Shown piece after piece: positions 1 through 64,000 of a stretch of DNA of 64,000 bases. Below the pieces are notes generated by a model. The model had not been told where the DNA came from and searched no databases. It saw nothing but the letters and a program-made list of their open reading frames with translations. The stretch is taken from assembly GCA_964016885.1 (NCBI GenBank), contig OZ024740.1:309008001-309072000 (forward strand). Reading direction: 5' to 3'. Each line of letters opens with the position of its first letter. Positions within the stretch are counted from its first letter, which is position 1. The position numbers and the translations under genes were made by a program. The DNA is from Eledone cirrhosa (Eukaryota).

Positions 1-94
1 TGTATATATATATATGTATGTATGTATGTATATATATGTATGTATGTATATATATATATGTATGTATGTATGTATATATATATATGTATGTATG

Positions 95-125
<31 letters not shown>

Positions 126-431
126 ATATATATATATGTATGTATGTATGTATATATATATATGTATGTATATATATATATATGTATGTATATATATATA
201 TATGTATGTATGTATGTATATATATATATGTATGTATGTATATATATATATATATATGTATGTATATATATATGTATGTATGTATGTATGTATATATATA
301 TATATATGTATGTATATATATAGTATGTATATATATATGTATGTATGTATGTATGTATATATATATATATATGTATGTATATATATATGTATGTATGTAT
401 GTATGTATATATATATATGTATGTATGTATA

Positions 432-464
<33 letters not shown>

Positions 465-685
465 ATATATATATATATATACCTATGTATGTATGTATAT
501 ATATATATATGTATGTATATATATATATATGTATATATATATAAATGTATGTATATATATATATATATGTATGTATATATATATGTATGTATATATATAT
601 AAATGTATGTATATATGTATGTATGTATATATATATGTATGTATGTATGTATATATATATATATGTATGTATATATATATGTATG

Positions 686-716
<31 letters not shown>

Positions 717-1473
717 ATATATATGTATGTATGTATATATATATGTATGTATGTTATATATATATATATATGTATGTATGTATATATATATATATATGTA
801 TGTATATATATATATATATGTATGTATGTATATATATATATATATGTATGTATATATATATATATATGTATGTATGTATATATATATATATATGTATGTA
901 TATATATATATATATGTATGTATGTATATATATATATGTATGTATGTATATATATATATGTATGTATATATATATATATATGTATGTATGTATATATATA
1001 TATATATGTATGTATATATATATATATATGTATGTATGTATATATATATATATATGTATGTATGTATATATATATATATATGTATGTATATATATATATA
1101 TATGTATGTATATATATATTATATATATGTATGTATAATATATATATATATGTATGTATGTAATATATATATATATATGTATGTATATAATATATGTATG
1201 TATAATATATATGTATGTATATATATATTATATTTATGTATATATATATATGTATGTATATCTATATATATGTATGTATTATATATATAATGTATGTATT
1301 ATATATATCTATGTTATGTATATATATATATAATGTATGTATATATATATATGTATGTATGTATATATATATATATATGTATGTATGTATATATATATGT
1401 ATGTATATATATATATGTATGTATGTATGTATATATATATATATGTATGTATGTATATATATATGTATGTATG

Positions 1474-1504
<31 letters not shown>

Positions 1505-1525
1505 ATATATATATATGTATGTATG

Positions 1526-1556
<31 letters not shown>

Positions 1557-1601
1557 ATATATATATATATATGTATGTATATATATATATATGTATGTAT
1601 G

Positions 1602-1638
<37 letters not shown>

Positions 1639-1872
1639 GTATGTATATATATATATATGTATGTATGTATATATGTATGTATGTATATATATATGTATGT
1701 ATGTATATATATATGTATGTATGTATATATATATGTATGTATGTATATATATGTATGTAAGTATATATATATATATGTATGTATGTATGTATATATGTAT
1801 GTATGTATATATATATATATGTATGTATGAATAATCTATATATTATGTATGTAGTATATATATATATGTATG
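1..1872. repeat. (TA)n/(TATG)n compound microsatellite
   Basis: Alternating TA runs punctuated by TATG units. Confidence 0.98.
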
Positions 1873-2480
1873 TCAGGTCACCAGTTGGTGCTACTGGTAA
1901 CATGTATCCCAGTACAACCTGTCTCATGGTCGGGTCGTTGGCGACTAAACTGGCAACCCCACCAAGGTTTCTTGGTGAGGAGGGTGACTTTGGACATCCT
2001 GCAGGACTAAAAACAAAACCTGTCAAAGGGCAAAGGAGCTCTTAAGAGTCAATGGCCATCCAAAATCACCGGGAGAGATGACCCCTTAGCCTTTGTCAAG
2101 GCAGAATTCTAGGAGAAGGAAAACTCTGATATAACACCTGCAACCCTGATGGTATCTAATGATGTTGACTTGTTCTTCTTTTTGGTAAATATCATCTTGG
2201 TTAAGAGAGTGGGACTGGCTTTGTGCAGTGCCTTTGCTCACTATAAAAGCTTCACGGCACAGGCATTGCTTTATATCTGGAGATCTCTCTGCACTTGTCG
2301 TCACATGGTACCATGGGCCCAGCACTATGTGTCAATAATTGTCACAAGTGTAGTGTTTGTACCAGAGTTTTCAAGTCGCTGGCTGGACTAAAAAGTCACA
2401 CTCGTTCAGCGCATCGGTAGGGGTTCTCCTACATGGATATAGAGTAGTGGCCGTACTCGAAAACGAGTTTGCAGCCACCA
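1873..2480 (+). mobile_element. Non-autonomous bipartite RTE-derived retroelement (family A), copy 1
   Basis: 5' part resembles an RTE 5'UTR (ctaggagaaggaaaactctga). 3' part encodes C2H2 finger [23 protein letters not shown] (2349-2420), then hairpin ctcg-aaaa-cgag and an (ATGT)n tail. Three further copies in the window. Confidence 0.8.
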
Positions 2481-2487
2481 TGTATGT

Positions 2488-3095
2488 ATGTATCCCAGTA
2501 CAACCTGTCTCATGGTCGGGTCGTTGGCGACTAAACTGGCAACCCCACCAAGGTTTCTTGGTGAGGAGGGTGACTTTGGACATCCTGCAGGACTAAAAAC
2601 AAAACCTGTCAAAGGGCAAAGGAGCTCTTAAGAGTCAATGGCCATCCAAAATCACCGGGAGAGATGACCCCTTTAGCCTTAGTCAAGGCAGAATTCTAGG
2701 AGAAGGAAAACTCTGATATAACACCTGCAACCCTGATGGTATCCAATGATGTTGACTTGTTCTTCTTTTTGGTAAATAGCATCTTGGTTAAGAGAGTGGG
2801 ACTGGCTTTGTGCAGTGCCTTTGCTCACTATAAAAGCTTCACGGCACAGGCATTGCTTTATATCTGGAGATCTCTCTGCACTTGTCCTCACATGGGCCCA
2901 GCACTATGTGTCAATAATTGTCCTACCATGGGCCTAGCACTATGTGTCAATGATTGTCACAGGTGTAGTGTTTGTACCAGAGGTTTCAAGTCGCTGGCTG
3001 GACTAAAAAGTCACACTCGTTCAGCGCTTCGGTAGGGGTTATCCTACATGGATGTAAAGTAGTGGCCGTACTCGAAAACGAGTTGGCAGCCACCA
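2488..3095 (+). mobile_element. Family A, copy 2 (slightly 5'-truncated, in tandem with copy 1)
   Basis: Repeats copy 1 from atgtatcccagtac onward; internal duplication of catgggcc..gtcaat..ttgtc. Confidence 0.85.
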
Positions 3096-3389
3096 TATAT
3101 GTATGTATGTATATATATATGTATGTATGTATATATATATATATGTATGTATGTATATATATATATATGTATGTATATATATATATATGTATGTATATAT
3201 ATATATATGTATGTATGTATATATATATGTATGTATGTATATATATATGTATGTATGTATATATATATGTATGTATGTATGTATATATATATGTATGTAT
3301 GTATATATATATGTATGTATGTATATATATATGTATGTATGTATGTATATATATGTATGTATGTATGTATATATATGTATGTATGTATG

Positions 3390-3420
<31 letters not shown>

Positions 3421-3747
3421 ATATATATATATATGTATGTATATATATATATATGTATGTATGTATATATATATATATGTATGTATGTATATATATATAT
3501 ATGTATGTATGTATGTATATATATATATATGTATGTATGTATATATATATATATGTATGTATGTATGTATGTATATATATATGTATGTATGTATATATAT
3601 ATGTATGTATATATATATATATGTGTGTATGTATGTATGTATATATATATGTATGTATGTATATATATATGTATGTATATATATATATATATGTATGTAT
3701 ATATATATATATGTATGTATGTATATATATATATATATGTATGTATG

Positions 3748-3782
<35 letters not shown>

Positions 3783-3808
3783 GTATATATGTATGTATGT
3801 ATATATGT
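3096..3808. repeat. (TA)n/(TATG)n microsatellite
   Basis: Direct inspection. Confidence 0.97.
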
Positions 3809-6800
3809 ATCCGGACTGCCCGGCACTATAAAAGACAGATTCTATGAGACACTGATGCTAACTACCTCCCAAATATCCGACAGTGACTATATAATTATCG
3901 CAGGCGACCTAAATGGTCACGTTGGACAACATTGTGACGGCTACGACGAAATCCATGGAGGCTATGGGTTTGGTACTAGAAATGAGGAAGGCTCCAGAAT
4001 CCTGGAATTCTGTGATGCAAATAACCTAACTATCTGTAACACTAACTTCAAAAAACGTGACAATCACCTGATCACCTATAGATCCGGGGAACACACAAGC
4101 CAGGTAGATTATATCCTTACCAGAAGACGTGACAGAGTGTCTGTTGTTAACACTAAATCCCTCCCCCATGAAGAATGCACCTCCCAACATAGACTGATAA
4201 TTAGCGACCTCATAGTCAGGACGAGACGTACTCGACAACAGAAGAGGACTATCCTCAGGAGGAAAATATGGAAGCTAAAGGACCCCACAGCCAGGAATAA
4301 ATTTCAAAACATATTACTTGATGCTTTCGACAGTAAGGAAGAACATTTAGAGTCGGACAATATAGAGGGAGAGTGGGAATTTCTGAAAGCAAACCTGCTG
4401 TTGGCGACAGACGAAGTCTGTGGCTGGAGCAGGCCTGTAGGCAGGAGGAGAGTAACATGGTGGTGGAACAGTAGGGTGGAGGGGTCAATTAAGGCCAAAA
4501 AGCAGGCTTGGAAAGTATGGCGGGATGGGGGAAGTAGAGAGGACTATCAAGTGGCCAGGAGGGAAGCTAGGAGACAAGTGTACTTAGCAAGAAGGGAAGC
4601 TGAGGAAAGAAAGTTCAAGCATGTTCTACAACGCGATGACCAAAAACGTGAGGTGTTCAGGATTGCTAGGCAATGCGTCAAGGAAAACCGTGATATTGTC
4701 GGGGAGAAGTGTGTACTAAACGACGATGGCACACTTGCCATCACCGACGCTGATAAGAAGGTAGCTTGGAAGTGTCACTATGAAAGGCTACTAAATGAGG
4801 AGAATAATTGGGAGAAAGGCAGTCTCCCCCATATCGACCCAATAGAGGGACCAGCAGTGTTAGTCGAGGGGAGTATAATAAGTAAGGCAATCAAGGATAT
4901 GAAGACGGGTAAGGCGGCTGGGCCTTCGGAAATAGTTGCTGAGATGCTGAAGGCATCTGGCACGGTGGGACACACCATGGTCACCCGCATAGTTAACCAA
5001 GTCGTACAGAATGGGGTTGTTCCGAAGGACTGGCATAGCAGCATCATCGTTAACTGTTATAAGGGTAAAGGAGACGCCCTAGATAGGAGTAACTATAGAG
5101 GCATTAAATTAATCGACCAGGTCATGAAGGTCACGGAAAAAGTAATAGCGCAACTAATCAGAGAGAGAATTGACCTAGATGAAATGCAGTTCGGGTTTGT
5201 GTCAGGCAAAAGTACCACAGACGCTCTTTTCATAGTACGACAACTACAGGAGAAGTACCTAGCTAAAGGTAAACCCCTCTACTTAGCTTTTGTCGACTTG
5301 GAGAAAGCCTTCGACAGAGTCCCCCGCTCCATTATCTGGTGGGCTCTTAGAAAACTAGGCGTTGACAAATGGCTTGTGAGGGCTACACAAGCCATGTATA
5401 AAGAAACAGTCAGCAAGGTTAGAATTAACAACGAATATAGTGAAGAGTTTAGCGTAAAAGTTGGCGTCCATCAGGGCTCTGTTCTCAGCCCACTACTATT
5501 TATTATTGCCCTTCAGGCTATAACAGAGGAGTTCAAGACAGGCTGCCCATGGGAACTCCTATACGCAGACGACCTGACACTCATAGCGGAATCAATGGCC
5601 GAGCTAGAGAAGAAATTCCAAACATGGAAGCACGGCCTAGAGTCAAAAGGACTTAAAATTAACCTGGCTAAGACCAAAGTACTAGTTTGTAGGAAAGAAA
5701 ACAAGGCGGCGGTCCCTTCTGGGAAATGGTCGTGCTCGGTTTGTAGGAAAGGCGTAGGTAGAAACTCCATTTTATGTCCTAAATGCAAAGTATGGGTGCA
5801 TAAAAGATGTAGTGGGATCACAGGTAAGCTAACTAAGAACATAGATTTTACATGTGGCCGGTGCTCTGGTGCAATAAGTAGCAGCAAGTGCCCACAAACT
5901 ACTAGCTCTTTCAATTGCGCAGAGGGTTCTATAGAAATAGTGGACAGCTTCCGTTACCTGGGCGATAAAATCAGCAGTGGGGGAGGGTGCTCTGAAAGTA
6001 CTGTAGCTAGAGTCAGAACTGGTTGGAAAAAGTTCAGAGAGCTTATACCACTATTAGCTGCTAAAGGGTTCTCACTAAAAATGAAAGGCAGGTTGTACGA
6101 TGCCTGCATACGAACAGCAATGCTGCACGGCAGTGAGACCTGGGCATTGTGTGCAGAGGATATACGCAGACTAGAGAGGAACGAAGCTTGCATGCTCCGC
6201 TGGATGTGTAACAGTAATATACGTGAACGGCAAAGCATAAACGAACTAAGGAAAAAATTAGAGATAAGAGGGATCAGATGTTGTTTACTCGAGAGAAGGC
6301 TACGTTGGTATGGACACGTGATGCGCATGAAAGTCGATAGCTGTATAACAAAGTGCAGGGCAATAAAGATAGACGGTAGTCACGGAATAGGCAGACCTAG
6401 GAAAACCTGGGACGAGCTGATAAACTCCGACATCACACACTTACACCTCTCCAAGACAATGTCACTGGACCGAGACCTTTGGCGGTACTCAGTAACAGAG
6501 AAGACCCGCCTTACCTAAATATATAGTAAAACCTACTCCAGCCAGTAGGCATCTCTAACAAAATACACCCCGTCCCACCTCCCCCGCCCCCACCCCATCC
6601 ACACCACCCCGTTCTATGTAAAGTTATGTTGGTGCCGCGCCATCGAGGCCGAAACAAATGAGATCGTGTAGGTGTCACGACAAAAAAACACACAGTCCAC
6701 GCTGTAATGTGGCCGTGTAGGCAACACGGTAAAAACCTCCCAGACCCACACTGTAAATGTGGTTGGTGTTAGGAAGGGCATCCAACTGTAGAAAACCTGC

Positions 6801-6918
6801 CAGACAGTCCTATGCGAGCAAGACAATCACTCTTGCCTCAAGTGGGACTACCCCCGTCCAAACCCATGCAAGCGTGGAACACGGACGTTAAACGTTGATG
6901 ATGATGATGATGATGATG
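3809..6918 (+). mobile_element. RTE-clade LINE (family B), 5'-truncated, with 3'UTR and (GAT)n tail
   Basis: APE endonuclease motifs ([24 protein letters not shown]), RT motifs ([22 protein letters not shown]), RTE C-terminus ([15 protein letters not shown]). Confidence 0.95.
3810..6518 (+). pseudogene. RTE endonuclease/reverse transcriptase ORF, N-terminally truncated (the ORF-track start at 3099 is microsatellite read-through)
   Basis: Uninterrupted frame from SGLPGT to RLT*; the N-terminal part of the endonuclease is missing. Confidence 0.9.
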
Positions 6919-9316
6919 CCTATGTATCTATATATATATATATGCCTATGTATCTATATATATATATATATGCCTATGTATCTCTATATATATATATGCC
7001 TATGTATCTCTCTATATATATATGCCTATGTATCTATATATATATATATATGCCTATGTATCTATATATATATATATATGCCTATGTATCTCTCTATATA
7101 TATATGCCTATGTATGTATATATATATATATGCCTATGTATGTATATATATATATATGCCTATGTATGTATATATATATATATATACCTATGTATGTATA
7201 TATATATATATATATACCTATGTATGTATATATATATATACCTATGTATGTATATATATATATATACCTATGTATGTATATATATATATATACCTATGTA
7301 TGTATATATATATATATATATACCTATGTATGTATATATATATATATATACCTATGTATGTATATATATATATATATACCTATGTATGTATATATATATA
7401 TATACCTATGTATGTATATATATATATATACCTATGTATGTATATATATATATATATACCTATGTATGTATATATATATATATATACCTATGTATGTATA
7501 TATATATATATATACCTATGTATGTATATATATATATATATATACCTATGTATGTATATATATATATATACCTATGTTTGTATATATATATATATACCTA
7601 TGTATGTATATATATATATATATGCCTATGTATGTATATATATATATATACCTATGTATGTATATATATATATATATGCCTATGTATGTATATATATATA
7701 TATATGCCTATGTATATATATATATATATGCCTATGTATATATATATATATATGCCTATGTATGTATATATATATATATATGCCTATGTATGTATATATA
7801 TATATATATGCCTATGTATGTATATATATATATATGCCTATGTGTGTATATATATATATATGCCTATGTATGTATATATATATATATGCCTATGTATGTA
7901 TATATATATATATGCCTATGTATGTATGTATATATATATATGCCTATGTATGTATGTATATATATATGCCTATGTATGTATATATATATGCCTATGTATG
8001 TATGTATATATATATGCCTATGTATGTATATATATATGCCTATGTATGTATATATATATGCCTATGTATGTATATATATATGCCTATGTATATATATATA
8101 TATATATGCCTATGTATATATATATATATGCCTATGTATATATATATATATATGCCTATGTATATATATATATATATGCCTATGTATATATATATATATA
8201 TGCCTATGTATATATATATATATATGCCTATGTATATATATATATATATATATGCCTATGTATATATATATATATATGCCTATGTATATATATATATATA
8301 TGCCTATGTATATATATATATATATGCCTATGTATATATATATATATGCCTATGTATATATATATATATGCCTATGTATATATATATATATATGCCTATG
8401 TATGTATATATATATATATGCCTATGTATGTATGTATATATATATATATGCCTATGTATGTATGTATATATATATATATGCCTATGTATGTATATATATA
8501 TATATGCCTATGTATGTATATATATATATATGCCTATGTATGTATGTATATATATATATATGCCTATGTATGTATATATATATATATGCCTATGTATGTA
8601 TGTATATATATATATATGCCTATGTATGTATATATATATATGTATGTATGTATATATATATATGTATGTATGTATATATATATATATATGTATGTATATA
8701 TATATATATATGTATGTATATATATATATATATGTATGTATATATATATATATATGTATGTATATATATATATATATGTATGTATATATATATATATATG
8801 TATGTATATATATATATATGTATGTATGTATATATATATATATGTATGTATGTATATATATATATATGCCTATGTATGTATATATATATATATATGCCTA
8901 TGTATGTATATATATATATATATGCCTATGTATGTATATATATATATATATGCCTATGTATGTATATATATATATATATGCCTATGTATGTATGTATATA
9001 TATATATATGCCTATGTATGTATATATATATATATGCCTATGTATGTATATATATATATATGCCTATGTATATATATATATATGCCTATGTATGTATGTA
9101 TATATATATATATGTATGTATATATATATGTATGTATGTATATATATATATATGTATGTATATATATATATATGTATGTATGTATATATATATATATGTA
9201 TGTATATATATATATATGTATGTATATATATATATATATATGTATGTATATATATATATATGTATGTATATATATATATATATATGTATGTATATATATA
9301 TATATATGTATGTATA

Positions 9317-9355
<39 letters not shown>

Positions 9356-12300
9356 ATATATATGTATGTATATATATATATATATATATGTATGTATATA
9401 TATATATATATATGTATGTATATATATATATATATATGTATGTATATATATATATATATATGCCTATGTATGTATATATATATATATGCCTATGTATGTA
9501 TGTATATATATATATATGCCTATGTATGTATATATATATATATGCCTATGTATGTATATATATATATATGCCTATGTATGTATATATATATATATGCCTA
9601 TGTATGTATATATATATATATGCCTATGTATGTATATATATATATATATGCCTATGTATGTATATATATATATATATGCCTATGTATGTATATATATATA
9701 TATGCCTATGTATGTATGTATGTATATATATGTATATATGTATGTATATATATATATATATGCCTATGTATGTATATATATATATATGCCTATGTATGTA
9801 TATATGTATGTATATATATATATATATATATGCCTATGTATGTATATATGTATATATACCTATATATGTATATATACCTATGTATGTATATATGTATATA
9901 TACCTATATATGTATATATACCTATGTATGTATATATGTATATATGTATATATACCTATGTATGTATATATGTATATATACCTGTATGTATATATGTATA
10001 TATACCTGTATGTATATATGTATATATACCTGTATGTATATATGTATATATACCTGTATGTATATATGTATATATACCTATGTATGTATATATGTATATA
10101 TACTTATGTATGTATATATGTATATATACTTATGTATGTATATATGTATATATACCTGTATGTATATATGTATATATACCTATGTATGTATATATGTATA
10201 TATACTTATGTATGTATATATGTATATATACTTATGTATGTATATATGTATATATACCTGTATGTATATATACCTATGTATGTATATATGTATATATACT
10301 TATGTATGTATATATGTATATATACCTATGTATGTATATATGTATATATACCTATGTATGTATATATGTATATATACCTATGTATGTATATATGTATATA
10401 TACCTATGTATGTATATGTGTATATATACCTATGTATGTATATGTGTATATATACCTATGTATGTATATGTGTATATATACCTATGTATGTATATGTGTA
10501 TATATACCTATGTATGTATATATGCATATATACCTATGTATATATACCTATGTATGTATATATGTGTATATATACCTATGTATGTATATATGTGTATATA
10601 TACCTATGTATGTATATATGTGTATATATACCTATGTATGTATATATGTGTATATATACCTATGTATGTATATATGTGTATATATACCTATGTATGTATA
10701 TATGTGTATATATACCTATGTATGTATATATGTGTATATATACCTATGTATGTATATATGTGTATATATACCTATGTATGTATATATGTATATATATACC
10801 TATGTATGTATATATATACCTATGTATATATGTATGTATATATATACCTATGTATATATGTATGTATATATATACCTATGTATATATGTATGTATATATA
10901 TACCTATGTATATATGTATGTATATATATACCTATGTATATATGTATGTATATATATACCTATGTATATATGTATGTATATATATACCTATGTATATATG
11001 TATGTATATATATACCTATGTATATATGTATGTATATATATACCTATGTATATATGTATGTATATATATACCTATGTATATATGTATGTATATACCTATG
11101 TATGTATATATGTATTTATATACCTATGTATGTATATATGTATGTATATACCTATGTATGTATATATGTATATATATACCTATGTATGTATATATGTATA
11201 TATATACCTATGTATGTATATATGTATATATATACCTATGTATGTATATATGTATATATATACCTATGTATGTATATATGTATATATATACCTATGTATG
11301 TATATATGTATATATATACCTATGTATGTATATATGTATATATATACCTATGTATGTATATATGTATATATATACCTATGTATGTATATATGTATATATA
11401 TACCTATGTATATATATATCTATGTATGTATATATGTATATATATATCTATGTATGTATATATGTATATATATATCTATGTATGTATATATACCTATGTA
11501 TGTATGTATGTATATATACCTATGTATGTATGTATGTATATATACCTATGTATGTATATATGTATATATATACCTATGTATGTATGTATATATATACCTA
11601 TGTATGTATGTATATATATACCTATGTATGTATGTATATATATACCTATGTATGTATGTATATATATACCTATGTATGTATGTATATATATACCTATGTA
11701 TGTATGTATATATATACCTATGTATGTATGTATATATATACCTATGTATGTATGTATATATATACCTATGTATGTATGTATATATATACCTATGTATGTA
11801 TGTATATATATACCTATGTATGTATATATGTATATATATACCTATGTATGTATATATGTATATATATACCTATGTATGTATATATGTATATATATACCTA
11901 TGTATGTATATATGTGTATATATACCTATGTATGTATATATGTGTATATATACCTATGTATGTATATATGTGTATATATACCTATGTATGTATATATGTG
12001 TATATATACCTATGTATGTATATATGTATATATATACCTATGTATGTATATATGTGTATATATACCTATGTATGTATATATGTTTATATATATACCTATG
12101 TATGTATATATGTATATATATATACCTATGTATGTATATATGTATATATATATACCTATGTATGTATATATGTATATATATACCTATGTATGTATATATG
12201 TATATATATATACCTATGTATGTATATATGTGTATATATATACCTATGTATGTATATATGTATATATATATACCTATGTATGTATATATGTATATATATA

Positions 12301-13143
12301 TACCTATGTATGTATATATGTATATATATATACCTATGTATGTATATATGTATATATATATACCTATGTATGTATATATGTATATATATATACCTATGTA
12401 TGTATATATGTATATATATATACCTATGTATGTATATATGTATATATATATATCTATGTATGTATATATGTATATATATATATCTATGTATGTATATATG
12501 TATATATATATATCTATGTATGTATATATGTATATATATATATCTATGTATGTATATATGTATATATATATATCTATGTATGTATATATGTATATATATA
12601 TCTATGTATGTATATATATATCTATGTATGTATATATGTATATATATATCTATGTATGTATATATGTATATATATATCTATGTATGTATATATGTATATA
12701 TATATCTATGTATGTATATATGTATATATATATCTATGTATGTATATATGTATATATATATCTATGTATGTATATATGTATATATATATCTATGTATGTA
12801 TATATGTATATATATATCTATGTATGTATATATGTATATATATATCTATGTATGTATATATGTATATATATATCTATGTATGTATATATGTATATATATA
12901 TCTATGTATGTATATATGTATATATATATCTATGTATGTATATATGTATATATATATCTATGTATGTATATATGTATATATATATCTATGTATGTATATA
13001 TGTATATATATATCTATGTATGTATATATGTATATATATATATGTATGTATGTATGTATATATGTATATATATATATGTATGTATGTATGTATATATGTA
13101 TATATATATATGTATGTATGTATGTATATATGTATATATATAT
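6919..13143. repeat. 6.2-kb TA-derived minisatellite with zones marked by tgcctatg, tacctatg and tatctatg
   Basis: Units of roughly 20-30 bp; the marker motif changes block by block. Confidence 0.95.
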
Positions 13144-13692
13144 CTGTATAACAAAGTGCAGGGCAATAAAGATAGACGGTAGCCACGGAATAGGCAGACC
13201 TAGAAAAACCTGGGACGAGCTGATAAACTCCGACCTCACACACTTACACCTCTCCAAGACAATGTCACTGGACCGAGACCTTTGGCGGTACTCAGTAACA
13301 GAGAAGACCCGCCTTGCCAGTAGGCATCTCTAACAAAATACACCCCGTCCCGCCACCACCCCCACCCCATCCACACCACCTCGTTCTATGTAAAGTTATG
13401 TTGGTGCCGCGCCATCCAGGCCGAAACAAATGAGATCGTGTAGGTGTCACGACAAAAAAACACACAGTCCACGCTGTAATGTGGTCGTGTAGGCAACACG
13501 GTAAAAACCTCCCAGACCCACACTGTAAATGTGGTTGGTGTTAGGAAGGGCATCCAACTGTAGAAAACCTGCCAGACAGTCCTATGCGAGCAAGACAATC
13601 ACTCTTGCCTCAAGTGGGACTACCCCCGTCCAAACCCATGCAAGCGTGGAACACGGACGTTAAACGTTGATGATGATGATGATGATGATGAT
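13144..13692 (+). mobile_element. RTE family B 3' fragment (deletion variant ending RLASRHL*)
   Basis: Matches 6341-6918 apart from a 28-nt deletion and point changes; (GAT)n tail. Confidence 0.95.
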
Positions 13693-13990
13693 ATATATGT
13701 ATGTATATATGTGTATATATATGTGTATATATATATGTATGTATATATGTGTATATATATATATGTATGTATATATGTGTATATATATATGTATGTATAT
13801 ATGTATCTATATATATGTATGTATATATGTATCTATATATATATATGTATATATATATATGTATGTATATATGTATATATATATATGTATATATATATAT
13901 GTATGTATATATGTATATATATATATGTATGTATATATGTATATATATATATGTATGTATATATATATGTATGTATATATATATATGTAT

Positions 13991-14169
13991 GCTTGGGGAG
14001 GGACGTATTTGCGTAATATTGCCAGAATTAATAACAGAACACACTCACTGTTTGGTTGGTTTTCGCTTCTCGCTGTCTTTTATATCTGCGATCTAACTTA
14101 CTCGGTCCTCAATGTTGCCATTGACTGACCGACGGTCAAAAATAATACAGATACAATAAAAAACCTCGC
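13991..14169 (+). repeat. Short unclassified insert in TA array, distantly similar to family C
   Basis: gggaggg...ttgcca...aacacac.cac...tttc.cttc resembles 31789-31852. Confidence 0.4.
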
Positions 14170-14220
14170 TATATATGTATGTATATATGTATATATACCT
14201 ATGTATGTATATATGTATTT

Positions 14221-15030
14221 ATTATACTATTTATGGTTATGTAAATACAAAAACCTTTTGCAGTTATATATATTTTTATACAAACCCTAAATAGTGGTAG
14301 GCAGTAATATATTACTAGCTTATTACCAGTAAGTTAAGTAGCTCAATGTAAAAACATAAGATGATTTACAGAGCAGTTATATGAATTATAAGAACCAAAG
14401 AACTGTTCAAAACATTTTTATGCTTACAACTGTTTCCTCCAAACCGAGGTTTGGATTCTTCTGAGCAATTTATTATTGAATGAACACTTATATGACCTCC
14501 TTTTCACCCAAGAGACATACAGATACATATGCAAATATTGTGGGTCAACATTCATTACAGCATTTAGAGTGGCAGTACACACTTAGAGATTGCATTCATA
14601 TTAAAAGATACAATCAAAAATACGGGTTAAAATACAACATGAAATTAAGCGGTTATATAGTGCAAAGGTTATATGTGTGGCAAGTACGTGCGTCTTGTTT
14701 ATATAGTGTGGCAGAGAGTTACGTGTAGTAGAAGCACTTAAGTAGGTAATCGAGAGTGTTAGGTTGGTTGATCTGGTGACAAATTCTTTATATGATTGTT
14801 ATAGTCTGTGTGTGGAGAAATAATATAAGTATTAAAAATAGTGTAAGCATTAAAAATATTGGAAATGCACAGCGAAGCGATGATATGGACTTCATGCACT
14901 TCGACATTTTCATAGTCTGGGGAGCGTATTTTTCAGATTATATGCCCCTCACATAATCCACGACGATTCGATATTGGGCGTTTGACAATCCAGTTAGAGA
15001 ATCGTAGTCTGATGTTCTTTAGTTTAATAT
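14221..15030 (-). mobile_element. Hammerhead-bearing non-coding insert, probable Penelope-like pseudo-LTR or derivative
   Basis: Unique sequence inside the TA array carrying a minimal type I hammerhead fold; no RT or GIY-YIG coding sequence recognised. Confidence 0.5.
14421..14467 (-). ncRNA. Minimal type I hammerhead ribozyme, CAGAAGA core variant
   Basis: Minus strand: tgct CAGAAGA a tccaaac-ctcg-gtttgga g GAAAC agtt GTA agca; stems I, II and III all pair. Confidence 0.7.
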
Positions 15031-17220
15031 ATAGTATATATGTATATGTACCTATGTATGTATATATACCTATGTATGTATATATACCTATGTATGTATA
15101 TATACCTATGTATGTATGTATATATACCTATGTATGTATGTATGTATATATACCTATGTATGTATGTATGTATGTATATATACCTATGTATGTATGTATG
15201 TATATATACCTATGTATGTATGTATGTATATATACCTATGTATGTATGTATGTATATATACCTATGTATGTATATATACCTATGTATGTATATATGTATA
15301 TATACCTATGTATGTATATATGTATATATGTATATATACCTATGTATGTATATATGTATATATGTATATATACCTATGTATGTATATATGTATATATGTA
15401 TATATACCTATGTATGTATATATGTATATATACCTATGTATGTATATATGTATATATACCTATATATGTATATATACCTATGTATGTATATATGTATATA
15501 TACCTATGTATGTATATATGTATATATACCTATGTATGTATATATATATACCTATGTATTTATGTATGTATATATATATATACCTATGTATTTATGTATG
15601 TATATATATATATACCTATGTATTTATATATGTATATATATATATACCTATGTATTTATATATGTATATATATATATACCTATGTATTTATGTATGTATA
15701 TATATATATACCTATGTATTTATATATGTATATATATATATACCTATGTATTTATATATGTATGTATATATATATACCTATGTATTTATATATGTATGTA
15801 TATATATATACCTATGTATTTATATATGTATGTATATATATATACCTATCATTTCATCATCATTTCATTTTACATCCGCTTTTTCCCTGCTTGCAAGGGT
15901 GGGATGGGAACTGATGCTGGCTTGATTTCTACAGCTGGATGCCCTTCCTAACACCAACCTCATTTACAGTGAGTGCTGGGTGCTTTTTTGCCGTGGCACC
16001 TCCACGACCACTTTACAGTGGAATGATAGGGACACCAGTCCCTATCATCTCATTTCTACAGCTGAGTAAACTGGAGCAATGTGAAATAAAGTGCCTTGCT
16101 CAAGGAAACAACACATCACCCGGTCTATGTATTTATATATGTATGTATATATACCTATGTATTTATATATGTATGTATATATACCTATGTATTTATATAT
16201 GTATGTATATATACCTATGTATTTATATATGTATATATATATATACCTATGTATTTATATATGTATATATATATATACCTATGTATTTATATATGTATAT
16301 ATATATATATATACCTATGTATTTATGTATATATATATATACCTATGTATTTATGTATATATATATATATACCTATGTATTTATGTATATATATATATAC
16401 CTATGTATTTATGTATATATATATATACCTATGTATTTATGTATATATATATATACCTATGTATTTATGTATATATATATATATACCCATCTATTTATAT
16501 ATGTATATATATATATATACCTATGTATTTATATATGTATATATATATATATATACCTATGTATTTATATATGTATATATATATATATACCTATGTATTT
16601 ATATATGTATATAGATATATATACCTATGTATTTATATATGTATATATAGATATATATACCTATGTATTTATATATGTATATATAGATATATATACCTAT
16701 GTATTTATATATGTATATATATATATATATACCTATGTATTTATATATGTATATATATATATATATACCTATGTATTTATATATGTATATATATATATAT
16801 ATACCTATGTATTTATATATGTATATATATATATATATACCTATGTATTTATATATGTATATATATATATATATACCTATGTATTTATATATGTATATAT
16901 ATATATATATACCTATGTATTTATATATGTATATATATATATATACCTATGTATTTATATATGTATATATATATATATACCTATGTATTTATATATGTAT
17001 ATATATATATATATACCTATGTATTTATATATGTATATATATATATACCTATGTATTTATATATGTATATATATATATATATATATACCTATGTATTTAT
17101 ATATGTATATATATATATATATATATACCTATGTATTTATATATATATATATACCTATGTATTTATATATGTATATATATATATATACCTATGTATTTAT
17201 ATATGTATATATATATATAT
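15031..17220. repeat. tacctatg / tacctatgtattta minisatellite, interrupted by a SINE
   Basis: Direct inspection. Confidence 0.95.
15848..16126 (-). mobile_element. CORE-type SINE with RTE-derived tail, tRNA head missing
   Basis: Reverse complement matches the SINE at 47574-47894 from ga(c/t)ggg onward. Confidence 0.85.
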
Positions 17221-17368
17221 ACATATTTGTTTACATGCACAGACTCTTCTACACACACACAACATTTAGGAAAACGGAAACAAAATACACAAAAAAAACA
17301 GACATTTTATTTCTATCGTAATCAAGTGCGCTAAACCTATATTGTTTACATTCTGTGTTTTTCTACGG

Positions 17369-18598
17369 ATGGGTAGAAATAACAAAATTGCCATGGTGAT
17401 ATCCATCGATGAAATTTGCGACAAAACTGGTCGATGTCCAAAAATAGAACATTGCCCGGAAGATCACACCTGCCATATCTGTACGGAACCCGAAAACTCG
17501 TTCCGTAATCGTTGGGTCGAATGTGGAACCTGTCGCATCTCTGTCTGCCTTCAATGCGCCACAGGCTTCCGGAAGATCCCAGGCCAAAATAAGAAACATC
17601 ACATTGCTACGATGGATAGACTCTGGGAGATGGTCCAGCTAACAAACTGGTCCTTTCAGTGCCTGGACTGTATGCCTGCTTCTCCCATTACTGCGGAACA
17701 ACAACAAAGACCGAAGATCGTGTCTTCTACCATTGTTCCTGAACAACAACAACAAAAACCGAGGATCGTGTCTTCCTCTACCATTGTCGCTGAACAACAG
17801 CAAAAACCAACGACCGTAGCTTCTGCTACTACCCCCGTTGAAGGACTTCATCAACAACAGCAACCCATGTCTTCCTCACCCGTTGCTTTTCAACAACAAC
17901 AACCGACGACTGTGTCTTCTACCATGCCTGTTGAAGGAGAAGAACAACAACAAAAACCGACCGTCAATACGGAGTTTGAGGAAATACGGCAAATGATTTC
18001 CGCTTTAAGTCAAGAAATAGCGGAAATAAAATCAAGCGTTCGTGTAGAACCCCACAATGAGGGATCTTACCGGAGTGCCTTGTTAAAAAATCTCCGCGTA
18101 CCTCATGTTGAACCTAGACGCATTGAGAATGCCACTGAATCTGCAAACCACGAAGTGATTGCCATTGGTGTGCCGGAAGACATAGTTGATCTTCAGGCAT
18201 TTGCTACCAGTTCATCCAAAGACCTGGGCTGTGCTCCCGTAAAGGGTGCTCTACGCCTTGGCCGACCAGGCCCGAAACCCAGGTTAATTAGACTGTCGTT
18301 TTCAAACTCGGCTGAGGCACGTTCATACCTTGTAGCCTCTGATAAAGCTAGGCGTGAAAGTCGGATTGCTTTCCGAACACGTCCTGGTCTTCCACCTGAT
18401 GTCCGCCCAAAGTTGCGTGCTGCAGCTTCCCTAAACCGCAGCTCGGCAGAACATGAAAGCTTCAGCCTACGAGATGATGGGCAGATATGGAGGTTTGTTA
18501 AGGCTGGCGAATCATGGAAAAGAGACACCAGCTGGTCTGAAAACAGTGTACCCACAACAACTGACAATAAAGAAACTGAAAAAACTCTGGGAAACTAA
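17369..18598 (+). CDS. LINE ORF1p: PHD-like Zn finger, Q-rich repeats, coiled coil, RRM-like domain
   Basis: First ATG at 17369; CHIC..CGTC.ISVCLQC..CLDC; FEEIRQMISALSQEIAEIK; IAIGVPED..RLGRPGPKPRLIRLSF. Confidence 0.88.
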   Translation: MGRNNKIAMVISIDEICDKTGRCPKIEHCPEDHTCHICTEPENSFRNRWVECGTCRISVCLQCATGFRKIPGQNKKHHIATMDRLWEMVQLTNWSFQCLDCMPASPITAEQQQRPKIVSSTIVPEQQQQKPRIVSSSTIVAEQQQKPTTVASATTPVEGLHQQQQPMSSSPVAFQQQQPTTVSSTMPVEGEEQQQKPTVNTEFEEIRQMISALSQEIAEIKSSVRVEPHNEGSYRSALLKNLRVPHVEPRRIENATESANHEVIAIGVPEDIVDLQAFATSSSKDLGCAPVKGALRLGRPGPKPRLIRLSFSNSAEARSYLVASDKARRESRIAFRTRPGLPPDVRPKLRAAASLNRSSAEHESFSLRDDGQIWRFVKAGESWKRDTSWSENSVPTTTDNKETEKTLGN

Positions 18599-21417
18599 AT
18601 CAGAACAACCTGCCATCCCCTGCACATAATCATAGACTGGAATCAAAGTACAAACTGTTGTCCTTGAATGCACGTAGTCTATGCAATAAGATTCATCTTT
18701 TTGACTCCTACGTCAAAAGTATCAACCCGGACTTCATTACAGTCACGGAAACTTGGGCACATCCCTTACTCTGTGATGGGGTTTTCAGCATGACTGGCTA
18801 CAACCTGTTTCGTAAAGACCGTATTAATCGTCGTGGTGGTGGTGTAATGGTCTACGTTCGGTCAAATCTGTCGGCAATTCCTTGTGCTGATTTGAACCAA
18901 TCACAGCAGGAAGTTTTTTTCTGCGATATACGTATGACCATGTCAACACTGCTACTTGGAGTCGTTTACCGTCCCCCAAATTACCATCAGGACACTCAAC
19001 TTTGTGATATCCTCAGAGCTGCTGCCAGGAAGACAGCCACTTATGTTTTCATTGCAGGTGACTTCAATCACCCTGAGATTGACTGGGAGACCTTTCGTTG
19101 GCCGCCAAGTGCAAATGACTTCCTTGAGCTGGTGCTGGACTCGAGTTGGTCCCAGGTGGTCACCTCCCCAACGAGAGGTGACAACACTTTGGACCTACTC
19201 TTCACCACTACTCCTGAAACGGTCATTAGTGTTACTGCTGAGGAACCTTTAGGTGACTCTGATCATGCTATGATCATTGCCAATCTATCCCTCATGGGCA
19301 GTAACAAGAACCACAACCATCTCCAAACTGCTCACTTTGACTGGAATAGAGCAGACTGGAACTGTTACTGCACCGAGTTGCAACGGCCAAACTGGCTTGA
19401 GTTCTATGACTCTGGAGATGTCAACACTGTACTCCAGAACATCCTGAGCTCAATATGGACAGCATGTGCAGCATCGGTGCCACGTAAGCGGAAAAAACAT
19501 CCTAAAAGCGCAATTTGGGAGACTGCAGCAGTCCGTCTTGCCAGAAAAGAACGGCGCAATGCTGAACGTGAGTACAAACTTCACAAATCAGACATTAATA
19601 GGAAGAGGCGAAATAAATCGTCCAACCACCTCAAACAGGTGACAAAAAAGGCAGTGCTTCAATTTGAGCAGCGCATAGCAACCAGCCCTGACAGTAAGGT
19701 GTTCTGGAAGTATGTTCACTCAAAGCAGAGGCCTCACTCTCCAGTTGGTCCTCTTCGCAATCCCCACACAAGCCAGGTTACTGACGACCCCAAGGAATGC
19801 GCAGAGCTCATTGCTGAATGCTATGCAGGCATTTTCACCATTGAAGACCAGAGTGTACCATCTCCACCACCTATGACACCGGACTCTATTACAACCATGG
19901 AATTTACACCTGCAATGCTGCGACGTCACCTAAAAAATAAACGCAACCATGCCTCTCCTGGTCTTGATGGTGTTACGTACCTGCTTCTTAAACGTGGTGG
20001 GTACTTCCTTCTACACCAGTTATCACGCTTCTTCCAATTCTGTCTGAACAACAGTGCTACTCCAGAACAGTGGAAAACTGCCAGTGTAATTCCTCTGTTC
20101 AAAAAGGGTGACCGCACATCACCTGTGAACTATCGTCCAGTCAGTCTTACTAGTTGCATCGCCAAACTGATGGAATCCTGTGTCAGAGAAACACTTTGGA
20201 ACTTCTGGAGCTCTCACAGTCTTATCCGGCCTTCGCAATTTGGATTTATCCCCAACTCCAGCTGCTGTGATCAACTTATAGAGTTTCTTGAGGACATCAC
20301 CCGGATCACTGATGGCGGCTCATGGGTGGATGTTGTTTACCTTGACTTTGCGAAGGCCTTCAATTCTGTGCCGCACAAAAGGCTTATGGCAAAACTCTCT
20401 GCAATGGGTGTGAAGGATGATCTTTTTAACTGGTTGAAGTCCTTCATTCTCAGTCGAAGAGAGGTAGTCACGGTTCTGGGACAGCATTCCTCACCATATG
20501 AGATGTCATCTGGTGTACCTCCGGGATCTGTTCTTGGCCCCCTTTTGTTTGTGGCATATATTAATGACATAGATGCCAACTTAAGGAATGCCACAGTACT
20601 AAAGTACGCAGACGACATCAAGCTGTACCTTGAGATAAAAAGGACAGATCCTGAACACTATAGATCTTGCTTGCAGTCTGACCTGGACACAATGCAACAG
20701 TGGATCTCAGACTGGCAACTCAAGCTAGCTGTGGACAAGTGCACCACCATGCATTTTGGGAGTAAAAACCCAGCGTCCACATATTCCCTCCACAGCACTA
20801 ATATCAAGAAGTCTTCCTGTGAACGTGACCTGGGCATTACGGTCAGCAGCGATTTGCGTTGGACGAGGCACGTCTCTAAAATTGTCAAGAGGGCCGAGGG
20901 TGTCTTAGCATCACTCAGCAAGACCTTTGTCAGCCGCTCTCCAGATATCTATTTAAGGCTGTATACAGCTATGGTGCGACCACACTTAGAATTTGCATCA
21001 CCAGTCTGGAACCCCTATCTTGCTCAGGACATTGACCGCCTGGAAACTGTTCAGAGACGTGCAACCAAGCGAATACCCTCCATCAGGCATCTACCATACT
21101 CTGATCGCCTTGCTTCCCTGGGCATGGATTCATTGAAGCTCCGACGCCTGGCAACTGACTTGGTAAACACCCACAAAATTGTTAACCATGTTGCCAACAA
21201 CAACCCTGAGTGCCTTTTCGATTTCCATGTGTCTAACACACGTGGACATGCCCACAAAGTAAGAAAACAGCACAGTTCCCATGACTTTCGGAAACATTTT
21301 TTCACGCTCAGAGTTGCTGAAGCATGGAACAAACTACCTGCATCAGTTGTTAGCTGTCGAGACGCTGCATCCTTTAAGGCCTCCATGCTTCCCGAGATCC
21401 GCCAACACTACAGCTAA
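18580..21417 (+). CDS. LINE ORF2p: APE endonuclease + reverse transcriptase (frame open from 18580, no AUG until 18790)
   Basis: SLNARSL, VTETW, VYRPP, AGDFNHP, LDLLF, SDH, YRPVSLTS, YADD, ERDLG, VRPHLEF, TRGH, WNKLP. Confidence 0.93.
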   Translation, partial: KNSGKLNQNNLPSPAHNHRLESKYKLLSLNARSLCNKIHLFDSYVKSINPDFITVTETWAHPLLCDGVFSMTGYNLFRKDRINRRGGGVMVYVRSNLSAIPCADLNQSQQEVFFCDIRMTMSTLLLGVVYRPPNYHQDTQLCDILRAAARKTATYVFIAGDFNHPEIDWETFRWPPSANDFLELVLDSSWSQVVTSPTRGDNTLDLLFTTTPETVISVTAEEPLGDSDHAMIIANLSLMGSNKNHNHLQTAHFDWNRADWNCYCTELQRPNWLEFYDSGDVNTVLQNILSSIWTACAASVPRKRKKHPKSAIWETAAVRLARKERRNAEREYKLHKSDINRKRRNKSSNHLKQVTKKAVLQFEQRIATSPDSKVFWKYVHSKQRPHSPVGPLRNPHTSQVTDDPKECAELIAECYAGIFTIEDQSVPSPPPMTPDSITTMEFTPAMLRRHLKNKRNHASPGLDGVTYLLLKRGGYFLLHQLSRFFQFCLNNSATPEQWKTASVIPLFKKGDRTSPVNYRPVSLTSCIAKLMESCVRETLWNFWSSHSLIRPSQFGFIPNSSCCDQLIEFLEDITRITDGGSWVDVVYLDFAKAFNSVPHKRLMAKLSAMGVKDDLFNWLKSFILSRREVVTVLGQHSSPYEMSSGVPPGSVLGPLLFVAYINDIDANLRNATVLKYADDIKLYLEIKRTDPEHYRSCLQSDLDTMQQWISDWQLKLAVDKCTTMHFGSKNPASTYSLHSTNIKKSSCERDLGITVSSDLRWTRHVSKIVKRAEGVLASLSKTFVSRSPDIYLRLYTAMVRPHLEFASPVWNPYLAQDIDRLETVQRRATKRIPSIRHLPYSDRLASLGMDSLKLRRLATDLVNTHKIVNHVANNNPECLFDFHVSNTRGHAHKVRKQHSSHDFRKHFFTLRVAEAWNKLPASVVSCRDAASFKASMLPEIRQHYS

Positions 21418-21517
21418 CACATACAAACATGTACTTCCCTGGCATTTGTGTATTATTCTATGTACTATATTGACGAGTTGTAGTGCACCTGAGCACTTTA
21501 CACAATAATTTCATTAT

Positions 21518-22453
21518 TATATACCTATGTATTTATATATGTATATATATATACCTATGTATTTATATATGTATATATATATATACCTATGTATTTATGT
21601 ATATATATATATACCTATGTATTTATGTATATATATATATATACCTATGTATTTATGTATGTATATATATATATACCCATCTATTTATATATGTATATAT
21701 ATATATATACCTATGTATTTATATATGTATATATATATATATACCTATGTATTTATATATGTATATATATATATATACCTATGTATTTATATATGTATAT
21801 ATATATATATACCTATGTATTTATATATGTATATAGATATATATATACCTATGTATTTATATATGTATATAGATATATATATACCTATGTATTTATATAT
21901 GTATATATATATATACCTATGTATTTATATATGTATATATATATATATACCTATGTATTTATATATGTATATATATATATATACCTATGTATTTATATAT
22001 GTATATATATATATATACCTATGTATTTATATATGTATATATATATATACCTATGTATTTATATATACCTATGTATGTATATATATGTATTTGTATGTAT
22101 ATATATGTATTTGTATGTATATATATGTATTTGTATGTATATATATGTATTTGTATGTATATATATGTATTTGTATGTATATATATGTATTTGTATGTAT
22201 ATATATGTATTTGTATGTATATATATGTATTTGTATGTATATATATGTATTTATATATCTATATATGTATTTATATATCTATATATGTATTTATATATCT
22301 ATATATGTATTTATATACCTATATATGTATTTATATATGTATTTATATATGTATATATATGTATTTATATACGTATATATATATATATACCTATGTATTT
22401 ATATATGTATATATATATATACCTATGTATTTATATACGTATATATATATACC

Positions 22454-22492
<39 letters not shown>

Positions 22493-22499
22493 GTATATG

Positions 22500-22542
<43 letters not shown>

Positions 22543-22595
22543 GAATATGTATGTATGTATATGTATGTATATGTATGTATATATGTGTATGTATG

Positions 22596-22631
<36 letters not shown>

Positions 22632-22659
22632 TGTATGTATGTATGTATGTATATATATG

Positions 22660-22730
<71 letters not shown>

Positions 22731-23184
22731 GTATATATGTATATGTATGTATATATGTATATGTATGTATATATGTATATGTATGTATATATGTATATGT
22801 ATGTATATATCTATATATATGTATGTATATATGTATAAGTATGTATGTATATATGTATAAGTATGTATATATGTATGTATATGTATGTATATATGTATAT
22901 ATATGTATGTATATATGTATATATATATGTATGTATATATATATATGTATGTATGTATATATATATATACCTATGTATATATGTATGTATGTATATATGT
23001 ATGTATATATATGTATGTATGTATATATGTATGTATGTATATATATGTATGTATGTATATATGTATGTATGTATATATATATACCTATGTATATATGTAT
23101 GTATATATATATACCTATGTATGTATATATATATACCTATGTCTGTATATATATATACCTGTATATGTATATATATATATACCT
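21518..23184. repeat. tacctatgtattta / tatttgtatg / TATG minisatellite
   Basis: Direct inspection. Confidence 0.95.
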
Positions 23185-23440
23185 GTGTTCGCTATTCTTC
23201 TGAATTTTGGCTTGTTCTAGCCGATGATATTTCTTGTCTTTTTCCCTGCTCTGATGAGTCCTAATTACTGGGATGAAACATTGTCAGCGAATAAAGATTT
23301 TTAATGTATTAAAGGCTTCTTTGTTAATTTTATATAATTTTTCGGCTCTTTTTGATAACATTGAGCTATATCTTATACTGTCATTTCTCTAATACGACGA
23401 GTGTGTTTAACTCTAATGCACTCAAGTATTTTTATCTTAT
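23185..23440 (+). mobile_element. Probable Penelope-like solo pseudo-LTR
   Basis: Minimal hammerhead immediately followed by AATAAA and a T-rich tract; ends in (TA)n. Confidence 0.6.
23247..23289 (+). ncRNA. Minimal type I hammerhead ribozyme with canonical core
   Basis: tgct CTGATGA gtccta-atta-c-tgggat GAAAC att GTC agcg; predicted cleavage after C23285. Confidence 0.82.
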
Positions 23441-23534
23441 ATATATATATATATATACATACATATATCGCCATATATGTTGCCAATAAGAAACACATGT
23501 ATATATAGCTATGTATGTATGTATACATATATAG

Positions 23535-23589
23535 GCCCACCCTTGCAAGCAGGGAAAAGCGGACGTAAAATGATGATGATGATGATGAT
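23535..23589 (+). mobile_element. Isolated SINE/RTE 3' tail
   Basis: cccacccttgcaagcagggaaaagcggacgtaaaa(tga)n. Confidence 0.8.
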
Positions 23590-23629
23590 ATATATATATA
23601 TATATATATAGCTATGTATGTATATATAT

Positions 23630-23945
23630 GTTTCTTTTATTTGCCACAAGGGCATCAAAAGTGGGACAAGTACAATGGGGGGAGTTTACAAAACAAGGCG
23701 TCCTCAATAGGGAGGAGGCAATAACAATATATAAAAATAAAATAAAATATAACAAAAAATAGAATTATAACAAAATCCTCAATAGAGGATTTTGTTATAA
23801 AATATAACAAAAAATAAAATTTATAACAAAATCCTCAATAGAGAGGAGGCGCCTTGGGGGGTCGCACACACCCCCGAAAAAAATGTGCAACCCTTTTCCT
23901 CAGGTGCACAGAGAGGGGGTGCTCCCTCGTTCCTTGCTATTTTCC
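23630..23945 (-). mobile_element. Possible 3'UTR of an L1/Tx1-like LINE
   Basis: Minus strand ends cccttgtggcaaataaaagaaa then TA repeat; no coding evidence, so the clade is tentative. Confidence 0.4.
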
Positions 23946-24004
23946 TATATATATAGCTATGTATGTATATATATTTAGCTATGTATGTATATATTATATA
24001 TAAT

Positions 24005-24190
24005 ATATTTCGTTTCTGAATTTGTTTAGCAAGATTCTTTATCTGAAAACCTGTCTTGAAACAGATATTGTTATCCAACCAACCGGAAATTTATAAATTC
24101 TTAAATTTATAAATTTAATTTATAATAAATTGGAGTGAAAGCAAGTGGTGCGCGTGTTTCTTATTGGCAACATATATAGCGACATATGGA
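24005..24190 (-). repeat. Short interspersed family C
   Basis: Reverse complement of 31800-31980; terminal piece also present inverted at 23461-23496. Confidence 0.7.
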
Positions 24191-24232
24191 TATATATATA
24201 GCGATATATGTATATATATATAGCTATGTATG

Positions 24233-24264
<32 letters not shown>

Positions 24265-24358
24265 GCTATGTATATATATATATAGCTATGTATATATATA
24301 TATGTATATATATATGTATATATATATATATATATATATAGCTATGTATATATATACA

Positions 24359-24415
<57 letters not shown>

Positions 24416-24434
24416 CTATGTATATATATATAGC

Positions 24435-24469
<35 letters not shown>

Positions 24470-24504
24470 CTATGTATATATATATGTATATATATATATA
24501 TAGC

Positions 24505-24543
<39 letters not shown>

Positions 24544-24656
24544 CTATGTATATATATATATATAGCTATGTATATATATATATATATATAGCTATGTATA
24601 TATATATATATAGCTATGTATATATATATATATATAGTTATGTATATATATATATA

Positions 24657-27600
24657 GCGGGTCTGCTAGATTCATTGAGGGTAAAAAACGATGTTATAAG
24701 CTTTTCTGGGTGGGAAACGACGATGGGCTGGGTGGAGTAGGAATCATGGTAGCAGAAAAGTGGGCAGATAAGATAATAGACGTAAATAGAGTGAACGACA
24801 GAATAATTAAAATAAGACTTGTCCTCAATAGAACTACGGTGACAGTAATATCTGCGTACGCACCCCAATCCGGACTGCCCGGCACTATAAAAGACAGATT
24901 CTATGAGACACTGTTGCTAACTACCTCCCAAATATCTGACAGTGACTATATAATTATTGCAGGCGACCTAAATGGTCACGTTGGACAACATTGTGACGGC
25001 TATGACGAAATCCATGGAGGCTATGGGTTTGGTACTAGAAATGAGGAAGGCTCCAGAATTCTGGAATACTGTGATGCAAATAACCTAACTATCTGTAACA
25101 CTAACTTCAAAAAACGTGACAATCACCTGATTACCTATAGATCCGGGGAACACACAAGCCAGGTAGATTATATCCTTACCAGAAGACGTGACAGAGTGTC
25201 TGTTGTAAACACTAAATCCCTCCCCCATGAAGAATGCACCTCCCAACATAGACTGATAATTAGCGACCTCATAGTCAGGACGAGACGCACCCGACAGCAG
25301 AAGAGGACTATCCTCAGGAGGAAAATATGGAAACTAAAGGACCCCACAGCCAGAAATAAATTTCAAAGCATATTACTTGATGCTTTCGACAGTAAGGAAG
25401 AGCATCTAGAATCGGACAATATAGAGGGACAGTGGAAATTTCTGAAAGCAAACCTGCTGTTGGCGACAGACGAAGTCTGTGGCTGGAGCAGGCCTGTAGG
25501 CAGGAGGAGAGTAACATGGTGGTGGAACAGTAAGGTGGAGGGGTCAATTAAGGCCAAAAAGCAGGCTTGGAAAGTATGGCGGGATGGGGGAAGTAGAATA
25601 GACTATCAAGTGGCCAGGAGGGAAGCTAGGAGAGAAGTGTACTTAGCAAGAAGGGAAGCTGAGGAAAGAAAGTTCAAGCATGTTCTACAACGCGATGACC
25701 AAAAACGTGAGGTGTTCAGGATTGCCAGGCAATGCGTCAAGGAAAACCGTGATATTGTCGGGGAGAAGTGTGTACTTAACGATGATGGCATACTTGCCAT
25801 CACCGACACTGATAAGAAGGTAGCTTGGAAGTGTCACTATGAAAGGCTACTAAATGAGGAGAATAAATGGGAGAAAGACAGTCTCCCCCATATCGACCCG
25901 ATAGAGGGACCAGCAGTGTTAGTCGAGGGGAGTATAATAAGTAAGGCAATCAAGGATATGAAGACTGGTAAGGCGGCTGGGCCTTCGGAAATAGTTGCTG
26001 AGATGCTGAAGGCATCTGGCACGGTGGGACACACCATGGTCACCCGCATAGTTAACCAAGTCGTACAGAATGGGGTTGTTCCGAAGGACTGGCATAGCAG
26101 CATCATCGTTAACTGTTATAAGGGTAAAGGAGACGCCCTAGATAGGAGTAACTATAGAGGCATTAAATTAATCGACCAGGTCATGAAGGTCACGGAAAAA
26201 GTAATAGCGCAACTAATCAGAGAGAGAATTGATCTAGATGAAATGCAGTTCGGGTTTGTGTCAGGCAAAAGCACCACAGACGCTCTTTTCATAGTACGAC
26301 AACTACAGGAGAAGTACCTAGCTAAAGGTAAACCCCTCTACTTAGCTTTTGTCGACCTGGAGAAAGCCTTCGACAGAGTCCCCCGCTCCATTATCTGGTG
26401 GGCTCTTAGAAAACTAGGCGTTGACGAATGGCTTGTGAGGGCTATACAAGCCATGTATAAAGAAACAGTCAGCAAGGTTAGAATTAACAACGAATATAGT
26501 GAAGAGTTTAGCGTAAAAGTTGGCGTCCATCAGGGCTCTGTTCTCAGCCCCCTACTATTTATTATTGCCCTTCAGGCTATAACAGAGGAGTTCAAGACAG
26601 GCTGCCCATGGGAACTCCTATACGCAGACGACCTGACACTCATAGCGGAATCAATGGCCGAGCTAGAGAAGAAATTCCAAACATGGAAGCACGGCCTAGA
26701 GTCAAAAGGACTTAAAATTAACCTGGCTAAGACCAAAGTTCTAGTTTGTAGGAAAGAAAACAAGGCGGCGGTCCCTTCTGGGAAATGGTCGTGCTCGGTA
26801 TGTAGGAAAGGCGTAGGTAGAAACTCCATCTTATGTCCTAAATGCAAAGTATGGGTGCATAAAAGATGTAGTGGGATCACAGGTAAGCTAACTAAGAACA
26901 TAGACTTTACATGTGGCCGGTGTTCTGGTGCAATAAGTAGCAGCAAGTGCCCACAAAATACTAGCTCTTTCAATTGCGCAGAGGGTTTTATAGAAATAGT
27001 GGACAGCTTCCGTTACCTGGGCGATAAAATCAGCAGTGGGGGAGGGTGCTCTGAAAGTACTGTAGCTAGAGTCAGAACTGGTTGGAAAAAGTTCAGAGAG
27101 CTTATACCACTATTAGCTGCTAAAGGGTTCTCCCTAAAAATGAAAGGCAGGTTGTACGATGCCTGCATACGAACAGCAATGTTGCATGGTAGTGAGACCT
27201 GGGCATTGTGTGCAGAGGATATACGCAGACTAGAGAGGAACGAAGCTTGCATGCTCCGCTGGATGTGTAACAGTAATATACGTGAACGGCAAAGCATAAA
27301 CGAACTAAGGAAAAAATTAGAGATAAGAGGGATCAGATGTTGTTTACTCGAGAGAAGGCTGCGTTGGTATGGACACGTGATGCGCATGAAAGTCGATAGC
27401 TGTATTACAAAGTGCAGGGCAATAAAGATAGACGGTAGCCACGGAATAGGCAGACCTAGAAAAACATGGGATGAGCTGATAAACTCCGACCTCACACACT
27501 TACACCTCTCCAAGACAATGTCACTGGACCGTGACCTTTGGCGGTACTCAGTAACAGAGAAGACCCGCCTTGCCAGTAGGCATCTCTAACAAAATACACC

Positions 27601-27944
27601 CCTCCCGCCGCCACCCCCACCCCATCCACACCACCCCGTTCTACGTAAAGTTATGTTGGTGCCGCGCCATCCAGGCCGAAACAAATGAGATCGTGTAGGT
27701 GTCACGACAAAAAAACACACAGTCCACGCTGTAATGTGGCCGTGTAGGCAACACGGTAAAAACCTCCCAGACCCACACTGTAAATGTGGTTGGTGTTAGG
27801 AAGGGCATCCAACTGTAGAAAACCTGCCAGACAGTCCTATGCGAGCAAGACAATCACTCTTGCCTCAAGTGGGACTACCCCCGTCCAAACCCATGCAAGC
27901 GTGGAACACGGACGTTAAACGTTGATGATGATGATGATGATGAT
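24657..27944 (+). mobile_element. RTE family B, longest copy, truncated early in the endonuclease domain
   Basis: Same family as 3809-6918; (GAT)n tail; 28-nt 3' deletion variant. Confidence 0.96.
24659..27589 (+). CDS. RTE endonuclease/RT/PHD ORF, open but lacking its native N-terminus
   Basis: Open from [19 protein letters not shown] to RLASRHL*; the first endonuclease motifs are absent. Confidence 0.85.
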
Positions 27945-28009
27945 ATCTATGTATATATATATATAGCTATGTATATATATATATCTATGTATATATATAT
28001 ATAGCTATG

Positions 28010-28043
<34 letters not shown>

Positions 28044-28503
28044 GCTATGTATATATATATATATAGCTATGTATATATATATATAGCTATGTATATATAT
28101 ATATATATCTATGTATATATATATATAGCTATGTATATATATATATATAGCTATGTATATATATATATAGCTATGTATATATATATATATAGCTATGTAT
28201 ATATATATATATAGCTATGTATATATATATATATAGCTATGTATATATATATATAGCTATGTATATATATATATAGCTATGTATATATATATATAGCTAT
28301 GTATATATATATATATAGCTATGTATATATGTATATATATATATAGCTATATATGTATATATATATATAGCTATGTGTATATATATATATATATATAGCT
28401 ATGTATATATATGTATATATATATATAGCTATATATGTATATATATATATAGCTATATATGTATATATATATATAGCTATGTGTATATATATATATATAT
28501 AGC

Positions 28504-28542
<39 letters not shown>

Positions 28543-28563
28543 CTATGTATATATATATATAGC

Positions 28564-28596
<33 letters not shown>

Positions 28597-28731
28597 CTAT
28601 GTATATATATATATAGCTATGTATATATATATATATATATATAGCTATGTATATATATATATAGCTATGTATATATATATATATATATATAGCTATGTAT
28701 ATATATATGTATATATATATATATATATAGC

Positions 28732-28766
<35 letters not shown>

Positions 28767-29637
28767 CTATATATATATATATATATAGCTATGTATATAT
28801 ATATATATATATAGCTATGTATATATATATATAGCTATGTATATATATATATATATAGTTATGTATATATATATATATAGCTATGTATATATATATATAG
28901 TTATGTATATATATATATATAGCTATGTATATATATATATATATCTATGTATATATATATATAGCTATGTATATATATATATATATCTATGTATATATAT
29001 ATATAGCTATGTATATATATATATATATCTATGTATATATATATATAGCTATGTATATATATATATATATCTATGTATATATATATATATCTATGTATAT
29101 ATATATATATAGCTATGTATATATATATATATATCTATGTATATATATATATAGCTATGTATATATATATATATATATATCTATGTATATATATATATAG
29201 CTATGTATATATATATATATAGCTATGTATATATATATATATAGCTATGTATATATATATATAGCTATGTATATATATATATAGCTATGTATATATATAT
29301 ATAGCTATGTATATATATATATATAGCTATGTATATATATATATATATCTATGTATATATATATATAGCTATGTATATATATATATATAGCTATGTATAT
29401 ATATATATATAGCTATGTATATATATATATATAGCTATGTATATATATATATAGCTATGTATATATATATATATAGCTATGTATATATATATATAGCTAT
29501 GTATATATGTATATATAGCTATATATGTATATATATATATAGCTATGTATATATATATATAGCTATATATGTATATATATATATAGCTATGTGTATATAT
29601 ATATATATATAGCTATGTATATATATATATATATAGC

Positions 29638-29674
<37 letters not shown>

Positions 29675-29690
29675 CTATGTATATATATAT
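27945..29690. repeat. tagctatg-(TA)n minisatellite
   Basis: Same unit as 24190-24656 and 31599-31780. Confidence 0.95.
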
Positions 29691-30743
29691 ATCATCATCA
29701 TCATCATCATCAACGTTTAACGTCCGTGTTCCACGCTTGCATGGGTTTGGACGGGGGTAGTCCCACTTGAGGCAAGAGTGATTGTCTTGCTCGCATAGGA
29801 CTGTCTGGCAGGTTTTCTACAGTTGGATGCCCTTCCTAACACCAACCACATTTACAGTGTAGGTCTGGGAGGTTTTTACTGTGTTGCCTACACGGCCACA
29901 TTACAGCATGGACTGTGTGTTTTTTTGTCGTGACACCTACACGATCTCATTTGTTTCGGCCTCGATGGCGCGGCACCAACATAACTTTACATAGAACGGG
30001 GTGGTGTGGATGGGGTGGGGGTGGTGGTGGTGGTGGGACGGGGTGTATTTTGTTAGAGATGCCTACTGGCTGGAGTAGGTTTTACTATATATTTAGGTAA
30101 GGCGGGTCTTCTCTGTTACTGAGTACCGCCAAAGGTCTCGGTCCAGTGACATTGTCTTGGAGAGGTGTAAGTGTGTGATGTCGGAGTTTATCAGCTCGTC
30201 CCAGGTTTTTCTAGGTCTGCCTATTCCGTGACTACCGTCTATCTTTATTGCCCTGCACTTTGTTATACAGCTATCGACTTTCATGCGCATCACGTGTCCA
30301 TACCAACGTAGCCTTCTCTCGAGTAAACAACATCTGATCCCTCTTATCTCTAATTTTTTCCTTAGTTCGTTTATGCTTTGCCGTTCACGTATATTACTGT
30401 TACACATCCAGCGGAGCATGCAAGCTTCGTTCCTCTCTAGTCTGCGTATATCCTCTGCACACAATGCCCAGGTCTCACTGCCATGCAGCATTGCTGTTCG
30501 TATGCAGGCATCGTACAACCTGCCTTTCATTTTTAGGGAGAACCCTTTAGCAGCTAATAGTGGTATAAGCTCTCTGAACTTTTTCCAACCAGTTCTGACT
30601 CTAGCTACAGTACTTTCAGAGCACCCTCCCCCACTGCTGATTTTATCGCCCAGGTAACGGAAGCTGTCCACTATTTCTATAGAACCCTCTGCGCAATTGA
30701 AAGAGCTAGTATTTTGTGGGCACTTGCTGCTACTTATTGCACC
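29691..30743 (-). mobile_element. RTE family B 3' fragment
   Basis: Minus ORF 30093-30671 matches the RTE C-terminus; (ATC)n at the left end. Confidence 0.95.
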
Positions 30744-30765
30744 TATATATATATATATATATAGC

Positions 30766-30826
<61 letters not shown>

Positions 30827-30832
<6 letters not shown>

Positions 30833-31598
30833 TAGAAATAAGAGGGATCAGATGTTGTTTACTCGAGAGAAGGCTACGTTGGTACGGTCACGTGATGCGC
30901 ATGAAAGACGACAGCTGTATAACAAAGTGCAGGGCAATAAAGATAGACGGTAGCCACGGAGTAGGCAGACCCAGAAAAACATGGGACGAGCTGATAAATT
31001 CCGACCTCACACGCTTACACCTCTCCAAGACAATGTCACTGGACCGAGACCTTTGGCGGTACTCAGTAATAGAGAAGACCCGCCTTACCTAAATACAAAG
31101 TAAAAACCTACTACAGTCAGTAGGCATCTCTATCAAAACACACCCCCGTCCCACCACCTCCACCCCACCCACACCGCCCCTTACAATGTAAAGTTATGTT
31201 GGTCCCACAACATCCAGGCCGAAACAAATGAGATCGTGTAGGTGTCACGACAAAAAACACACAGTCCACGCTGTAAATGTGGCCGTGTAGGCAACACGGT
31301 AAAAACCTCCCAGCCCCACACTGTAAATGTGGTTGGTGTTAGGAAGGGCATCCAGCTGTAGAAAACCCGCCAGACAGTCCACGCTGTAATGTGGCTGTGT
31401 AGGCAACACGGTAAAAACCTCCCAGCCCCACACTGTAAATGTGGTTGGTGTTAGGAAGGGCATCCAACTGTAGAAAACCCGCCAGACAGTCCTATGCGAG
31501 CAAGACAACCACTCTTGCCTCAAGTGGGAAAACCCCCGCCCAAACCCATGCAAGCGTGGAACACGGACGCTAAACCTGATGATGATGATGATGATGAT
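30827..31598 (+). mobile_element. RTE family B 3' fragment with ~113-bp tandem duplication in the 3'UTR
   Basis: 31261-31373 is repeated at 31374-31485, bounded by acagtcc. Confidence 0.93.
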
Positions 31599-31787
31599 AT
31601 ATATATATATATATATATAGCTATGTATATATATATATAGCTATGTATATATATATATAGCTATGTATATATATATATAGCTATGTATATATATAGCTAT
31701 GTATATATATATATATATAGCTATGTATATATATATATATATAGCTATGTATATATATATAGCTATGTATATATATATATTGTTATA

Positions 31788-31980
31788 CTTTGGGAGGGTC
31801 ATGTTGCCAATAAGAAACACACGCACCAGTTGCTTTCACTTCAATTTATTATATATTTATAAATTTATAAATTTACAAATCTACAAACCCATAAATTATA
31901 AATTTCTGGTTGGTTGGTTGGTTCCACAACCAGATAGTTGTTTATATATATAGATACAAATTCAGAAGCGAAATATACAC
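31788..31980 (+). repeat. Short interspersed family C
   Basis: atgttgccaataagaaacac...aaattcagaagcgaaatata. Confidence 0.7.
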
Positions 31981-34373
<2,393 letters not shown>

Positions 34374-34525
34374 CAGGCATTGCACGATAGAATTAATTAA
34401 TAATTATTAATAGTGGTATATCGTGCAATGGCCATACTCGATAACGAGGAGGCATGTATATAAGTATGTATATATATATATATGTATGTATATATATATA
34501 TGTATATATGTATGTATATATATTT

Positions 34526-35111
34526 TCAGGTCACCAGTTGGTGCTACTGGCAACATATATCCCAGTACAACCTGTCTCATGGTCGGGTCGTTGGTGACTA
34601 AACTGGCAACCCCACCAAGGTTTCTTGGTGAGGAGGGTGACTCGACATCCTGCAGGACTAAAAACAAAACCTGTCAAAGGGCAAAGGAGCTCTTAAGAGT
34701 CAATGGCCATCCAAAATCACCGGGAGAGATGACCCCTTAGCCTTTGTCAAGGCAGAATTCTAGGAGAAGGAAAACTCTGATGGTATCCAATGATGTTGAC
34801 TTGTTCTTCTTTTTGGTAAATATCATCTTGGTTAAGAGAGTGGGACTGGCTTTGTGCAGTGCCTTTGCTCACTATAAAAGCTTCACGGCACAGGCACTGC
34901 TTTATATCTGGAGATCTCTCTGCACTTGTCGTCACATGGTACCATGGGCCCACCACTATGTGTCAATATTTGTCACAAGTGTAGGGTTTGTACCAGAGTT
35001 TTCAAGTCGCTGGCTGGACTAAAAAGTCACACTTGTTCAGCGCATCGGTAGGAGTTCTCCTACATGGATATAAAGTAGTGGCCGTACTCGAAAACGAGTT
35101 GGCAGCCACCA
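34526..35111 (+). mobile_element. Family A, copy 3
   Basis: Same 5' start tcaggtcacc; small internal deletions. Confidence 0.85.
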
Positions 35112-35273
35112 TGTGTATATATATAAGTATGTATGTGTGTATGTATATATGTATGTGTGTATGTATATATGTATGTGTGTATGTATATATGTATGCGTAT
35201 ATATATATGTATGTATGTGTATATATGTATGTATGTGTATATATATATATATATGTATGTGTATATATGTATG

Positions 35274-35314
<41 letters not shown>

Positions 35315-36632
35315 GTATGTGTATATATATATATATGTATGTGTGTATATATATATATGTGTGTATATATGTATGTATGTGTGTATATATGTATGTATGT
35401 GTGTATATATGTATGTATGTGTATATATATATATGTATGTATGTGTGTATATATGTATGTATGTGTGTATATATGTATGTATGTGTATATATATATATGC
35501 ATGTATGTGTATATATATATATGTATGTATGTGTATATATATATATGTATGTATGTGTATATATATATGTATGTATGTGTATATATATATGTATGTGTAT
35601 ATATATATGTATGTATGTGTATATATATATGTATGTGTATATATATATATGTATGTGTGTATATATATATATATATGTGTATATATATATATATGTGTCT
35701 ATATATATATGTATGTGTGTATATATATATATATGTATGTGTATATATGTATATATATATGTATGTGTATATATGTATGTGTATATATGTATATATATAT
35801 GTATGTGTATATATGTATATATATATGTATGTGTATATATGTATATATATATATATGTATGTGTATATATGTATATATATATATGTATGTGTATATATGT
35901 ATATATATATATATGTATGTGTATATATGTATATATATCTGTATGTGTATATATGTATATATATATGTGTATATATCTATATATATATGTGTATATATAT
36001 ATGTGTATATATGTATATATATATGTGTATATATGTATATATGTATGTGTATATATGTATGTGCATATATGTATATATGTATGTGCATATATGTATATAT
36101 GTATGTGCATATATATATGTATGTGTATATATATATGTATGTGTATATATATATATATGTGTATATACATATATATGTATGTGTATATACATATATATGT
36201 ATGTGTATATACATATATATGTATGTGTATATATATAGATGTATGTGTATATATACATGGCTTAGTGGTTAGAGCATTGGCCTTGCAATCGAAAGGTTGT
36301 GAGTTCAATTCTCAGACCGGGTGATGTGTTGTTTCCTTGAGCAAGACACTTTATTTCACATTGCTCCAGTTCACTCAGCTGTAGAAATGAGATGACTGGG
36401 CTCCATATCCAGAATCAGTTCCCGTCCCACCCTTGCAAGCAGGGAAAAAGCGGACGTAAAATGAAATGATGATAAGGATATATATATATGTATATATATA
36501 TATGTATGTGTATATATATATATATACGTATGTGTATATATATATATATATGTGTATATATATATATATGTGTATATATATATATATATATCTGTGTATA
36601 TATATATATATGTGTATATATATATATATGTG

Positions 36633-36667
<35 letters not shown>

Positions 36668-36914
36668 GTGTGTATATATATATATGTGTATATATATATA
36701 TGTATGTGTATATATATATATATGTATGTGTATATATATATATATGTATGTGTATATATATATATATGTATGTGTATATATATATATATGTATGTGTATA
36801 TATATATATGTATGTGTATATATATATATATATGTGTATATATATATATATATATATGTATGTGTATATATATATATATATATATGTATGTGTATATATA
36901 TATATATATATATG

Positions 36915-36945
<31 letters not shown>

Positions 36946-37104
36946 GTGTATATATATATATATATATGTATGTATATATATATGTATGTATGTATGTATA
37001 TATATATATGTATGTATGTATATATATATGTATGTATGTATGTATATATATATGTATGTATATATATATGTATGTATGTATGTATATATATATATGTATG
37101 TATG

Positions 37105-37136
<32 letters not shown>

Positions 37137-37188
37137 TATATATATGTATGTGTATATATATATGTATGTGTATATATATATGTATGTG
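35112..37188. repeat. (TA)n/TATGTG microsatellite, interrupted by a SINE
   Basis: Direct inspection. Confidence 0.95.
36258..36477 (+). mobile_element. tRNA-derived CORE SINE with RTE-type tail
   Basis: A box tggcttagtgg, B box gagttcaattc, CORE-like ccttgagcaagacacttta..cagctgtagaaatgag, RTE-like tail. Confidence 0.88.
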
Positions 37189-38695
37189 TCATCATCATCA
37201 ACATTTAACGTCCGTGTTCCACGCTTGCATGGGTTTGGACGGGGGTAGTCCCACTTGAGGCAAGAGTGGTTGTCTTGCTCGCATAGGACTGTCTGGCAGG
37301 TTTTCTACAGTTGGATGAAACAACCAACCACATTTACAGTGTGGGGCTGGGAGTTTTTTACCGTGTTGCCTACACGGCCACATTACAGCGTGGACCGTGT
37401 GTTTTTTTGTCGTGACACCTACACGATCTCATTTGTTTCGGCCTGGATGGTGTGGCACCAACATAACTTTACATAGGAGGGGGAGGTGTGGATGGGGTGG
37501 GGGTGGTGGTACGGGGGTGTATTTTGTTAGAGTTGCCTACTGGCTGTAGTAGGTTTTACTATGTATTTAGGTAAGGCGGGTCTTCTCTATTACTGAGTAC
37601 TGCCAAAGGTCTCGGTCCAGTAACATTGTCTTGGAGAGGTGTAAGTGCGTGAGGTCGGAGTTTATCAGCTCGTCCTAGGATTTTCTAGGTCTGCCTATTC
37701 CGTGGCTACCGTCTATCTTTATTGCCCTGCACTTTGTTATACAGCTATCGACTTTCATGCACATCACGTGTCCGTACCAACGTACCCTTCTCTCGAGTAA
37801 ACAACATCTGATCCCTCTTATTTCTAATTTTTTCCTTAGTTCGTTTATGATTTGCCGTTCACGTATATTACTATTACACATCCAGCGGAGCATGCAAGCT
37901 TCATTCCTCTCTAGTCTGCGTATATCCTCTGCACACAATGCCCAGGTCTCACTGTCATGCAACATTGCTGTTCGTATGCAGGCATCATACAACCTGCCTT
38001 TCATTTTTAGGGAGAACCCTTTAGCGGCTAATAGTGGTATAAGCTCTCTGAACTTTTTCCATCCAGTTCTGACTCTAGCTACTGTACTTTCAGAGCACCC
38101 TCCCCCACTGCTGATTTTGTCACCCAGGTAAGGGAAGCTGTCCACTATTTCTATAGAGCCCTCTGCGCAGTTGTAAGAGCTAGTATTTTGTGGGCACTTG
38201 CCGCTACTTATTGCACCAGAGCACCGCCCACATGTAAAATCTAAGTTCTTAGTTAGCTTACCTGTGATCCCACTACATCTTTTATGCACCCATACTTTGC
38301 ATTTGGGACATAAAATGGAGTTTCTACCTACGCCTTTCCTACACACTGAGCATGGCCATTTCCCGGAAGGGACCGCCGCCTTATTTTCTTTCCTACAAAC
38401 TAGAACTTTAGTCTTAGCCAGGTTAATTTTAAGGCCTTTTGATTCTAGGCCGTGCTTCCATGTTTGGAATTTCTTCTCTAGCTCGGCCATTGATTCAGCT
38501 ATGAGTGTTAGGTCGTCTGCGTATAGCAGTTCCCATGGGCAGCCGGTCTTGAACTCCCCTGTTATAGCCTGAAGGGCAATAATAAATAGTAGGGGGCTGA
38601 GAACAGAGCCCTGATGGACGCCAACTTTTACGCTAAACTCTTCACTATATTCGTTGTTAATTCTAACCTTGCTGACTGTTTCTTTATACATGGCT
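37189..38695 (-). mobile_element. RTE family B 3' fragment, more diverged, premature stop (RPRKS*)
   Basis: Minus ORF 37675-38691 with LYADD and the PHD finger. Confidence 0.95.
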
Positions 38696-40568
<1,873 letters not shown>

Positions 40569-41176
40569 TCAGGTCACCAGTTGGTGCTACTGGTAACATG
40601 TATCCCAGTACAACCTGTCTCATGGTCGGGTCGTTGGCGACTAAACTGGCAACCCCACCAAGGTTTCTTGGTGAGGAGGGTGACTTTGGACATCCTGCAG
40701 GACTAAAAACAAAACCTGTCAAAGGGCAAGGGAGCTCTTAAGAGTCAATAGCCATCCAAAATCACTGGGAGAGATGACCCCTTAGCCTTTGTCAAGGCAG
40801 AATTCTAGGAGAAGGAAAACTCTGATATAACACCTGCAACCCTGATGGTATCCAATGATGTTGACTTGTTCTTCTTTTTGGTAAATATCATCTTGGTTAA
40901 GAGAGTGGGACTGGCTTTGTGCAGTGCCTTTGCTCACTATAAAAGCTTCACAGCACAGGCATTGCTTTATATCTGGAGATCTCTCTGCACTTGTCATCAC
41001 ATGGTACCATGGGCCCTGCACTATGTGTCAATAATGGTCACAAGTGTAGTCTTTGTACCAGAGTTTTCAAGTCGCTGGCTGGACTAAAAAGTCACATTCG
41101 TTCAGCGCATCGGTAGGGGTTCTCCTACATGGATATAAAGTAGTGGCCGTACTCGAAAACGAGTTGGCAGCCACCA
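40569..41176 (+). mobile_element. Family A, copy 4
   Basis: Full-length match to copy 1. Confidence 0.85.
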
Positions 41177-41178
41177 TG

Positions 41179-41230
<52 letters not shown>

Positions 41231-41238
41231 TATGTATG

Positions 41239-41314
<76 letters not shown>

Positions 41315-41322
41315 TATGTATG

Positions 41323-41354
<32 letters not shown>

Positions 41355-41384
41355 TATGTATGTATATATATATATGTATGTATA

Positions 41385-41445
<61 letters not shown>

Positions 41446-42890
41446 ATATATACGTCTGTATGTATATATATATATGTATGTGTATATATATATGTATATG
41501 TATCATCATTATCATACTTTTCATCATCATCATCATCATCATGCTTTTCCCTGTTTGCAAGGTATGTGTGTGTGTATATATATGTATATTAGATGTATAT
41601 GTATATTATATATGTATATTATATATATATATGTATATTACATGAATATATGTGTATATTATATATATATGTAGGTATATATTATATAAACATATGTATG
41701 CATGTGTATTTATATATATATATATATGCATATGTATATATACCTATATATATATATATATATATATATATGAACTACAAATGCGTATGTGTAGGTATCT
41801 ACTTTTAAAAATAATTAACCACATATTTATTAAAATATTTTCAGAAATAGCGTATCTAATTCTTCATTTCAACCAAGGAAAGGTACCGGCGAGCTGGTTC
41901 AATTACCGCTTACAAGTATTTCACGACACTCATGTCATTTCATCCTACCTTCTGCTAAATATCTCTCGTTTTATGCCAATATAAGAAAGAATTATTAATT
42001 ACGATGGTAAATCATTAATACGAATGAATGAGAATAAAAATAATGTCCACTCTCCAATTGGTTATGTTGGTTTCCTATTAAGGTTTAGGCGAATTTTATG
42101 CGTTGAAGGATCGAACGAACATTTAGCTATGGTTTGACATCCTCTGCATGGCCTCATTGGTTGATTCACCTTTGCCCTCCACCTTTTCAAGAAATGATCT
42201 GTTGCTATGGCTTTATAAATGTGAATGTAGCTCATTGAACCTAGCCTACAATATTATTACAAACGAATCCTGTGCATCCTCGCTTATTTTCTCTGTCTTT
42301 CACTCTCGACTAATGTTCTCTTCCTTAATCACGAATCCCACTGTCTATCGCAATAGTCTTAATCTCTCTAGCTCCATTTATATATATATATATATAAATA
42401 AATTTATTTGCCGCCTATTTCTTCACTAAGCACTTCTTGGGCTTATTTCGTCTGTTTAACTATTTAATTCAATGTCTCGTACTACACACACCCCCACACA
42501 CACTTATCTGTATAATGCACACGAGGCAACCAGACAACCTCTAGCAGTTGTTCGACTTGCTAGAAGTAGCAGCCAAATTTCCTTCAAATTACACACTCGG
42601 ATAATGTGGCCATAGGTTCTCCGCACATTGGAAAGATACGAAATAGTCAAGGCAGGAATACCTTTGCCCATAGGTCCTCTCGACCAGGGATGACCACGAG
42701 ATAAACATCATGCATATTTATATATACTCCTACACATAAATATAATAGGAATATATATTTATACAACAGACACATATCTATATAAACCCTCGAAACGTTA
42801 TTATAAATAGCTTAGAAAATCAGGTAAATTACCCCTATAGATGGAAAAAGTGGTCAGCAACCACTACAAGGAATCGAACTCCGTACTTCT

Positions 42891-42960
<70 letters not shown>

Positions 42961-45059
42961 CACACTTATTTGTGGAATCCTCTAGTAGTAAATAACTCTC
43001 ACCTCCGATTTATACATAAGTATATTGAATGTGTAATTATTGAATGTGAATTCTTACACATACACGTACCCGTCGTTATATTTTTTAATCCTTGTACCTT
43101 TTTTGTTAGTGAAGGTTTCGATCCGGGATTTTTCTGTTTTCTGTGTAAACTATCGTATATAATTAATTATTGTCGAGACTTATACTGAACCTACCTATTT
43201 TTATCGACTGATTGTGCTGTATATGTATAATGTCGTTATTTCAATATTTACTACGCTTTAATTCTACACTTGTAAGGTTTTATCATCAGGCCTTTAGAAA
43301 TATTTATATTAACGTGACATACTTCACGTAGTAGATTTGCCTTAATATAATTCAATGGTTAGAATTTTCAGTTATCAAAATTTTAGTCACGTATTTAAAC
43401 TGGACCTAATGTGTATGTCATTTACGATCATTAACATACACATAACGAAGGAGTGTTTTCAACTCAAATCTACACATTTGATTACTGATGTAAATATCGA
43501 CAACAGTGGTTATAGTGTATCATATTATATTAGACAGCTAATATTTACAATTGATATAATAGTTTATTCGTATAGGAATATACATAACAGGTTCTTTCAT
43601 TAGATGTATACATACACGCACACTCATTTACAAGCAACTGCCAAATCGCCTACTTGTGTCTTCATTTTCGTTAACCAGTTTGTTTATATTTGAATATATA
43701 TTCACTGGTACGCGTTTGCATACAATATATTATGCAGTAAGATATTAGTAGCCATCTTGGGCTCCTTTTTCCCCTCAATATTTGTTTTCTTTCACTGCTT
43801 GTCACTCCTTACTACAAGGACGACAACCTAACTAACAAGGATCGTCTATGATTTCGTTGTCATTTATCTAACTTCCTCATCATTTATTTCCGTTTGTCTC
43901 CACTCAAGTACACCTTGAGTACTTTGTTTGTTTAACATAAGAGAAGAAAGCAAGCCGATGAGCGAGATGATAAATCTTAGAAAGACAATGCGCCATCGAT
44001 TTTTTTTTCTCTTACCCTTAACTCAATTACCCGCCAAACTTAACAGTCAAGTTTCCATAGTCGCAGCAGCAGGTACTTGCTTAATCACTATCCAAGCATT
44101 CTCTCTACGAAAAATTTTTTCATTTAGGTTCTTTTTAGAAGTATCCATATTATTCATAATTTACAGTAAATAATGCAAGTAACGACATTTAGTCTCATTT
44201 CGTTGCTTCTGGGTATGTGTATCGGGTACTGTTACTAGTATTAGAATTTGGCGAACATCTATTCAACAGAAAGTAATATATTCAGCTACTACTTAGAGTT
44301 AATGATAGTTCACTCTTAATGCTTTCGTAAAAGAAATAAATTATAATTTATCCCAATTTCATATTAGATAACATTTTCCTGTCCTTTTATGATTCAGTGT
44401 TATTAAGCTTTAATTTAGTGATTTTACAGTAAAAGAATGGGGAACGTACAATAGCGAATGGCTGTAGGTATGTTTTTTTTTTGCCCGGTTTGGCTGCTTC
44501 ATAGCCAGTGGGATATTTCTAAAGTGTAAACCAGACTGGTTGATGGGCTAATAGCTTTTTTGAGGTACACTAATTTCCCAAAGTTTCGAAAGGAAAGTGT
44601 AAATGACGAAAGGTGCAAATACTGTTAAGTGTTTCTATAAAGGAAGAGGTTTTGGTGTTTTTGTTTTTTTTTAGGGACTCTAAACAAATTCCTGAAAGTT
44701 AAAATAAAACAAAACAACAATTAACAAACGGAATGACACAATTGTACATCCTTAGAATGTGAAGTATTTTGTGTATAATTCTCTATTCATTGAGAACATT
44801 AAAAAAAAAAATTATAGTAAATGTGTAAGGAACAGTTCGCAGCTAATTAAAATAGGGAAATGTATTTAATAGTTTATTTTTCTAAGATAATCTGCAATTT
44901 GACTAGATAATTTTGAGGATGGAAGGGATATTCCAGAACAAGTCGGTCAACCTTCTCGTGTATCAATTCTTAAGTTTTAACACGGTGTGTTTTCAGAAGA
45001 ATGCAGTTTTCCAACACCTCTTAGAGATAATTTACATTACACTATTAATATACTGTACA

Positions 45060-45300
45060 GCTAGTAGTCAGGGTGTTAGACTTACGATCATAATGTTATG
45101 CGTTTGAATCCTGGATCTGGTTGTATTCTTGAGCAAAACCACTTAATTTCACGATGTTCCAGTATACTCAGCTGAAAATGAGTACCAGCAGTAGCTGTGG
45201 ATTTAACCCTGTGATGGACTGACGTCCTGTTCAGGGGGACTATTCTACTCTCAGTAGCTTAACACTACAGAAACTGGGATGAGCATCTGTGCTTGAGACA
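45060..45300 (+). mobile_element. Old tRNA/CORE SINE
   Basis: gtttgaatcc B-box remnant; cttgagcaaaaccacttaatttcac..ctcagctgaaaatgagtacc. Confidence 0.6.
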
Positions 45301-45808
45301 GACGTTTAGAAACCCTACAACTGTTAAATGTTAATAAATTATCCTAGCTTCATAAGTTTTCAAGGGACTGGTGAATTTTTATAAAACAAGTCAAATATTT
45401 ATCCAGATTTAGGAAACAGTTAAATTGTATAGTTTGTTGGAATCTCCAATGATATTTACATTTTTTATATTAGCGATCCTGAAAGAAATTATGCACACAC
45501 ACAAAGATTTATAAATGGAGATATCCACTTAATTTTGACTAAATAAGATGGTGGGAAGCTCGATGTGTTATTATTAATCATGCAGAGTAAATCCAAGGTA
45601 AGGTTCAGGAGGCTAAGATCAGAAAGACTGGAAATTAACCAGCATCGCAGAGCATTATGCCCCTCCCCCTCTCTCTCTCTCTCATCAGAGTGGAGGTGAG
45701 GTCCCGAATTTTTCATATATATATAGTGTAGGTGTATCAGTGAATTACTGGTGATGGTATCAATATGAGCACTCAATGCACACAGTGATGTAATAATGAA
45801 AAAACTAT

Positions 45809-46095
45809 TGAAGTTTCATTTACATATATTTATGCTTTTATTGAGTATCAACCTATTACGTGTTTCACGGATGATTGGCTCAAGGTTGCCTATAGAAGCT
45901 ATGGACCCGAATCTAACATCAATTTGCTCATGAAACTGGTCATTCAACGAAAATATATTTTTTGTTGAATCTCCAGTCTGATGAACAGACTGATGGTGGA
46001 GTTGGGTCCATAGAGGACCTTGAATCAATCATCTGTGAAACACATGTAACAGGTCGGATACTCAATAACATCATAAACATGTAAATGAAACTTCA
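45809..46095. mobile_element. Foldback (palindromic) MITE-like element
   Basis: tgaagtttcatttacat / atgtaaatgaaacttca ends; imperfect symmetry continues to the centre near 45955. Confidence 0.75.
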
Positions 46096-46199
46096 TTGTT
46101 CTCACTCGCTCTCTCTATCTATCTATATTTATATACTCATTTACTCTTATCTTTCCTATTTACTAGTAATTTTGTTCTAAGTTTACTCTCGGCCCTTTT

Positions 46200-47160
46200 G
46201 ATTCCAAGTTCTATTTCTATAGTCGGAACTTATTCTCTAGTTCTTTGATGGATTCAGCTAGAAGGACCAGGTCATCTGCATAGAGAAGTTCCCATGGACA
46301 GCCAGTCTTAAACTCCTCTGTTATGGCCTGGAGAACTATGATGAACAGCAGTGGGCTAAGTACCAAATCCTTTAAGACTCCTACCTTGAATTCCTCACTA
46401 ACTCACTTCCTACTCTCACTTTTGTGACAGCTTCTTTGTATATGCCTTGCACTGCTCTCGCAAGCCATTCTTCTACACCTGATTTTCTTAAGGACCACCA
46501 GTTAATAGATCGAGGTACTCTGTCAAAGGCCTTTTCTAGATCAACAAAGCTTAATATAGTGGCTTATTTTTTACTAGGAACTTCTCTTGTAATTGTCTCA
46601 CTAAAAGAGGACATCTGTAGTACTTTTCCTTGGCATGAGTTCAAACTGCATCTTGTTTAATTTGACTCTTTCCATAATTAGCTGTGCTATAACTCTTTCT
46701 GTCACTTTCATAACTTGGTACGTTAGTCTTATTCCTCTATAGTTGCTCTTTTCTAGAGCATCACCCTTATCCTTGTCGTAATCTATGGTTGTACTGCAGC
46801 ACCAATCATTGGGCATGACTTCATCCTGTATTAACTGATTGACTATTCAGGTTACTAGTTGGACTCCTACTTCTCCCAATGTTTTTAGCATCTCAGCAGT
46901 TATCTCTGACAGTTCTGCAGCTTTACCATTCTTCATCTCCTTAATTGCTTCTTTGACTTTTTATTTTTTTCAGTCGCTCTCCATGCTGTGTATATGTGTC
47001 GTCTAGGTTCTCTCTTAGCTACCTATTACTGGTCTCTGATACCCCCATTTTGCAAACTTTTCCATGCCTGTCTCTTGGATTTAATAGCTCTATCCACTGT
47101 GCTATTCCACCACCAGGTCAACCTCTGTCTGGCTAGTGCTTTGCTCCAGCCACAAGTCTC
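46200..47160 (-). pseudogene. Decayed RTE RT fragment
   Basis: [18 protein letters not shown] and KGDALEKSNYRGI on the minus strand, with frameshifts. Confidence 0.85.
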
Positions 47161-47161
47161 A

Positions 47162-47292
47162 TAAGTAGGATCAAAGTCACTGTTGCAGCATATATATAAA
47201 CTTTATTGGCATATTGCAATTGTTTGAATATCAATTGTAATATGCCAATAAAGCTTATGTATATGCTGCAACAGTGATTCTAATTTTACTTA
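47162..47292. repeat. Near-perfect inverted repeat
   Basis: 46-bp inner arms 47177-47222 / 47232-47277 with 3 differences; degenerate outer extension. Confidence 0.85.
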
Positions 47293-47573
47293 CTTTTATT
47301 TACACCTTGCACATTATAGCTGCCTTAACTCTGGAATACAACCCAACATGAGATGGACTTTGTAACAGTATTGAGTGCTTGGAACGGCGAACCTCCTGTA
47401 ATAGTAATTACACACACATATATATATCATAATAGAATTAGAATTTAGCTTCGACATAACTGTATACAAATATGTTTGTGAATTTCATATATCTGAAGAT
47501 ATACGGTATGTTTATAAATGAACATTTTAAAAGTGACAGCTATTCATAGCTGTAGCTTTCAAAATGTTTATTT

Positions 47574-47894
47574 TGGCTTAGTGGTTAGAGCATTGGCCTT
47601 GCAATCGAAAGGTTGTGAGTTCAATTCTCAGACTGGGTGATGTTGGTTCCTTGAGCAAGACACTTTATTTCACATTGCTCCAGTTTACTCAGCTGTAGAA
47701 ATGAGATGATAGGGACTGGGGTCCCTATCATTCCACTGCAAAGTGGTCGTGTAGGTGCCATGGCAAAAACCACCCAGCACTCACGGTAAATGAGGTTCGT
47801 GTTAGGTAGGGCATCCAGCTGTAGAAATCAAGCCAGAATCGGTTCCCGTCCCACCCTTGCAAGCAGGGAAAAGTGGACGTAAAATGATGATGAT
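47574..47894 (+). mobile_element. Full-length tRNA/CORE SINE with RTE tail
   Basis: Same head as 36258, longer RTE-3'UTR-derived body. Confidence 0.88.
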
Positions 47895-48411
47895 ACAGGA
47901 GAGGTGGTTGCGTTGGTATGGACATGTGATGCGTATGAAGGATGACAGCTGCATAAAAAGGTGCAGAGCACTAGAAGTCGATGGAAACTGCGGAGTGGGG
48001 AGACCCAAGAAGACCTGGGATGAGGTGATAAAAGCCGACCTTACTCAATTACACCTCTCAAAGGCGATGATGCACGACCGTAATACAGAAGACCCGACCC
48101 CCCACGGGTACAAGCCGAAGCTGAAGCATATAGACAATATGCCCCCACACCCTCGCATTGCAAAGTGGTCGTGGAGGTGCTACGGCAAAAAAGCACCCGA
48201 CCCACACTGTAAAGTGGACGTGTAGGCGCCACGGAAAAAAAGCACTCAGCACTTACTGTAAATGAGGTTGGTGTTAGGAAGGGCATCCAGCTGTAGAAAT
48301 CAAGCCAGAATCAGTTCCCGTATGAGCAAGACAAGGTCAGCCGACAACAGTACAACCCGTCTAACCCATGTTAGCGTGGAAGAATGGACGTAAAACAGTG
48401 ATGATGATGAT
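47895..48411 (+). mobile_element. RTE 3' fragment of a sister subfamily
   Basis: [30 protein letters not shown], 3'UTR, (GAT)n. Confidence 0.88.
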
Positions 48412-48447
48412 ACTGTATATCTTATACCTGGGACTCGCACATATATA

Positions 48448-48665
48448 TCATCATCGTTTAATGTCTATTTTCATCGCTAGCATGGGTTAGACGGGTTGTC
48501 CTATTAGAGGCAAGTTGGGTCAGGTCACCGTGATTGCTCATATAGGACTGATTCTGGCTAGATTTCTACGGCTAGATGCCCTTCCTAATGCCAACCACAT
48601 TTGCAGTGTGTGCTGGATGCTTTTTGTCATGACTCCTACTCAACCACTTTACAGTATGGGCTGGG
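48448..48665 (-). mobile_element. Old RTE/SINE 3' tail
   Basis: gatgcccttcctaatgccaacc; minus strand cccgtctaacccatgctagc..(gat)n. Confidence 0.7.
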
Positions 48666-49179
48666 TACTAGAAGATGCTCATGACTTAGTCATTTGTTTG
48701 GCTCATGATAGTAAGGTTATAAGTTTGATTGCTGGATTGGGTGACATGTGTCATTGAACAAGGCATCTTATTTATATCTGTAATTAAAATTGTCAGTTTT
48801 ATCACACACTGAGTAATGCTGGATCTCCCTGAGCACTATGTTAAGCGTACATGTTCATGTATACTGTTCAGCGACTTGTACATTAATTTCATGAGCAGGC
48901 TGTTCTGTTGGTCAAACAAACAACTGGAACACTTGGAACTCTTACTCTGCTGGTCATACCTTTATACATGGCTTGCATGGCTCTCACAAGCCATTTGAAT
49001 ACACCTAACTCCCCAAGTGCCCACCAGATTATAGAGTGTGGGATCCTGTCAATGGTCTTCTCCAGATGTACAGTGGTTTACTCTTAGATAAGTACTTCTT
49101 CTGTAGTTATCTCACCAGAAAGAGGGGATTGGTAGTGTTCCTACAAGGCATAAAACCAAACTGCATTTAATATAACTTG

Positions 49180-49820
49180 ATTCTTTTCCTAATTAGTTGC
49201 GCTATAACCTTTTTAACAACTTTTACGACCTGGTCCATCAACTTCTGTAGTTACTTCTCTCTAGTGCATCTCCTTTTCCCTTGTAGCAATTTACAATGAC
49301 ACTGCAGCACCAGTCATTGGCTATAACATCATCCTGTACTGCCTGATTAATTATGCATCTGACTAGCACATAACCTACCATGCGAGATGCTTTTAGCATC
49401 TCAGCAACTATATTGGATGGTCCAGCTGTTTTCCCTACCTTCATGTCCTTAATTGATTTATCTATCATACTGCTGGTCCCTCAATAGGGTCTGCATGGGG
49501 TAGGCCCTCACTGTCCCATTTATATTTCTCATTCAGCAGTCTCTCCTAGTATGTCTTCCATGCCTCCTTCTAATTGGTGTCAGATACGGCAAGTGCTCGA
49601 TTATCATTTTGGTCACACTTTTCTCCAACCACATCATGATTTTCTGTAGCATACTGTCTTGCAATCCTGAACATTTTACACCTGTGATCTTCAGGACCAG
49701 AATGTGCAAACTTCTTCTTTTCTGCCTCTTTTCTCACTAGATATACTTCATGCCTAGCCACCTTTTTTTGCTATCTGGTATTGCATTCTGTCCCCTCTGT
49801 TCCTCCATTTTCTTCCATTT
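49180..49820 (-). pseudogene. Decayed RTE fragment
   Basis: [36 protein letters not shown]; DVVGEKC. Confidence 0.85.
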
Positions 49821-50049
49821 GCACATAGAAGTTTCCTAAGGAAGGTGCATTTGTGGATGACCAGCTGTTGCCTATGAATACCAGTCTCCCCCTTTCCATA
49901 GATATTAAGTTTAAATCAATTGGAGGCAGTTAGATGTATATTTAGGTTCTTCACTTAATTACTATACATCATTCAGCTCTTAAGGAAAAGAATAGGTATC
50001 AAGATATCTGGTACTGTCACTTGTGTTGATAGTGTAACATCCTAAAACT

Positions 50050-50740
50050 GAAGGTGAGTGGCAACACTTTAAAATTCTTTTGGATGATTAAATCCATATA
50101 CATTATACCATAAATGAGAAGAAAAGGAGCCGAAGAACAAGGACTATTAGGCCACGGAAGAAAGACAGGAGGCTGGGGAAAGGGTGACGCTCTATGCCTA
50201 GGTCAGGATGGACAAAACTGTGAATGCATTTCCGCAGTCAATGGATAGTGACACCCGCTACAACAGCCACCCTACCTTATGGGGTTTCTTCGTCAGAGAG
50301 GCTGCTGACATTCTGATTTTATGGAGTTTGGCTGTACAGTGTCCAATGATGTCTGAGGTCCCAACGGCGACTGGTGCAAAGAGAAAGCAGCCAGTATTTC
50401 CTTGTCTTCCTGTCCTCTGCATTACGGGCTGTAGTACCAGATTTTTTTGGCTGAAGCAACTAAGGTGGATGCGGAGAACGTCCCACAGTATAGTGTCCCA
50501 GATGAGGGATTCACTCCTTTGAATGGGAAGAGGGTAATTTCGTTTGGGCACTTGCCATCTCCACAGTTGAGGCCTGTTGGCTTCAGTTGTAATGGGAAGC
50601 CAGCTGCATCCAGGCTCCTTCTCAATATGTCATTGAGAGTGGCATGTCGGGGGAACCAACCAAGGCTCTGGTGGTATGACAGTGGGTGCAGGCCTAACTC
50701 ATCAATGACAGCCCCACAATGGCATTGATGTGACTCACAC
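50050..50740 (-). pseudogene. Decayed C-terminus (Zn knuckle + restriction-like endonuclease) of a CRE-like non-LTR element
   Basis: CHCGAVIDELGLHPLS..RHATLNDILRRSL..PTGLNCGDGKCPNEIT..SLIWD..RGNA across frameshifts. Confidence 0.7.
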
Positions 50741-50862
50741 GTGCAGATAACTTACTAGTGTATTCAATATACTCATCAATTGTGGACATCATTCTAATCA
50801 AAATGTACAGTTCTTGTTGTTTAAGAAACTGTGTAATTGTGCTTCAATAAATGCCAATAAAT

Positions 50863-51081
50863 TGAACCCTTTTGTGGCTGTATTTCAAATGAAATACACT
50901 CTGTTTCAATTAATTAATGAAGAATTTTGAGGGATATACTAAAATAATTATTTATTATTAATATAATAACTTAACATATGGCATTTATATGAAACTTTTA
51001 TGGAAGATTTTAATTTAAATGGGAGGTTTTGTTTCCTAGAACCAAAGCCAGTTTTGTGTGGGTTGTAATGAAATGGGTTAA
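50863..51081 (+). mobile_element. piggyBac-type MITE
   Basis: tgaa-ccc...ggg-ttaa ends; inverted homologue at 59665-59904. Confidence 0.65.
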
Positions 51082-52157
51082 TACAATATCTTTTCCAATA
51101 AATATGTTAGAACTGAAATGAATGAGTAAATAAGTTATTGAACTATTAACTCATAGGACCTCCTTAGGTCTTGTTCATCCTATCACATAAATAAATTAGT
51201 TAAGCTCTGAACCCTTATAAGATGTTCAGAGCCTTAGAGAGATTTACAATACAATCTTTAGATCTCATATATTTCGAGAACCAAAGCATTAAATATGCAC
51301 AAATATACACATTTAAGTGATTGACACAAAGAAAGAATATATTGATACTAATTGTTTATGCTAAGTAAATAGCAATAGCCTTCATCTGCTTGAATGGGTA
51401 ATTGTGCTTAGCAAATCATTACATGAATAGATGGTGAAATTCACACATAGATAGATGTCAATATTCATCACCTGTTAACATGTGAATAAGCAATATCGCT
51501 TATTCATTTCGATAGGAGTACTGCACATACATATTCTACTGATATGTAATTGCACGTTTTATGATATTCTATTTTGTTGAGTAACTAGCCACACATTACT
51601 TTTTGTATATCATATAGCAAGCATACATTCACTCTTTACATTATTGCTACTGACTTACCAATGAATCATTTTAATTGCCTTGTCTAATATTGCTACCATA
51701 CAAATAAGATTTCTTTCATTATTATATTTTCATTTGTTAGCCATTGTTTACATGCAGGTGATTTGATTCTTTAATCACTACTAATAAATATTTCAATCTA
51801 CAATCTCTATTTATGTGTTTGTATGTATGTGTCAGTGGCCTGCACTGTATTCTGTCCTGTTTCTAGATTTTTTTTATTATCTGTATACATACTCACTTTA
51901 CTGTCATAGTCAAAAGACACTTCATTGTTTTCCTCTGTCTCTATGTTGTGTTGTCTCATATGCATCTTTCTAACAGCTTGTGTTCAAACTTTTGTGCAAC
52001 CTGAGCTCAATATAATGCAATACCACACTTATGCATGAAATTACATTGCCAAGAGCACAGTTAAGTTTAAGTTAGATGCTTTTGCTCATTTGTCTCATGT
52101 GTTTTTTTTCATTTGTAACTTTTCTATATATATATATATATATGTGTGTATGTGTAT

Positions 52158-52193
<36 letters not shown>

Positions 52194-52779
52194 CTAGCAG
52201 TGGTACCCGGCGTTGCACGGGATAAGGTATTATAAAATATATAACCACCTTAGCTAACCTTAGTATTGCTACAACCACGGCTGGCAAAGAAGTAAAGGTC
52301 TGGTGGTACGTAAGTAAGCAACACTGTGACTTAAAATGTGAGGAAGAAGTTGTGTGCACTTATCAACTGTTTGGGGAATGAGTGTGAGATTTATCTTGAG
52401 CAAGGGTGGCAGAATAACCGGAGGCAGCAGACAGACAGACATACAGACAGATATTATAAGGGCGCATTCTGGACGCAGAGCGAATTGTAGGAAGTGACGT
52501 AATGCAGACAGCCAGACATAGACATATATTATAAGGGCGCGACGTTATATGTATGTATCTATCTAAAAAGAGAAAGACTAAGAATTATAGAGAGAGATCG
52601 CTAAATCGCCTAATGCGGTCCCTAGGGCATTGAAAATTTGAAATTTCTTTTGCTCAGAACACTCCCTGAAACAAGTATTACATGTGTAAAGTTTGAAAAC
52701 AGTCGGTTGGGTGGTTTTCTAGTTTTAGGGATTCAAACTCACACACACACAGACAGACATCCTCAATTTTATATATAGA
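52194..52779 (-). mobile_element. Non-autonomous Helitron
   Basis: Minus strand starts TC and ends cccgtgcaacgccggg hairpin + CTAG; inserted between A and T; internal (CAGA)n. Confidence 0.85.
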
Positions 52780-52780
52780 T

Positions 52781-53130
52781 ATAGTAATAATAAATACAAA
52801 GAACAAAATCCCAGAAGGACTTCATAAAGATTGTATATATATGTATATATATATAGTTATATAAAAACCCGTAGAGTAAATATTTATTATCAGTACAGAT
52901 TAAAAGGTTAAGCAAAAAATCTCTGCTTTCACCCTAAAGAGGATCATCTGAAACAGAAAAATCAATCTGTAGATGCAGAAGTAAATATAAAAAAAAAGTT
53001 ACAACCAAATATTGCCTTTAGAAAGCAGGAAGACATAATGGTAAGTGTGTGAGGATGTTCTTTTGAGATGAGCGAAATGTATGCAAGGAGAAATACATCA
53101 TTATGTGGAGCGAGAAGAACAAATTCTTGG
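52781..53130 (-). mobile_element. Hammerhead-bearing repeat (family H), copy 1
   Basis: Homologous to 60488-60990; right boundary approximate. Confidence 0.6.
52894..52971 (-). ncRNA. Extended type I hammerhead, CAGAUGA core variant
   Basis: tacagattga-tttttct-gttt CAGATGA tcctctttagggt GAAA gcagag-att-ttttg CTT aacc-tt-ttaatctgta. Confidence 0.62.
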
Positions 53131-53539
53131 TGTGGAAAAATCAGGAGAATAATATTCTTTTTAGAATGACCGAATAATTTCCATCTTCCATGTATGGAAA
53201 ATGATATTAATAGTAGTAAAATGATTAAACATAAAAAAATATATATTGTTATACATTTGGAGGGTTATACTGTCAATAAAAACATACATCAGTTGGGTTT
53301 CACTTTAATTTATTATTATAATTTCCCAGTCGGTTAGTTTAATAACTGGATGGTTGTTTAGTTGTTGATTGTCAAAGCTCTTTTGTCACATATATATATA
53401 TAAAGTGACTACTTTGTTTCCTCTTTGTTCTGTTTTACACCACCTCGTCTTTAAATGTAAGTTTATAGTTATTTGTTTACCTATCTCTCTTCCTTCCCCT
53501 AAACCCATTAATAAGTGTATATAAAGGTATCCCTTTATA

Positions 53540-54290
53540 TACACTTATGTTGAGGGTAGTCTCTCCTCCTTCTATTTTATTGACTTTACTAAGGCTTTTG
53601 AAACAGTCAACAGAGAAGCCTTATGGATCATTCTTAGTAATTAGGCTATCCACAGACATTTTTGTAGATATTCAAACAATTACATTGAGACATGAAGGCA
53701 AGAGGTTTATTTAATGGAAATCTCTTGGCACCAATTTCTGTGGACAACAGTGTTAAGCAGGGGGACATTCCTGCTCCAACACTATTTGCAATATACTTTG
53801 CTGTTCTCCTTGCTTATGTTATCGAGGCATAAACCTGCATTTCCAAACATCTTGGCAAGTCTTTAATTTAAGAAGATTTAATTATAAATCTCTGACATTC
53901 AATGTGTGAATACAAGAACTTTTGTATGCTGATGATGCTGACACTGTTGCACACTCAGAAACAGACATTCAGTACACGATGGATACATTTTAGGGCTCAC
54001 TGTAAGCTTAACTAAGACCAAGTTGATGAACTCTCCAGCACAAGTAAAACCTTAGGTTGTGCCAAATATATATGTGAATGGAATCAGGTTGGCGGTGGTG
54101 GATGTTTTTTTTTGTATCTGGATAATACTGTGTCAAAGGGCAGAGTTTAGATGCAGAAATACATCTTTGGGTACAGAAGGCAAGTGCTGCATTTGGAAAA
54201 TTAGTGAAAAGAGTGTGGTCAGACAAAAATAACTGTGTATGAGGTGGTTGTGCTTAAAGTTTTGTTGCATGGATGTGAAGCATGGACTGC
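53540..54290 (+). pseudogene. Decayed RTE (BovB-like lineage) RT fragment
   Basis: FIDFTKAFETVNREALW, VKQGDIPAPTLF, ELLYADDA, LLHGCEAWT. Confidence 0.8.
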
Positions 54291-54676
54291 TCACATATAT
54301 ATATATATGCATGTATACTTATGTGTGTATATATGCATGTATACAAATATATGCATGTATACATATATATGTATGTATATATGCATGTATACATATAAAT
54401 CTGTGTGTATATGTATGTACATATGTACATGTATGTATATATGTATATATATACATCTGTGTATATGTATGTATACATACATGTATATACAAGGTTTATT
54501 TCACAAGTAAGGGTACTAATTTTCCTATGTATGACATGGTAAAGAAGCATCTCGATGTATATAGAAATATTGGTTATGACCTTGGTTGCAGGTACATACT
54601 TGTTTCAGCATGATCAATTGAGCCAGTTGTGAGTTATTGCTCTTATATGTAGAGACGTGTTTATAATCTCTGTATA

Positions 54677-54878
54677 AACTCAATATAGGCGCAAACATAT
54701 AGTTTTGATGCTTATGTATATGGGCTGATTAGCCTCATTTACATACAGAACTGTAGGCTGGCTTGGCCTGAACAAGAACTAGGATTAAGGTATTTGCTCT
54801 AACATAACTCTACATATAAGTAAGTTTATCAGCCCATATACATAAGCATGAAAATTATGTTTGCACCTATATTGAGTT
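54677..54878. repeat. Inverted repeat, ~50-bp arms
   Basis: 54677-54729 versus 54828-54878. Confidence 0.75.
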
Positions 54879-55132
54879 CCAGAACGTGAAGTGGAGGAGT
54901 ACATTACCTTGATAACAACCATATAGTCAGAAACAGCTGTTAGTAATTTCCCCTTGCTTCTGATGGAACTTGATAGGTGGCACCCTGCCACCACCTTTTA
55001 AAATTCATAGCTAATGGCTTTCAAATGTTTATTTGTAAACATATTGTATATTATTGGATATACAAAACTTACATACTTATATGTATACAACTATGTTGGA
55101 GCGAACACTTTCATGTTTATATATATATATAT

Positions 55133-55200
55133 ATCAGTTCCCGTCCCACCCTTGCAAGCAGGGAAAAGCGGACGTAAAATGAAATGATGATGAAATGATG
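55133..55200 (+). mobile_element. Isolated SINE 3' tail
   Basis: atcagttcccgtcccacccttgcaagcaggg..(tga)n. Confidence 0.8.
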
Positions 55201-55257
55201 ATATATATGTATGTGTGTATATGTGTCTTCACACACACATATATACATCTATGAATA

Positions 55258-55302
<45 letters not shown>

Positions 55303-55503
55303 ATATATGCATACATGTATGTGTATATATATATATATATATGCATACATGTATGTGTATATATATATGCATACATGTATGTGTATATATATATATGCAT
55401 ACATGTATGTGTATATATATATATGCATGCATGTATGTGTATATATATATATGTATATATATATATGCATACATGTATGTGTATATATATATATGCATGC
55501 ATG

Positions 55504-55536
<33 letters not shown>

Positions 55537-55619
55537 GCATACATGTATGTGTATATATATATATATACAAACATGTATGTGTATATATATATATATATAT
55601 ATATGCATATATATATATA

Positions 55620-55685
<66 letters not shown>

Positions 55686-55720
55686 TATGCATATATATAT
55701 ATATATGCATATATATATAT
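55201..55720. repeat. (TA)n with tgcatacatgtatgtg units
   Basis: Direct inspection. Confidence 0.9.
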
Positions 55721-55831
55721 GATGGCTGCAAACTCGTGTTCAAGCATTGCCATCACCTGATAAAATGCTAAAAAATGTGACCACGAATGCGGCTCTTTAA
55801 ACCAGCCAAAGACTTGCATCCTCTGGCGCAC
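55721..55831 (-). mobile_element. Diverged 3' end related to family A (C2H2 remnant + tail)
   Basis: [18 protein letters not shown]; cgagtttgcagccatc + (TA)n. Confidence 0.7.
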
Positions 55832-55891
55832 CCCCCCCCCCCCCCCCCCACACACACACAGGCACACACACACACACACATATATATATGT

Positions 55892-55939
<48 letters not shown>

Positions 55940-55967
55940 ACAAATATGTGTATATATATATATATAC

Positions 55968-57300
55968 AGGAGTAATTCCACATCAATGTGGACTGGGTCA
56001 GACACAACACTCACCACTGTTTTTATTTCCATCATTCTCAGTGATTCATTGTTTGTCTGCCTTTCTCTCGATGATACTCCACTCATCTGTCGTGCTATTC
56101 TCATTTCCAGTCCCTCCAGCATTCTCTGCTGCTCCACATTCATCACCAATGTCTCACTCCCATTAATAATAGAATGTTTCACACATTTCCCATAAGTTTC
56201 AGTGACACTCCTCTTCTCATTAGCTCACCAATCAGTTGCTAGAGCATCTGCCATGCACATCTCACTCTAGATACTGCTGCAGAGTCTGATCCACTTTTTC
56301 ATTCAACATATCTCCAAGGTACCAAAACGTTTTCACACCTTCCATCTTTATCCCAATCCTAAGGGCCAGCTCAACATCCTCTCCATCTGTAGCTCCTCCA
56401 ATACACACTTTACCCTTATATGCAGCTGCCACATTATTTAATAATCCCTTCACATCACTACATTTTTTATGTCCCCATTAAGTGTTTATCCTACATTTAA
56501 TGGAGTTCATTCCAGCACTCTTCCTGCACACTACATATAACTACCTTTCTGTTCTTTTCATCTCACCAAGTACTTTGCCACTTGTGACCATCATCTTCTT
56601 TTCAATATTCACCTTCATACCCTTTGCCTCCATACATTCCTTCCACCTATTCATCATCTCCTTTAATCTCTCCATACTCTCAGCTGTTAGCACCAAGTCA
56701 TCTTTGTATAGCAACTCTCATAGTAAACCCTTCCTTTACACTTCAGGCCAGTACTTCCTTCACTTCAAACTTGCCACTGTTCCTGTCCTTCATTCTTACT
56801 ATTGTTTGCATTTTCTTGTACATTGTCATCACTACTCTTACCAACCAGTCTTCTCCTAACAGTAAACCTCCAGATTAGTAAACCCCCCCAAAACAAATTC
56901 TTCCTCTTGTCCCTGTACTTCTGTAACTGCCTCACAATAATAATTGCATCAAATATTCTTATTCCCTGCACAAATCCAAATTTTCATTTCATCAATGTTC
57001 AATTTTTTTCTTATCCTCTTCCCTAGCACTCTTTCTAATACATTCATTCCATGATCTAATAACTTAATTGGTTTATACAAGTGACAATTTAGAGGATCAC
57101 TTTTCTCCTTGTACAGAGGGATGAGAACATTTAGTTCCCATTCCATTGGAATATAGTCTTATTTCACCACCAAGCTACAGATCTCTACCATCTTCACATT
57201 CTAATTTCCTGCTGCCTTTAACATATATCCCACAACTACTTTTGGCTCTCCCGTCCTTTCATTTTTCATCTCTCTTAATGCTTCCTCAACTTCTTCCTCA
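55968..57300 (-). pseudogene. Old RTE ORF remnant
   Basis: LIPLYKEKSDPLNCHLYKPIKLLDH; DAIIIVRQLQ; FWYLGDML; GSETL. Confidence 0.8.
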
Positions 57301-57472
57301 ATTATCTAACATGTATATTAGAAAATCTAAGATAAATTTAATGTAGGCATAACTGTAGCTTTTAAGCTTTGCTATGAAAATTTAAACAAATGTGAAAAAT
57401 ATTCCATTATATTCTCTTACATAAAAAAGACATAAGAATTTGCCTTTACATGTTTCATGGCTAATTGGTTGT

Positions 57473-58100
57473 TCATAATAATAATAATAATGAAATTATT
57501 GTGTACAGTGTTCAGGTTCACTACAACTCATCAAAGGTGCATGTATAGTACATAGAATAATGTACAAATGTCAGGAAAATGAACAGTGTACGAGTCATGA
57601 AATACATGTGTACGTGTGTATGGAGGGTGGACATCAGGTGTAGTGTTGGCGAATCTCAGGAAGCCTGGAGATTTTGAAGGATGCAGTGTCTTGGCAGCTA
57701 ACAACTGATGCAGGTAGTTTGTTCCATGCTTCAGCAACTCTGAGCATGAAAAAATGTTTCCGAAAGTCATGGGAGCTGTGCTGCTTTCTGACTTTGTAGG
57801 CATGCCCACGTGTGTTAGATACATGGAAATCAAAAAGGTGCTCAGGGTTGTTGTTGGCAAGATGGTTAATGATTTTGTGGGTGTTTACCAAGTCAGTTGC
57901 CAGACGTCGGAGCTTCAATGTATCCATGCCGAGGGAAGCAAGGCGTTCAGAGTATGGTAGATGCCTGATGGAGGGTATTCGCTTGGTTGCACGTCTCTGA
58001 ACAGTTTCCAGGCGGTCAATGTTCTGAGCAAGATAGGGGTTCCAGACTGGTGATGCAAATTCTGTGGCCACACCATAGCTATATACAGCTTTAAATTAGA
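57473..58100 (-). mobile_element. 3' fragment of the CR1-group LINE
   Basis: ORF 57634-58071 is near-identical to the ORF2 C-terminus; (ATT)n tail. Confidence 0.93.
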
Positions 58101-58349
58101 TGACAAGTAGCCTTATATTTCTATCTGAAGAGAGCTATAGTCAAACACTCACAATCTGGGACAACTAAAATGCCAGTCTAATTTGCATAATGTGTCTCCA
58201 GCATAATTAATTAAAATCTAAGCTAAGTTTAATGTAGATATAACTACAGTTTATAAGCTGCTCTCTGGAAATTAAAAAAGTTAGTAACCATAAATTCCAA
58301 TTTCATTTATTTGTGGTGGATGGTGGAGGTGGGGTTAGATTGCCTTTTT

Positions 58350-58565
58350 CTCATAGCTCTTAGAAGTGAGTGGGGAGCTACAAAATGTTGATAATTTCTT
58401 CCTACCTTTTATGTTCTGAGTTCAAATCTGTTGAGGTTAGTTTTGTCTTTCATCCTCATGGGGTAGATAAAATGAAGTTCCAGTAATGCACTGGGGTTAA
58501 TTTAATCAACCTTCTCCTTTCCTTCAAATTGCTGGTCTTGTGCCAAATATAGAAACAATTATTAA
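58350..58565 (+). mobile_element. Old tRNA SINE with Nin-like central domain
   Basis: gagttcaaatc, ctttcatcctcatggggtagataaaatgaagttccag. Confidence 0.65.
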
Positions 58566-58779
58566 TATCATGAGCAAGCGTAACTACTTCAACAAGGTTT
58601 GAAGAAGAATAAGTCGAGCTTCAGTTTCTTTTTTTAGTTGTTGTTGCATATGAGATCCCTTAGGCTCTAAGATGTTGACAATATTGTGGAATATCAGTTT
58701 CTGTTGACAAGAAAATGTATGAACTGACATTATCAGAGATTCTTGTGAAATAGAGTATTTGAGTTTCTTAAGCAATCAT

Positions 58780-59445
58780 CCTTATCATCATAATCATCAT
58801 CATCACTATTTACCATCATCATAATCCTCATTATCACTATTTAATATCTATTTTCCATGCTTGCATGGCATAGACAAGCTGCTATGTACTGATCCTAGAT
58901 TTGTCAGGTGACTATGTCTTGCTCATATGCTCTGTTTTTTATTCAGTTTCTGTGATTTGATGTCCTTTCTAATGCCAGCCATGTTACAGTATGTACTGCG
59001 AGTCTTTTATCATGACTCCGGCACTACCATCTTATAGGGTGGACTGGGTGCTTTTTGTTGTGGTACTAGCCCAACCACCTTACAGGATGGACTGGGTGCT
59101 TTTTGTTGTGGTACCAACCCAACCACTTTACAGAGTGGATTGGGTGTTTTTTGTTGTGGTATCAGCCCAACTTTCTGTTGTGGTACTAGATCAACCACCT
59201 TACATAGGGTATTGGGTGTTTTTTGTTGTGGTACTAGCCCAACCACCTTACAGGGTAGATTGGGTGTTTTTTGTTGTGGTATCAGCCCAACCACCTTACA
59301 GGGTGGATTGGGTGTTTTTTGTTGTGGTATCAGCCCAACCACCTTACAGGGTGGATTGGGTGTTTTTTGTTGTGGTATCAGCCCAACCACCTTACATGGA
59401 GGATTGGGTGTTTTTCATTGTGGCACCAGCCCAACCTAATTACAA
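58780..59445 (-). repeat. Old RTE/SINE tail carrying a 48-bp minisatellite (about 59020-59440)
   Basis: Unit ccaccttacagggtggattgggtgttttttgttgtggtatcagcccaa, about 8-9 copies. Confidence 0.85.
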
Positions 59446-59479
59446 CACTAGGGTGTTTGATGTGTCAAACTGGGGAGGC

Positions 59480-60440
59480 AATAGTAGGAGTTGGGAGGAA
59501 TGTAAAATATTTTCTTATATATTCATCATCTTCCCTGTCTTTGCTTGATGCAAACGAGAACCTCCCTAGCTCTTTCTGTTAACACTTGGTCTTCAAGACT
59601 ACCCTGTGCATCTTCTATCCAAGCTTGGATATCATCTTCTGTGACATCTGTTTTACCTTCCCGCTTAACCCATTTCTTGCCAACTCGGCCAAAACCAGGT
59701 CTGGTTCTATGAAATAAAGTCATCCATTTAAAAAGTGTTCACACTAAATTAAAATCTTCCAACATAATTTTAAATAAGAACCTTACATTAAGTTACTGTC
59801 CTAGTAATGAAATAATTGATAATTTTAGTAAATCCCTCAAAATTCTTCATTAATTAACTGAAATAGTGAGTATTTCATTAGAAATGCAATCATGAAAGGG
59901 TTAAGTATGTGATTAATATCTTTCAAAATCATTTTCTTGCTCTACATTGTGCAGAAGTCTTTTTTTTCTCAAGTATTGGGAAGAGTGGTAGTGTTGAGGG
60001 CAATCATTAATGCTAATGAATTAAATATTGCAGATTTGTTGATATTAGTGGTTGTAACATGATGTAACTGAGGGTTGTTAATGTAATTGGGTGTTGTTGA
60101 TGCTACTGGTTGTAACATGATGTTACTGGTTGTAACATGATGTTACTGGGTCTTGTTGATTTAACTGGATGTAACTGAGAATTCTTTACATGTGTTTGCC
60201 TTCTCTGAGATTGTCATTTTCTATAACCACAAGAATTTTATCTAAATATCTTCATTGGTATAAACTCCTGCCAGCTACACTTATGCCGTGACTCATTGGC
60301 TAGATTATAGATGTAACATAAGATGGCAAAAAGCATGTCCCATAGTTTGTAGTAATTACTGATAAGTTGGTGACAAAGTTGCTTGGACAGGTCTGATATG
60401 AGTAGTGCCTTCACCTCTTCAGCAGACAGTATGAAGAAAT
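59480..60440 (-). pseudogene. Decayed pogo/Tigger-like transposase, interrupted
   Basis: EVKALLISD; FLPSYVTSII*PMSHGI (compare FLPPNTTSLIQPMDQGI); acidic DVTEDDIQAWIED..QVLTE tail. Confidence 0.55.
59665..59904 (-). mobile_element. piggyBac-type MITE with TTAA target duplication
   Basis: ttaa-cccatttc ... gaaaggg-ttaa. Confidence 0.75.
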
Positions 60441-60452
60441 CTTAAAAATATT

Positions 60453-60487
<35 letters not shown>

Positions 60488-60491
<4 letters not shown>

Positions 60492-60990
60492 ATAATAATA
60501 AATTTGAAGACTAAAATCCAAAAAGGGCTCGATAAGGATAAATATATATCAAATATATAAAAACCGTAGAGCAAATATTTATTAAAATAACAGATTAAAG
60601 TTTAAGCAAAGAATCGCTGCTTTCACCCTTAACGGGATCTTCTGAAACTAACAAAGTCAATCTGTAAACGCAGAAGTGGATATTTCAAAAAACGTTGCAA
60701 CCAGAGGAAGACGATACTTTGGTTTGTGGAAACGTTCCCTGGCAAAGAACGGGAAAAAAGAAATATAATACGTCATTAATAGGAGCTATGAAAAACAATT
60801 ACACGCAAAGACAGAACCATGTTTATGGTATAAAATAAGTCGTAGACTAATGTTCTCTTAGGTGGTTCATAGAGACGTTCTCTGGCAATGAATGGAAAAA
60901 ACGATGATAATACATCATATGTGGAGCGTGGAGAACAATTGCACGCAAAGACAAAACCACGTAAATGGTATAGCTGAAGTCGTAGACTAA
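60488..60990 (-). mobile_element. Hammerhead-bearing repeat (family H), copy 2, with diverged internal duplication
   Basis: 60731-60850 is repeated at 60874-60990; the element may extend to about 61650. Confidence 0.6.
60590..60665 (-). ncRNA. Extended type I hammerhead, CAGAAGA core variant
   Basis: acagattga-ctttgtt-agttt CAGAAGA t-ccc-gttaa-ggg-t GAAA gcagcgattctttg CTT aaact-ttaatctgt, then aataaa. Confidence 0.7.
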
Positions 60991-63456
60991 AATTCTAACT
61001 AGGAAGCCGAATGAATCTCCGCTACAGAGTTAAGAATAAAGTAAATAAAATACAATACAGAGGTAATAGAAATTAAATCAATACATACACGCATGCAAAT
61101 ACGTACATACACAAGCATACGCGAAAACACTTGCCATAGGTATACAAAACGACGCACATATAAATATGTGTGTGTGTGTGTGCGTGTATACAAATAAATA
61201 ATTAAATAAACGTATATAAATAAATAAATACGTCTATAACAAGCGCACACACATACCTACATGTAAATACACATGTTCGGAGACGTACGTCAACTAAAAC
61301 ATGAAGTACACATACATACGTACGAACCCGCATACTCACACAGACACAAAACTCCCGTATACACATAACCAAACCATATGTACCAGAATATATAAAAATT
61401 ATACGTCATAACATATACAATCAATTATATGTACGAGAAAGTATACGTACCTTCACAAAACATATAGGTAATATATACTTACCTATGCAAATAAGTAATG
61501 GTATAAACATAACATATACTTAGCTATATATATAAACATAAATGGAAGAAGCAAACAAGATAAAAAGTTAACTGAATTACTTCAATGTCCCGAATGCAGT
61601 TTCGTTGTGTAAAGACATGGCCTGGGCCAATACTGGCCAAAATCTATCAAAGTTATATATATATATATGATGATGATGACAATACATATTATTTTGTATA
61701 AAAATGACTTCTACAGAACTAGAACTGTTTTTATTCATATAAATCATCAGGATTCCTGATGGTTTCATACCAATGAAACATTTCTAGTCCTGTACAGTTC
61801 ATTTCCATATAAAATAAATGTGCTTCTTCTCTACTAACATATTGAGTACCTTATTTAACTGTGTTTTTTTTCTGATCCCCTTCATTCATCTCTTAAGTGT
61901 CATTGGTCTCTGACAACTCCTCCAATCCAATGATGATGACAATAATGATGGTGATGATATCTATTGTTTTATTTGTTTGACATAATTGACACCTAACTTT
62001 TCATGTTTTCTTCTAATTCTTGGCAGGCAACCATTTTGTTTTAACCCTATAAGGCTTAATTTTCTGTTAAAGAAACATGTAGAGGAAATTAACCTGCTAT
62101 TCTAGGAATATGAAACAAGTCAAACTAAAAAAACTCGTCTTTGAGCAATGCAAAAATACTACTTATAATAAATAAACTATTGTTTCAAATCACACAAATT
62201 CCATGTATAGAAAATGGGTTATTACATTTTTTCTATGTGAGTAACATCAACAAAAATAAATAAATAAAAAGAAGTCTTTAAAGGTTTCACAGACCACTTT
62301 CAATTGATGTCAAGCTTCTATAAAAATCTAATTGGTATAAATGTATCAGAAAAATGAATTGAAATAACAAACAAATAACAGCAAACTAATAATAAAAAAG
62401 AAATTTTGTTGCCTGTCATACTTTTTAACATATATTTTATTTAACTCTTTTTTTTTTTATTCATTTCCTTCACCATTTACCTTATCATCATCATCACACC
62501 ATCAGCATCATCGTTGTCATTGTTGTTTACCACCCTCTTTATCTGTTAACTTTCCTCTTCAAACTCTAAGCAATCTCCTAATTTTATTCACTGTTGAATG
62601 GAAAAAGAACAACAATAAAATGGAAACTGCTTTTGTTGCATTGTTTAGCTGTCTTGAAGTACTGTAATATTCTTTGAATATTCCTTTCTCTAGATTTATA
62701 ATTCCTATAATTCAGTCATTTCATTTGCTTCTTTTCTATCTCTGGCAATGTCTTTTAAATATTGCTCTGATGTTTTACCTGAAGTGGTTCTAAATGTTGC
62801 CATGACTCACTATAAGGTAATTAAAGAAAAGAAAACAAAAGAAAGAGCAGAAAAGTTAAAAAAAAAAAAAAACCCTGAAAAAAAACCGTTTAAAGTGAGT
62901 AAAATTTATTCTGGAAAAAAAAATTCAACATTAGATCCCCCTTTTATCATTGCACAATATTGTTGATTATATTTAATTCTTTTAGCTCTGTCATGCATCT
63001 TTTAAATAAACAGTTCAACATGCATCAAGCAAGCTCCTTTCATGACACTTCCATACAAACATAAACAATTCCAGATTGCACTCATACATGCAAATAATTA
63101 TTTTGATCTCTTTTTACTCATTACTCCATCTCTCTCTTTCTAACTCTCTAGCCCCCCCCCCCTTCTCTACTAATCTATTCCTCTCTCTCTCTTCCACCCC
63201 CTCTCCTTCCTTCCCTCCCTCCCTCTCTCCTTCCCTCTCTTCCCTCTCTCTTTACATATATATCTATATATATATTTATATAAAATTGTTCATTTGTTTG
63301 TCTGTTTATCTCCAATGCACTTAAAAGCCAGTGGAATAATCATGTTCAAACTTGGCATGTGAGTTCCTTAGACTCAGGAATAGGTTTTCCTCACACTTGG
63401 ACCTATATTCATTTGTTTATAAGTTTGTCTGGGTTTGGAAAAATAATTGTTTATAC

Positions 63457-63637
63457 TTTTGGCACAAGCCCAGCAATTACACAGTGCATTACTGGTACTT
63501 TATTTTATTGACCCCAAAAGGATGAAAGGCAAAGTTAACCATGGCGGGATTTGAACTCAGAATGGTAAGAGCCGTAACTCTATGTGTCAAAGCATGGCGT
63601 CTGACTCTCTACCGATACTGCCAATCCACCACCCTCG
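63457..63637 (-). mobile_element. tRNA SINE with Nin-like domain
   Basis: Minus strand gagttcaaatcc..gcctttcatccttttggggtcaataaaataaagtaccag. Confidence 0.75.
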
Positions 63638-63789
63638 GGTTTGGAAAAATAATGATGGTAGTCATGGAGAGAAAGAAACAGATAAAGAAAGTGAAGAGAG
63701 TAAGCAATATGCATTTAACCATCCCTCACTTTCTCCTGTGTTCAATCAACATATTAGCCATCTTCTCTATCAGCAGCAGTTCATGTGGT

Positions 63790-64000
63790 CATACATTCTT
63801 TAGATACCATGAAGGTTTCACCCGAGGGAAGAGAATGTGATAGCTTCAGTGCATCATCTTTTCCAAAGTGGATTAGTTCAAATTTATCCTCGTTCAGTAG
63901 CATATTGTTTTTTTCTGCCCATTGGGTACAGCAAAGGATCTGATGGAAGGCATATCTAGTCTTCCATTCCATTGATGACCTTCTGGAGCTTGGAATCATC
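63790..64000 (-). pseudogene. CR1/L2-group RT fragment running off the window
   Basis: QWAEKNNMLLNEDKFELIHFG. Confidence 0.7.

What the first reader, a model, noticed from the sequence alone, without database searches (positions are those of the whole stretch)
52894..60665. Repeat family carrying an extended type I hammerhead with a shared non-canonical CAGA core
Seen: two clearly diverged copies (52894-52971 and 60590-60665, both minus strand) keep CAGA(T/A)GA, a U/U 10.1-11.1 position, short stem II, GAAA, a 4-6 bp stem III, a CUU triplet, and stem I split by a pyrimidine-rich bulge with a 9-10 bp distal helix (acagattga/ttaatctgt), followed by AATAAA. Loops and flanks differ while helices and core are mostly retained; copy 1 has one stem I mismatch. 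Established: U4 is nearly invariant, and bulge-loop II contacts boost natural hammerheads. Inference: a functional U4A hammerhead subclass in a non-autonomous Penelope- or retrozyme-like family. Standard motif searches would miss it.
Basis: partly seen in the sequence, partly recalled or inferred. Interest (0 to 1): 0.75.

Follow-up and report, generated by a model that had tools for sequence, protein, structure and literature searches.

The report
Penelope hammerhead with fixed A4 core
The two motifs are tail ends of a protein-coding jumping gene with over 18,000 matching copies in this animal genome, whose hammerhead-shaped RNA has A where hammerheads normally have U; the shape stayed unchanged through four subfamilies, so it is likely a slow self-cutting RNA, which is untested.

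Summary
Both motifs are as described and are 5'-truncated 3' ends of an autonomous Hydra-clade Penelope-like element (PLE), not of a non-autonomous repeat. Related loci carry an RT + GIY-YIG ORF with the Hydra motifs, and one has a repeat-ORF-repeat layout. CAGA is the consensus: 18,031 exact matches have A4 and 180 have another base. Across four subfamily consensuses, 0 of 56 core or paired columns vary, against 12 of 23 loop columns. The fold therefore looks selected, but no compensatory change was found and A4 itself is not shown to be selected. Genomic copies span the predicted cut site, so they were copied from uncut or re-joined RNA. A second Hydra family here has fixed U4C, and the closest family found keeps U4. 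Most likely this is an attenuated, possibly protein-assisted hammerhead. Cleavage is untested, and a non-cutting protein handle is a serious rival. I found no U4A hammerhead in the paper library, though Lünse 2017 was not held. This scan has reported the same family several times on other DNA of this genome.

The parts
60489..61525 (-). 5'-truncated copy (3' UTR / pseudo-LTR only) of the young subfamily of a Hydra-clade Penelope-like element, with TA repeats at both ends
   Evidence: Homology to 29 other loci starts at or after 61525 and runs into the TA tail. In longer copies the ORF stop lies about 40 nt upstream of this start.
60739..61482 (-). 744-nt GT..AG intron in the 3' UTR, retained in this copy and exactly removed in others
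   Evidence: Junctions seen in L002 and L010; length; 228 exact spliced-junction matches genome-wide.
60590..60665 (-). Extended type I hammerhead-like motif, copy 2, matching the young-subfamily consensus; A4 at 60643, predicted cut between 60604 and 60603
   Evidence: 40 genomic matches at 99-100% identity listed.
60575..60584 (-). AATAAA-containing site where one class of element copies ends (20-29 nt past the predicted cut); likely a reverse-transcription start site
   Evidence: 49 of 116 alignments end 20-29 nt and 56 of 116 end 110-119 nt past the cut. The RT-start reading is inferred from PMC11167929.
52770..53237 (-). 5'-truncated, decayed copy of an older subfamily (O3) of the same element
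   Evidence: Homology to L058, L044, L035, L043 and L099 stops at 53236-53238; nearest genomic relatives are 82-88% identical.
52894..52971 (-). Hammerhead-like motif, copy 1; A4 at 52949, predicted cut between 52910 and 52909; private stem I mismatch and 2-nt loss

Best explanation
These are end pieces of an autonomous Hydra-clade Penelope-like retrotransposon whose terminal-repeat hammerhead motif has A fixed at core position 4, and the motif is likely an attenuated, possibly protein-assisted ribozyme that would cut only a minority of transcripts. Shown: the element encodes RT + GIY-YIG, forms repeat-ORF-repeat tandems, ends in TA repeats, has spliced copies, and its copies run through the motif to two discrete ends beyond the predicted cut. 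Inferred: the folded motif is kept by selection on the active master copies. Slow cutting leaves uncut RNA as the template for target-primed reverse transcription, which starts about 25 or about 110 nt past the cut. Occasional cutting would free unit-length RNA (3259 nt in L085) whose 5' end lies 156 nt before the start codon. The two window copies are inert, ORF-less leftovers.
For: Element identity: ORFs upstream of the motif on the same strand. L085 has motif-ORF-motif with a 3259-nt period and the ATG 156 nt after the first cut. Fixation: 18,031 A4 vs 180 non-A, with T in 34 of the first 100 non-A matches listed. Among 55 old copies found with anchors outside the core, 52 have A4, 2 have C, 1 has a deletion and none has T (counted by eye). 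Selection on the fold: 0 of 56 core or paired columns vary among four subfamily consensuses, vs 12 of 23 loop columns and 62 of 172 upstream columns. For the 13 core columns alone p=0.002 vs loops and 0.005 vs upstream; these include G8, G12, the C3-G8 pair and a non-G base at position 17. The lineage spans an old and a young ORF at 71-72% amino-acid identity (the old copy is decayed). Position 4 is flexible in another PLE here: a separate Hydra family with intact 832-aa ORFs has CCGA in 99 of the first 100 of 3,816 matches, with the motif unchanged across divergent flanks. A natural U4C viroid variant is slow in vitro yet sufficient in vivo (PMC3088659). A PLE hammerhead cleaves only with its protein (PMC11167929). 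Uncut template: 228 spliced-junction matches; in the 6 spliced junctions in my loci the core follows 108 nt later; two ends lie past the cut.
Against: There is no cleavage assay and no RNA data. In a mutational scan, single and double mutants of the CUGA turn all had low activity except the C3/G8 swap (PMC9901934). The motif stacks U4A on a U.U pair, a 3-bp stem II and a CUU triplet (that CUU is a poor triplet is recalled, not from a call). 0 of 22 pairs show a change on both sides in 19 hand-picked copies, so the structure rests on conservation pattern and homology. One invariant column cannot show that A4 itself is selected. Copies do not start more often at the cut: 48 at the cut vs 76 at a site 4 nt upstream. 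Hammerhead cleavage was dispensable for insertion in vitro in PAc, so conservation may reflect protein binding rather than chemistry. The hammerhead fold lies about 4.3 kcal/mol above the ensemble, although a canonical-core family gave 4.8. No single fully intact ORF of this family was seen in the loci fetched.
Confidence: 0.55

Rival explanations
1. Catalytically dead hammerhead fold kept as a binding and positioning handle for the element's RT-endonuclease. U4A was tolerated, or favoured, because cutting destroys the template.
For: Copies derive from RNA that spans the cut. One element end sits about 10 nt past the distal helix. There is no excess of 5' ends at the cut. CUGA mutants are poorly active. 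PAc insertion does not need cleavage. Naiad PLEs spread without canonical hammerheads (PMC8557442).
Against: The catalytic G8 and G12 and the non-G at position 17 are all invariant, which a mere handle need not require. Canonical-core PLEs also end past their cut sites, so uncut templates do not distinguish the models.
Confidence: 0.3
2. Fully active U4A hammerhead subclass rescued by a contact between the stem I bulge and loop II.
For: The extended stem I with an invariant 9-bp distal helix and a 5-bp stem III that could close as a monomer. Tertiary contacts are proposed to offset core variants (PMC3088659).
Against: The bulge and loop II change in sequence and length between subfamilies without matching partners. 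There are several weakening features. Efficient cutting at the 3' motif is hard to square with 105 of 116 copies ending at two sites beyond the cut, unless the RNA is re-ligated.
Confidence: 0.1
3. Neutral relic: a dead ribozyme carried along, with the apparent conservation caused by an overlapping DNA signal such as an internal promoter or endonuclease target.
For: No covariation. Conservation extends somewhat into the flanks: 8 of 42 downstream columns vary.
Against: All 12 variable columns inside the motif fall in unpaired non-core positions (p=3e-8 vs core and paired columns), a pattern that follows RNA structure.
Confidence: 0.05

Closest known systems
Hydra clade of C-terminal EN+ Penelope-like elements and their hammerheads (Craig et al. 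2021, PMC8557442; read: abstract, section 11, passages, supplement File S1 Hydra sheet, File S2, partial protein rows)
   Same: RW(K/R), DKT, CxCX5C linker, CxxC and CxH motifs; single RT-EN ORF; TA targets; tandem and inverted layouts; type I hammerhead near the 3' end; U/U flanking stem II (14 of 26 File S2 Hydra rows).
   Different: All 26 published rows have CTGA and G at 16.2 (their descriptor was built on the canonical core) and stem III loops of 1-3 nt. Here there are A4, a CUU triplet, a 5-bp stem III with a 7-nt loop, a bulged extended stem I, a 3' UTR of about 1.1 kb and a 744-nt intron. By eye this is a different family from Hydra-1_Obim (protein start and hammerhead differ).
PLE minimal hammerheads (Cervera and De la Pena 2014, PMC4209133; read: parts 1-2 of 4)
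   Same: Type I motif in the terminal repeats, weak predicted activity, an intron upstream in the repeat (D. virilis Penelope), and a U3-A8 variant that is also seen here in related families.
   Different: No position-4 variant in the text read. Those motifs are minimal and dimeric; this one has a real stem III and a long stem I.
Natural hammerhead core variants (Perreault et al. 2011, PMC3088659; read: passages and part 2 of section 3; figures not visible)
   Same: U4C (viroid), U10.1-U11.1 and U3-A8 are known natural variants that retain some activity.
   Different: The term U4A has 0 occurrences in the text. Those variants are rare isolates, whereas this one is fixed in a lineage of more than 18,000 copies.
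PAc (Poseidon PLE of Anolis; PMC11167929; read: passages)
   Same: Two discrete genomic ends beyond the hammerhead cut, AT-rich targets, template uncut.
   Different: Different clade, canonical C3 and G8 core, tail of 30-40 bp (here about 85 nt between the two ends). Its hammerhead overlaps the start codon; here the ATG is 156 nt downstream.

Membership tests
Penelope-like elements, Hydra clade | Single ORF with RT followed by a C-terminal GIY-YIG endonuclease | tested here: met
   Overlapping ORFs in L085 (645 aa, N-terminal part) and L089 (501 aa, to the C-terminus) are 95% identical. Domains were read from motifs and by eye against published Hydra proteins; Pfam gave no informative hit.
Penelope-like elements, Hydra clade | RWK-type and DKT motifs in the N-terminal/RT region | tested here: met
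   RWR and DKT in P0001; definition.
Penelope-like elements, Hydra clade | CxCX5C linker; CxxC and CxH around the conserved E and N | tested here: met
   All three are visible in P0002 and the L028 ORF.
Penelope-like elements, Hydra clade | (TA)n targets, pseudo-LTR tandems, inverted 5'-truncated partners, tail | tested here: met
Penelope-like elements, Hydra clade | Placement inside the Hydra clade in an RT phylogeny with published members | not tested
   The tree holds only proteins from this genome; published sequences were compared by eye only.
Type I hammerhead ribozyme | Three helices around the core, stem I open | tested here: met
   96.6% of cells are paired in 19 hand-picked copies, and variation between subfamilies is confined to loops. 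No covariation.
Type I hammerhead ribozyme | Core C3 U4 G5 A6 N7 G8 A9 / G12 A13 A14 / A15.1-U16.1 / H17 | tested here: not met
   All positions are canonical except U4, which is A in 18,031 of 18,211 matches.
Type I hammerhead ribozyme | Match to an Rfam hammerhead model | tested here: not met
   No hammerhead family at E<=10 on either 201-nt stretch.
Type I hammerhead ribozyme | Site-specific self-cleavage after NUH | not testable with these tools
   Needs an assay or raw RNA reads.
Type I hammerhead ribozyme | Tertiary contact between stem I and loop II | tested here: inconclusive
   Bulge and loop II vary between subfamilies with no evident matching change.
Non-LTR retrozymes (short non-coding tandem repeats with a hammerhead) | No ORF; monomers of a few hundred nt in tandem | tested here: not met
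   The unit is 3259 nt and carries an ORF; definition from PMC7229834 passages.

The most novel reading that the evidence does not exclude
A naturally selected, catalytically competent A4 hammerhead, switched on by its own retrotransposon protein or by its extended stem I. Together with the U4C family in the same genome, it would show that PLE hammerheads tune their cutting rate through position 4, so the working consensus is CNGANGA and whole high-copy families are invisible to current descriptors.
Probability: 0.35. Interest if true: 0.72.

Novelty: new variant of a known kind. Interest (0 to 1): 0.5.

Why it matters
What hammerheads do for Penelope-like elements is open: they are almost universal in C-terminal-EN PLEs, yet weak in vitro and dispensable for insertion in the one reconstituted system. 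This genome offers natural comparisons among related, recently active elements with A4, C4, U3-A8 and canonical cores. That makes it directly testable whether cutting, or only the fold, is what selection keeps. If the A4 motif cuts, a supposedly near-invariant catalytic position is relaxed in nature and motif searches miss tens of thousands of sites per genome. If it does not, it is a ribozyme fold kept without chemistry.

Tried and rejected
1. The whole-window Rfam scan and repeat finder were swamped by TA microsatellites and gave nothing useful.
2. Pfam on two ORF pieces gave no informative family.
3. Sequencing-run search: no RNA holder listed, which is no evidence on expression. Laying four contig sets cannot show RNA ends; it was not used as evidence.
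4. The metagenome scan for Hydra relatives in other hosts gave 65 pattern matches and none confirmed, so position 4 could not be surveyed outside this genome.
5. Footprint test for cleaved templates, counting copies that begin at the cut vs a nearby control site: 48 vs 76 for this family and 14 vs 7 for a canonical-core family; 2x2 p=0.03. There is one control site each, counts are small, and both are confounded by AT-run deletions and palindromic junctions, so I treat it as weak.
6. The idea that A4 avoids or creates an alternative pairing: folding with A or U at position 4 changed the ensemble by 0.4 kcal/mol in the young subfamily and by 1.2-1.8 in the old ones in the minimal context, and inconsistently with flanks. 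Not supported as a general explanation.
7. The breakpoint tally was swamped by TA hits, and the 3'-end tally was distorted by a reference ending at +29. One search replaced both for 3' ends.
8. The protein tree is a quick tree; the careful search did not finish and the base is unresolved, so independent origins of A4 and C4 are likely but not formally tested.
9. No hammerhead was found downstream of two Hydra ORF fragments (the L084 and L043 families).
10. Non-autonomous and retrozyme readings were rejected (ORF-bearing unit).
11. Literature: nine searches. 'hammerhead'+'U4A' listed no paper on a hammerhead U4A variant by title or abstract start, and CAGANGA-type terms gave 0 papers. Lünse 2017, Arkhipova 2017 and the id I tried for a hammerhead mechanism review were not held. 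Figures and most supplements were not seen and may contain position-4 variants.
Full report
**1. Observation.** Both motifs are in the window as described, on the minus strand (coordinates). Copy 2 (60590-60665) has a 9-bp distal and a 5-bp proximal stem I around a pyrimidine-rich bulge, the core CAGAAGA, a U.U pair, a 3-bp stem II, GAAA, a 5-bp stem III and CUU. Copy 1 (52894-52971) has CAGATGA, one stem I mismatch and a private 2-nt loss. Rfam reports no hammerhead on either stretch at E<=10. Neither strand folds to the hammerhead as its minimum-energy structure. The constrained fold costs about 4.3 kcal/mol for copy 2, like a canonical-core family from the same genome (4.8), so this is not informative.

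**2. It is a very large repeat family and CAGA is its consensus.** The genome is about 3.0 Gb. Copy 2 has 40 listed matches at 99-100% identity, and the nearest relatives of copy 1 are 82-88% identical. A 32-nt core pattern with A at position 4 matches 18,031 places; with C, G or T it matches 180, and T makes up 34 of the first 100 listed. To avoid bias toward the query I anchored a pattern only on the two distal-helix strands. Of 55 old copies, 52 have A4, 2 have C, 1 has a deletion and none has T (counted by eye).

**3. The family is an autonomous Hydra-clade Penelope-like element.** Longer copies carry, on the motif's strand, an ORF for a reverse transcriptase with a C-terminal GIY-YIG-type endonuclease. 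It has the features that Craig et al. 2021 use to define the Hydra clade (PMC8557442 section 11): RWR for RWK, DKT, a CxCX5C linker, CxxC and CxH. It resembles published Hydra proteins by eye. L085 has motif-ORF-motif with a 3259-nt period and the ATG 156 nt after the first predicted cut. Copies are 5'-truncated, often paired with an inverted partner, and end in TA repeats. I saw no single fully intact ORF among the loci fetched; L085 and L089 overlap at 95% identity and together cover it. The window copies hold only the 3' UTR. That UTR contains a 744-nt GT..AG intron (61482-60739) that is exactly removed at 228 genomic matches. This indicates that the motif's strand is transcribed, spliced and reverse-transcribed.

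**4. The fold is conserved in a way that follows RNA structure.** I sorted 144 non-redundant copies by diagnostic motifs into four subfamilies (73, 35, 20 and 16 copies; 40 of the 73 were used; a few are likely mis-sorted) and built consensuses. Upstream UTR identity between them is 69-87%. Inside the motif, 0 of 56 core or paired columns vary and 12 of 23 unpaired columns do (bulge, N7, loop II, loop III, one extra U); upstream 62 of 172 vary and downstream 8 of 42 (p=3e-8 and 1e-9). The 13 core columns alone give p=0.002 and 0.005. Limits: there is no two-sided change in 22 pairs over 19 hand-picked copies. The subfamilies are related, so the p-values are approximate. One fixed column cannot show that A4, rather than the rest of the core, is under selection.

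**5. Context among other PLEs of this genome.** A descriptor with position 4 free, run over 843 kb of selected (not random) loci, gave 239 hits against 2 in reversed controls. These were the CAGA family, a CCGA family, eight multi-hit clusters with CTGA and seven singletons. The CCGA family is also Hydra-type, with intact 832-aa ORFs and 3,816 pattern matches, 99 of the first 100 being CCGA. Its motif is unchanged across divergent flanks except for the centre of its stem III palindrome. The family closest to the CAGA lineage (53-54% amino-acid identity, SH-aLRT 95 in a quick tree) has U4 with a U3-A8 core. A4 therefore most likely arose on this lineage, separately from C4; this is inferred and the tree base is unresolved. 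The U.U pair is in 14 of 26 published Hydra rows, all 26 of which have CTGA. A CU(U/A) triplet occurs in another, canonical-core family here.

**6. How it most likely works.** Of 116 alignments of young copies that span the cut, 49 end 20-29 nt and 56 end 110-119 nt beyond it. This is the two-end 'tail' pattern that in PAc marks two reverse-transcription start sites (PMC11167929). The first end lies at the AATAAA just past the distal helix. The template is therefore uncut or re-joined at the 3' motif, as in other PLEs. In PAc the hammerhead cuts only with protein and is not needed for insertion in vitro. Mutating the CUGA turn lowers activity strongly in a type III hammerhead (PMC9901934), yet a natural U4C viroid variant is slow but sufficient in vivo (PMC3088659). 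I favour an attenuated, possibly protein-assisted ribozyme (0.55), because the catalytic guanines and the cleavage-site geometry are kept. A non-cutting handle for the element's protein follows at 0.30, a fully active tertiary-stabilised ribozyme at 0.10 and a neutral relic at 0.05. A genomic footprint test was weak: 48 copies begin at the cut vs 76 at a control site, against 14 vs 7 in a canonical family. No RNA data were available.

**7. Known and new.** Known: Hydra PLEs, their hammerheads, introns in PLE repeats, and the U4C, U3-A8 and U.U variants. Not found in nine library searches: a natural, lineage-fixed U4A hammerhead (in particular). Lünse 2017 and Arkhipova 2017 were not held, and figures and most supplements were not visible, so the claim of novelty is provisional. 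By strict membership it fails the U4 criterion and Rfam; it still works like, and descends from, a PLE type I hammerhead. Earlier notes of this scan describe the same family at other places in this genome and a U4C family in another genome. I read them after forming my view. They are unchecked AI notes and add no independent support.

**8. Verdict.** A real feature and a new variant of a known kind; interest 0.5. The value lies in a direct test of whether PLE hammerheads are kept for cutting or for their fold.

Noticed in passing
window 14421-14467 (-): A third, unrelated type I hammerhead motif that also reads CAGA. Its family consensus is CCGA (U4C; 3,816 matches, 99 of the first 100 listed), in a Hydra-type PLE with intact 832-aa ORFs (L146, L148, L149); the window's A is a private change.
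   Followed up: yes
window 23247-23289 (+): Canonical CTGATGA type I hammerhead motif of another family.
   Followed up: no
L191-L193 (G000:C1:437.20-437.21 Mb) and L169-L190: Very young Hydra PLE in head-to-tail arrays with a period of about 3,531 nt, an open frame of at least 706 aa, and a U3-A8 hammerhead core with a long stem II; the closest family to the CAGA lineage found.
   Followed up: partly
L164 about 3060-3110 (+); L165 (-), about 380 nt past the ORF end: Two more Hydra families with U3-A8 cores (single, partly decayed copies; the L164 one read by eye).
   Followed up: no
L168 (-), about 6670: A long-stem-II hammerhead reading CCGATGA, similar to a decayed motif in L093 that has U at position 4; may be a private change or a further U4C subfamily.
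   Followed up: no
window 60729-60996 (-): A roughly 135-nt internal duplication in the young subfamily's intron creates a second possible splice acceptor upstream of the one used.
   Followed up: no
G000:C13:8725678-8725729 and C18:13309160-13309223: Head-to-head junctions centred on 6-nt palindromes at or near hammerhead cut sites in two families.
   Followed up: no
window 53231-53393: A separate repeat piece abuts the 5' end of copy 1 and occurs in inverted orientation downstream of related copies in L058, L044 and L037.
   Followed up: no
flanks of both window motifs (about 60690-60680 with 60585-60575): Upstream and downstream AT-rich stretches could extend stem I further, and a conserved upstream pyrimidine motif could pair with the core or with stem III as an alternative fold.
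   Followed up: partly
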